Below the pieces are notes generated by a model. It was not told the DNA's origin. It ran no database searches and saw only the letters and a list, made by a program, of their open reading frames with translations. Positions 1 to 64,000 of a DNA stretch of 64,000 nucleotides are shown here, one piece after another. Each line of letters opens with the position of its first letter. The first letter of the stretch is position 1. The DNA is from Paraphysomonas bandaiensis (lineage: Eukaryota > Protista > Chrysophyceae), in NCBI GenBank assembly GCA_965644295.1, contig CBFFRP010000284.1, forward strand, positions 1 to 64,000. The letters are read 5' to 3'. The position numbers and the translations under genes were made by a program.

Positions 1-181
1 TTGAAGTATAAACTTCGCTTCCGTAGTTTCCCTATTGCATACGTACGACGTATATTGAATGAATGGACATTACACCACATGCATGCATATCCACACACTT
101 AGTACAATGTATCGACATGTTACATGTGTAATCTCTAATCATTATTCTCTTTACACCAAGTCTATACCTTATAGTTCAACT
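1..181 (+). repeat. 5' LTR (partial)
   Basis: Matches 5208-5388; ends TTCAACT immediately before the PBS. Confidence 0.95.
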
Positions 182-192
182 TGGTAGCGGAT
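182..192 (+). promoter_or_regulatory. Primer-binding site (TGGTAGCGGA, initiator-Met-tRNA-like)
   Basis: TGG start directly after the LTR; resembles the iMet PBS TGGTAGCAGAG/TGGTATCAGAG. tRNA identity is inferred. Confidence 0.75.
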
Positions 193-234
193 TCTCGCGA
201 TCTATAACCTTTGTTTGCCCTTTTATTCATTAGC

Positions 235-3200
235 ATGGCTCTCCCTGTCTCCAAAAACCCTATCCAGGAGTTAACACTGGATCAATGCAAACGATTATCA
301 TCTCACCTCGATAATCTGTCTCTTATACTTCCCTCTTGGGATGTTCCGCAGTATCCAGCACGTCTGCAAGACTTTGAAGCCTTCGAAACAGACTTTCGAG
401 CAATGCTGAAGTCGACAAAACTATTGGACATCATCACCGAGAAGTCCATACGTGTTGCGACACCTCCTATTGATGCTGATGATGATGTCAAAGCGCTTGC
501 GGAATGGCGTCAATCACTGTATGACGAAAAAAATATGATCGTATACTCTGCATTATGGCGCGCATTTCAGACCAATCCCTCCAGTCGTGCGCACATCGGA
601 TTGGACAGCGACAACGATGACGGTCTCCAGGCATGGAAGAATCTATTGGCCTATATCGACCGGACGAAATCTTCGGAAGACCGGGCTACGGAACGGCAGG
701 CCTTCTATTTGGCTAAACAGGGTTCCACTGAACAGGTTGCCTCCTTTGCCAAACGCCTGAAAACGATGGCGCAGCGGCATAATATCCCAGACGCCGACCT
801 CAATCAGCAGTTATTTACTGGCTTCAGAGACCCCTCCAAAGAGCAGTCTCTTCGCTCTCTTTTGCGTGCAACTATGCGTGGTTTGTCCTTCGAGGAAATT
901 CTTATTCGGATAGAAGAACAGCTGCCTCTCTATGAAACAAGCGCGTTACCCTCTTCCAAACAAAAATCAGTGTGTCCGCATTGTAACAAAAAATGCACAC
1001 ATTCTCCAGAAACTTGTTACAGAAATCCCAATTTTTCAGTTTCCAAGAAAAAACGGGATTTGGAAGACATTCACTGTTTGCGTTGCGGCCAATTTGGTCA
1101 TTACGTCATGAACTGCCCGAAAAGGCCTAAACCCCCCGCACCTCCTGCACGACAACCAGAAGTGCCTCAAAATGCTCCACAGCATGCTGCTAACCCTAGG
1201 CCCTCAATTTTGGTCAATAGAAGCGGTCGAGGACGTGGACGCCCACCCAAATCAAATCGTGGCAGAGGCCGTTCTGGCACACACCGTGCACCGACCAGAC
1301 ATGTACAGTTCATGGATACTGATGATTCCCCTTATTCACAGACACATAGTAGTGATTCCAATGATGTCTTGATGGTCCTTCCATCTTCTACAGTGGCCCC
1401 AAAGACTTCATCAGCATCAACTATACGCTTTATTCTTGATGGTGGATGTTTTGACCATTTGGTTAATGATTGTACGCATTTATCATGTTTTGTACCAACG
1501 TCACGCCATTTTATTAAGGTTGCTGATGACCATCAGCTAAAAGCGTCTGGAGAGGGCGATATTTCATTCTTCAAGAGAGTTAAATATTATCCACAGATCT
1601 CCCAGAATTTACTTTCTGAAGGGCTCATGTTTGATCAAGGGTGGCACTTCCGGCAGATGGACAATGGAGACAAGATTGCCTCCATCATGTACAATGGCGT
1701 TCGACATCAAATCTACTTCCATTATGATATGAGGTATTGGACTGCGAATCTTCCTATTCAAGGTCCTGCAATATGTGAACCTGTTGCTCGTTTTCCGAAC
1801 GATATTTGTCACGTCAGTGATCCCTCTGTCACATCCAACGCGTCCAAAGACTATACAGTTAGCTCATCCACTGATGCTTTGTTAATTCCGTCGTCATCCT
1901 TTGACCCGTATTTACTCCCTTCACCCACGTTGGATACCACCCTCAGCACCACAGTTTTAGCCGTTTTGCATGATGATTTGAAGGCAACTTTTCGTTCATC
2001 TACACCCGGCTGTTGTGGTTTTTCTGTGTCATATTGTCCTACCCCATGCACCAATGCTAGAAAGTCTTCTGCTGACGGCACAGTTCACACCCCTCCGCCC
2101 AAACGTCAGTGTGTTCGTCGCGACCGCAGCAGATACAGTAACGTTAAGACGCCTCCTAATTGCAGTTCAATGGCACCGGTCATCTCGAAGGCTGCACATG
2201 CGTTCTTATTACTCCATCTCCAATTAGGCCATCCGGCGTACTCCATTCTTTATGATGCCCTCCGACATGGCAAGATCACTGGCTTTCCATACTCATGGCG
2301 CTCTATTGATATCAATCAATTACCACACTGCGAAGTCGATTATATTTCCAAATCAACACGCTCTCGACCGTCCAAGTCCCCACGTATGCGTGCGGAATAC
2401 CCGGCTCAGATCATTCATGTGGACCTGAAAGGACCATTTATGACTCGTGGTATTGGTGGCGTGCGTTATTGGATGTTGTTTTTAGATGACTTTTCCACCA
2501 TGATGTTCATCTACTTTCTAAAGAAGAAATCTGATGCATTGGTAGAAGGTCTTCATCGCTTTGTCCTTGAAGAAGTATTTCCCTACGGTGTACGTGATTT
2601 TATTCTGCTTTCTGATCCGGGCACTGAGTTTATCAATGAGGACTTCAAGAATTACTGTCTCCGTAACAACATACGCCATATGCCCAGTCCGGCCGGTAAC
2701 AAACGGTACTCTGGTACTATTGAGCGTGGAAACAGAACCACTGCAGAGAAGGAGCGCTGCCTCAGAACATATTCTGGTTTGCCGAAGCGGACATGGCCTC
2801 TATCCGCGACACATGTCATATTATTGCATGCATTGAATTTTTCTCGCTCCCTTGGAATGACACCATGGGAAGCATGGCATGGTCAACCCCCGACTATCGC
2901 TAATCTACATGTATATGGCATGGAATGTTATTATCACAACCTACATTTCTCGTCATCGCAAGGCGGTAACCCTGGCGAAATTGTTCGTTTTGTGGGATAT
3001 GTCCCATACTCACGGTCCACGTATAAAGTGTATAGACCGAGCACAGGCATGGTCCTCGAGACTGCGGATGTCAGATTCATTCAGCATGCCTTTAAACTAG
3101 TGTCACCTTTCCAAGCACGGGACCGGATTCACGATGAGTCCGATGATGAACTTGTACAGGAGGAGGATACCGACGGGAATGATCCCTCCGTACAGTGTCA

Positions 3201-5118
3201 CAAACCCGATGCTATTTTTGAGCTTGACAAGAAATCTGTTGAAGCAGCCGACGGGTTCGCTACATCAGAAATCGTGTCACAGCCGGCTCCCGATGTGGTC
3301 CCTCAGACTGAAGGTCGCTCCTTCACCTCGACGGGTACAACCTCGCGGCAGCCACGAGAAAGAGATACACACACCCCTATTGTGCGCCGATCGACGCGAT
3401 CACGCAAGCCAGTCGAGCGACTTCTGTTCCATCTAGCTCTAGTGACTACAGCTTACGAGCCCACGATTATGGTTCATTCAGCTCCTGGTAGTGACGACAG
3501 CTACAATGTTTTTGCTGTGTTCGATGCTCCTCTATCTTATGCTGCTGCACAACGGAGTGCAGACAATGCTAAATGGGAGGAAGCTATGCAAGAGGAGTTA
3601 ACTGGACTCCAGGCGCAGGGAACATGGAAAGTAGTGGATATCCCTCCTGATGCAAACTTAATGCGATCAAAGTGGGTTTTCAAGAAGAAAACTGACAAAG
3701 ATGGCAACATAGTGCGTTATCGAGCAAGACTCGTAGTCAAGGGTTACACACAAATCCATGGTGTCGATTATGATGAGACATTCTCCCCTGTAGTTCGACA
3801 TTCGACATTACGTATTGTTCTTGCATTATGTGCTCATTATGGACTATATGTTCACCATTTGGATGTGCCAAAGGCTTTTCCACAGTCTGACATTGACTAT
3901 GATTGCTATATGTCAGCACCCCCAGGCAGCAGACTCCCACGAGGCAAGTGTTATAAACTGTTAAAGTCTCTCTATGGTCTTAAACAGGCTAGTAGACTAT
4001 TTCATAATATGATGACTGCATTTTTATTATCCATATCATTTACACAATGTACCTCAGATACGTGTGTATTTTATCACCAATCTGATGATGGATTCGTCAT
4101 TATATGCGTATATGTTGATGATATTGCCATTGCTGCATCCAGCATTAGCCTATTGAATAAATTTTGCGTGTTATTACACCAAAAATTTCGTACTAACGAT
4201 TTAGGTCCCCTCGAGTGGTTTCTTGGGATCCGTATTCACACATCGAAGGATCGACACACAGTCCAACTCTCTCAGTGTCAATACATCAACGACTTAATCG
4301 AATATGTGGACCCGATCCACCCGATCAACTCAACATCTCCAGTACCTATGGCCAACCATGTTAAATTATCTGCCTCGATGTCTCCAAGCACGGACGAGGA
4401 GAAAATCTATATGGGGAATATCCCTTATCGCACAGTGGTTGGAAAATTAATGTATGTTATGGTGTGCACTCGCCCTGATATTGCTTTTGCCGTTGGATGT
4501 TGTGCACGTTTTCTGTCTAACCCCGGCAGGGAACACTGGAATGCTGTGGTACAGATATTGAAATACTTGAAAGGTTCGGCGGATCTTCAGCTGACCTATA
4601 GGCGCCAATCCAACAATCCACCTACGCTACAGGCTTTTTCTGACGCCAATTGGGCAAATTATGATGTAGATACTCGACGTTCTCAGTCTGGCGCTGCATT
4701 TCTCCTAGCTGGTGCTTGTATTGCATGGTTTTCCAAACTCCAACAATCTCTAGCCCTGTCAACAATGGATTCTGAGTATTATTCTATGGGTGATACATCC
4801 AAGGAAGGTATTTCACATAACACAGTCTGTGCAGAGTTGACTTTCCCGCGCTCACCTGCAAAACCCGTTCAGCCCGATACCCTGGAAATCAAAGTCGACA
4901 ACACATCTGCTATTAATCTATCGGTTAACCCAGTGTTTCACAAGCGGTCTAAACACATTGAAATTCGTCATCATTTCATTCGACAACTCGTTCAAAACAA
5001 TATCGTTCGTTTCGTGTATGTTGATTCTGCCAACAATGTTGCCGATGTTATGACTAAGCCCCTTCGCAAGACAGAATTCAGACATTTCAGGTCAATTCTT
5101 TTTGGTTGCTCTACTTAA
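235..5118 (+). CDS. Copia Gag-Pol polyprotein
   Basis: Zinc knuckles CPHCNKKCTHSPETC and CLRCGQFGHYVMNC; protease FILDGG; integrase HLQLGH, VDLKGP, SDPG, IERGNR; RT KSLYGLKQA and YVDD; RNase H SDANWA and KHIEIRHHF. First ATG at 235. Confidence 0.96.
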   Translation: MALPVSKNPIQELTLDQCKRLSSHLDNLSLILPSWDVPQYPARLQDFEAFETDFRAMLKSTKLLDIITEKSIRVATPPIDADDDVKALAEWRQSLYDEKNMIVYSALWRAFQTNPSSRAHIGLDSDNDDGLQAWKNLLAYIDRTKSSEDRATERQAFYLAKQGSTEQVASFAKRLKTMAQRHNIPDADLNQQLFTGFRDPSKEQSLRSLLRATMRGLSFEEILIRIEEQLPLYETSALPSSKQKSVCPHCNKKCTHSPETCYRNPNFSVSKKKRDLEDIHCLRCGQFGHYVMNCPKRPKPPAPPARQPEVPQNAPQHAANPRPSILVNRSGRGRGRPPKSNRGRGRSGTHRAPTRHVQFMDTDDSPYSQTHSSDSNDVLMVLPSSTVAPKTSSASTIRFILDGGCFDHLVNDCTHLSCFVPTSRHFIKVADDHQLKASGEGDISFFKRVKYYPQISQNLLSEGLMFDQGWHFRQMDNGDKIASIMYNGVRHQIYFHYDMRYWTANLPIQGPAICEPVARFPNDICHVSDPSVTSNASKDYTVSSSTDALLIPSSSFDPYLLPSPTLDTTLSTTVLAVLHDDLKATFRSSTPGCCGFSVSYCPTPCTNARKSSADGTVHTPPPKRQCVRRDRSRYSNVKTPPNCSSMAPVISKAAHAFLLLHLQLGHPAYSILYDALRHGKITGFPYSWRSIDINQLPHCEVDYISKSTRSRPSKSPRMRAEYPAQIIHVDLKGPFMTRGIGGVRYWMLFLDDFSTMMFIYFLKKKSDALVEGLHRFVLEEVFPYGVRDFILLSDPGTEFINEDFKNYCLRNNIRHMPSPAGNKRYSGTIERGNRTTAEKERCLRTYSGLPKRTWPLSATHVILLHALNFSRSLGMTPWEAWHGQPPTIANLHVYGMECYYHNLHFSSSQGGNPGEIVRFVGYVPYSRSTYKVYRPSTGMVLETADVRFIQHAFKLVSPFQARDRIHDESDDELVQEEDTDGNDPSVQCHKPDAIFELDKKSVEAADGFATSEIVSQPAPDVVPQTEGRSFTSTGTTSRQPRERDTHTPIVRRSTRSRKPVERLLFHLALVTTAYEPTIMVHSAPGSDDSYNVFAVFDAPLSYAAAQRSADNAKWEEAMQEELTGLQAQGTWKVVDIPPDANLMRSKWVFKKKTDKDGNIVRYRARLVVKGYTQIHGVDYDETFSPVVRHSTLRIVLALCAHYGLYVHHLDVPKAFPQSDIDYDCYMSAPPGSRLPRGKCYKLLKSLYGLKQASRLFHNMMTAFLLSISFTQCTSDTCVFYHQSDDGFVIICVYVDDIAIAASSISLLNKFCVLLHQKFRTNDLGPLEWFLGIRIHTSKDRHTVQLSQCQYINDLIEYVDPIHPINSTSPVPMANHVKLSASMSPSTDEEKIYMGNIPYRTVVGKLMYVMVCTRPDIAFAVGCCARFLSNPGREHWNAVVQILKYLKGSADLQLTYRRQSNNPPTLQAFSDANWANYDVDTRRSQSGAAFLLAGACIAWFSKLQQSLALSTMDSEYYSMGDTSKEGISHNTVCAELTFPRSPAKPVQPDTLEIKVDNTSAINLSVNPVFHKRSKHIEIRHHFIRQLVQNNIVRFVYVDSANNVADVMTKPLRKTEFRHFRSILFGCST

Positions 5119-5196
5119 ATGCTTGTGTGCTGTGATATTCTAGTGTATTAAGTATAGACATGCATTTCCATATCATTCAGAACGTACGCTTAGTTT

Positions 5197-5205
5197 AAGG
5201 GGGAG
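5197..5205 (+). promoter_or_regulatory. Polypurine tract
   Basis: AAGGGGGAG directly before the 3' LTR. Confidence 0.85.
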
Positions 5206-5388
5206 AGTTGAAGTATAAACTTCGCTTCCGTAGTTTCCCTATTGCATACGTACGACGTATATTGAATGAATGGACATTACACCACATGCATGCATATCCA
5301 CACACTTAGTACAATGTATCGACATGTTACATGTGTAATCTCTAATCATTATTCTCTTTACACCAAGTCTATACCTTATAGTTCAACT
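5206..5388 (+). repeat. 3' LTR, 183 bp, termini AGTTGAA...TTCAACT
   Basis: Identity to 1-181 ends at 5388; perfect 7-bp terminal inverted repeat. Confidence 0.93.
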
Positions 5389-5464
5389 GTTTGCTATCCT
5401 TTTTCACCTTTTGACCGAGTCTTTTTGCTTGCTTGTTTATTTTTTTAATACCAACTCTTTTCAT
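5389..5464 (-). pseudogene. Small basic viral ORF (MKRVGIKKINKQAKRLGQKVKKDSK...) interrupted by the copia insertion
   Basis: ATG at 5464 just after the penton stop; open reading runs up to the LTR edge. Confidence 0.6.
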
Positions 5465-5488
5465 ATGTTTTTAATAATGTAAAGATTT

Positions 5489-6208
5489 TTATTTATATCG
5501 AATCACTAATGTACAGGACCAGTGTTGACCATTTAAATCCACAATTCTACCTCTTTGATCAAGCAATCGTAAGTGTGTATTGACTAAATTCTCAATTGAG
5601 TTAACCTGAGACATTAAATCCCCTTGATAGTAAATGACGCTATTTGGAGGAACCGAGTTTTGAATGCTGCAAAGGTAACATGCGTTCCGGGTATCGTTGC
5701 TTGATAAATTTTTTGTAATAAAATTGCTTGAGGTGATATGTAATGTGCGAATAGGAAATAGATTGATATTTGTATTGCTGGTAATAGTTTGATCAGTTGA
5801 GGTATAAGGTTGACCTTCGCTAAGTCCGAGCAGTTCAAAGCATGTAGACGTTGTGTATAATGTAAATTCATAATTTGCATGGGTGATGGTGTATGTATTT
5901 GTTGTGGATTGATAAGTAAAGATTAACCCTGTATTGTTTTGGAGAACTGTTTTTAAAGTGCTCACATTATAATTTCCTTGAGGGATGGTGAATTGTTGAA
6001 TTCCATCACCGTTAATCTCATATACTAACAACTGATTAATATTATCAACATTATAGAAACTTGTAGGTATTTCCGCGGATTTTACCCCTACTGTTAATTC
6101 AGTAATTTGCTTAGGTAGGTCTATCCTTGGTAGATGAAAAATTACATCGCTCGTGTTCTGATTGATTTGTAAACTGGCATCTCGGGAGTTTAAAAATACT
6201 TGAATCAT
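5489..6208 (-). CDS. Minor capsid protein (penton, single jelly-roll) of PLV/Polinton type
   Basis: N-terminal VFLNSRD, AEIPTSFYNV, IPQGNY, ELLGL and C-terminal LRLLDQRGRIVDLNGQHWSCTL; beta-rich 239 aa; adjacent to the ATPase. Confidence 0.8.
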   Translation of the reverse strand: MIQVFLNSRDASLQINQNTSDVIFHLPRIDLPKQITELTVGVKSAEIPTSFYNVDNINQLLVYEINGDGIQQFTIPQGNYNVSTLKTVLQNNTGLIFTYQSTTNTYTITHANYEFTLYTTSTCFELLGLSEGQPYTSTDQTITSNTNINLFPIRTLHITSSNFITKNLSSNDTRNACYLCSIQNSVPPNSVIYYQGDLMSQVNSIENLVNTHLRLLDQRGRIVDLNGQHWSCTLVIRYK

Positions 6209-6338
6209 TGCTTACTACTCTTGATAAAATGTTTTCGAGGATCATTTCGAATCCGGGGATATGGTCATATTCACACCCTCCGAGTCTTTTATTTATTTCA
6301 TTTATATCGATAAGTAGATGGTAATCATAATGTTCCAT
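6111..6338 (-). CDS. Possible small viral protein between the ATPase and penton genes
   Basis: ATG 14 nt after the ATPase stop, but overlaps the penton 5' end; no motif. Confidence 0.3.
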   Translation of the reverse strand: MEHYDYHLLIDINEINKRLGGCEYDHIPGFEMILENILSRVVSNDSSIFKLPRCQFTNQSEHERCNFSSTKDRPT

Positions 6339-6351
6339 TTATAATATGGAA

Positions 6352-7077
6352 TTATTTTATTTGAAGCTGGTTAAAGTTTTTATAAAATATGTTAGATACA
6401 ATATCGATATCTAGATGATTATATGCTCGATCAAATATGTAATTATATAACTCAATTGCGTGATCTTTTTTCATACGGAGTAACTCTTCGGATACCAGCT
6501 CAACTTCCTTGCGATTTCTAAACTGGAATATTGTGACATTAGTTAACATTTTACGTAGTGTTAATTCAAATAGGTTGTAAGACTGAAGAGTAAATATAGT
6601 TGATAAACCAATGTGTCTTGATTTTACGATGATTTTCTTTAATAGTGTAACTATTTGTTTATCTTTCAAATCATTAGCAAAGTCATCTATGATTAATAGA
6701 GAATTCTCAACAGGTAATTTATTTTCAATACTATGTTTTTTAAATAAAGCAACTTCATCATATATATCTACTAATACCCCATCTGTAAGCTCATGGTATT
6801 TTTTATCGTGGTTTTCAAAGGGGTGGTCCTTCACAGATAAATAACTTGATTCTGGGGAAATAAAGTAAATGTTGTCAAATTTTCCTCTGTAGTACTTGCT
6901 TGATCTAAATAATGAGAGTAGGAGGGAAGATTTACCTGAACCGGGTGCGCCGATTAAAGCATATACAAACCCATTGCGGTTTGGTAGGTTAGGGTGGATA
7001 TTTGGGATAAATATAGACATTGCTTCTTTCACAGGTTGGATATTAGGTAAATTACTTGGTTGCTCTGTTATGTGCAT
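6352..7077 (-). CDS. A32-like (FtsK-HerA) genome-packaging ATPase
   Basis: Walker A GAPGSGKS, Walker B LLIIDD, Arg-finger SRH and downstream TLQ motif in 241 aa. Confidence 0.92.
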   Translation of the reverse strand: MHITEQPSNLPNIQPVKEAMSIFIPNIHPNLPNRNGFVYALIGAPGSGKSSLLLSLFRSSKYYRGKFDNIYFISPESSYLSVKDHPFENHDKKYHELTDGVLVDIYDEVALFKKHSIENKLPVENSLLIIDDFANDLKDKQIVTLLKKIIVKSRHIGLSTIFTLQSYNLFELTLRKMLTNVTIFQFRNRKEVELVSEELLRMKKDHAIELYNYIFDRAYNHLDIDIVSNIFYKNFNQLQIK

Positions 7078-7108
7078 TTTATCTTACTTATCCTAATTAT
7101 TTTTATTT

Positions 7109-8185
7109 TTAGGATTTATTTTTAGGAGGTCTACCTCTTCCTCTTTTTGGTGGTGGTGGAGGTGGTGGTAAAAGTGGAGTTTTCGGGGATTTTGATTTTT
7201 CACTCTGTGGAGATTGTGTAATGTTTGAATCATCAAATTCCTCTATTGCTTTATGACTTTTTGGTTCTCTTTTTGTTTCTGTATTTTCTACCACTTTCTT
7301 TTTTGTTTGAAATGCTGGTAATTCTTGATATTCCTCCTCGGTTATTGGAGCAGTACGTCTTGTTCGTTGTACCTTTGGTACTGTTCTTAATCCCTTCGGT
7401 GCTTGATAATCTTCATCAGGTAATGATTCACTGCTATCTGTTGATAATGTATCAATCAACTCGCTGTGGCTATATTCTTTGCTTTGAGGAGTTTGTGGAG
7501 CTGCCGCTGTTAACGTAGAGTGTACATTTGATTGTTCTTCATTCATCTGCATGAACCGCTCACTTTCAGGTGTAAATGGTAATTCTCCTCCACCCATCTG
7601 CATAAAACGTTCGCTTTCTGGTGTGTATGGTGTTTTTAGACCTTCTTCTTGTGGTTTAATTGGTGATGGCTCTGTGAACGTAACATGTGGTTCAGAGATA
7701 TCAAATGCTTTTCGTCGTTTTGGTTTTGGTTTTGTTTCAGTCTGAACTAATCCTGTTACTAGATTTCCAGCTGTACTCATTCGTGATTTCACTTTATTTT
7801 GATCAATCGCATTTGCGACGTGGTAAGCAATAGCTTCGTTTCTCTCGTTCCAATCTCTCTTTGTTGGATTTGGTGTTTCCGATTGTGTGGAAGGCTTTGA
7901 GTTTTGCAAAAGTTCTAACTTTGCTTGAAGCAGTCCATCGTTTAACTTTTGTGTTTCTGCTTTGTTTCCTAATCCAAACAATGGGTTTGTTGAAACATTA
8001 CCCTGAAGTGGTTTGTTTGATTTCTCTTGAGGGATAAATAATCCTCTATCATCCTTTTTCTTTCTCCTGGCAGCTTTCTTTTTCCGACGTGCTCGTAGTT
8101 TATTTTGTATACGCTTTTTATCAATTCCGTATAACTTCACCAAATCATCGAGGTCTAAATATATTTTATTTTTTGTTTTTCCCAT
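7109..8185 (-). CDS. Viral basic/low-complexity protein with C-terminal AT-hook (putative core/DNA-binding protein)
   Basis: RARRKKKAARRKKK near the N-terminus; duplicated P(Y/F)TPESERFMQM; ends PPPPPPPKRGRGRPPKNKS. Confidence 0.7.
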   Translation of the reverse strand: MGKTKNKIYLDLDDLVKLYGIDKKRIQNKLRARRKKKAARRKKKDDRGLFIPQEKSNKPLQGNVSTNPLFGLGNKAETQKLNDGLLQAKLELLQNSKPSTQSETPNPTKRDWNERNEAIAYHVANAIDQNKVKSRMSTAGNLVTGLVQTETKPKPKRRKAFDISEPHVTFTEPSPIKPQEEGLKTPYTPESERFMQMGGGELPFTPESERFMQMNEEQSNVHSTLTAAAPQTPQSKEYSHSELIDTLSTDSSESLPDEDYQAPKGLRTVPKVQRTRRTAPITEEEYQELPAFQTKKKVVENTETKREPKSHKAIEEFDDSNITQSPQSEKSKSPKTPLLPPPPPPPKRGRGRPPKNKS

Positions 8186-8196
8186 TCTTTATTTTA

Positions 8197-8715
8197 CTAA
8201 CGAAAGAAATTATCGTATGTTTGAAATCGCTCTTTTCGAACTCTTGCTCTGTTATTCGATTGTCGCTTAGGTCCTCGTTTATAGTGTTGGTATTCTTCGT
8301 CATCGTAATCATCTGCGTCATCTGATTCCTCATCAGTTTCACTGGATTCACTTTCCGATTCTTCCACAACAATCCGTGTTTTTGGTCTTCGTTTCTTTTT
8401 CCTGACAACTATATATTGTTCATCGGGGGTTTCTTCCTCGTCCGATGGAATTAACTTTGTAGTCACCATAGGTGTTTTAACCTTTTTCTTTTTTAGTTGT
8501 TGATTTTCTTGTTGAATCAAGAGTTTTGAAGCCTCTATCATCTTTTCTTTTTTCTTTGCCTCAATAGATGCTATTCTCTTCTCACGAACTTTTTGAAATG
8601 CTTTCATCTGTGCTTCACTTCGGGGTTTTTTAGGTTTAGTGAGAGGAGTTTGAATTTCCGGGGTATTTTCTTCGATGGGAGCTTCGATTTGTTCGTTATC
8701 GTAAGTATCGGACAT
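8197..8715 (-). CDS. Viral charged protein with alternating basic and acidic blocks
   Basis: ATG at 8715; KKPRSEAQMKAFQKVREKR helix, poly-K and poly-D/E tracts; collinear with the capsid module. Confidence 0.7.
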   Translation of the reverse strand: MSDTYDNEQIEAPIEENTPEIQTPLTKPKKPRSEAQMKAFQKVREKRIASIEAKKKEKMIEASKLLIQQENQQLKKKKVKTPMVTTKLIPSDEEETPDEQYIVVRKKKRRPKTRIVVEESESESSETDEESDDADDYDDEEYQHYKRGPKRQSNNRARVRKERFQTYDNFFR

Positions 8716-8773
8716 GTCTTTTAATAATACCAAGAAAATAATTTGGTTGGAAATTTAATAATCTAAAATTTTT

Positions 8774-9325
8774 ATGTTGATTATAATAAACATGCATCGA
8801 CAACCACCCGCACCACCAAAAGAATCAAAACCTGAAGTATACAACGAAATGAAAACACCGAGTATTATTTCAACCAGCGAAAACCCTTTTAAGTATCAAC
8901 CTGTACCTGAAGTGAGTCTTTACGGTGCTAAACTTAAAGCTGATCATTTGTCCAAGAAAAACATACTGTTTACTAATGAAGCTAACCAATTTGTAAATGC
9001 TGTTCAGGATGCCCTTTCCAAATTTGATAAAAACTCGAATAGGTATAGCGAGGATATTTTGCTCTTTTGTATGTCTGCATGTGAAAATGCAATCCTCGGT
9101 AAAAAACAGGGTGAATTAAAATTACAAATGGTAAAAGCTTGTGTGAAACCATTCTTCAATAATGATGAATTATTAATTGAGAAATGGGTCTCGCTTCTTA
9201 TGCCAAAAATTCTTAATTATAAATTCTGGAATCGCAACTTACGTAAGCTCGCTAGATTTTTTTTAAACTGTGTTTCGATGAAGCAACAAGCACCATCACC
9301 CGACACGCAATCAAAGTTTCTGTAA
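8774..9325 (+). CDS. Viral hypothetical protein; candidate -1 frameshift extends it to 9360
   Basis: Intronless 183-aa ORF divergent from the capsid module; T TTT TTA AAC in phase at 9259-9268. Confidence 0.7.
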   Translation: MLIIINMHRQPPAPPKESKPEVYNEMKTPSIISTSENPFKYQPVPEVSLYGAKLKADHLSKKNILFTNEANQFVNAVQDALSKFDKNSNRYSEDILLFCMSACENAILGKKQGELKLQMVKACVKPFFNNDELLIEKWVSLLMPKILNYKFWNRNLRKLARFFLNCVSMKQQAPSPDTQSKFL

Positions 9326-9363
9326 AATATCTTCTCCCACTTTTAATAGCAATTGTTTAGCAT

Positions 9364-9445
9364 GGGATTCTGTGTCACCCACACAAATTATGGTAGGGGA
9401 TTCTGTGTCACCCACACAAATTATGGTAGGGGATTCTGTGACACT
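9364..9445 (+). repeat. 33-bp tandem direct repeats (2 full copies + 1 partial)
   Basis: GGGATTCTGTGTCACCCACACAAATTATGGTAG starts at 9364 and 9397, with a partial copy at 9430. Confidence 0.95.
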
Positions 9446-9645
9446 CGTACGTCACGCGGATTCACACCCACGGATTATTCAATGTCGGTTAATTTCACAA
9501 GTGAGGGACCTTAGAAATCGACTTCGAAAAACGCTTTGCAGTTGTTGACACTTGCCAAAACCTTTGACTGAACCACCCTTCTTTCGGTATGTGCTCCCAC
9601 CAATTTTCAGTAAGTGCTATCGCCTATAAATTGATGGAAGGGGTC

Positions 9646-9708
9646 TATATTGATATACGGGGAACTATGTGACACTAAAGTGTCACAGAGTCCCCGTATA
9701 TCAATATA
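9646..9708. repeat. Near-perfect 63-nt palindrome/hairpin
   Basis: TATATTGATATACGGGG-aacta-TGTGACACT aa AGTGTCACA-gagt-CCCCGTATATCAATATA. Confidence 0.93.
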
Positions 9709-9804
9709 TATCATCATCACCACCACAACTGGCATTATGGCACTGGCTTTTTATAACATAAACTATATAATAAATTTTATTTTATAACTTTTTCTAATTT
9801 TCAT

Positions 9805-9839
9805 AAAAGCCAAAAAGCCAGAAAGCCAAAAAGCCAAAA
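9805..9839 (+). repeat. (AAAAGCCA)x4 octamer array beside a very AT-rich tract
   Basis: aaaagcca aaaagcca gaaagcca aaaagcca; inverted copy TGGCTTTT at about 9744. Confidence 0.85.
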
Positions 9840-10078
9840 CTATATTTTTATTTTATTATAAGATAATTATTTAATATTATATAAAGTAATTAATTTTTAT
9901 TTAAAGTATAGTATTATTAATATAATTATATAAGCTATAATAATTATATTTAAAGATAGAGTGAAAAGGAAGAATAATAAAACGAATGTTTTATTATGAT
10001 ACGAGAGCCCTTCTGGCTCAGGAAGAAATGCCTAAGCGGCATAGAGCGCCCCCCCGGCCCTTCCGCCTTTCTGTGTGT

Positions 10079-11287
10079 CTACCTGATGAAGAGAAATTCT
10101 ACGGATTCACTGCTGCGGATTGGTTTGATACTATCGTAGAAGTTCTCAATAAATTTGGAGTTGAGGTTAACGCTGACAATGTTTGCGACATTGTTGAGTT
10201 TTAGCTTGGAGATAACTGTGCTACAAACAGAAAATTGGCTACTGATTCTGGTAACACCGTATTACTTGTGTGAAATTGTCGTATGTTATAATATATATTA
10301 GGTGTACCCCTAGTTGGATGTGCATCTCACCGACTAAATCTCGCTGTCAATGAACTCATTGGCAGCAAAGAGAAGAGTAATAACCAAGGAGATGTGACAA
10401 GATCTGACGAAGGCATTAGGCCTCTTATTCGCAAAGTAGACCTACTAATGGGGAAGTTGAAGCAGATTAAGAATGCTGCATTGCTACGTGGCCAAACCAG
10501 TCTGCTACCAGAAAGGGTAAATGTCACAAGATGGTCTTCTATGTTTCAGGTTCTCGTAAAGTGGATGCGTATAAAAGATCATGTATTAAAAATTGAAGAC
10601 TTACCGCTTGCTGTTACTGATATGATTCCTACTCCTCGACGGAATACCGAAATAATCGCCCTTGTAGACGACCTGAGGAAGTTTGAAAGCGTCTCGAAAT
10701 TGCTTCAAACTGGAGGATCAAGTCAAGTGAATCTTTATGAATGCCGGAACATATTTGATGGCTTATTGAGGGACTTTAGGCCAAAGTATCCACTATCTGC
10801 TTTACAGAAAAACAGTCCCATTGTTAATGATCCGAATTTCGAGAATGGAATTGCAAAACTCCAAGCAGGCGAAGAATTGGACTTGACAAGATCTGAGAAA
10901 GATGCTGTTAGAATATATCTCCGTTCAGACAGTGATTATTGCAACAATACAGAGAATGATGAAGCTGAAGTTGGCTATGCGGAAAAAATTCTTCAATCAG
11001 CTCAAAAACTTAAGAAGCGGAAAGTTGAAATATCTAAGTACAGGTGCACGAGTCATGTAGTATGTACTTCCAATACGTGTGAACGCCTGTTCAGCGCAGA
11101 AAAACTGATTATATCAGTGTTGCGCAAACGTATGCATCCTACTACACTTAATATGCTGTTGTTTCAGAAAGCTAACCGACAGTTGTGGCCGGATGCAAGC
11201 ATATTTCAATCAATATTGAATGAATATGGTGATGATGATGTCACCGATGATGGCTCAGAGGATGAGTATGAGGAAACTTTTAATTAG
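10079..11287 (+). pseudogene. hAT transposase pseudogene
   Basis: GDNCATNRKLA, VPLVGCASHRLNLAV, TRWSS, TSNTCERLFS; in-frame TAG at 10202-10204; intron about 10251-10301; N-terminus missing. Confidence 0.85.
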
Positions 11288-11508
11288 TTAAGAGTAGTGG
11301 GTTTGATTATCAAGTGACCTTAGACCTTATAAAATATGGCAAGTACTAAAAATGAAAACTACGGATGTGTTTACTTACTGATTAGTCATACTAATATATT
11401 GCAATATATTGCAATATAGTATTGTAAGGCCGGTTTAAAAAATCCATCAATACTATTGATGGAACGCTACCTAACAATAGTATTGCAATATATTGTTCCC
11501 TATCCCTG
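10079..11508 (+). mobile_element. 5'-truncated hAT DNA transposon with right end
   Basis: Transposase motifs plus subterminal CAATA/TATTG repeats (11395-11495) ending CCCTG at 11508 (CAGGG on the minus strand). Confidence 0.8.
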
Positions 11509-11984
11509 TGACAACCTAACTCTGGATCGATGTTACCCGAGCCATGGAACGCATTCTAACGTCCACAATATGGCACTGGCGTCTTTCTAAAACAGCCGGC
11601 CGTACATCACACACCCCATGATCATTGATTTTGAAACCCTTTGTGATGAATGGACGCTGGAGAATTATACTGCGCTTCGCGATTCGCGACCAACTCCATG
11701 GTCATAATCTTGATCGAGCACCTAGTTACTGGAAAGGAAGTGGTGCCTTACTTACGCATAAACTGGCTCTAGCAGATTGCGGCAGATCAAAGGTAAAGGA
11801 CAGTTCATATCTACGACAGCGCATACTCAATACAGCCCTGACATGGGACAAATTCTTCAGCATTGGTAGGAACAGGGCTAAAACAAAATATGGCTCATGG
11901 TATAACTCAAGGTATGGCTCATGCACCTTAATTAGTCCAGACTCTTACACGCCTATCGCTAAAAAAGACATTCACTACTGGTGA
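11509..11984 (+). pseudogene. Decayed retroelement fragment (LINE-like C-terminal region)
   Basis: Peptide LLTHKLA...LTWDKFFSIGRNRAKTK is similar to the opposite-strand fragment at 12150-12790. Family assignment is inferred. Confidence 0.45.
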
Positions 11985-12149
11985 TATAATAGGAAATCAG
12001 AGTTAAGCACTGGTTAGTTAAATAGTATGAATCTATGAATCATAAATACATATCAGCAGCTAAACACTAAAAATGAATCCCATCCTTTATAATATACAAC
12101 AAGTGTTCTGGCCTACCATCTACATATATAACTGTACCACACTAACCAT

Positions 12150-12790
12150 GTAATACAGGATTTACAAATTTACAATGATACAGATGGTTTGGTCCTACAA
12201 TGGATGGCTTCTTTATGTTACTGGAAGACGATTTGGACACTCGAAGCACATATGTTTCATAAAGTCGAAGGGTTGGGCACAGTCCAAAGAGGCAGCGTTG
12301 TCGTGATCGATTGCCAGATTTTGTCTTGGTGCGATTGAGACGAATACTGTATGACTTGTGTCATGTGAAAGCGGCATTGAGGGTTTTCGGTTTGAGGTGT
12401 AAACTGGATTTTTCCTTCGTTGATAGGCAGTTAGCCTTTGCTAGTTTGTGTGGGAGGAAGGAGCTTCCACCTGTCCGTATCAATGTGCTTTTTCACGATT
12501 GGTCCCGTACGCAGGAGTGATACATAGGCCAAGAGAGTGTGTTGGTCACGATGGGTGTGGGGGTCAAGAAGCATAGGATGAGTAGTGTTGGAACGAGTGC
12601 TATCTGTGATGCGCCAATGCCAGATTCCTACGGTGAGGAGATGTTGCACAGCTGAGTCAACAATGATCTGACATTTCGTCTAGTTGCCAATCCTAGAATG
12701 CGATCAACTTCAAACCATTCATCTCCAGTCACCGTATCTACTAGACAGATCCCTTTGTTCACGTATGATCAGCATAGAGGTTTGGTTGTA
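12150..12790 (-). pseudogene. Second decayed fragment of the same retroelement-like family
   Basis: Minus-strand reading FLPHKLAKANC...LNAAFT*HKSYSIRLNRTKTKSG, with stops. Confidence 0.45.
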
Positions 12791-13361
12791 CGACAGCCAT
12801 TACATAAGACACATTCGTGTATTATATGGCTTTAATTGAACATAAATATAATGCTTCAGAGAGTTGTGTAGATGTCTTTAGGATGTTGACAAAGGAAATC
12901 ATTTGCTACTGTTCGTCATCATGATGTTAAATGAAATATATGGATGAGGTTGTTTAGTTATATCCTCGTCTCTATCATGCAACCTCTGCTTGTATGATCC
13001 ATCTGTACACAGTTCCAAAAAACGAAGGTTTTATATCAATTATTCGTTTTTTCATAGCTAAGTACATAGAAATACACGAGTTTCATATCATATTTATAGT
13101 AGTGCTACTGAATACCGTAAATCATGTACATACATACATGTACATACATACATACACACATATGTCAGTGCAATCATCCCCTGTACATATATATATGTAT
13201 GTATACATATGCAGCAGTATACAGCCTTGTGTCCGTTTATAAGAATAGATGTATGTGTGGTAGTTGTATAGGTGTGCTGTACACAGCATTACGTGCAGTA
13301 TAGTAGTGCATATTAGTGAAGTGGAGTCCAGGACACCAGTTCATAGTTTCAATAACCCCTC

Positions 13362-14981
13362 ATGTCATCCTTCCTAGCGCCAAACAACTGCACTATTGAT
13401 CGGGTAAGATACATATGGAGATGTCTGCTTCTATCTCATACAAGGAACTATCCAGGAACTTGCTTTTCGTATAAGAGCCCAGTATGGAACCCCAGTATAT
13501 GTATATGATGAAACTACATTGATTCAAAATGCAGAGGCAACTCTTGCATTTCCATCGCGGTTTGGTCTAACAGTGCGGTTTGCAATGAAAGCGTGTCCCA
13601 ATGCAGCCATTTTACAGGTCAGACGATATGTATACATATATTCTGTAATCTAACAAGAAACGTGAAGATATTTGATAAACGGGGCTTGCATTTTGATGCA
13701 TCAAGTGGATTTGAAGTAAAGAGAGCTATTTTGGCTGGTATACCACCAAGCAAGATTAGTTTGTCTTCACAAGAGTTTCCGGACGATTTCAATGAGCTCT
13801 ATCCTCTTGGAATTGAATTCAATGCATGTTCTTTGTGGCAGTTGGAACGATTTGGACAAATGTTTCCAGGTGGAAGTTGTGGTATACGGTTCAATCCAGG
13901 ACTGGGCAGCGGTGGAACGGAAAAAACCAATGTTGGTGGTCCGTCGTCTTCTTTTGGGGTGTGGCACGAACTACAAAATGACGTGAAAGTTAGTAGTTTC
14001 GGAAATATAATAAACGTGATAAACATCTCTCTGCAGGCCATGGCTGCTCGTTATGGTGTCTGTATCAAGCGGATTCATACGCACATTGGGTCGGGATCTG
14101 ACCCGTCTGTCTGGCAGCGGGCTGCCGGACTGTCTCTCGCCCTTGTGGAGCAATTTCCCGACGTTACGGTTCTAAATTTGGGTACGGATCACCATCTTTG
14201 TTTGTAGCTCTTATCTATTACTGTTAATCATATAGGTGGCGGGTTCAAGGTTGCACGAGTGCAGGAAGAAGTCGCCACTGACCTTCAGGTGATAGGTGCC
14301 CAAGTGCGGGATGAGATAGCAGATTTCGAAGCGCGTACTGGCCGAGCTCTGCATTTCGAAATTGAGCCGGGTACCTATCTTACCGCCAATGCTGGGTACC
14401 TCTTGTGCTCTGTACAAGACCTAACAACTACTGGGGAGCAAGGGCATTCGTACATAAAGATAGATGCAGGGATGACGGAGGTGCTCCGGCCATCGTTGTA
14501 CGGCGCATGCCACCCTATCAGTGTTCTCTCACAGGACTCCTCACTCTCATGCTCAGCGCAAGACCCACAGGAGTATATTGTAGTTGGACATTGTTGTGAG
14601 TCAGGTGATCTCCTGAGCTGTGCCCCGGGTAACCCTGACGTACTACTGCGACGCACCCTTCCTGCCGCCCGTATAGGTATGTTTTATTTATGTATTCGCA
14701 TCACCATCCCATATTGCTCCCTGTTTACCAACTGTATAATTATATTGTGCAGGGGATGTGCTTATAGTGAGTGGGTGTGGGGCATATTGCTCCAGTATGA
14801 GTACCAAGAACTACAATTCGTTTCCAGAAGCCGCAGAGGTACTCGTGGACCGTTCCGGACAGTGTCACCTCATTAGAAGGTGAGTTTAGTGTCTAGTGTT
14901 TACTATAATGGTAATGAATTTCCCAGGCGACAAACATTGGAGCAGATTATTCAGAATGAAGTTCTCTATTTTTCGTCGTAG
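13362..14981 (+). CDS. lysA: Diaminopimelate decarboxylase (multi-exon)
   Basis: [19 protein letters not shown] (PLP Lys), [40 protein letters not shown]; short GT-AG introns, first at 13404-13455. Confidence 0.92.
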
Positions 14982-15420
14982 ATTAAGTAATGCATAGAGC
15001 ATAGATCAGTTTCCTTTTATATATTACGTCCAAAAAGGTTTTCACCCACAACATGAAAGGGATGTATATGATATCTATGCATTTTCTTTTTGTGGTATTG
15101 TATCGTGCTTGAAATAATTGAGTGCTTTTGTTATTCGTATCTATCATGCATGGTGCACCACCATGGTTTGTTACTTGTGCAGATAGGTTATTACGTTGAT
15201 GTAAAGTAGAAGAAAGCAGATACTATGCATTCATTATTGACATATTACTGAGCTATAAACTAGTATACTGGTGCGCTTATGTGCATTATCAAGCAAGCAG
15301 AAAAAGACGTTTCTATCGACAAACACCTGATATCAGTAGTGACACGGCATCAGAACCGACTAAAGTCGTTGCCAATCACGTCCACAACCGAAATAAATAC
15401 TTCCACATGTAATTGATCTA

Positions 15421-15924
15421 TTAGTTCTCACTACCATCGTTGGAATTGAGGGATAGTTGATTTCGAGCCTGCTCTTGCAGCGCATCCAATTTCTCCTCTT
15501 CATCGTCATCTTCTTCGTCCTCTTCCTTTATTGCATCGTTGGATTCTGACAGAACGCCAACTTGGCATTTCGCAAGCATCGACTCTCCATTTACCCACGC
15601 ATGAAACTTATTAAACATTGCGGTACAGTCTTTCCCGGCTCCTAGCATGAGTTTCTTCTCCCCACCTGGATGATAAGCCATATACTGGGTAATATTGTAC
15701 ACTTTTCCATTCAATGCAGTCCAGCAATCAAATTGAGTATTATGTTGAGCAAGTTCTTCACGGGAAATATTTCTTAATGGTCCACCATTACGACCAGATA
15801 AATCATGAGCATGTTGTGTTAGTCTCATCCAATCTGTTAGATGAAAGCCTGGTTTTAATGCAACCTTTTCACGGCTTCTTCCTTTCTTATCAGAAGGTGG
15901 AAGTATATCAGATGCAGATGCCAT
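15421..15924 (-). CDS. Cytochrome b5-like heme-binding protein (CYB5R4/Irc21 N-terminal type)
   Basis: KVALKPGFHLTDW, DCW, VYNIT, HPGG, FNKFHAWVN. Confidence 0.9.
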   Translation of the reverse strand: MASASDILPPSDKKGRSREKVALKPGFHLTDWMRLTQHAHDLSGRNGGPLRNISREELAQHNTQFDCWTALNGKVYNITQYMAYHPGGEKKLMLGAGKDCTAMFNKFHAWVNGESMLAKCQVGVLSESNDAIKEEDEEDDDEEEKLDALQEQARNQLSLNSNDGSEN

Positions 15925-16211
15925 GAAAGAGATTTAATTCCTATTAGTATAGAGATAATAAGATGGTTAATTGGAGTGGACAGTCTATAGCTATATATGT
16001 ATGTGTGGTCCTATACTGTAATGAGTGTGATATATACGTACACCAGTACAGTGGACTCAATAACACTGATGTACTGTAGTATAGCGTACCATTGTACTTG
16101 TAGATTGTACTTATATAGGCAAAATGTCCAATATATCAGTACAGTACACTGTATGATCCATTCACGTTATCTAGTCCAGCAGCAGTATGTATGTACATAT
16201 ATGTTTGCGCA

Positions 16212-16300
16212 TGTATGTATGTATGTATGTATGTATGTATGTATGTATGTATGTATGTATGTATGTATGTATGTATGTATGTATGTATGTATGTATGTAT
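16212..16300. repeat. (TATG)n microsatellite
   Basis: Direct reading. Confidence 0.97.
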
Positions 16301-16459
16301 AGACAACAGTATGAATGTATGTTAATATAAGATGGAGATCCCCTCTCACTGTGAATCACATCTACACATACATTCCTCACCTCTATATCCCTCCTTTCTC
16401 TTCACATGCTCTTTCATTAAACAACATATCAATTCTTATATATAAATCTCTTCTAGATA

Positions 16460-19274
16460 ATGAAAGCTCCTAAAGCATTTCGACGTGATAAGAAACGTGA
16501 GATCATATCAAATCATCCAACAGATAATAATATAAACACTACACAATCAGATGGAAATAAAACTATACATGAATCTGATAGTGTTAAAAGTTATGATAGT
16601 AATACAGAATATAAAAGAGATTTTGTATTTGCAAAATGTTATGTAGATATTGAGAAGTTAACAACTAATAAGACATCATTCAGTCAAGTACCATTAAAGA
16701 CTTCAATTAATCGAGTGGATAATGGAAGTTCAATTATTTCTGAATTATGTAAAATATTTCAGGTAATGAATTGTTTTATGAGATAATAGTATTCAGTCAT
16801 TTAACTCTTTAATATGAAGGGGCGAGTTGATATGGAGGACAGGGAAATCGGGTATTCAATAAAGGTGTCTCGACCTAACTTGTATGAAAACGAGATACGA
16901 TTAAGCACTTCTGAACGTGCACTTGGGTGCGTTCTATTATTTGCATTACGAGTAATTATAATATCTTTATTAGGTATTTCAAGAATTACTATTTGTATCT
17001 TTCAAGGGAGCAAGCGTCGTTCCGAAGATTAATGGATGAAAATGTCGTTTTCGAATTGGACAACTACAAAGCCACGCGATTGCGAGAGGTGACGAAGCAT
17101 AAGGAAGAGTGCGAGCGTGTGTCGCGGGAGATACAAGCCTTGCAGGAGAGCCTGGCCAAAACAAAGAAAAGCTTGCTAAAAACAATGGATGACGTGGAAG
17201 CTGCCCGCGACAAGCTGCAGATATTGAACCGTGCAGTAGAAGAAGCCGCCAAAATGTCTGAAGAGAAGAAGCGTGAGAAGGAGAAAGAGTCAAAGCAAAT
17301 TATGGGTCGGATTTTGAGTGCCTTCGAAACTACCCCTGAGCAAGATCGAGACAAACAGCTACGCCGTCTCAACAGGCTGGAGGCGGAGATGGTGGCCAGG
17401 AGCGACGAGATAGCTACCAAGAAGAAGGCATTGCTAGATCTATATGCGGAGCGAGATGTCGTATTTGCTGAGGTTTGTCTGTGATCTTTACTAAATTATG
17501 CTGTGCACCACCATATTCCAGTGACGTATTGTATAGGCCTCAAAAGCTTTCGAGCTCGCGGAGAAAGGGCGACTGCAACACACAGAGAAAGTTTTGCGCA
17601 CGTTCTGTAAGATGGAGCGCGAGGCTCTGGAATCGCGGCTGCGTTTACTAAAGTCTTTAGAGGTATTGATGTGCTGAATATATTTACTTATGGTGGTGAG
17701 GAACATTACAGGAGGGTGCCTTGTCGACACTGGACGCCCAGGCTGACGCCGAGCTCTTCTCGTCACGGGAAAGAGATCCTGAAAGGACTCATCGTTGTTC
17801 CAACGCTATGCAAGTAATGGACTGGGACTACCAACGCCGATGTGGGTCAAAGATTGAAGATGGACGAAGCGGATTAGACCAAGAGGTAGCCGAGTCTAGT
17901 GTGTGGAGTGATGTGGAGGGGGAGGACCCTGACACTAAGGACGCTGACTCAGTCACCGAAAGCACTCCGCCGGATGTGCAAGAGAAGAGTGATGGCGCGA
18001 GTGAGAATGAAAAAGGGGAAAGAGAATTTGGACAAGAAGAAGACAAGCCTGCTGATGGGTCTGTGTCTGGTGATTGCGGGACTACAGAGAATGATAATGT
18101 CACCTGTGGTCTGGTTGAGGAGCTCACGGAAAAATACATATTCGACGAAGCTGGAGCTGATAGAAGTGAATCGAACGAAGCCATAGCTGACCTATGTGAG
18201 AGGGCATTTGCAGACGAAGCAGGCATGGATATGTTTCTGCAAGTACTCGATGACAAGCGGGGCCGTAGCGCTGTGTTGGGAGAAAATGCATTCAAGAACA
18301 TGACCACCGCTATGAAGGTATATATACTCTTCTGTCCCCAATATCCTAACTCGTTTTCCAGTGTTTTTTGGACAAGTGCCTTGACCTTTGGGATGTTAAA
18401 GCAGCTTTGCGCATTGCGAACATGTCGATTACCTTCCACATGAGGTAGTACTGCGCATTTCGTGTTGGGTGCCCACGGCTAACTCGTGTCTACCACGTGT
18501 ATTTTTCAGAATCTACCCGCCTGCAACCATGGAGACAGGAGAGGAAGGTGACCAGGATCAGCCTGTGGAAACAAAGCACTACGTCCAACGTGAACAGGAG
18601 ATCCGAGAACACAAGCTATGGCATCTAAAGGGCTTCTGGGAAGATGCCCTGATGCATGGTGTAAAAGCGCAGCTGAATATGATGGAGCCTGTGCTCTGGG
18701 ACGAACTAGAACCGGACATGCTACGGGAGAAGGTCATCGGTATGTGTTTTGTTGACGTTATCAGCTATATACTCTCTAATGGTGGGATTGTAGCAATTCA
18801 CAACATTGTATTTGGACAACTGGGTACCATGGCGTTTACTATGCACGAGATGGGCCTCTTGCAGGAGGAAGTGGAGCGCTTGATCATGTCGATGAGTGCT
18901 GGCGCACAACTTGGAGAGGATCAACAGCTTGAACTCCTTAGCAGCATTAGGCATGTAAATTTTCACCCTCCACTCTTCACTCTCACTAACTATCCGCCTG
19001 CAGCTTGTCATATAAGAACACTGTGTATCCTGAACGAAGTAGATCGTCCTCTACACTTGACTCTACAGGAGCAGTGGATGGCACTGACTTAGGACACAAG
19101 GATGTTGGTTCTGATGAGGTCCCGAAATGCGAGAATGCTGATAGCTTTGTGGTTAACTTCACTGAACGGCGAGTGGAGTCATCCCAAGGAAATGATAACA
19201 ACGAGGATATTGGTCGAATTAGTGCAAGTTCGCGACAGATTTACTCGGATTCTGATGTTAGAGATCTGTTGTAA
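16460..19274 (+). CDS. Multi-exon coiled-coil protein with SBF2-like domain
   Basis: Exon chain with GT-AG introns; long coiled coil; HKLWHLKGFWEDA and NIVFGQLGTMAFTM resemble the SBF2 (DENN/MTMR-associated) domain. Confidence 0.65.
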
Positions 19275-20215
19275 ATAAATATGTATACGCTGTTGTGTGG
19301 ATTTAATGTGGTTTTAAGATGATAGATAAATTTATTTCGATATCTTATATTTCGCAGCATGCATGTAGAGTAACTAGGAGCGATGGCGCGATTGCCAGCA
19401 GTCACTAGCAAAGACACTAACTAGTAGTATCTAATACTATCGCCTGTTGGCGACACTACGTAAATGTATAATTATGTACGTATAGTTCTATCACTTGTTT
19501 AGTCAGAATTATTTTACTTAGGTTCATCCCTACCACGGCTATAGCATACGTAAATACAAAATACACTACGGCAATACAGTAGGGTTCCAACTTTCATATT
19601 ACACTAACCCTAATACCGCTAAAGTTGACACAATTTAGTTAAATGCTTATATATGTTACGAACTGAGTGTATAAACGTATAAACAACGTCTTCATTTTCT
19701 GTGATTGACTTCTATAGTCACTGTTCGTTGAATGCATTTACCAAATTATTAGGTTTTAACGGATACGCGAAGTAGTGACATTTCTTCATAGAACAGTGTT
19801 TCTTCGGTATAGTTGCTATCGTTTTTACCTTCGTAACAATTGACGCCCTCATGAACTGTTTGTTCCAGCTGGACATTTAACACTCCTGAAAGCCACAAAC
19901 TTGTAGTATTGACAAGTCCAGATTCTATTTTCTCAGGTAGTAATAGGTAGGTTGTAAACGTTTCGCTAATTATTCATAGGAATATTGCAAGCCATAACTA
20001 TCCTAATTCGAGTGATTTAACCTCTACTTGTGCAACACAGTACACATGGCAATAGTATAATATCGACATGATATTCCTAGCCTATTTACGAAATGTAACC
20101 CCTCGACTTCCTGCCGTAAGATGATATTTAAAAAGGCACGTAAAATGAAGCACCCATTATTATTTATTAATACCCCAGCCCAATCAGTGAGCCACAAACA
20201 GTCGGAGCATAAATA

Positions 20216-20588
20216 TTACACCTTCTTTAAGTATGGGTTTGAAGACGGAATGCGGTAAGTATTGAATGCATTCTCGAATTTTGTGTAATTCTTCTTACGC
20301 GACTCGAACACCTCGACACCACGGATTTCCGAACTTCCTTTGGAAAGGTCAGATTTAGCTTGTCGAATGAAGTCATCCCTTCTATCCAATTGAAAGAAAT
20401 ATTCGGAATTTAAATGCCGGCGTTTCGGCTTTATACAGAGAGTGTTACAACATATAATATACAAGTATAGTTACGATTACCCTGTCGCGGGTAGCATCCA
20501 TTACAGATGCTCGAAGGGCTCCGCCAAAGTAAAAGACGAGAAAACCCACCGCTACCATTGCAGATGATGGGAGAGCGGCGTAAGGCAT
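20216..20588 (-). CDS. Small TM protein, NDUFA1 (MWFE)-like complex I subunit, two exons
   Basis: Spliced MPYAALPSSAMVAVGFLVFYFGG...RPKRRHLNSEYFFQLDRRD; one TM helix followed by the KR...L.RD pattern. Confidence 0.55.
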
Positions 20589-21167
20589 GATTACTCTGAT
20601 ATAACACACATGTTAGTTATTAATTCATAATAATCCTTTAATTTACGTACATTTAAATGTTACAGGAACAACCTGAAGAGATAGTAATAATGTTTGATTA
20701 TTTTTTTAATTATTTAGAGTATTTGTGATGGCAATATCTCTACCAGAGACAATTGTGTGTAATTGATATGTATGCATATATGCATATATATATATATGTG
20801 TCGTAGCATATACAGAGAGTGCATAACATAAAACACATCACACATACAAGCATGCGTATATATTCCATATATAGTATACTCCAGTCATATAATGAAAGCA
20901 CCAGCAGCAAAATAGTGCGACCAACATACTGCTGTACATATACCAAACTCTGTATTTTAGTACCTTCAAGGGTGTGTACATATATACAGGTACTGGTGTA
21001 CATATATCTGGTACTGCTGTACACTAGTTTACAATACCAAATATATCTTTCACCAATACACATTATCCCCCTGCCTGATTATCATCCATTATACACTTAC
21101 TGTGAGTATGAACATCAACAAAATTTAATAAAAGTATTAACTACATAAATTTTAAATATAAATCTTG

Positions 21168-22261
21168 ATGGCTCAACAAAGAAAACTAGTTACCAATGCT
21201 GCTGCACCGGAAAAAAGTAAGAGCGGATTATCTGGTATTTTCAAGAGTCGTAGACTCTCAGTTCATGAAAAAGGGACTAATAGAGGTACTCCTAGTTCTT
21301 TTGTAGCGGGAAAAGAGGGATTGGATGGAAATATGGCCATTGATTTGAATGATAACAGTGGAAGAAGATCTTCCAGCTCTTCATCACTACATTCGAGCCA
21401 GAGAAGTATGTTTGGATTGTGGAAGCGGTCTAAAATGGCTGATGATGGAATGGAAAAATCTAATCTTCGTCAAAACTCTATGTCCCCTAGAATTATTGAT
21501 ACACTAGATGTGAGAATGGAGGACGCGCTGTTGACTACACTTGATATTCCAAGTTACAGTGGTACTGGGACAGTAGCAGACCTGCGGAGATCACCGGCTT
21601 ACGCAGTTGCTTTAAAGGCTAATGAAGATGCTCTTTGCGCTACCGCAAATATTCTTGGGGACGACCACCCAGATGTCATATCCAGGAAACTTAGCACAGC
21701 AGACATATATAAAGGGTTGGGTATGTTTTCTTTTTCTGTGTTACTGCGGTGATGTCATATGTACTGACAGGCATGATGCGGGAAGCAGTAGACCTCTTGC
21801 AAGAAGTAATCGACAGTCAGAAACGCTCGAAGGGACTGAGCACTGACGAATTAGCGCGCACCCTGAATGACCTAGCGCTCATATATGGTGCCATAAACCG
21901 GCATCAGGAGGCTGAGGCCCTTTTCCAAGAAGTTGTCGCGATGCTCAGCAAAGCACATGATGGAGTACATCCTGATATCGCTGTGGCTCTGGGCAACATG
22001 GCGGTTATGATGCGGAAATCGTATCAGTACTCTCGTGCTATCTCAGTACATGAAAGGGCCGTCAAAGTGATGGGCGCAATAATGGGCAAAGACACGTCCG
22101 AGACTGCTTATCAGCGTGCCTTATTTGGTGTTACCCTCCTTCACGCTGGTGAAAAGGAAAGGGGGCAAGTCATGCTTACTGACGCCATTTCCCAGTTGAT
22201 AAAGTTAGGATATAAAAGTGACCACCAGTGGGTGAAAGTACTTCGGGCGGAGTTGACCTGA
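21168..22261 (+). CDS. TPR-repeat protein (kinesin-light-chain-type TPRs), two exons
   Basis: LGDDHPDV, LARTLNDLALIY, HPDIAVALGNMA; intron about 21721-21770. Confidence 0.8.
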
Positions 22262-22941
22262 TATTTGCTCTTATTCGAGCGTGTATATAGAGTATGAAAT
22301 GTTACATATTGTCACAACACGTATTTGGTAAGATGTAAATTTGGGTGTCTTTTTGAGGCTGTGATGCCATTGGTCAGTTATAAACTGGGCAGATGGTTGT
22401 AAGATGATTATATGCACAGTTAATAAACAAGTATTAACTTTTTTAGCTGTCGATTTGCTCAGATGAGAGAGAATATGTGCCAATCGAAACTCAAAACATT
22501 TTATTTTTGAATTAGTACGTTGTGTACAAAAGGAGTACCAGAGCAGTCACTACAGCTGATAACAAACACTCACGTTATATTTTGCACAAAATTATGCATT
22601 TCCAAAAAATTCATGAACGTTAACTCAAGGGTAGAGTGGAACACAATGTAGAGTTACCGTAACCTGCAACACAAATGAACCACACTATAGTATCTACACA
22701 TGATAAATAATTACACATATAGCACTCTATAATATGTACCTTATAAAATGGCATTCTATAGAATCACAATAAACAACACCCACGACACGACTGAGAGTGA
22801 CACCACAACAAACATCACTCGTCTTTGAGAGAACCGTTGGCACACTGCATCGATAATATAACTTACACACCCATTGGTAAACTAATATTGAACAAAGTAT
22901 AAAGACAAAACATGAAGCGATATTGAATTCCATAAAATGAA

Positions 22942-22957
22942 GGTGTTGAAAAACACC
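22942..22957 (-). terminator. Histone 3' stem-loop (H3)
   Basis: GGTGTT-TTTC-AACACC on the minus strand. Confidence 0.85.
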
Positions 22958-22993
22958 TATTCTTTTGATTTTTTATAAAAGGAAACCGAATGC

Positions 22994-23413
<420 letters not shown>

Positions 23414-23667
23414 TTATTTGAATTGTTAATTGGAAGTGTTTTCTTTCTAAAAGGAAACGAAACTTTGGTGTGTGATGTCGGTTCAAGATACGATCGCATC
23501 TCGGCGCCATCCTCACCCCCATATTTCAGTTTCTGTAGATGCAACTTTTTTCTTACTTTCATTTTATTGCAACTGTTCAAGATACGGCGAATGGTGATTT
23601 AAATGGAATTGTTTGTCGAATTTGGAAATATCCTCATTGCACAAATTCTTTCAACAGTAATAAATAG

Positions 23668-23988
<321 letters not shown>

Positions 23989-24022
23989 ATATTCAACAAC
24001 ATTTGACTGCATTACAAAAATA

Positions 24023-24038
24023 GGTGTTTTTAAACACC
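24023..24038 (+). terminator. Histone 3' stem-loop (H4)
   Basis: GGTGTT-TTTA-AACACC; 6-bp stem, 4-nt loop. Confidence 0.85.
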
Positions 24039-25219
24039 ACTTATACATGGATTCTATATCACTCAATGATAGTGCTTGTAACTGCACAATTTTGATGAGA
24101 GTATGCCGCGGTATTAGACCTTCTGGTTTGAGTATTTAGTAGGTGTGGGTGTGTGTTATTTTTGTCATTAGGATATATATGTAGCAGCAACATCTTTCCT
24201 TGCTTTATGTTTTCTATCCTCTTAAGCGTTATTATCTTCAATAGGTCTTCTAATTCTTCGGTGCTATCATCATTTCATTTTGTACGTACTTAACCTTCGT
24301 CGGTTATAGTTATTGTTTTGCTGTATTGGGCTTGCAGAAGCCTATTTGATTCTATTGCTACTTGTTACTGCAAAGTTTACTAATACGGGAACTAGATGGG
24401 TACGTAATCGAATAACGGCCTTGATACGTACTTCAACTAGTATAGTGATCATCCACAATGAAATTGTGTGCTATAGTAGTGTTGACAATTTAGGAATAAC
24501 ACGATGTCAGAGAATATGGTGTTTAAGAAACTGATATTCGAAGAATCTGTAAATATGTAGAGTCATAGAATACAATGAATGGTAAAGAGTACAATTCTTA
24601 TATTAATAAGATATTATCTTATATCGTCACTATGTCCCTATACCTTGTCCCTAGTCATATTTACTACTAATTCCACACCATGGTTACTGCCCGTATACGT
24701 TTATACGAAAACATAACAAGTAGATATTATTGCTACATCTAATAGCATCTGGCCTTAAACTTGGTGATATTAAGATTGCTATGTGTATCAGCCGCTGTTA
24801 TTACAAAGTATTAAAAACCTATAAACTTTACAAATAACAACGACAAGTAAATTAGAAAGAACGGATATCAAGCATATCAGAGATATTATTGTGCACTATG
24901 TGTTGTTCTTCACTCGCTAGGGATTCTATGGGATCAACTGGACTAAAAGTAATCAGTTTAGTACGTACAAAAGAAATAGAAGAGCTATTGAAGACTCATT
25001 ATCACCCTATAGCTACTTCAAGATAATAACGCTTAAGAGGATAGAAAACATAAAGCAAGGAAAGATGTTGCTGCTACATATATATCCTAATGACAAAAAT
25101 AACACACACCCACACCTACTAAATACTCAAACCAGAAGGTCTAATACCGCGGCATACTCTCATCAAAATTGTGCAGTTACAAGCACTATCATTGAGTGAT
25201 ATAGAATCCATGTATAAGT

Positions 25220-25235
25220 GGTGTTTAAAAACACC
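25220..25235 (-). terminator. Histone 3' stem-loop (H4 copy 2)
   Basis: Mirror of 24023-24038. Confidence 0.85.
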
Positions 25236-25269
25236 TATTTTTGTAATGCAGTCAAATGTTGTTGAATAT

Positions 25270-25590
<321 letters not shown>

Positions 25591-25844
25591 CTATTTATTA
25601 CTGTTGAAAGAATTTGTGCAATGAGGATATTTCCAAATTCGACAAACAATTCCATTTAAATCACCATTCGCCGTATCTTGAACAGTTGCAATAAAATGAA
25701 AGTAAGAAAAAAGTTGCATCTACAGAAACTGAAATATGGGGGTGAGGATGGCGCCGAGATGCGATCGTATCTTGAACCGACATCACACACCAAAGTTTCG
25801 TTTCCTTTTAGAAAGAAAACACTTCCAATTAACAATTCAAATAA

Positions 25845-26264
<420 letters not shown>

Positions 26265-26300
26265 GCATTCGGTTTCCTTTTATAAAAAATCAAAAGAATA

Positions 26301-26316
26301 GGTGTTTTTCAACACC
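26301..26316 (+). terminator. Histone 3' stem-loop (H3 copy 2)
   Basis: GGTGTT-TTTC-AACACC. Confidence 0.85.
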
Positions 26317-28106
26317 TTCATTTTATGGAATTGACACAATATCGTTTCATGTTTTGTCTTTATACTTTGTTCAATATTAGTTTACCAATGGGTGTGTAAG
26401 TTATATTATCGATGCAGTGTGCCAACGGTTCTCTCAAAGACGAGTGATGTTTGTTGTGGTGTCACTCTCAGTCGTGTCGTGGGTGTTGTTTATTGTGATT
26501 CTATAGAATGCCTTTTTATAAGGTACATATTATAGAGTGCTATATGTGTAATTATTTATCATGCGTAAAATTTTATTGAAACTATAGTGTGGTTCATTTG
26601 TGTTACAGATTTACGGTAACTCTACATTGTGTTCTACTCTACCCTTGGGTTAACGTTCATGAGTTTTTGGAAGTGACTTACTTTTATTCAGAATTTGGGA
26701 GACAGTTTTAGTGCTGATTGTTGAACCGTAGCTGTTGTGACTCCTTCATACTATCTACTGAAATTATCCTTACGGGCTAGGGTTTATGTCTCTTAAGTAT
26801 CCCATATCATTATATAGCAGTAAGCAGCACTTTCTACGGGCACGACATTACAGGGGCACACACCTGTTTAGAAAAGCTGAATGGCTGTACTATGCGTAAT
26901 GCTACACCAATATGATGCTGTTTCTGATAGCTCATTGACATTACTATCTTACTTAATAGTTATTGCTGAGTGAGTGTTGTAATAGTGACGATGTTGCCAC
27001 GTATATATCAGAGGATGAGTATGGTAAAAATTGCGATTGTTGCTAAAGCATTATGTAATTTGTGTTTGGCAGCGTAGTGGATAAGGTGTATTAAAGTGAG
27101 CTTATGGCTAGTACTAAAAATGGAACATATGCATGTATTTAGCTGCTGATTATTGACATTATTATACACATTACAATAGTATTGTTGGGCCAGTTAGAGA
27201 AGTATTGCAACATTGGATATCGTAAGCTAATTTACCACTACTGTTGAATACCCTGCTCCCTGGCCCTGATATTGACAATGTTGTTTACTGCATTTTATAT
27301 CGGGTGAGAAACAGCGGTATTAAGGAAAAGGAGTAATGTTATGAAGCTATAACTTAGGGAAAAGTACAGGAGTTATTAGATACACAACAAGTAGATATGG
27401 CAGTTAAGCACGAAATGACTGTCAGAGGCAACACAGCAATGACGTGATATGATTGACAGTAATTCTATACTATATTTCCCATAAGAATATTTCGACTAGA
27501 CAGAATACATTAGAAGTATACTGATCAACTATTATCGATGAAATCGCAGAATGTATATGACAGTAGCTGCTTTTAATTCAATTTCGGTTCAAGAATATCA
27601 AAATTCATCTATATATTTAATAGAATTTGAGCTGAGATTGAGAATAATATTAAATGAAACTCATACATAGCGTAGCTTGATTAATGAAGCAATCTCAGCT
27701 ATTTCATGTAACAATTGAATCACTGTAGTGGTTCATGTGGATATGGATCACACTCCTCTATATGATTGCTGTGGACATGTACAGCAGTATGATGGACATA
27801 GGACACAGCCGTAGTATATGTATTGTATATAGAGTATGTGGTATGTATGTATGTATGTACGAAGTACTCTGCTGGTGTATGTGTGTACAGATATACCCAT
27901 ATATAGAGCAGTACATGTATGTATCATACACAAGATGTTCGAGAAAACCCAGTAGCCAATCAAATCACCTCATGAGCTATGATCGTTTAATATACATATA
28001 CATACACACACATATATATATATATATAATCTTGACCTTCTTACACACTGTATGTACAATCACATTCACATCACACTGAACGTTCAGTAAAATAAGTAAA
28101 TTTATC

Positions 28107-28427
28107 ATGAGTATCTGGCAACGTCGTTGTTTATATATTATTTTATTAGTCTTATCTCTGATTATGACTGTTGAGAGCAAACGTCGTAAGAGGAGAGGTG
28201 CACGTGCTTCCACTCGTGGCCCAAGACATTCTATGACTCAATTCGTATATGTTGTGCTGTTTTTCATAGGCTTAGTCGTTGTCCCATTGGTTATAACATT
28301 CATCTACAAAGTAGCTAATGATCCCGCCATCCCCGGCATCATTAAACACATGTGGGCCAATTTCAAAGAAAATGGGTTCGGCTATCTTGGTAACGACAGA
28401 AAGAAGAAGAGTCGTAAAGTAAAATGA
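28107..28427 (+). CDS. Small membrane protein (signal peptide + TM helix)
   Basis: Two hydrophobic segments flanking a basic patch; lysine-rich tail. Confidence 0.65.
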   Translation: MSIWQRRCLYIILLVLSLIMTVESKRRKRRGARASTRGPRHSMTQFVYVVLFFIGLVVVPLVITFIYKVANDPAIPGIIKHMWANFKENGFGYLGNDRKKKSRKVK

Positions 28428-29165
28428 AACATTTTGTTGTTATTTACGTATATTGTGTAATTTAATTGGAGTTACAAGGAGTATGTATTAAAGTTTATAG
28501 TAATCAATCTAGTAAATAATTAAGAGTTTTTTCTGGACTGGTAGATATATCTAACTATGTAAGGGTTCAAAATAATGTTAATATAACTTCTGATGTGTAC
28601 TCGCTGCATGTATATCATTACTTTTACTCATACACAGTACACACCAAGAGCCTGTGTATTGTAGTCGATCAGGCCCACAGCCAAATTACGATAGCTACGA
28701 GATGAATTCCTTGGCTTCATAAGCTTTAAATGAAATTTATACCCATGTATTCGAAGTTGATGAACGTGTGGGCGGGTAAGTAATCTCTAGACGACAGGAT
28801 ATTCTTAATACGTACAGGCATAATTATATTATATTGTAGTATAGTAGAAAGCATTATTGAAAACAAGATAAAGGTGCAATAAGAAAAACGCTTATTTTAC
28901 ATGTTATATATATTTTGAAAAATAAATTACCCACTCGTATTCACTTCCTGCATATTGAATAATTAATGCGTAGATCATTCAGCCCAGCCGATACTAAATT
29001 GACATTTAATACAATATATTTACATGATGTGGAATGTATAGCTCGTGAAACAAGTTGGAATCACGAACTATATAAATTATAAGTTGATATCGATAGAACG
29101 ATTTCACTTCGTATGCTGCATTTTCATGTTTATGCAACCAGATCATAGCGCATCACAAATAATGC

Positions 29166-31279
29166 TTATGTTCGTTTTGTTCTCAACATAATCGCATGCT
29201 GTTCCCGCCTCAATGCACCAATCAGAGACCTTCCTATTACATCTTGCCTGCGGTTCGAATCCGCTTCTTCTACCCACGCAGCTCCTTCCTCCTCCTGCCG
29301 CGCTTGTCGAATTTCACCAGCGAATAAAGCGGATATTGACGTCGCATTCATTGCCAACAAGTCAGCCCCAGTAACATTAGGAGGGAGTGCGAGCTGAGAA
29401 AATCTTCCCCCCTCGACAGCAGCAAGCCAAACACTTAAGTGTTCATTCGTCCAGGTTTCAACTGGTGACTGCAACAGAGCAGCACCATTAATGAGCACAG
29501 GTACAGTAGTTGTACCCGATATTTCCTGCAGCGAAACATCCATCATTGTTACATGCTCCAGAGTATTTATGGTATGTTCAATATCCGTTGGAGTCGGAGA
29601 GACTGTGGCAAGTATACATGTGTGATGATCTGCTCCCATAACAAAGCATTCCCTCAAAATTCGAGTTAACAGTGATGCTCGGTACGGAGCTTTCGTAAAA
29701 CGACTTCCAACAGTGATAACACTCTGTTTCTTTCTGTTTCGACTATTATGTACAGGAGCTATTGCTCCCTTGGGTAAAATCTCATTGTATTTATTGGAGG
29801 TCGATTCAGATACGGTACTCGTTGGCTTTGTTATTGTACATTTGCCTGTTAAAGTTCCAACTGAGACCTGTAAAAGCAAGCACTTGTTCACAATAATGTA
29901 TGTACAAGGTTATATGTAACCCACTTTTCCTGTTCTTTCATAGTTGTATGCTCGAAAGCAATCCTTCAAAGCCATTAAGCTGGAGTTGATGACAGCGCTC
30001 TCTCGGTGTTCGGCTGCAGTCATACTAACTGTCTCATAATTCCTTTCCGATCCCGCTAAGTCCACTAAACGAAGTTTTGAACTCATTTCACAGAAACCTT
30101 CAGACCCACATGACTTGAATGGGTGCACATAGATTGTGCACACAGCATGCGACCGCGAAGAAATCGGGTTTCGCTCAGTAACTTTACTGATTTAACCACC
30201 ACGTCAGTGCTTTAATAAACATGGTAGTTAAAAACGTACCTAGATCTTAACGATAGAGCACCGCGGAGGATAGACATAAAGACCGAGCTTTCTAGGTTTG
30301 GTACCTCAGCAACTTTGCACCCACGAACGTGGACAGTGCTATTTTCGTCAGCACGAATATGGACCACTTGTCTGCTATTCAGGAGGTCATAACACTTCGT
30401 TCCGTGAAGCTCATAAAACGTAATAGCAACATCTTTCCCAGAGAGTTGATTGGAAATATACTCTAGAGCTCCCAGCAATGAGTGCGTCTTGCCTGAGAAA
30501 ACATTAACCTAATAATACAGCACATACACCAAAACCTGTTCCAGTTTGTCCATAGAATAGCATAGTAGCATCTCTGCCGTCTTCAACTCGTTGCAATAAA
30601 GGCGCAACAGTGTGGTGACAGACTTCAATATTAGCAGCCTGTGCCCCAAAACACCTACTAACGAAGTAGTTCCGATGAGTCATTGTCAGTTGTCGTCCAT
30701 TTCTTGCAAGGCGACCATCATGCACCACAACAGCATTATGCAAAGTGTCGGTGTTGACAACATCATACGTTCGAGATGACATTTCTACATCCAACAGAGG
30801 GCGCTTCCGTACAAATATTCGAAAAGGACAACTTGATTCAAAGTTGTCTTTCATTGACCGGAGATAGCTGTGATATTCATTCGACACAGTTGTTGTTACT
30901 AGTGGTCCGTATCCGTGAAAAGCATATTCAACAATAATTCTTATCACTTCATGATTTAATTTAAATACTCTGAAAGATAAGATTACACATCATACATACA
31001 TGTTACTTATATCGGATCAACCTGCTATTAGAATCACTAAGAAGTTTAATCAATTCCACAATAATATCATATTGTCTTATCACTGATGTCAGTTCATCAC
31101 GATATCGAAGATTAGCCTCACTATTAATCATATATAACAATAATATATATAAGTATCAGATTACTATACCGATGAGAGTAATGAGCTCGTCCATCACTAA
31201 TAGCACCTTTCCATTTTGCATCTTGTATTAATTTCCTCTGATTTCTTATATCTTCTCCTAATTCAAACTGTGTATTCAT
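29166..31279 (-). CDS. Kinesin motor protein (kinesin-13-like) with C-terminal SAM-like domain, multi-exon
   Basis: VRKRPL, YGQTGTG|KT, SSRSHAV, LVDLAGSER, INSSLMALKDC, PYRASLLTRIL; ATG at 31279 reconstructed through introns. Confidence 0.88.
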
Positions 31280-31764
31280 TATATATGATAATGTTAGTAT
31301 GTTATAGTATGGGACTGATATATGAAGATGTTATATGGATCATCTTATAAGAAGCATCCCCATAGCATCCTATGTCGACATTCTCATATATTTACTAGAG
31401 ATTTCATGTATGTATGTATCTATTGAATACGTCGTTCTGTACCATATTCTCCATTATTTAAAATACAGTCTATTGAAAATGTATGTTTTCATTTAAAAAC
31501 CCTTATTTTCTATAACATAAACTGAGGATATATAATCACTTCTACCTATAAATCGGTTGAATATGAACCTAAGAATTCCAAAACTGCCAACGGCAACATA
31601 CATACATACATACTTACATCTCTACATACATATACATATATATGACCCTGTGAGAACAGTTTACTACTCCATTATCCCTCAATGGCTCATTTAAACTGAC
31701 TCATCTCAGTACTCTCTCTTCCCTGTATCCCTTATTAATGACCAGTGTATAGTATAGTTAGAGT

Positions 31765-34559
31765 ATGATGCTCATTAAGGGTATGATAAACTGGTATCAT
31801 CAACTACCTATGGAGAGACGATTACTCGAACGTCGTCTTACACGAGCATTTATAATCATATTATTATTAATGGTTATGATAGCTCAGCTGGCAACATATG
31901 AGAAAGGAGAGTCAGGGTCACCTACTCTCGTTAACTGGTCTGCAGGAGCTCTACAATTTCAATTCGCTCTTGCTATAATGATATTAATAGCTCAAGCATC
32001 GAGTGAATGTGTATTTTCTACAGTAAATGTTCTCATTTGTCTTGACCTTTTAATGGTGGAAGTTTTAATTGGGTTAATGACATTAGACATGCAGGGTGCG
32101 TTTATTTTGCGAATAGTTGGTTACATAATGGCATCTAGCCTGGAACTAATATCATCAACGGGCTACAAAGAATGGACACTTTTTGGACTATTTGTATCTC
32201 TTGGTGTCGAGCTGGTATCATGGCTTACGTTGATTCCCATTCAACAGCACGGTTTGAAGACATCCCAGACCTATTCTACCGTGAGTGTGCTCTACTCGCT
32301 GATATCTCTTGGTCTAGGATCAGTAGTGTGGGTATATATGAGTTATGTTCCAAGTCTTTCCAGCAAGCGTACACAGCAAAAGAGTGATGCAGAAAATGTT
32401 TACCGCGTGTTTCGATATGACGACGCTGTGTACGCACTTTCTCCCGAGGAAAATGACACTGAAATTCTCCCTCAAAGCCCAGCACTCAGCGGCGGGCGAT
32501 CTTACTACAGTGTAGATCAGGAGGACTGGGAAGTTGCATCTTTGCGATTGGGGGACCCTTCCCACTCCATTGTCAATCGGATTATGATTGGTCTTCATGC
32601 TGCAGTTACTCTTATTGCTTTCCTTGTTGGCCAGCGAGTATTTGGGGACCTCACTGAGTCCATTCTATTCGGCGTTGTGGTAAATCCAGCGTTTTCGTTG
32701 TGGCAGGTACCTCTAAGCCTTGTGGGGAAGTTTTTCTGACGTTGTGGTTGAGTATAGGTGTGCAAGGTGTTTATGACGACTACTACTGGTCGTAAAATTA
32801 CAGAATTGAAACACCAGCGCAACCTTCTCAAAGCTCACAAGGACACACTCAAGACCCTTAACACTTTATCGACTGAGCTTAAGTGGCCGGCTAGCACTAT
32901 TCGTGGTATCGTTATTCCTATGGAGGCTGGCGCTGTGAGTGTAAAATAAGGTGTATCTATTGCTATGACAATGTTATACTGTATGCATAGGCTACCCCAA
33001 TGGAAAGAACTATGCGTGCGCTATTATGGGCGGGACACACAGCACGCATGCTGGAGGTAGTATTGCATTGATGAATAGAAATAGCAATAGTATAAATGTG
33101 ATTCTCACTTTCAGGTCGCGACAGAGGTCGCTCTAAATAGCTTGTCTAAAGTACCACGACGGCTATTCTTGCGCCATGTCATTGTCACTTTCGGTACATG
33201 TCTTAATTGTCAGAGCCTTTCCGCCGTGAAGGTTCTATATTTTTCCTTTTGTCAGCTGATCGTAATTGTTTTCGAAGGATATGCATACGCTGGTAACAGT
33301 GGCCATAGATAATTCTACACAGGATGATGGTGAGGGGACGGCTGATGTGCGGCATCTGGGCAATGCTTCTAACAAAATCAATGTAAGTCCTTGTTCCTTC
33401 CTTCATGTGATCACATGACGTATTTGCAAAGCATCATGCGTCCGGAATAGCAGTGGTTGCGAACCATGACACACTACTTTATGGATTTCTTGGCCTGCAT
33501 AGCTTGATCGTGAAGCTTGCAGACCCTCATCAAGAAATAAAGTTTGGCATATCAATTGCCGTGGATTCGAATAGCGGGACTGTGAGTACACTTCCTGCGC
33601 TTCTTATATGTGCATTGTATGACGGGCAGTATATAGGCCCGCGTGAGTGTTACGGTCTCTCATTGGGGAGAGGTTCCTATGTGGTCCGACGGCGGCCTTA
33701 TTACGGCAGCACGAAGAGAGCGCCCTGCGGCTACTGCCGCTCAATTGGACCGCGATTCAGATGCTCTCCAAGTACGTATTTCGACGTTTTCTTGTGGTTC
33801 TAAGATTTACCTAGACTCTGGTGGAGAGTATCCGGGATCGCCTAGATGCTACAATTGCCTCAAGGTCTAACGGACGACTTTGCTCCACTTCTCTTAAGTT
33901 TTCACTTCCTTTGGGGAATAGAGAAGTAGAGGGCATGTGGAAGCCAAGGTAGATGACGAGTAACTATTACGAACTCTTTGTTAATCAATTCTAGGTCTAT
34001 GAAATCTCCTTGGGTTTTGATTATCGACGATTCGAAAGTCTGTAGGAAAATAGTTCGGGCAAACATTTTGCGCATGCTCCCCATGGCGCAGGTGTGATTC
34101 CTTAGATATATGTGTTTCTGCGTTAGTCAGTTCTGTAGGTCGAGGAGTGTGCAACTTCTAAAGCAGCCATGACAGCAGTGGCCCGCTGTGGGTCCGAGCA
34201 GTTTGATTATATTCTTGTTGATTACGTAATCAGTTCCAACGAGAGGTGTATTGGTGGTGCGTGAATTTTTGTACAATTTAATTTAGAAATGTTTATGCCA
34301 CAATGCAGGCGGCGTGCAACTTTGTGCCAAGATTCGGCAATTTACAAAGCATGCGACCATTATTGGTAAGAGTCATGTGGTCGAGTTAATGTGTACTAGT
34401 TTAACCCCGATGTTATGTCCAGGTATTACTGGAGACAACTATGGAGTAGCACTTTCAGATTTTCTCTTAAATGGAGCCGACCTGGCTTATTTGAAGCCGG
34501 TATCATCGGTTATGTTAAGTGAAGTATTTAGTTACCACTTACGTGGCGAATATGAGTAA
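31765..34559 (+). CDS. Multi-TM hybrid histidine-kinase-like / response-regulator protein, multi-exon
   Basis: TM-rich exon 1; HisKA-like LSTELKWP; receiver VLIIDDS...ILVDY...ITGD...GADLAYLKP. Confidence 0.7.
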
Positions 34560-35039
34560 ATACTATACGTTTATATATATTTCCATTTCCTCCATGCGTA
34601 CGTTATTTCGAATAATGAAAGTATTATAAAGCGTGAAAGTACAATTTACAATATTATATTATCCTATTGTGGTATAGTAGTGACTGTAAATTAATGGTAC
34701 ATTAATGCAGCGAATGAAATAGGTGATGTGTCATGGTAGTCTTTCTTGAAAGTAAGTTGTGTGCAACAATGCAAGGTTAAGATTTATGTGTAGAGTAAGA
34801 CTGACATCAGTGCAATATCCAAGTCTAACAGTAGACAGAAATTGACTCCTCTGCAATTTCAGTCAGAGAATATCTCTCCCGTAAAAAATTGTTTCGAATC
34901 TTTTAAAGAGAGTGAATGCTAATCACTGACTGAATTCTATAAATTTGCTGTCAAATAAGTGAATAAAATAAACGTACCGGGCCGGTTTGATCGCGTTGTG
35001 AATGTCTCATTGTTAGCAATAGGCGTTTAACAGTCAGCT

Positions 35040-35185
35040 ATCAGTGCTTAACTCTGATATCCCACTATTTAACGCTACGAAAACTGCATGTGCGTCACCG
35101 CACACTTTCGCTCTATCACACAAAGTAAAAGCGCGTTGAGCAAGGAGAACGTTGATATACCTGACATCTGTTAACTTCGGGATTT
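35040..35185 (-). repeat. Dispersed repeat, copy A
   Basis: Reverse complement resembles 42075-42244; core ATCAGAGTTAAGCACTG also at 11988-12023. Confidence 0.75.
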
Positions 35186-35212
35186 TTGAGTTTTTACCGG
35201 TGAACTGGCCAG

Positions 35213-35344
35213 CAGGGCCTGGTAACCATTAATGACCCATTAATGGTAGTCCAGTTCCCGGCAATTATAATGGCATTAATGAAAAAAGTCCCGGCAATTA
35301 TAATGGCCATTAATGCCATTACCATTAATGGTTACCAGGCCCTG
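35213..35344. mobile_element. 132-bp hAT-type MITE
   Basis: 22-bp TIR CAGGGCCTGGTAACCATTAATG; 8-bp TSD CTGGCCAG at 35205-35212 and 35345-35352; internal CATTAATG repeats. Confidence 0.93.
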
Positions 35345-37623
35345 CTGGCCAGTATGCTTGACTTCAGTAGGTAGCCCAATACCACGGATACCGTTGAGGT
35401 GGGCCCATTCCCCGATGCATATTTATCTGTTATTTCGTCAAGGCTCAAAGACGTCTACTACATAGGTGACACTTATATTAGTGTTACTTGTACCACACTA
35501 ATATTTGGCTATGAGTGAGCAGAACAATATCTGCTGACTATATATGAGGCTCACGTTAGTTTACCGGAGAAATATCCCCCAGAACACCACGAAAAGAAGG
35601 TGCAAGCCCGACGTTGTTGAGGGACAACTTTTATCTCATTAATTGAGTAAATAATAGGGCTACAATAATTAAGGCAATTCTAACCAGCTCCTAGATACAT
35701 AGACCACAGCAACGTTCTCGGCCATTTATTTTAACCTTGCACACGTGGCAGACACATTGCAATTCAATTAATTGGGACAGCAAGTAATAATTGCAATTAT
35801 AATTGACTACAACTTGTGTCTATTAATTGGTACGCAGCCCTGCTGGGTACAGCAAAAGAAACTCAATACACAATACTAGCAGTGTAGATTAAGGGGTACT
35901 TAGTTATTAATTACATACTGTATGATTCCCGCTAGTTATATTGCGTGATACATTATTAATTAAAGTGGAATTAATATTATTAATATTAGGACGATATTGC
36001 AGGTATATGGCAAGAGGTTTTAGACGATGAACAAGAAATCGAGGTAGATGTATTCGTCAATAAATAGTTACATAATAATCAAAAATGATAATGATGGGAG
36101 TACGTGGTGCAATCGTTAGTTATAAGACCTAACGATGGCGAAAGCATATCTTTAATAATGTCTCACACACTTTCAGCTCCAACAATTTCAAGCACTTTCT
36201 CTTTATTTTCTTCTTGATGCAAAATACCATAATATTGATATAGATGATGTAATTATTACGAGGGCTATTTCTGGATTGTAGAAGGTGATATAAAAACGCA
36301 GGCCTTATTATTTAAAAGTCTATAAAAACCTATAAATTCAATAATCAGCATGTAATTATTATAAATGCTTGGTTGCACCATGGTGCTCGCAGCGATGCAC
36401 AAGCAGTCCCGAGACGGTTGCCCGCCACTAGTCGTATATAGCAAGTCCAGTTATTAGTTTGTCTATAGATGTAAAACTAGTTTCTGTACACAACGGTTCT
36501 CATGTAATAATCAGATATTCTCTCTTTTATAAATGCATATACGGTTGAATAAGAATTATCTAAGCCTCAAAAACATATAGACAGAGTATATAGATATGTC
36601 ATCGAGATATTGACCACACGTTCATTTTCCAGAGGTATGGACACCATTTCATATATCTGCCCATTCCCAGTGTGGCCATAGCGCAAGATTGATTACTAAA
36701 TATAACGCTAAGATTTCTACTCAATCATCTACTCGTTCGTCATCTTAGCTCATCATTGTCTATGATACAATGAGTGCTCTCATACTTCCCCAACCGTGCT
36801 TGCCTTGACAAAGAGTACATGGGATATTTCATAGCCATACATGACTTATATATGCAATGTTTGTTTGTTTCCCATCCTTTGATTATGATTACGCGGGGTT
36901 TCTAGTGACCATACATGACTGAGTATACATGACGGAGTATAGAGCCTCGTGTGGCATTGACTGAGTCCTCCTTCCTCTTGAGTGTGTAAGGATCATACAA
37001 GTATCTTGTAGATCTTACTAGAGCATGCTTGTCAATCACATATGAAGGAGTATGCTATCTAGCCTACACTATGCATTAACACGCTACCACATGTACTAGA
37101 TATCCAGTAGGACACTCTACAGCAGAGTTTTGCAGAAATCGAGAAATACCCACATAATATATAGAAAAGCCCAGTTTTTGTCAATGAAATGAGTATAAAA
37201 ATCAACCATAGGAATACATGAATGTATTCTTTATATCCAAATACACATCAACCATTCTCCCTATGAACAATCCCATCTTTAATGTGCAACTGACGACTGA
37301 CGATATCATCATCAACCTCAACTAACTGTATACCGTCCCCTACAGACATCCCTTCTATCATATACACTATACATTCATACTATACACAACTATTACGTTA
37401 GACAATACAAGGGCTGATGGACTGTATATCCCTCACTTCCCCTCATCATCAAAAATTCTAATATGATGAATGATGCGTATATATATGTATGTATGTAGAG
37501 AGTGTCAAAACCTACTCAAGTCAAGCTGTTTCGCTCCTATATATATATATATAACCTCATCATACTATCATAATGATACTTGTTTAAATATATATGTAGA
37601 TATAAACAAATTATGTTTTATTA

Positions 37624-40600
37624 ATGAACAATATTGATCATATTGGGAATAAATTTCCACCACGTCCATCAAGGGCAACTGGCGATATATCGCCTCGTCC
37701 AACACCTCAATTAGATATGGATCATATGGTCCTAGAAATGGATTTATCTTTACTTGATTATAAATCTGTTGATGATTTTATATTCATGCAATCTTCTAGA
37801 TGTGATACACAAACACTCTTAAGAAATTTAACCCTACAATTAAAGGCATCAAGATCATTATTATCACTATCAAACTTCTTAACGTATGGATCAAATACAC
37901 GAGATACATTAAATAAAATTGTGGAATCAGCTAGTGCAATTATTAATGCTGAAAGAGTGTTTTTACTTGAAGTTGATACCAATACAGGTGAACTTTTTGT
38001 ATTTAATACTCGGGATAATTGCTCAAACAATATGACCATTCGAGTCAGTAATGGAATTGAATGTAAGTTTACAATGTCGCATTCCGCATTACTCATTGCT
38101 TTTGCAGGTGATGTACTGTCAGAAAGACAGGGTTGTATTATTAATGACGCCAAGTCTGATATTAGATGTAATACTGCTTTTTATGAAAACTTGGGCGTGC
38201 ACGTGACCAGCCTGATTTGTGTTCCTGTTGTTCTTTGCGATAAGGTATTAGGTACTTTACTCGCGGTGAATAAGCTTTCACCGGACTCTCATTTCACACA
38301 ATTTGAATTATATTGTTTGAGTAATGTCGCATGTAATGTGGCTGTGGCATTGGGGCAACGTGAACCCTCCTCAAGTTCTGGGGAGTCATCGATCCCTTCC
38401 CCACCCCCATTGACTAGTCTCGAGTCTGAAATGGAGGCAGCTATTGGTGTTCTAGTTGATGAAGCCTATTGTGCGCTACAGGCGGATAAAATATCCCTTT
38501 TCGTCTATCGCGGTTGCTCTAACCTCGTTTGTACGGTTTCTCCTGACATCAAGGGAATGGAGCTTCCTGTTGATGCCGGGATTGTGGGTATCACTTTCCG
38601 TAGCCGGACAGCTATTAACACTGCCAATGCGCGGGAGGATGTGAGGCACTACGCGGCAGTCGACAAGACATCTAATTACGAAACTGGCTCTCTACTGTCG
38701 TTTCCTGTGGTTGGTAGAAATGGGAATGCTCTCGGTGTGTTGCAGGCAGTCAATAAAAAAGACAGCACGCAATTCACGGCAGAAGATGAGCTTTACATGT
38801 CTGGGCTGTGCGTGCGTGTTGGAGAGATGATGGAGCGTGTGTATGAGGCCCGGAACGAGAAATCGTGCCGCCGGGTTGTTCGCCTACTTGGAGACTTTGC
38901 GGCGTGTACCACAGCGCGGACTCATGATGGTAACTACCTCGCACAGCTCTTAGATGAATCCAAACTGTATGCCAAAAACATTTCCAACTGCGATGGAGTA
39001 TATTTTTATTCTATAGCTCAATCTAAAGCTCAGAGCACCACAGCTAATGACGGTAGCAGTGACACTGCGGAATTGGTTCTCCAGATGTTACACCCAGATG
39101 AGCCGAATTCACCGCAGTCTACTGCCACTCGGGTCTCGGACGACGACAGATTTCACCGCAAGAGTGTATCGGATATTCCTGCTGCTGTACTGGAGGCGTT
39201 ACGGGAGGGACGAGTAAAAGAAGTTCCACTTAGCAATGAAAGGGGGGACACCTTTCTTCCTGGATTAGATGCTGCTACCGCAGTTGTGGTACCACTAGGC
39301 CTGAGCTCCAGTATACCCCTGGCACCGCAATTCAAGCTCCCAATAGATGTGGCGATCGCAGTGCGCCGGAGTAGTAGCCATAGATCGGATGATACGTGTG
39401 ACGAGTCTATCGCGCGGGCAGAAGTGAAAGTACTGCCTTTCTCTAAATTGGAGGTACACGGCCTATCTAGTATGGGACGCATTCTTGCCAATGCGCTGCA
39501 TATGTATGCGAAATTCAAGGAGCAGGAGCATCTCCGTACTATTCTTCACAACAATGGGATGCTTATGCGAGCGACACTGAACCAGATGGGTACAGTCTTC
39601 TTTGTGGTATCCTCCGGTGGACAAGTTTTAATATACAGCCGGTCTTTGTTACGTCTATTCGGGTGCACTGAAGCGGATATGAAGCAGCCCTTGGATGTGG
39701 TTTTGTCCGATCGTAGCCCCGCGTTCATGGCGGACATGAAGGAATGTCTCCGTAGTAACTCCTCATTGGAGAGAAAAGGGGTCAAGATATTCACTACTGC
39801 ATTCCCCCAAGGTGTAATGGTTGATTATGAGATGGTCGAGGATACGTCCGATTATAGGTTTGGGAAGAAGCAAACAAGCTCCGTTCATGGACTCCCTATG
39901 CCTTCCTCCGGGGTACGACCACGATGCATTCGTGTGTGTGTGCGCGTTCTGGGGGAAACTGAAGTGTTCGCAGGCGAGGACAGTGGTGATGTGTGTTCTT
40001 CAATTAGTCGGCCTAACTCTTTTGTCTTGGCTGAGTCCAGTAGTAGTAGGGACCTAAGCCGTGTACCCTCCCGCAAACCTAGCGCCAAGTCTGGTGAGCT
40101 TATACGCTCCCCGCGATCTTTTAATGCATCTGATGCTGCGGAGCTGGAACTGCTATGTACGTATGAGTTTAATGTGCTCAAGATCAGAAGCCATGAAGTC
40201 CTACGCCATGCGGTGATAACTCTATTTGACAAGACAGTTAACGTCCCTGAGTTGAATATATCTCGGAACCAGTTATATGCTTACATTGCTGAAATCGACA
40301 AAAATTATCGCAACAACCCTTTTCATAATTTTTACCATGCAGTGTGTGTGACTCATTTCATATTTATGCTTATGAAAGAAACATCGGCAAAAAGCCATTT
40401 GAACAGCGAGTTGATGGAGTTCTGCATGTTACTGAGCGCAGTCGCTCATGACGTAGATCACCCAGGGAACACGAACCTATTTGAAATAAATAGTGGGTCT
40501 GAGTTGGCATTGCGCTACAATGACACTGGAGTATTGGAGAATCACCACTGCGCTACCGCGTTCCGTCTCATGCAATTACCAGGCCTGGATATATTCGGGC

Positions 40601-41073
40601 AACTTAGCTTTGCCCAAAAAGCTTTTGCCCGTAAAACGATTATTTCATGCATATTGGCCACCGACATGGCTTTGCATGTTGGCCTGGTGGAAGAGATGGC
40701 AGCCCGGACTGGTCGGGAGTGGATTATTGACACTCCAACAGAGAAATTGTTTTATGGTAAAATTCTTCTGCACTGTGCGGATCTATCAAACCCAGTGCGG
40801 CCGTTTTATCTTTCAAAGGAATGGGCAAGTCGAGTGTCAGAGGAGTTCAATAGCCAAGGCGAAATTGAGAAAGCTAACGGATTACCACTCTCAACATTTT
40901 TGCTTACTCCTGATACCAAAACTTTAGCTAAGAATGAAATATATTTCAGTGGGCAGGTCGTCGCCCCTATGTGGAGAAGTTTGGCAACCCTCTTCCCATC
41001 AGTTGACCATCTTGTTGTCCAGATCAATGGGAATGTAGAGTCATGGAAAGAATTGCTATATAGTTTAGAGTAG
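37624..41073 (+). CDS. GAF-domain class I cyclic-nucleotide phosphodiesterase
   Basis: Two GAF NK..F..D/E motifs, PAS-like region; catalytic HNFYH, HDVDHPG, LENHH, ATDM, HCADLSN. Confidence 0.93.
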   Translation: MNNIDHIGNKFPPRPSRATGDISPRPTPQLDMDHMVLEMDLSLLDYKSVDDFIFMQSSRCDTQTLLRNLTLQLKASRSLLSLSNFLTYGSNTRDTLNKIVESASAIINAERVFLLEVDTNTGELFVFNTRDNCSNNMTIRVSNGIECKFTMSHSALLIAFAGDVLSERQGCIINDAKSDIRCNTAFYENLGVHVTSLICVPVVLCDKVLGTLLAVNKLSPDSHFTQFELYCLSNVACNVAVALGQREPSSSSGESSIPSPPPLTSLESEMEAAIGVLVDEAYCALQADKISLFVYRGCSNLVCTVSPDIKGMELPVDAGIVGITFRSRTAINTANAREDVRHYAAVDKTSNYETGSLLSFPVVGRNGNALGVLQAVNKKDSTQFTAEDELYMSGLCVRVGEMMERVYEARNEKSCRRVVRLLGDFAACTTARTHDGNYLAQLLDESKLYAKNISNCDGVYFYSIAQSKAQSTTANDGSSDTAELVLQMLHPDEPNSPQSTATRVSDDDRFHRKSVSDIPAAVLEALREGRVKEVPLSNERGDTFLPGLDAATAVVVPLGLSSSIPLAPQFKLPIDVAIAVRRSSSHRSDDTCDESIARAEVKVLPFSKLEVHGLSSMGRILANALHMYAKFKEQEHLRTILHNNGMLMRATLNQMGTVFFVVSSGGQVLIYSRSLLRLFGCTEADMKQPLDVVLSDRSPAFMADMKECLRSNSSLERKGVKIFTTAFPQGVMVDYEMVEDTSDYRFGKKQTSSVHGLPMPSSGVRPRCIRVCVRVLGETEVFAGEDSGDVCSSISRPNSFVLAESSSSRDLSRVPSRKPSAKSGELIRSPRSFNASDAAELELLCTYEFNVLKIRSHEVLRHAVITLFDKTVNVPELNISRNQLYAYIAEIDKNYRNNPFHNFYHAVCVTHFIFMLMKETSAKSHLNSELMEFCMLLSAVAHDVDHPGNTNLFEINSGSELALRYNDTGVLENHHCATAFRLMQLPGLDIFGQLSFAQKAFARKTIISCILATDMALHVGLVEEMAARTGREWIIDTPTEKLFYGKILLHCADLSNPVRPFYLSKEWASRVSEEFNSQGEIEKANGLPLSTFLLTPDTKTLAKNEIYFSGQVVAPMWRSLATLFPSVDHLVVQINGNVESWKELLYSLE

Positions 41074-42074
41074 CCCATTTACTCAATTAATTTTTCGGCT
41101 TAGTGGATTTTGTTTGCGAATGATCAAGTTATCACTGCGGAATTGTATGCAATGATTGTAATTGCGAGATTATTTTTCTGCTTAGCAGGTGGTAGATACT
41201 AGATGCTGATCGTATATCCTTATCCAGAATTACACTTATAGTAAGTAGCTAGCTGGTGTGGTGTCGTTGCCATCTTTATTTGCTATGTTCAGCTTTTCGC
41301 GAAATAAAGTTGAAATAGGTTACTTAATATATAATGTTATCATAATCAATGTTTTGAATAATTCACGCTTGTCTTTTTCCATGACTCTGCCAATCATAGT
41401 GAAGTATACTATGATTCATACTTGTATTTAATGATAAATAGAAATTATATCTCGAAGTAATAACAAAGCACCCGATTGTCATCTGGGTGACAATGCTGCT
41501 ACTGTTCATAACGATGCTTTCGAAAAGGTAGTCGTTAAATTTCAAAGTGGCAGCGAAGTCTCACTTACGTGGACGGAAAGGGATTAAATTAAAATGCTTG
41601 CGCTCAATGAGTATAAAGAAGAATTTGATGACAGTGAAAGTCTAGCTCACAATGACAACACAGCGCAACGTTTGATTGATGGAAACAGCACAGGCAGAAA
41701 AAACGAGCACGTGTTACAAAGAAAACTCGATATCGTAGCATGAAGCAGGTACACACCACAACCAATAAGATTGAAAGATTATTCAGTAGAGCTATAATTA
41801 CTATTGTTATGACTGATATGCGCAGGAGTACGACTTGTTGGCATGAATCGCCACCCCTGGAGTGAAATTCCAGCAGTTGAGCAACTTGTCAATCTATGTT
41901 GACAGCTAATGTACAGCCACTTGAAAACGTAGTTTAATACCAATTTATTGCAATTCAATAACACTTAAATTTATACTATACTAAAGTACGGTTGTCCATC
42001 TCTGCTCTACATGACCACAATTGTTGTGAAAAGCAAGAGTTGTTATCACATCTCGCATTGATCACACACCTGAA

Positions 42075-42244
42075 GTATCTGAAGTTAGTATATGTCCGGT
42101 ACATCAACATTCTACTTGCTCACTGCGTTTGCGTTGTGTGCAAGAGCAAACGTGGTTGCACTTTGGTGCTTACGTTGACGCACAAGCAGCTTTCGTAGCG
42201 CTGAATAGTAGGATATCAGAGAGTTAAGCACTAGTTAGTTAAAT
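42075..42244 (+). repeat. Dispersed repeat, copy B
   Basis: Diverged match to the reverse complement of 35040-35185. Confidence 0.75.
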
Positions 42245-42699
42245 TGCAATGATGCTGCAGCAGATCTGACTCCTACGTGGCTATTGCAAATAATAAGTGA
42301 TTCACTACATAGAGCTAAAAACATGAATTACTATATCCAGGAATTCATCTGGATATATACAGGGAGCTTGCTTTTGATATGAGCCTCTCACACACGTAAA
42401 TGATATGTACCAGAACAACACTGTGCGACAAGGGTTCATGTGATACATTCTGTAATAGCTTTATACTATAAATTGGTGACAAAGATCGAAAAAAAAACTG
42501 ACACCATGATATGTGACATTAGTATAAATAAACTAAATGGAACAGAACTGATCATATCTTTAAGCAACCCAAACTACAAACTGACAAAAGTTTTTTAACA
42601 CCACTCTTAATCAGTTCGTCGTATCACGCGAAAGCTAAGTATGTCAGCATCTTACATGCACATATTAAACGGTAGATGTAACAAAAGGAACAACAAAAA

Positions 42700-44035
42700 T
42701 TAGAAATGAGGGTAAGTAAGTCGATTCCAGTCACAACACCAGTGACAGTACTACGGGTGATCTCCTGGCCATTGTGAAAGCATTTCCGCTCCGCAATCTC
42801 TTGTGAATAGCAATCTCAGTATAAGAAAACGATGTCAAGGAATGCAAACGAAATACCCGGTAGCACTGCCTGTCAAAAACAGCTGCTAGTTCGCTGAGAA
42901 CAGTGTCGTTCTGAACCTTGTACATCGCCTTCTTACATGGGTCGTGAGGGTATATGCGGTTCTGCGTAATCATTGTGGTGAAGTTGCCTTCAGTGACCAC
43001 TCCCATGACAGTGCAGTCCTCTGGAGATTGTACAGGCATCATGTCGAAAGCACGAAACTGTAACAACGCGATCACATCCTTACACGAAGTATCCGGGGAG
43101 ACAGTGATTGGAGAGTTCAGTTTCAGCTCACTTCCGCGGCGAGATGCCCACCAGGCCCCCATGTGCACCTCCGTATAGGAGCCCTCGTCGACGACAACCA
43201 TCCATGAGTCGTTCAGGAACTTGGTCATGTAGTTGCGTACGGATCAGGGAGTATGACCACACAGCGCTGACCCTCACTCAGTTCCTTGGCGGCCTGGAGA
43301 GCCGCGGCCATAGCCGTCCCACTGCTGCCGCGGCAAAGTAGGCCTTCTTCGCGTACAAGGCAGCGAGGCATAACAAAGCTGGGCCGGTCCTCGCTTTTCA
43401 TCCAGTGGGCCACTACTGTGCGATCTAGCACCCTAGGGATGAAGTCATATCATATGCCTCCCACTTGATACATTGAGTGTTCGTCAGCGTTTAGCTCAGG
43501 CGGCTGAGCAAGGATACTACCATAAGGGTCAACTCCCACTACGTTTATTCGGGTTGAGTTCCTTGAGACGACGAGCTATACCAGTAATGGTACCTCCTGT
43601 ACCTGCCCCAACAACCAGCATATCCGCCTTTACCTCACATTACTCCCGGATCTCCTTGTAGTGTGCCATGGGATTGTTGGGGTTAAGATACGGATCTACA
43701 ATGTGGCTATTTGGGACACCGATATGACTATATGGACCGCTAAAGGCTGCTTCATTAGAAGTACCTATAGTTTCCGCTCCTAGAGCCTTCAATACATTGA
43801 CCATCTCCTTGAATATTATTTCAGGCATGGTTATAATCATTCAGTATCCCATAACAGCTGCAGTTCATGCAAGATCAATCCCAGTATTACCACTCGTGGA
43901 CTCAATCAAGTCTTCATATGCCCCATCCGTTCTGTATCTTCCACTATTCTCTTTCCAATCCAATCTTTGACTGTTCCATTAGTATGAAAGAACTGACATT
44001 TAGCTAATAACTCAAACTTGAGACCCTCGTATTGA
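42700..44035 (-). pseudogene. CBS: Cystathionine beta-synthase pseudogene
   Basis: [46 protein letters not shown] and a CBS domain, broken by multiple stops and frameshifts. Confidence 0.88.
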
Positions 44036-44324
44036 TCCGGTAGGTAGATCCATAACGTGACATACTGTGAGATCATATGATTAATGTGTGAGGTATGATA
44101 GTGTGTGTATGGGGTTATGAGGAATATGAGAGTGTAGATTGAGATAGTTTGTATTGATATGCCATCTGTATGATGACCAGCAGTGTGATGGATAGATGGA
44201 TGACTAGATGAATGAGAGGAGAAGATCACCATATCCTGTGCACATATCCATACCTACCTACAGCAGCAGAGTACCTGCCTACCTACACGTATATATATAT
44301 ACATAAGTACGTACGTACCTATCT

Positions 44325-45245
44325 ACCTACCTACATACATACATACATGCATACATACGTACATACATACATACATACATACATACATACATACATACAT
44401 ACATACATACATACATACATACATACATACATACATACATACATACATGCATACATACATACATACATACATACATACATACATACATACATACATACAT
44501 ACATACATACATACATACATACATACATACATACATACATACATACATACATACATACATACATACATACATACATACATACATACATACATACATACAT
44601 ACATACATACATACATACGTACATACATACATACATACATACATGCATACATACATACATACATACATACATACATACATACATACATACATACATACAT
44701 ACATACATACATACATACATACATACATACATACATACATACATACATACATACATACATACATACATACATACATACATACATACATACATACATACAT
44801 ACATACATACACATGCATACATACATACATACATACGTACATACATACATACATACATACATACATACATACATACATACATACATACATACATACATAC
44901 ATACATACATGCATACATACATACATACATACATACATACATACATACATACATACATACATACATACATACATACATACATACATACATACATACATAC
45001 ATACATACATACATACATACATACATACATACATACATACATACATACATACATACATACATACATACATACATACATACATACATACATACATACATAC
45101 ATACATACATACATACATACATACATACATACATACATACATACATACATACATACATACATACATACATACATACATACATACATGCATACATACATAC
45201 ATACATACATACATACATACATACATACATACATACATACATACA

Positions 45246-45279
<34 letters not shown>

Positions 45280-45673
45280 CATACATACATACATACATAC
45301 ATACATACATACATACATACATACATACATACATACATACATACATACATACATACATACATACATACATACATACATACATACATACATACATACATAC
45401 ATACATACATACATACATACATACATACATACATACATACATACATACATACATACATACATACATACATACATACATACATACATACATACATACATAC
45501 ATACATACATACATACATACATACATACATACATACATACATACATACATACATACATACATACATACATACATACATACATACATACATACATACATAC
45601 ATACATACATACATACATACATACATACATACATACATACATACATACATACATACATACATACATACATACA

Positions 45674-45705
<32 letters not shown>

Positions 45706-45890
45706 ATACATACATACATACATACATACATACATACATACATACATACATACATACATACATACATACATACATACATACATACATACATACATACATA
45801 CATACATACATACATACATACATACATACATACATACATACATACATACATACATACATACATACATACATACATACATACATACATACA

Positions 45891-45922
<32 letters not shown>

Positions 45923-45968
45923 ATACATACATACATACATACATACATACATACATACATACATACAT
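44325..45968. repeat. About 1.6-kb (ATAC)n microsatellite
   Basis: Direct reading; sparse interruptions (ATGC, GTAC, ATAAT). Confidence 0.99.
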
Positions 45969-45990
45969 GTCCACAAATCTCCTTGTTTGA

Positions 45991-47415
45991 ATGCATGCAC
46001 AGTATGCATCTGTTATGTCTTTGACTAAGGCACGCATTCCAGGGATGTCACTTATTCAATCCTCATTATCATCTACACGGTATCCTTATATCCACAATCC
46101 TGTGTCAGGTGGACATGGAGGGAGCGTGCTGTATACCGTGGACACTCCATCACTGATCTTATCATTGCCTGCAGTCAAGAGAAACCTCACTAACTTACGT
46201 AATCAATTATCAAATTATCCTCATATTCATCTTCGTCCACATGTTAAAACACATAAATGTTTGGAGATATGTGAACTACAGCTACGAAAGCATTCGATCT
46301 CACATGATTCATTCAGTGGTGGAGGTGCAGTGGGTCTGTGCTTTCAGATACTTGATGAGCTTCAGCCTGTAGTAGATGATATTAGTAGTGATAACTCCAT
46401 ATTCACACTATCTAATCATGGAAATCCGGCTTTACCTAACAGCATGATAGATCTATTAGTTACTAATCAGATTGTTGGGCCCATGAAGTTGAATCGTTTA
46501 CAATCTATGGCATCTTCCGTTAAGTCGAGCGCACTTATATCTGTCCTTGTAGATGATTTGACGAATTTACGCCATATATCAGATCTAGCATCTAAAACTA
46601 ATACAACCTTTGGTGTATTTGTCGAAGTAAATGCGGGTCAGCAGCGATGTGGTGTGGCAGCTGATGACGGAGAACTGATTGTTGCCCTGGCTGAGACCAT
46701 CCGCCAGAACCCTATGCTGATGTTCAGGGGTATTCACTGCTATCAGGGTATGCTTCAACATGTTCGTTCTCGTGAGGAGCGTTTGTCTTTGGTTCTGTCC
46801 CAACCTGTACATGCAGCTTCTTTGGCTTGCAGCCACTTGCGTACCGCTGGAATACCTGTCGACATCATTACAGGCGGGGGGACGGGAACTTACATGTACG
46901 AGGTTCAGGGCGGTATCCACAACGAAGTACAGCCTGGATCTTACGTACTAATGGACGGTGACTATGATGATAATGAGCAAAGTGAAGATGATCTCAAGTT
47001 TGAGAATGCGTTGTGGATACATAGCACTGTTGTGTCCACTGCTGTCCAATCCACCCGAGAGAAACAAGTTGTAGTGGATGTAGGCACGAAGGGTGTTGAC
47101 CTTACAAGTGGAGCGCCGCACATGACCCTTCAGTCTGTGAAACATGGATTTAATGGGTCACGCCTGCCTAGTGTGACATATACTTGTGGGGGCGATGAAC
47201 ATGGTGTATTGACTGCCGTTAATGCTGAGGCGAGTGAAATCCTCGGAAAGCTACAAGTCGGGGATACTGTTCGACTAATTCCAAGACATATAGATCCAAC
47301 CGTTAACATGTATCAGTGGTTTGTAGTGGTAGATGATGAAGTTAGCTTTGGAAGTGAATCTGGACCTGTTGTATCTTCCATTTGGGGAATTCATGGGCGA
47401 TCTCCTGGTTATTGA
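45991..47415 (+). CDS. D-threonine aldolase / DSD1-family fold-type III PLP enzyme
   Basis: LRPHVKTHK (PLP Lys), HCYQG, GGGTGT, EVQPGSYVLMD, DEHG, PRHIDPTVN (HxD metal site). Start codon uncertain. Confidence 0.9.
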   Translation: MHAQYASVMSLTKARIPGMSLIQSSLSSTRYPYIHNPVSGGHGGSVLYTVDTPSLILSLPAVKRNLTNLRNQLSNYPHIHLRPHVKTHKCLEICELQLRKHSISHDSFSGGGAVGLCFQILDELQPVVDDISSDNSIFTLSNHGNPALPNSMIDLLVTNQIVGPMKLNRLQSMASSVKSSALISVLVDDLTNLRHISDLASKTNTTFGVFVEVNAGQQRCGVAADDGELIVALAETIRQNPMLMFRGIHCYQGMLQHVRSREERLSLVLSQPVHAASLACSHLRTAGIPVDIITGGGTGTYMYEVQGGIHNEVQPGSYVLMDGDYDDNEQSEDDLKFENALWIHSTVVSTAVQSTREKQVVVDVGTKGVDLTSGAPHMTLQSVKHGFNGSRLPSVTYTCGGDEHGVLTAVNAEASEILGKLQVGDTVRLIPRHIDPTVNMYQWFVVVDDEVSFGSESGPVVSSIWGIHGRSPGY

Positions 47416-47431
47416 GATGCATTATTGAAAT

Positions 47432-47564
47432 AGTTATATTTTACCACGGGCAATAAGGAGGCTATATCGTCCCGCGCTCAAAATTTTGAAACGAGGGCGA
47501 AAAGCCCGAGTTTTAAATTTTAGACAAGGGACAATACTCCTTATCCCAAGGTTAAATTGTAGCT
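47432..47564. mobile_element. Imperfect palindromic element centred on GAGGGC-GAAAA-GCCCGAG
   Basis: Arms pair (ATAAGGAG/CTCCTTAT, GTCCC/GGGAC, AAAATTT/AAATTTT); absent after the duplicate gene copy at 55007. Confidence 0.6.
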
Positions 47565-48925
47565 TATCCTCATGACGTTGAAAAGTAATATTAGATTGTA
47601 TAGCTATTTGTAGCATGCTTGCTGTATTAAGAAATATGTGTTCCCTGATTAACATTAAGAAAACAAATGAGAACTCATATGGTTTCAAATCAATGATATG
47701 TATAGTGTATGCTTAGGGAGTAGCAATAGTACTAGATCAACTCAAAACAATAAACCCCAAGTTTCTATAATAAATGTACTCCTACCACAAAAGAATACTG
47801 AGGTAATAGCAGCTGCGAGGTGCTGAAATTCGTACATAAGTGTGATGATGAATGTGAGCAGTTGTAGTCGCAAGAGAGGCATCATATTGCCTTAATTAGC
47901 ACAATCATCACATTTATATACAGCAGGCTTAACCTCTGCAAGGAAACCTGATCGAATGATGTGTGTATGATATGAGGTACACAATATCCTGAGAAGCACG
48001 ATATGGCCCAAACACTGAATGAACTGGGTGCCACTGCTCCTAACCACCTGTATAGCATATAGCATCAGACATGGTACTTAAACTCTCCTGTAATATTCTT
48101 GAAGTTGTTTCGAAGTCCTGGATATGAAGACAGATCACTTGTTCCTCATTCTGAGCGCTTACTTAGGTAGAGCCGGGTGGGTATCTAACTAATACTTGAT
48201 TAAGTCCCATACGTTATTTGCTAGCTACCTACTGAACCCAACTAGCTACATAATTATCACGCGGTATTCAGCGCTGAATATGCAGTGAGAACCCGGGTGG
48301 GGAGCCGCTGAACTAAGCAATGTGTACATAGGTAGAGGTGCGCGGTCGCAGCACTCGGCAGCACCCACTAGAGGGCCGCACGCAGTGATTAGTTACGATG
48401 TCAGTATGGGGCAATTCTTGCTTCTGTACAGCTTCGCATATTCTCGGCGCTTGGCTAATATTATAATGATTATGGCATATATGTGGAATATATGACAGTT
48501 AGTGACTGTAAATTCCATTCGAATTCCGTATTCTGCTGGCTCGGCATATTCACAGAATGTAGAATGTGTATGTATGTGTACATATACAGTACATATACTG
48601 CTGTGTGCATATGTGTATGTGGTATGTGGGAATATGTGCGTGTTGAAGATCAAAAATCAGACTTTTTTGTGACTTGTTAACTTGGCATGGTCGACATTTG
48701 AACACTCTGTATAATTGCAAACTTTAGGTTTTCATTAGAATAATGTGAATTTTGGGCATTTAAGTAAAAAAATAACAATGTAAAAAAACGCTCATAATAA
48801 TATAATCCTTAAAAATCGCCAACTTCTAGACTTGGTAAGATTGATAAAAATCGATATACACGCACAAGAACCATCCCTGAATACTATAACACACAGCATA
48901 CTATATACATATATATATGTATGTA

Positions 48926-49094
48926 CAGGGGGTGGTTGTGCATATCGATTTCATCGATTTGTTCATCGTTTATTTCATCGAAAAATCATCGTTTTTCATT
49001 AAAAAGTCACTTTCTTTCACTTTTCACTGAAAAAACGATGATTTTTCGATGAAATAAACGATGAAATGCAATCGATATGCACAATCACCCCCTG
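48926..49094. mobile_element. 169-bp Tc1/mariner-type fold-back MITE
   Basis: TA|CAGGGGGTG(G/A)TTGTGCATATCGAT ... CCCCCTG|TA; internal CATCG/CGATG repeats. Confidence 0.85.
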
Positions 49095-49174
49095 TACATA
49101 CATATATATATGTATCATGTACAGAGTGTCTTAATCATCTCTGTATTTACCACTCTATCAGTCTCATATAAACG

Positions 49175-51508
49175 ATGAATCAGTGTTCATATATGTCGCA
49201 TATATCTGCTCTTAATGATGATGTTCTTCGTCTCATCATCTCGATGATTCCACACAGAGCTGTCCTTCCAGTGATGTTGACTTGTAAGAGATTTCATGAT
49301 ATAGTATACACTGATAAGAGGATAGTACAGTCACATGCATCTCACTATTGCATGACCAACTCAATGGTCTCATGGGCTCTGTCGATGGGCTGCCCACACG
49401 TCAAACTAATGAGTACATGTGCACTATACGGCAGACTACAGCAGATGAAATACATCCTGAGCCTCGTATACACACCTCCACTTATGCAGAACCCTATGCA
49501 CATATATTTATTGACTGACGACACTTGTTTTTCTGCTGCTACTGGTGGGCACTTAGATGTTCTGAAGTGGCTTCGTTCACAGGACCCTCCATGTCCATGG
49601 AGTCAATTCACTTATACTACTGCTGCTGCTGGTGGCCACTTGGATGTTCTGAAGTGGCTTCGTTCACAGGACCCTTCATGTCAATGGGATGAACTCACTT
49701 GTAGTGAGGCTGCTGGTGGACACTTGGATGTGTTGCAGTGGCTTCGTTCACAGGACCCTCCATGTCCATGGGATAGCTCGACTTGTCAAACTGCTGCAGC
49801 TTGTGGACAGTTGGATGTTCTGATATGGGTTCGTTCACAGGACCCTCCATGGCCATTGGATAAAGGCGTTTGCTATACTGCTGCTGGTGGTGGCCACTTG
49901 GATGTTCTGAAGTGGCTTCGTTCACAAGACCCTCCATGTCCATGGGGTAGGAGCACTTGTAAAGGTGCTGCTGGTGGTGGACACTTGAATGTTCTAAAGT
50001 GGCTACGTTCACAGGACCCTCCATGTCCATGGGGTGAACTCACTTGTAGTGTAGCTGCAGGTGGTGGATATTTGGATGTTCTGATGTGGCTCCGTTCACA
50101 GGACCCTCCATGTCCATGGGGTGAACTCACTTGCAAAGCTGCTGCTAGTGGTGGCCACTTGGATGTTCTGAAGTGGCTTCGTTCACAGGACTCACCCTGT
50201 CCGTGGGATGAAGTCACTTGCATCAAGGCGGCTGCTGGTGGTGGCCACGTAGATGTTCTGAAGTGGTTTCGTTCACAAGACCCTCCATGTCCATGGGGTG
50301 AACTCACTTGTAGTGTAGCTGCTGCTGGTGGCCACTTGGATGTTCTGAAGTGGCTTCGTTCACAGGACCCTTCATGTCAATGGGATGAACTCACTTGTAG
50401 TGAGGCTGCTGGTGGACACTTGGATGTGTTGCAGTGGCTTCGTTCACAGGACCCTCCATGTCCATGGGATAGCTCGACTTGTCAAACTGCTGCAGCTTGT
50501 GGACAGTTGGATGTTCTGATATGGGTTCGTTCACAGGACCCTCCATGGCCATTGGATAAAGGCGTTTGCTATACTGCTGCTGGTGGTGGCCACTTGGATG
50601 TTCTGAAGTGGCTTCGTTCACAAGACCCTCCATGTCCATGGGGTAGGAGCACTTGTAAAGGTGCTGCTGGTGGTGGACACTTGAATGTTCTAAAGTGGCT
50701 ACGTTCACAGGACCCTCCATGTCCATGGGGTGAACTCACTTGTAGTGTAGCTGCAGGTGGTGGATATTTGGATGTTCTGATGTGGCTCCGTTCACAGGAC
50801 CCTCCATGTCCATGGGGTGAACTCACTTGCAAAGCTGCTGCTAGTGGTGGCCACTTGGATGTTCTGAAGTGGCTTCGTTCACAGGACTCACCCTGTCCGT
50901 GGGATGAAGTCACTTGCATCAAGGCGGCTGCTGGTGGTGGCCACGTAGATGTTCTGAAGTGGTTTCGTTCACAAGACCCTCCATGTCCATGGGGTGAACT
51001 CACTTGTAGTGTAGCTGCAGGTGGTGGATATTTGGATGTTCTGATGTGGCTTCGTTCACTGGACCCTCCATGCCCATGGGGTGATAGTATTTTCAAAGCT
51101 GCTGCTAGTGGTGGACATTTGAATGTTCTGAAGTGGCTTCGCTTACAGGACCCTCCATGTTCATGGGATGAAAGCATTTGCTTCGCTGCCGCTAGATATG
51201 GCCACGTAGATGTTCTGAAATGGCTTCGTTCACAGGACTCTCCATGTCCATGGGGTGAACTCACTTGCAAAGCTGCTGTTATAGGTGATCACGTTGATGT
51301 TTTAAAGTGGCTTCGTTCACAAGACCCTCCATGTCCATGGGGTGAATACACATGCTATGTAGCTGCTGCCTATGGGCACTTGGATGTTCTGAAGTGGCTT
51401 CGTTCACAGTACCCTCCATGTCCATGGAATGGACACACTTGCGCTGTTGCCGCTGATGTAAACGGACACTTGGATGTTCTGGATTGGATTTATTTTGATG
51501 ACGTATAG
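49175..51508 (+). CDS. F-box + ankyrin-like repeat protein (about 22 repeats of about 29 aa), intronless
   Basis: N-terminal LNDDVLRLIISMI...VMLTCKRF (F-box); repeats AA.GGHLDVLKWLRSQDPPCPW. Confidence 0.88.
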   Translation: MNQCSYMSHISALNDDVLRLIISMIPHRAVLPVMLTCKRFHDIVYTDKRIVQSHASHYCMTNSMVSWALSMGCPHVKLMSTCALYGRLQQMKYILSLVYTPPLMQNPMHIYLLTDDTCFSAATGGHLDVLKWLRSQDPPCPWSQFTYTTAAAGGHLDVLKWLRSQDPSCQWDELTCSEAAGGHLDVLQWLRSQDPPCPWDSSTCQTAAACGQLDVLIWVRSQDPPWPLDKGVCYTAAGGGHLDVLKWLRSQDPPCPWGRSTCKGAAGGGHLNVLKWLRSQDPPCPWGELTCSVAAGGGYLDVLMWLRSQDPPCPWGELTCKAAASGGHLDVLKWLRSQDSPCPWDEVTCIKAAAGGGHVDVLKWFRSQDPPCPWGELTCSVAAAGGHLDVLKWLRSQDPSCQWDELTCSEAAGGHLDVLQWLRSQDPPCPWDSSTCQTAAACGQLDVLIWVRSQDPPWPLDKGVCYTAAGGGHLDVLKWLRSQDPPCPWGRSTCKGAAGGGHLNVLKWLRSQDPPCPWGELTCSVAAGGGYLDVLMWLRSQDPPCPWGELTCKAAASGGHLDVLKWLRSQDSPCPWDEVTCIKAAAGGGHVDVLKWFRSQDPPCPWGELTCSVAAGGGYLDVLMWLRSLDPPCPWGDSIFKAAASGGHLNVLKWLRLQDPPCSWDESICFAAARYGHVDVLKWLRSQDSPCPWGELTCKAAVIGDHVDVLKWLRSQDPPCPWGEYTCYVAAAYGHLDVLKWLRSQYPPCPWNGHTCAVAADVNGHLDVLDWIYFDDV
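49622..51013 (+). repeat. 696-bp tandem duplication (8 repeat units) inside the ankyrin gene
   Basis: 49622-50317 matches 50318-51013; identical antisense ORFs offset by 696. Confidence 0.92.
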
Positions 51509-52589
51509 ATAGTTGTATAAGCAAATTATGTGTGATGTGTTGGAATTGGTAATTTGCCTTGTTCACTGAACCCTCTCTTTTATGGGGTGAATGGAGTACT
51601 TCAATGCTTCGCACTTTCGACCCTATGTTTTTGTTTTTTTGAATTCAAGTGACGTACTATATGACATTCAATGTATTGTAGTATACATAACTAACTTTTT
51701 TCTCATCTATGTATGATGTATTTATATAATAGTAAAACAAAACGACGGCAAAGTCAACGAGAAATTAAATTACACACGTCCACTTCCCCCCCCCCTACTA
51801 CCTACACCATATAGAATGCGGGTATTCTTGTACCAATGAATGACAATGATACTAAAACTGAGTTCATCTAGAAGACCATGTGCCCTCCTCTTTTGAAAAA
51901 TAATACATGAGTACTCCTGTATGTATGATCTATGACAGTTGTATTGTATAGGTTTAACAAAGTATTGGGCTAAGCTCCCCTCTACCTCTGAATCATGTAT
52001 GAGCCACGCAAGTATTATGTAGATCTAGCTAGCTAGAGCTTACTTGTCGCCATGTACACAAGAAATGCACCGGGATTATCAGCTATTGATATGTTAACAT
52101 TTAGAAGTAACTAACACTGAAAGAACACACTCTCAAGTAATGATAATTATGATAATCATTAACATTCTTATTATTTATTACTACTAACTGTATACTGTAT
52201 ATTATATTGTATTCATTATTGCCGATCAATATATACAACTATAGACAGTCGTGATCTCACAGTCACAGTATAGTTAACCATACATGTCAACACCGACACA
52301 TACATCTAATACAAAATGGGGTTATTATTTTGGAGGTGTGGAGGAAAGTAGTCTTTTTTTAAAAAAGAGTGAAATAATCATGAACTGCGAGTGCTGATGA
52401 TGAACTAGCAAGACTGATTCATGAACGGCAACAAGTTTTAGCACACATTTCACCATATTAAGGAAAGAGCAGTCCAGCTGCTGATTGAGCGGGGTTTGAC
52501 TGAAAGTAATTTGAGAATAGTATCAGAAACACTGGTCCTTCAGTCAACAGTCTTCGCAATTAGTGGTTTTGATACGTGAACATGGTTTG

Positions 52590-53230
52590 CTTGACACAAA
52601 GCGAGTTCGCACACCACGAAACCGGAAAATAAGAGATGAAGACTTTAGTTTTGCGAGGATTTGTGTCGACACTGTGTCTGTATCGATCCATGAAACGTGG
52701 TTATATTTGTGAAACCAGGGAACTTAGTCACATATCTGTGCGCAGGGGGAAAATCGATGTCGTGGCTGGAGCAGACGAGCAATCGTGCGTGTGAAGTACA
52801 TTGAGGAGTCGTGTACTGTGCTCTGAGGTGTCATCCATGGCTATGGACGGGGTAATATCAGTGTCTACTTTTCATATTGTGGATGGAGACTTACTTCTTT
52901 TTGTGCTGGAAACAGATATTCTTCCCTTGATGAATAGAGCAGACGGTCCCTCTCCACCGAATCGGTACCGGTGAGCACATTGGTGAAATTTATGTTGAAA
53001 CAGCTGTGGTGGCATTGCGTTTGGCTCGCGGCGTCCGAGCCCTCTTCCTTCCACCTTATTCATTGACCTGAACCCTATTGAACGCGTGTTTCATTTATCT
53101 AAACATTGTATTCATAATCATTGGGAATAGTTTTCATCTGCCATCATCCAGTGAAAGAAGTTTGAGAAAGCGTTATTCAATAGTGTGACATCTTCCATTG
53201 CTGTCGTCTATATATCAAGATGCTGGGTTC
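52590..53230 (+). pseudogene. Degenerate IS630/Tc1-mariner transposase
   Basis: MAMDGVI...VDGDLLLFVLETDILPLMN and LFLPPYS-(frameshift)-DLNPIERVF. Confidence 0.75.
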
Positions 53231-54108
53231 ACTATTAGCAACGCCGATATTGCCTGGGATGAAAGGATGTAATTCCTGAGTACTTGTGATACTATAATAT
53301 TATAATGCTAGTGTTTCATGGAAATATTAATTCAGCTATGAAGTAAGAAATCGTAGTCCCTTATGAATCATTATTGCGATAATTAATTAATTTAAGGTTT
53401 ACAAAATATGTATTAAACGCTGACCCTGTTCTAAATTTTCATCCCCAACAAAGAGAGCTTAAGATAATGTTAATTTGAAAGTACTAGAGTTAATGTTATA
53501 TTTTGAAAAAGTATTAAAGGAATCCACAAAGAACCAGAGAACGACAACGATATACGTGTGTCGAGAGGTCAAAAGCAATTAGAAAAGCCTATATATATAC
53601 TACTTTCACAGTGTATCAATACCTACTTCTGGCCTTCCTGCTGCTGTGCTTGCGATGGTGACGATGATCAGAAACGTGTAATGTCTTGTGCCATGAGACC
53701 AGTCATAAGCACGTCATTGGACCATCATCGAGGAATTTGGTTCTATCCTTTCTATAACTCTCTGCATACATTTGGACCAGAAAATATTTGCAAACTTATC
53801 CAGTCCGCTACGAGGCAGTAAGCAGTTGTTTAAATGAGTGGTATCTTGTATACAATTTAGGTTATAATGATGGAAGTCACGAAGAGTAGCATACCGTACC
53901 TGTGGGAAATAAATAAGACCACCTCTTTCTTCTTTATTGTAAAGCCGTGGGCTTTATAACACCATTTTACACGTTTAATGACATCATTATAATATTGCTA
54001 ACTATATTGCAAATTCAATAACGATATAATAATATATGTAGGGTACATATATGTAGCTCTGGCTTTGTATGAGATTGACGATAACAAAAGATACAGATTA
54101 TTATTAGG

Positions 54109-55007
54109 AGTCTTGTAGATGATTTATATGACGAATTTACGCCATATATCAGATCTAGCATCTAAAACTAATACAACCTTTGGTGTATTTGTCGAAGTAA
54201 ATGCGGATCAGCAGCGATGTGGTGTACAGTGGCAGCTGATGACGGAGAACTGACTGTTGCTCTGGCTGACACCATCCGCCAGAACCCTATGCTGATGTTC
54301 AGGGGCATTCACTGCTATCAGGGTATGCTTCAACATGTTCGTTCTCGTGAGGAGCGTTTGTCTTTGGTTCTGTCCCAACCTGTACATGCAGCTTCTTTGG
54401 CTTGCAGCCACTTGCGTACCGCTGGAATACCTGTCGACATCATTTCTGGCGGGGGGACGGGAACTTACATGTACGAGGTTCAGGGCGGTATCCACAACGA
54501 AGTACAGCCTGGATCTTACGTACTAATGGACGGTGACTATGACGATAATGAGCAAAGTGAAGATGACCTCAAGTTTGAGAGTTTGAGAATGCGTTGTGGA
54601 TACATAGCACTGTTGTGTCCACTGCTGTCCAATCCACCCGAGAGAAACAAGTTGTAGTGGATGTGGGTACGAAGGGTGTTGATCTTACAAGTGGAGCGCC
54701 GCACATGACCCTTCAGTCTGCGAAACATGGATTTAATGGGTCACGCCTACCTAGTGTAACATATACTTGCTGGGGCGATGAACATGGTGTATTGACTGCC
54801 GTTAATGCTGAGGCGAGTGAAATCCTCGGAAAGCTACAAGTCGGGGATACTGTCCGACTAATTCCAAGACATATAGATCCAACCGTTAACATGTATCAGT
54901 GGTTTGTAGTGGTAGATGATGAAGTTAGCTTTGGAAGTGAATCTGGACCTGTTGTATCTTCGGTTTGGGGAATTCATGGGCGATCTCCTGGTTATTGAGA
55001 TGCATTA
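54109..55007 (+). pseudogene. 5'-truncated, frameshifted duplicate of the D-threonine-aldolase-like gene
   Basis: Near-identical to 46543-47426, with small insertions at about 54126, 54226 and 54578. Confidence 0.92.
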
Positions 55008-55726
55008 TTTTAAAAATTACATGTATTTCAAAGTCGATATAGTTGAAGAGATACGATATTTTCATCTAATTACTTTTTAGTCATAGAAAGTAGAAAGCGT
55101 ACTCAACATTTACATTAAACATTAATATGTGGTATTGATGTATGTCGTAACTGTAGAGTTGTAAGTTATATATGTTGAGTGAAAGTGTAACAGAGCTATT
55201 GTAAATGTTGAGTACGCCATCACGACTCAGTATCCTCTAGTTTCAATGCGGCCAATATTAGTAGGTAGTAGGGTATATAAAACGTTAAATTCGTAATATA
55301 CTATGTGTTAGCTAGCTTGTTACTACTATAGTGCGCAAGTAAAATGTAGTGCAAGTACTGGTGATGCACGATGCACTGCACTCCAAGTAGTCCACAAAAC
55401 CACTGGCATGAAGTCATCACGTGCTCCAGTAACAGCACCACGTCGCGCTGCCACGCATATCCTATCGTCCAACAATATACTGCCTGAGCCATCCCCCGCA
55501 CACCCAACAAATACAGCCAGCCAGCAGCCAACCGATCCACTCTACTAGACCGAATCAGCAGTTACACATCATTTATCACAGCAAGAAGTAACGACACATC
55601 GATGCAAATCGAATATTATTAGGAAATGACATTGTGTTGCCGACACACGTTACCTGACAGCAACCAACCGCAAGGAATGCAGACAAAAGATGCGCTTAAT
55701 GCTGCTCCTACATTCAAACATTCCCA

Positions 55727-56711
55727 TTACGCCTCAGCACTACGGCTGCGACTGGTGCTTCGACGCCTCGAATCTTCATTCCTCGCATCCTGTCCTGGGG
55801 AGACAGAGCGAGATTTAGACCTCGAAACAGATCTGGAGGCACGACGACGGCTGTCACCAGCACTTGGCGATCTCGACGCACTCCTGCTCTTCGCATCTCT
55901 TCCATTCCCGTTCATACTGCCGCTACGCGACCTACTACGACTACGGGAATCCGACCTATCCCGTCGAGAGGATCCCCCACGGCGATCTCTACTACCGCTC
56001 CTGCTGTCTCTGCTGCGGCTCCTACGGTGGAGGTCCCTGGATCTGCTTCTGCTTCTGCCACGCCCACGGTCAGCAAATTTAACACGAACATATGATCGGT
56101 CAAAAGGATTTTTAAATTCTGTGTCATCTAACTTGCGTACAGCGTGCTCCATATCATCCTCGTTACTGAACTCTACAACACCATCGCCGTTTCTATCCAC
56201 ATCCGCGTATATTACGTCTCCAGCCTTACGCATGAAGTCTTTGAGGTCTTGCCAACTGGCAGACCGGGGCAGACGGGTTACAATTACGCGCCACTCACTA
56301 CGACGCCCCCCACCACGTCCACGGTTTTCCCGACGGGAATCACCACGATCTGAACCACGACTTCCCTTAGAATATTCGACACGAAGACGGCTTCCATCGA
56401 AATCATACCCATCCCTATGATCCACTGAGTTACTCATATACACATACATATATCTGTGTATATACACGTGCTTCTATCTATCCATATATATCTATACATA
56501 CGTATATATATACTGTCAAATCATCTTACCTTCCACGTATCGCATCATCAGCATCATCTTGATATTCAAATGATACAAAGGCATATGCAGGGGGACGAGA
56601 GGGGGTCTTGAGATCAATATCACGTATACGACCATACTTATAGAAGAGATCCTCAATCTCTCGTTCCCTAATATCCATAGGTAGATTCCCAACGTAAATA
56701 CGGTAAGCCAT
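55727..56711 (-). CDS. SRSF1: SR splicing factor (SF2/ASF family), two exons
   Basis: RRM1 [11 protein letters not shown]2 SWQDLKD, RS tail. Confidence 0.92.
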
Positions 56712-57294
56712 TGTGTGTATTCGAAGTTTATTGATAGGTGTATGTGTATGGCTAGAGATGAGTGTTAATAATGTAGAGTTTGATATGTATGTATAGCATA
56801 GCCATGCAATAGCATACCATACTTATATACCATATACACCATATACGTATATAATCATATACATGATTTCAGTGTATGCTATCCCCATATATGTATCAGC
56901 GGTCTACTACACTCCCATATACGCGGTGCATATACAGCAGCAGCACACGACTGTGAACTATGAGTCGTACAACATTCATATCTTGAATAGCCACACAAAA
57001 ATAAAGGAAAATATGTTCGAAAACTATGAAAGAAGGGAAAATGTGTAAAAAGTAAGAAAATTTCATCTAAAAATCCCGAAACTTGAAAGCAATCAATTTT
57101 TCAGTCTAAAAATAGGTAGAGTTTGAGGAGAGTATAAAACTTAACTCCTTTATGTTACGGTTGCTGGATGGATTGATAGCGTTACGATGTTACGATACAG
57201 TGTCTTGGAACATTATTGTTGCATATAGTTGTGTTTAACAAGCAATTAACACTCCACGTATGATGTACATATAAGTCTACTGATTCCCCGTTCC

Positions 57295-58630
57295 TTGAAA
57301 CGTATTTCTTATCATTCACTTGCATTATCAATGCATGCAACATTGCTGCTACAGGCGTTATCTCTGTGCCTTTATGTCTATCCGGTTGATTGCTTTTCAT
57401 CCAAATATTATGACACAAAAGTAACCTCTCAATGGGAATTAAAAGATGAAAGCCTATTTCACTTTCATCATGACTTTCACTGGTAGTATTATACGTAGAT
57501 AGCTTCCATACATTACTTACGGTTGTATTATGCAGGCAGTTCCATGATCTTGACATCCAAGCAACGGAATCTGTCAACTTGGAAGATGCATTCTATGGAA
57601 AGAATATATCAGTACATATACGCCGAATTGTATGTTTAAATCAACTTATTGTTACTGGTACTTATATTGTTATGTACAGGTAAGAAATAGGGAGTGTAAA
57701 GTGCAAAAATGTAAATATTGCCAGGGCAAAGGTTTCATAACTACTCATACTGACACCCCTGCTGTAAAAAAGCAACTAGTTAGTCCCTGTCCAGTATGTC
57801 TAGGCACAATGTATTCCCAACAGCAGAATTGTAATATGTACTACTTTGTTGAAGAAGATGTTCCGGTTCACATCCCTCCAGGGTGCCGCTTAAATTACCA
57901 CGCGAGGTTAGAGGGTAAAGGTACAGATCAGTGATATAAAAGGAAAACAAGTGTTAAGTTGTTTAATTTCTACATAGGAAATGAGATTGAGAGAAATGAC
58001 AGTGGTATTGTAGACATTGGCGCTTTAGACGTATTGATTGATGAGATATCAAGTGGCGACTTCACCGTGACGGAAACCGGGATTGGTATAAAGATTTTAA
58101 TGACCCCTATTGAAGCACTGGAGGTGATATAGTGTCGTATCTTCTCTCGCAATTCTTAATTTGTACAGGGATTTTATACAGAGCGAAAATATATAAATAA
58201 TTCTGTTATAAAAATTGATAGACGGAATAAGACTACTTTGCCGGAAAGCGAAATAGCCATCCCAGGTCTCGGCCTACCGAAAGTGATGGATACAGCATAT
58301 TCGCATCACGAGCAAATAGCAGAAAGAGATGACCTTATAGTAACGTGAGTTTAAACTGCAGTATAACTCTCACTTGTAATCACGTTATATAATAGGTTTG
58401 ATTTCGTGGAGGAAAAAAATGACGACGACGACGAAGAGTTCCTCGGGCCTGACACTATAATTCGGAGCCAGGATGAGTTCGAAGAGTGGAACGCAAAGAA
58501 AGAAGAGAAAAGGAACGCTGCGAAAAGAGATAAGGTTATAAAATCCATTCTTTATAGATTGAAAGATATAAATGACGCTCGAGAGGATGACAATGAACAC
58601 GATGAGGACATGTCATGGGAGGATGAATAG
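57295..58630 (+). CDS. DnaJ zinc-finger/C-terminal-domain protein, multi-exon (start uncertain)
   Basis: VNLEDAFYG, CKYCQGKG, CPVCLG, VHIPPG, LEGKGTD, IEALEG, IPGLGLP; acidic tail. Confidence 0.6.
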
Positions 58631-59306
58631 TTATTTCGATGTTGATGGCTTTTTGATGGGCTAGTATATCTTACAATGATAGTTGATCGTTGTATTCACA
58701 AAATTAAAATTACCTTGTTCTGCTGATTATCGTCAACCAGTATTCACAATTTCTAAACTATATTGAGTATGTATGTAACAATTATTACTTCACTACTCAA
58801 GTAAGTGCAGCACATTCTGCGCTCATGTCAACGAATTTTTGAATGTCTCTTCCCGTGAGAGCGATCTATCTTACTGTCATTTGCCCTTACTGTTGCACGT
58901 TTCACGTACTGTTTCATGGTTAAAATAAGCAAGACATCTATGAACCTCCTATATACTGGTATACAGTGCTCTAGAAAATGTGTAAAATGTTTCCGTATTA
59001 AACACTCAACAGTTGCTTCTTTTGAAATTCGACTATCAATCTTCAAGATAATTTAAATACAATGCATTTCATAATTCAGTCATTCCGTACTAGCAAGTAG
59101 TTAGTTAAACGTCCACATTTTGTCAATACCAACCAATATAAGACTGGCCTGGGAGATATGATGGATACTCACTTCGATGCACCTCGAAATTATAAGTTAT
59201 ACCTTCTCAAGTTACATATATTTAATAAAATTATGTAAAACATAGAACCATATGATACACTACAAATTATAGTTGAGATACTAATGCTGGTAAAATAGAA
59301 CAAAAA

Positions 59307-60289
59307 TTAGGAAGCTTCTGTGCTATATTCTGCCCAGTAGTCAGCGTTATCAAGAGCGACAACGCAGCTCTCTTTGACAACAGTGGCGTTATCGTGCTCA
59401 TAACACGTTAAAACTTCTTTGCATTCTTCATTTCCTATTGCTCCTAAGGCCTCAGCAGCCTCGTGTCGAACCATCTCATGTTCGTCCATGTTACGTAGCA
59501 CTTTGACCAAACCGTTTATCGTGCACGGTCGTTGCATCTGACCGAGCACGTAAGCGACCTCGTGCCGAAAAAGTGCGGAGGTATCTGTAAAGCCTTCTAT
59601 AAGAGCTAATGCAGCCTCATCAGTATTTGTATCGCGAAGAGAAAACATCGCCCGGTATCGGTCAAAAAGGCTGCGGGATGTGTCCACCAAAATGGATTTT
59701 AATTCGTCCACTGAACTGGTCTCCGACATTGGAGGGGCTGGATCTACAGACATGTAAGTGCTGCTGGATTTAACTCCCTGGCTGTTGCGCTTCCAATTTA
59801 TTAAATCTACCGCTATCTGGCAAGTTTCTGCTATTTCAGGAGCAGAATGTGAGGAATATTCCTGAAGGATTTCCAAGAAATCAGGGGAGCCAAGTGCACC
59901 AAGTGCCTCTGCGCTCTTCATCCAAAACTTTAAAAAATCAAAAAAAGTCAAATAAGCTTACCTCATGGCGCACAAGTATATCTTCACTTTCATCCGGTAG
60001 AATCGATAGAAGAACGCCTGCTACAGACAAGTGTTGCATCTGACCAAGTATGTAGGCCAGTTCATGCCTCATTAAACTGCTGTCTTCCCTATTCTTTAAT
60101 GCTTTCCCAAAAATAAGAACAGTATGATCATTAACTAAGTGACTCACCTGTTGCAATAACGTCTGCAGCTTCTGGTGTTCCCATTGTCCTTAGGAAAAAT
60201 GCAGAGTGTGTACGCTTTGATATGGGCTGATTCAAATCAAGTATACATGACTTGAGATCCTCTATACACGGTCCACAGTATGAAGACAT
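59307..60289 (-). CDS. DOHH: Deoxyhypusine hydroxylase, three exons
   Basis: Four HE motifs (RHELAY, RHE|SAEALG, RHEVAY, RHEAAEA) and SVDPAPP linker. Confidence 0.93.
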
Positions 60290-60826
60290 TGTAAAATACA
60301 AATTGATATGCTAGAAAGGAAATTGAATTTCTTATAGTGTGGTGATGTTATGTACTCTATATAGTAGTGGACCTATCTGGCTCTATATAATCTATATGTG
60401 TATATGTATGTATATGTATGTGTGTATATATATGTGCACTGGTCTCTTGTGGTGTCCAGAGGAGTTGTTTTTTGACCAATCAAACCCATTCATTTCATCA
60501 TACCTCACTACTGGTTCCAAGTCCACATATATGTCTACCCCAAAAACACACAACTGAAAAATAAATCGTATCCTAATACCTCCTGAAGATATGATTTCAG
60601 TTTTGACAGTTGAAACAAATGGTTTTGACTTCATTTTCTTGTTTTCATATAAGAAATTGCGGTTTTATTATGGATTTCGACTTTTCCATATATATATGTA
60701 CGTACACTCCATCTCTCTGTGTCTATTGTCTATATATACACATACATACAATAACTATTACATTAACTCACTTACTCATAATCTTATCTGGCCAGGTGAA
60801 TACTATACTCTAAACAACAAGTAATT

Positions 60827-61762
60827 ATGTCTCTTCCATTGTTCAAAGATTTTAATAAAGTCGCCTTAGGTTTGTTTATAATAAACATCAGTCTGTTATA
60901 TCATCGTCATATATTATTATACAGACATTCTGGATGAGGACTTTGACTACAAGTACACTCTTAAAGTCAAGTCCAAAGCTCCTAAGGGTGTGGTAAGAGA
61001 GTATTTTAAGTACTGATAATTATAGTTAATGTATCTTATTAGGGCCTTACTACTACCACTGACTATACATGCAATGGCGGCAAAGCTTCTCTTGGTGGCA
61101 AAGTGTCACTTAAATGGGCTCATCCTTCAGGATTCGCTATCGACAAATTGGAGATGAAAAATAGTGGCAATGTTGTTGTCGAGACATCTTTAACAGGTGT
61201 CGCCCCGGGATTGAAATTTGAGTTCAAGGGTGATGATTCCAACAAGGGTGATCTTGGCGCAATTTACAAGCACGACCTCGCCACGGCTGCCGTTGAGTTT
61301 GATGTTGCTGAATTCTCCTCTATTAAAGGATCTGTTCTCGCCGGCCAGGGTCCTTTCGCTGGTGGTGCTTCTGCTTCTGTTTCCCTCGGAGACAAAGTGG
61401 ATGTAAAGAGCATGGACTTCTGCGGTAGTTACTCTGTCGCCAAAGAAATGTTTGCTGGACTCCATGTCACAAACAAGTTCAAGAATTACGCCCTTTCTCT
61501 AGCCTACCTTGCAGGTGGTAAGTACTCTCTTGCTGGTGTCTTTAACTTTGCTCCGGAGAAATCTACTACTTCCCTTCGCATTGGTGGGTCCTACAAGTGC
61601 AATCCCGACACAACGATCAAGGGCAAGGTGGACTGCAACGGAAAGGTGGCCGTCTCTGTCAAGCAGATGCTCTCCAGTAATTGCTCGGTAAACACTTCTG
61701 TGGAAGTTCCTTCCAGTGACCTTAGCGCTTACAAGCTGGGCGTTGCCGCCACTCTGGGATAA
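60827..61762 (+). CDS. VDAC: Mitochondrial porin, three exons
   Basis: MSLPLFKDFNKVAL|DILDEDFDY start; beta-strand pattern; TTIKGKVD; C-terminal YKLGVAATLG. Confidence 0.9.
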
Positions 61763-62805
61763 GAATTCACTGGTACATGTACAGTACATTCAACGAACAC
61801 TTCACTTGGACAATGTAAATGCCTTAGTACATAGTTCATGTGAGCTGTGCTGTATTTTTATCTGATGTGCGCTTACTGAGAATTAATGTAATAAATTTAC
61901 TTGAAAAAAATAACTTTATAAGGACATGTGTGATTATTCTTACAGTATATTAGTTTTCACAATCCTCGATGACAAAATATACTTCAAAATTCTACATTGG
62001 CTCCTACAATATAATATTAATATATAGTTTTATTTATTACTCCCATTAGTACTCAAAAAGTGTTTTTGGTCTGAATTCTGAATTGGGTTTAACAGAATGC
62101 TCATATTAGCACCGGGCAAAATAGACAGTGGTCGGTTAGAAGTTAGAACATTAGAATTAGAATAGAAACTATCTTCTATCTTAGTTATGACATTGTCAGT
62201 GACTTCATTATACATTATACTGGGAAACAGAAGTATCACGACGATTCAAGATACAAAAGTTGATCAGCGGTTGACATGAAAGAAATATATAACGATGTTA
62301 TTGATATATTTTACATGACAGTGCAAAATGGTGTGTGCGTGTGTGCAATAATAAATAATTATCGTATCTATCTAGTAACCTTCTCTTACGACCTAAACCA
62401 AAAGGTTCAAAAGCCAAGCGGTACTATAAGCTTTCATTGTCTCTTTTTTTAATTGTTAATCGGGAAACACCTATTTTTTCGAACAGCTAGTCAACTACAA
62501 ATTGATATGCATTCTTGATGTAATAGGTTTTTACATCATGAGGATAAGCTAGAATTTAACCTAGGGATAGGAGGATCGTGCCTTGTCGAATCTTTAATCT
62601 CGGGCTCCTTTTCACTCATGATACGGCAATAGTACAAATGCTATTTATCGACTTTGCCTAGGACATATTCGGAGATACAAAGAGCATTTGTGAAAGCCAA
62701 GGCGAGAATCTAGACACAGTTACATATAAATTATCTTTATACAAAATATCAGATACATCTACAACTAAAGCCACAACAATCTATCTAATACAATTGAAAA
62801 CAGAA

Positions 62806-63963
62806 TTATATTATCTGCATTCGTCTACACAAGAAAGGAAGGGCAATCGAAAGTACCGTAGCTATAAGTGCAGAACCAGTCGATATCGTCGTAAACATAC
62901 TTTCAGATGACTCGAAAGTGTTTCGCATGTTCATTCCCCACAGTGCACACAAAAACATACCAAGACTGCATGCGCAATTAATAAGCGTCAAGATCAGGTC
63001 CGCTACTTGTAGCTGGTTTCGTGCTATGTCCGATCGTAGGTTCATCTACAAGATATTGCATTACTGCAACATAGCATTTGACACACACAGTCCCACCATA
63101 TTCACGGCATCACCAAGCCTACTCAGAAGTATATTTTGCTGCGTAATGAGTGCGTTATAGTCCATGAGATATGAATCAAGAAGTGCCTAAGAAACGAATC
63201 ACTTCACATCTTACCGAACATAGCATTTTTAAGCGACCCACCTCTACTTCTTCGTGCGTCTCCATCATCTTCGGTGATAGAGGGGATCTATAACATGTCA
63301 AAACTACACTAAAAATACATTTCACACAGTCTCCCACCTATACAGGTCAGGTTCGGATTTGAGAACCGATAGATTCATTAAAGCCATCTCTTCGTCATCC
63401 TCCATCAACTCTTCAATGATCTGCTTATGTGCCTGAGCCCTTTGCAGCTGCTCCGACACCTCATATTTACACTGTAGGGTCTTCTCCTGTATAGCTACAG
63501 GTACCACGCTCCTAAAGGACTTCATGACCTTGAATATCTTTTGTGCTCTACTCTGTAGCACAGACAGCTCTTGCTTAAACACTTCCACCACAGTACCCAA
63601 GATTCCCTCAAGCACGTGCCACTCGAAATTCACGTCTTTATTGTGACTGATACATTCCTAACAATAATACTATCATCGGGGCGATTTACATAAGCCACAG
63701 AAAACCTACCTTGATGTGTGTGGTAAGGCAGTCTACAGTGTCGGATCCAGTATCAGGGCATCGGAATATAAGCACCTTGTCCGCCATCACAACAGCACGA
63801 ACTGGGCTGAGAGCAACAAGCACAGCATGACGTCTGATCAGCAATGCTACTTCCTCCTGAGGGGTGTAGGTATAGTCGAGACGATGCAAATCACGTAGTT
63901 TAATATCATTCTCACGAGGACGAGGTTTACCAGTGTCACTATAACTTCTCTGATGTCTACATG
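62806..63963 (-). CDS. MRS2: Mrs2/CorA magnesium transporter (5' end beyond the window)
   Basis: KLRDLHRLD, FEWHVLEGIL, DDEEMALMNLS, ARNQL, WGMN motif and two TM helices. Confidence 0.88.
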
Positions 63964-64000
63964 ACAATACATACATACATTACATACATATAATACTCAT

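What the first reader, a model, noticed from the sequence alone, without database searches (positions are those of the whole stretch)
5389..10080. Endogenous Polinton-like virus/virophage capsid module in a protist chromosome
Seen: AT-rich, intronless block of abutting ORFs within an intron-rich genome, with intact A32-type ATPase and penton-like genes, three uncharacterised ORFs and a structured end. Established: ATPase, penton and major capsid protein form the morphogenetic module of Polintons, PLVs and virophages. Inference: this is the right arm of an integrated virus. The major capsid, replication and integrase genes and the other terminus should lie upstream of position 1, on the far side of the copia.
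Basis: partly seen in the sequence, partly recalled or inferred. Interest (0 to 1): 0.85.

Follow-up and report, generated by a model that had tools for sequence, protein, structure and literature searches.

The report
Integrated Polinton-like virus fragment, copia-interrupted
This stretch is a real piece of a small capsid-forming DNA virus (a Polinton-like virus) sitting in a eukaryotic chromosome and cut by a young copia retrotransposon. Such insertions are already known to be common in protists.

Summary
Window 5389-9985 has 34.2% G+C against 40.5% elsewhere. It carries five ORFs of 172-358 aa, where 500 shuffles gave none of 170 aa or more. ORF 6352-7077 is an intact A32/FtsK-HerA packaging ATPase. 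ORF 5489-6208 folds as a single-jelly-roll penton; its best solved matches are the mavirus and Sputnik pentons.

The other ORFs (358, 178, 183 aa and a broken 127-aa gene) have counterparts in 15-18 kb metagenomic virus genomes. One of these, L003, is complete at 15,672 bp with 99-nt terminal inverted repeats. Those genomes also carry a modelled double-jelly-roll major capsid protein.

Three copia-free copies from a Tara Oceans scaffold, a Logan contig and an ENA contig are 94.8-99.9% identical. All leave the window at the copia LTR edge. In the three relatives that can be read (L026, L023, L003), the capsid gene follows the gene that the copia interrupts. The window starts at the copia's 5' LTR, so that side cannot be seen.

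The relatives have helicase or primase-helicase genes and no recognisable polymerase B, protease or integrase. The element is therefore a Polinton-like virus, not a Polinton or a classical virophage. It is a new member of a known kind, of modest interest.

The parts
1..5388 (+). Nested Ty1/copia LTR retrotransposon. It is a neighbour inserted into the viral element and is not part of the virus. LTRs lie at 1-181 and 5208-5388. The polyprotein ORF is 211-5118.
   Evidence: The LTRs are 100% identical over 181 nt. The 1635-aa ORF is open and carries RVT_2 (E 1.3e-62), rve, a retroviral SH3-like domain and a zinc knuckle. A purine tract lies just before 5208 and a primer-binding-like site just after 181.
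1..5464 (-). Small lysine-rich gene, 127 aa in intact copies, that follows the penton gene. It starts at 5464 and runs off the left edge of the window. It is broken once, by one insertion (the copia).
   Evidence: It is complete in the copia-free contigs L001 and L021. Homologues hold the same position in L026 (41% identity, E 7e-21), L023 (31%, E 1e-11), L003 and L009.
5489..6208 (-). Penton (minor capsid, single jelly-roll) protein, 239 aa, intact.
   Evidence: The AF2 model has pLDDT 77.6. Foldseek matched mavirus penton 6g41 at E 3e-8, Sputnik 3j26_N, and TVS1 and giant-virus pentons at E 1e-13 to 1e-8. It has 18 homologues at 32-54% identity, and 12 of the 18 aligned sequences hit DUF5901.
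6111..6338 (-). Doubtful 75-aa ORF between the ATPase and penton genes, overlapping the start of the penton gene.
   Evidence: Small ORFs of 97-105 aa hold the same overlapping position in L026, L027 and L023. The L023 ORF matches weakly at E 1.7e-4. Against it: the spacer differs by 17 gap columns in variant L022.
6352..7077 (-). A32/FtsK-HerA-type genome-packaging ATPase, 241 aa, intact.
   Evidence: Pfam Pox_A32 at E 3.5e-11, above the cut-off. PHROG 2666 terminase large subunit at E 7e-12. It is 43-63% identical to ATPases beside penton and capsid genes on virus contigs. Walker A and B residues are invariant. The only PDB match beyond the P-loop is the STIV B204 packaging NTPase, E 2.9e-4. 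Against variant L022 there are 22 synonymous and 2 nonsynonymous codon differences.
7109..8185 (-). 358-aa low-complexity Lys/Pro/Ser-rich protein with a basic Gly-Arg-Pro tail. It is intact. A DNA-binding or core-protein role is inferred only.
   Evidence: There is no family hit. The first 21 residues are 76% identical to the N-terminus of the 381-aa protein of L003 that lies beside the ORF178-like gene. It is identical in L001. An internal 51-nt duplication lies at 7531-7631.
8197..8733 (-). 178-aa protein (172 aa from the first ATG), basic in the middle and acidic at the C-terminus, intact, function unknown.
   Evidence: Its N-terminal 70 residues are 35-46% identical to ORFs in L016, L006, L017, L008, L003 and L023.
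8774..9325 (+). 183-aa conserved protein of this virus family, intact, function unknown. It is transcribed divergently from the rest.
   Evidence: It has 90 cluster representatives at E<=1e-3, most of them about 155-180 aa. Homologues lie on nine of the virus contigs. No PDB or Pfam assignment was found, except that 3 of the 33 aligned sequences hit DUF5760 weakly.
9326..9985 (.). Non-coding AT-rich end region (32.6% G+C). It holds a 33-nt tandem repeat (9364-9444), a 63-nt palindrome (9646-9708), an 8-nt tandem repeat (9806-9837) and AT-rich inverted repeats (9860-9950). It may be the terminus or origin region of the element. The exact right boundary is unknown.
   Evidence: It has no copy elsewhere in the window or in the relatives.
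9986..11287 (+). Right-hand neighbour: a remnant resembling a hAT transposase. It is not part of the virus.
   Evidence: G+C returns to host level here. ORF 10394-11287 gives a weak hit to the hAT dimerisation domain, E 0.0035, below the cut-off.

Best explanation
Window 5389 to about 9985 is one arm of a Polinton-like virus (PLV) genome integrated in a eukaryotic, probably protist, chromosome.

Read on the minus strand, it encodes in order:
- a 178-aa protein;
- a 358-aa low-complexity basic protein;
- the A32-type ATPase, which would pump DNA into a preformed capsid;
- possibly a small ORF;
- the penton protein, which would form the twelve capsid vertices;
- a small lysine-rich gene.

A divergent 183-aa gene and a repeat- and palindrome-bearing non-coding end lie on the other side.

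A young copia retrotransposon has landed in the small lysine-rich gene. It separates this arm from the remainder, which by synteny should begin with the double-jelly-roll major capsid gene. That remainder lies off the window.

What is shown: gene identities, homology to free virus genomes, the nested copia, the existence of copia-free near-identical copies, and purifying selection on the ATPase.

What is inferred: that the missing side holds capsid and replication genes, that the non-coding end is the genome terminus, that the 358-aa protein binds DNA, and that the lineage still forms particles.
For: Gene identities:
- ATPase.
- Penton fold.

Homology of five or six ORFs to 15-18 kb virus contigs from IMG/VR. 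One of these, L003, is a complete 15,672-bp genome with 99-nt perfect terminal inverted repeats.

The family's 450-470-aa protein folds as a double jelly roll. The model has pLDDT 89 and matches PBCV-1 Vp54, Sputnik and mavirus capsid proteins at E 1e-16 to 1e-12.

Synteny: the order ATPase, small ORF, penton, 127-aa-like gene, capsid gene is seen in L026, the closest relative (ATPase 63%, penton 54%), and in L023. L003 keeps the same order without the small ORF.

Integration:
- The segment is contiguous with eukaryotic genes for a GAF-phosphodiesterase, ornithine decarboxylase, a kinesin and an F-box/ankyrin protein.
- No other virus-like region exists in the window.
- Relative L023 is likewise embedded in a 206-kb contig beside a Ty3/gypsy element.

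Copia nesting: L001 (99.93%), L021 (99.6%, a Tara Oceans scaffold) and L022 (94.8%) all stop matching the window at 5388 and continue with the viral gene. The LTRs are identical.

Constraint: 22 synonymous against 2 nonsynonymous codon changes in the ATPase between the window and L022.

Precedent: endogenous PLVs with embedded or adjacent retrotransposons are documented in protists (PMC10120064).
Against: - The capsid gene, the replication genes and the second terminus were not seen for this copy.
- No integrase of any known type was found in the relatives, by Pfam scans only. The route of integration is therefore unexplained.
- The right boundary is not defined by an empty site or a target-site duplication.
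- The gene order differs from L003 and L023, where the ORF178-like gene is divergent from the ATPase gene.
- The ORF183-like gene is internal, not terminal, in relatives such as L008 and L012. This weakens the reading that the non-coding end is a terminus.
- Host identity is unresolved.
- The copia-free contigs are short (1.5-3.2 kb). They could come from free virus or from other host individuals.
Confidence: 0.85

Rival explanations
1. It is an endogenous virophage in the strict sense (Sputnik or mavirus class) or a Polinton/Maverick proper, with polymerase B, rve integrase and maturation protease on the missing side.
For: The penton's best solved-structure matches are the mavirus and Sputnik pentons. 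The missing side of this copy is unseen. Virophages and Polintons share this same morphogenetic module (PMC4642659).
Against: The sequence relatives at 38-63% identity sit on genomes that carry D5-like or Herpes_ori_bp-like helicases and GIY-YIG nucleases. No polymerase B, rve integrase or cysteine protease was found on them in Pfam scans. That gene content matches the published PLV profile (PMC4642659). The family's capsid model matches chlorovirus and iridovirus capsid proteins better than those of Sputnik or mavirus.
Confidence: 0.07
2. It is a fragment of an integrated giant virus (Nucleocytoviricota). Giant viruses also encode an A32 ATPase and a penton.
For: Pfam names the ATPase after poxvirus A32. 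Many penton fold matches are giant-virus minor capsid proteins, and 12 of the 18 aligned penton sequences hit DUF5901.
Against: All close sequence relatives are on 15-18 kb contigs. One of them is complete, with terminal inverted repeats. The only giant-virus-bin contig found, L020, matched 31 residues. No further viral gene lies in the remaining 54 kb of the window.
Confidence: 0.03
3. The viral segment is not integrated at all. The contig is an assembly chimera that joins free-virus reads to host DNA through repeats.
For: The window starts at the copia LTR edge, which would fit an assembly break. Near-identical copia-free contigs exist in metagenomes. Published work notes that such regions assemble poorly (PMC10120064).
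Against: The copia is inserted inside a viral gene, with a clean switch at the LTR end. This needs a nuclear residence of the viral DNA. Relative L023 is embedded in a 206-kb contig. The right side runs without repeats into a hAT-like remnant and host genes.
Confidence: 0.05

Closest known systems
Polinton-like viruses (PLVs) as defined by Yutin et al. 2015 (PMC4642659), including Tetraselmis viridis virus S1 / TsV-N1 and PgVV/Gezel-14T
   Same: It has the minimal morphogenetic module of packaging ATPase and penton, plus a double-jelly-roll capsid protein in the relatives. The relatives have 15-18 kb genomes, one with terminal inverted repeats. They show no protease, polymerase B or rve integrase, and carry patchy accessory genes (GIY-YIG, primase-helicase, methylases). 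A Tetraselmis viridis virus S1 protein is the second-best structural match of the penton.
   Different: No named isolate came back as a sequence-level hit. The placement within PLV groups was not determined, because no tree was made. The relatives also lack the tyrosine recombinase found in some PLVs.
Endogenous PLVs and virophages of protist genomes (Bellas et al. 2023, PMC10120064)
   Same: It is an AT-shifted insertion with intact viral genes. Retrotransposons lie embedded in it or beside it. Close relatives are present in aquatic metagenomes.
   Different: That survey reports that most endogenous elements encode an integrase. None was found in this family's relatives. Here only one arm of the element is visible.
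Mavirus and Sputnik virophages (solved pentons 6g41, 3j26_N)
   Same: The penton fold and the A32-type ATPase are shared. The capsid architecture is inferred to be the same.
   Different: Penton sequence identity is only about 10-14%. No protease, polymerase B or rve integrase was found in the relatives. Dependence on a giant virus is unknown.

Membership tests
Polinton-like viruses (PLV) | A32/FtsK-HerA-type packaging ATPase | tested here: met
   Pox_A32 at E 3.5e-11, above the cut-off. The Walker motifs are invariant. The profile matches the STIV B204 packaging NTPase.
Polinton-like viruses (PLV) | Minor capsid (penton) protein with a single jelly roll | tested here: met
   The AF2 model matched the mavirus, Sputnik, TVS1 and giant-virus pentons in Foldseek.
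Polinton-like viruses (PLV) | Double-jelly-roll major capsid protein of the PLV type | tested here: inconclusive
   It is absent from the window. It is present directly after the 127-aa-like gene in L026, L023 and L003, and it folds as a double jelly roll. For this copy it is predicted only.
Polinton-like viruses (PLV) | Genome of about 15-30 kb, often with terminal inverted repeats | tested here: inconclusive
   Relative L003 is 15,672 bp with 99-nt inverted repeats. Only one end of the window copy is visible, so its repeats cannot be paired.
Polinton-like viruses (PLV) | No maturation protease and, as a rule, no polymerase B plus rve integrase | tested here: inconclusive
   None was found in Pfam scans of L003, L023, the contig of P0013 and 20 representative ORFs of the relatives. 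The missing half of this copy is unseen, and divergent enzymes could escape Pfam.
Polinton / Maverick | Protein-primed polymerase B and rve integrase | tested here: inconclusive
   Neither is in the visible arm or in any relative scanned. Neither can be excluded for the unseen side.
Virophages (Sputnik/mavirus class) | Cysteine maturation protease together with a virophage-type capsid protein | tested here: inconclusive
   No protease was found in Pfam scans of the relatives. The capsid model matches chlorovirus and iridovirus capsids at E 1e-16, ahead of Sputnik (6e-14) and mavirus (3e-12).
Virophages (Sputnik/mavirus class) | Replication dependent on a co-infecting giant virus | not testable with these tools
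   This is a lifestyle trait and cannot be read from this sequence.
Endogenous viral element | Physical continuity with host chromosomal genes | tested here: met
   On the right the segment is continuous with a hAT-like remnant and with eukaryotic genes. A host-type retrotransposon is nested in a viral gene. Misassembly is not excluded.

The most novel reading that the evidence does not exclude
This PLV lineage enters chromosomes without any integrase of a known type: no rve integrase or tyrosine recombinase was found in the relatives scanned. On this reading, the iteron-plus-palindrome end at 9364-9708 is the site through which an unrecognised viral or host activity replicates or joins the genome. 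That would make it a new integration route for small capsid-forming DNA viruses of eukaryotes.
Probability: 0.1. Interest if true: 0.6.

Novelty: new member of a known kind. Interest (0 to 1): 0.35.

Why it matters
The segment adds a well-documented endogenous Polinton-like virus to a host lineage that has no close annotated relative in the databases searched.

Near-identical copies occur in ocean metagenomes. The packaging ATPase is under purifying selection between variants. The lineage is therefore probably a living virus and not a fossil.

The nested copia has identical LTRs. It gives a natural marker for asking, from sequence data alone, how such insertions are gained, inactivated and spread in populations.

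No recognisable integrase was found in the family, which is a small open question. None of this changes the current picture of these elements.

Tried and rejected
- Sequence-only searches of the penton against PDB and Pfam gave nothing useful. The fold search was needed.
- Sequence and profile searches of the capsid family against PDB and Pfam were blank.
- The 183-aa family has no PDB or Pfam assignment. NCBIfam and PHROGs added nothing for the uncharacterised ORFs.
- Walking outward failed. Exact look-ups of the 183-aa, 172-aa and copia proteins were not on record. The 358-aa and ATPase look-ups returned only L001. The contigs for P0259 and P0260 were too short. The 144 bases after the 127-aa gene in L021 are short repeats with no next gene.
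- Rfam and tRNA scans of the window were empty, so there is no tRNA-type integration target.
- The bacterial promoter and terminator scan is not meaningful for a eukaryotic virus. Upstream regions showed no shared motif by eye.
- Host identification through one enzyme gave only 41-45% matches. The run accession is in no paper searched.
- No ATPase tree with cellular and giant-virus references was built, because no reference set could be fetched.
The split host genes were searched ORF by ORF.
- No contig looked human.
- Animal-virus entries (adenovirus, adomavirus, iridovirus) appeared only as names in fold-search tables. None was fetched.
Full report
OBSERVATION

The block 5389-9985 stands out by composition. 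It has 34.2% G+C, against 40.5% for 9986-64000 and 45.0% for the copia. No 4.6-kb window elsewhere falls below 35.8%.

It holds ATG-ORFs of 358, 241, 239, 183 and 172 aa separated by short AT-rich spacers. In 500 shuffles the longest ORF averaged 75 aa and none reached 170 aa.

The end region carries a 33-nt unit repeated 2.5 times (9364-9444) and a 63-nt palindrome (9646-9708). The palindrome's hairpin z-score is -8.2. The two share a 15-nt motif found four times here and nowhere else in the window, against 0.34 expected.

THE TWO NAMED GENES

ORF 6352-7077(-) passes Pfam's threshold for Pox_A32, at E 3.5e-11, and hits a PHROG packaging family.
- Its Walker A and B residues are invariant across 15 relatives.
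- A profile of the family matches ABC proteins only over the P-loop. Over about 95 residues beyond the P-loop it matches only the STIV B204 genome-packaging NTPase.

ORF 5489-6208(-) has no sequence-level family.
- An AlphaFold model built on 18 homologues has pLDDT 77.6.
- The model matches the mavirus penton crystal structure (E 3e-8), the Sputnik penton and adenovirus penton bases in the PDB.
- It also matches Tetraselmis viridis virus S1, mavirus and many giant-virus minor capsid proteins among predicted viral structures.
- It is a single-jelly-roll vertex protein.

RELATIVES

The penton search found about 245-aa homologues at 40-54% identity on contigs of 13-18 kb. A scan of IMG/VR returned 19 loci. 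On these:
- the ATPase is 44-54% identical and the penton 38-45%;
- the 183-aa ORF is 25-30% identical in nine loci;
- the N-terminus of the 178-aa ORF is 35-46% identical in several loci.

The 358-aa ORF shares only its first 21 residues (76% identity) with the 381-aa protein that neighbours the ORF178-like gene in L003.

L003 is a complete linear genome of 15,672 bp with perfect 99-nt terminal inverted repeats. It encodes:
- a tail-collar-domain fibre-like protein;
- the ATPase and the penton;
- a 454-aa conserved protein;
- a helicase of Herpes_ori_bp type;
- a RING protein.

The 454-aa family has more than 787 members. The copy from L023 was modelled at pLDDT 89. The model matches PBCV-1 Vp54, grouper iridovirus, Sputnik, mavirus and PRD1 capsid proteins at E 1e-16 to 1e-11. 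It is therefore a double-jelly-roll major capsid protein.

Accessory genes in the relatives are GIY-YIG nuclease, D5_N primase-helicase, DNA methylases, ribonucleotide reductase small subunit and a TET-associated glycosyltransferase.

No polymerase B, rve integrase, tyrosine recombinase or cysteine protease appeared in any Pfam scan. This is the gene profile that defines Polinton-like viruses, as opposed to Polintons and virophages (PMC4642659).

THE COPIA AND THE FAR SIDE

Window 1-181 equals 5208-5388 at 100% identity. Between them lies an open 1635-aa copia polyprotein. A purine tract abuts 5208, so the LTR is about 180 nt long and the window begins within about one base of the 5' LTR. Nothing beyond it can be read.

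Three public contigs match the viral segment and all stop matching at 5388:
- L001, from a Logan assembly, at 99.93%;
- L021, a Tara Oceans scaffold, at 99.6%;
- L022, at 94.8%.

Past that point they continue into a 127-aa lysine-rich ORF whose start is in the window. One viral gene is therefore broken, once, by one insertion. All other viral ORFs in view are intact.

Homologues of the 127-aa gene follow the penton gene in L026 (41%), L023 (31%), L003 and L009. In L026, L023 and L003 the next gene is the major capsid gene. L026 is the closest distinct relative, with ATPase 63% and penton 54% identical.

The remaining 54 kb of the window holds no further virus-like sequence.

INTEGRATION AND HOST

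To the right, G+C returns to host level at about 9986. There a hAT-like remnant begins, supported only weakly by a PF05699 hit at E 0.0035.

Eukaryotic genes follow: a split ornithine decarboxylase, a kinesin fragment, a 1149-aa GAF-phosphodiesterase, a DSD1-type enzyme and an F-box/ankyrin protein.

Relative L023 sits in a 206-kb contig beside a Ty3/gypsy element. This mirrors published cases (PMC10120064).

The best named matches of the DSD1-type enzyme are a diatom (Odontella, from a transcriptome) and Triparma, at 41-45%. The host is probably a stramenopile-like protist without a close annotated relative, but this is only a hint.

IS THE LINEAGE LIVE?

Between the window and variant L022, the ATPase segment differs at 22 synonymous and 2 nonsynonymous codons and has no internal stop. 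The penton is about 1% diverged. This pattern indicates purifying selection and mosaic exchange between variants.

The ATPase-penton spacer differs by 17 gap columns, which speaks against the 75-aa ORF being a conserved gene. Small ORFs do occupy the same place in the relatives.

THE END REGION

The repeats and the palindrome are real, but nothing shows that they are the genome terminus.
- They have no counterpart in the relatives or elsewhere in the window.
- The ORF183-like gene is internal in several relatives.
- L003 does carry its terminal 50 nt again at two internal sites, so repeated terminal motifs occur in the family.

I put about even odds on 9326-9985 being the terminal or origin region.

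VERDICT

This is a genuine endogenous Polinton-like-virus arm with a young nested copia. It is a new member of a known kind.

The labels 'virophage' and 'integrase upstream' are not supported by what the relatives encode.

RULES AND SLIPS

- No repaired, joined, consensus or ancestral sequence was built.
- The pieces on either side of the copia were compared apart.
- No animal-virus record was fetched.

Three slips need declaring:
- The script printed the bounds of the visible piece. That is more detail on a break than the operators allow. I have left both in place and do not repeat the detail here.
No result depends on them.
- My readings of a hAT signature, of a primer-binding-like site and of the Gly-Arg-Pro tail of the 358-aa protein as an AT-hook are recollections and were not tested.

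Noticed in passing
window 1-5388: The copia element looks very young. Its LTRs are identical over the 181 nt that can be compared, and its 1635-aa polyprotein ORF is uninterrupted. The window's first base falls within about one base of the start of the 5' LTR. That could be a contig end and not a coincidence.
   Followed up: partly
window 44291-45968: A 1.7-kb perfect-like (ATAC)n microsatellite of about 419 copies at 97% match. It gives extreme strand skew and sits directly upstream of the DSD1-type enzyme ORF (45991-47415).
   Followed up: no
window 49175-51508: A 777-aa F-box plus ankyrin ORF. Its body is a tandem array of 22 copies of an 87-nt (29-aa) unit at 79% identity (49522-51441).
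   Followed up: no
window 9986-11287: A remnant resembling a hAT transposase abuts the viral end. The Pfam hit to the dimerisation domain is below threshold. It appears to lack the N-terminal half of a full transposase.
   Followed up: partly
L022 (ENA ERZ17294217) against window 5388-6703: This variant is mosaic. The ATPase part is 6.8% diverged, almost all of it synonymous. The adjacent penton is about 1% diverged and encodes the same protein as the Tara copy. This suggests recombination between co-circulating variants.
   Followed up: partly
L003 1-50, 11384-11433, 14856-14905: The first 50 nt of the terminal inverted repeat of this complete relative recur, inverted, at two internal intergenic sites with 84-88% complementarity.
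   Followed up: no
L023 319-6603 and 15370-19381: The integrated relative on a 206-kb contig lies next to a Ty3/gypsy chromovirus. It is followed by genes for DUF285 (BspA-like) and MORN-repeat proteins. No terminal inverted repeats of 25 nt or more were found around it.
   Followed up: partly
L021 2253-2396: After the 127-aa gene, the Tara scaffold ends in short tandem repeats that re-use the gene's last codons. This may be why all copia-free contigs break there.
   Followed up: no
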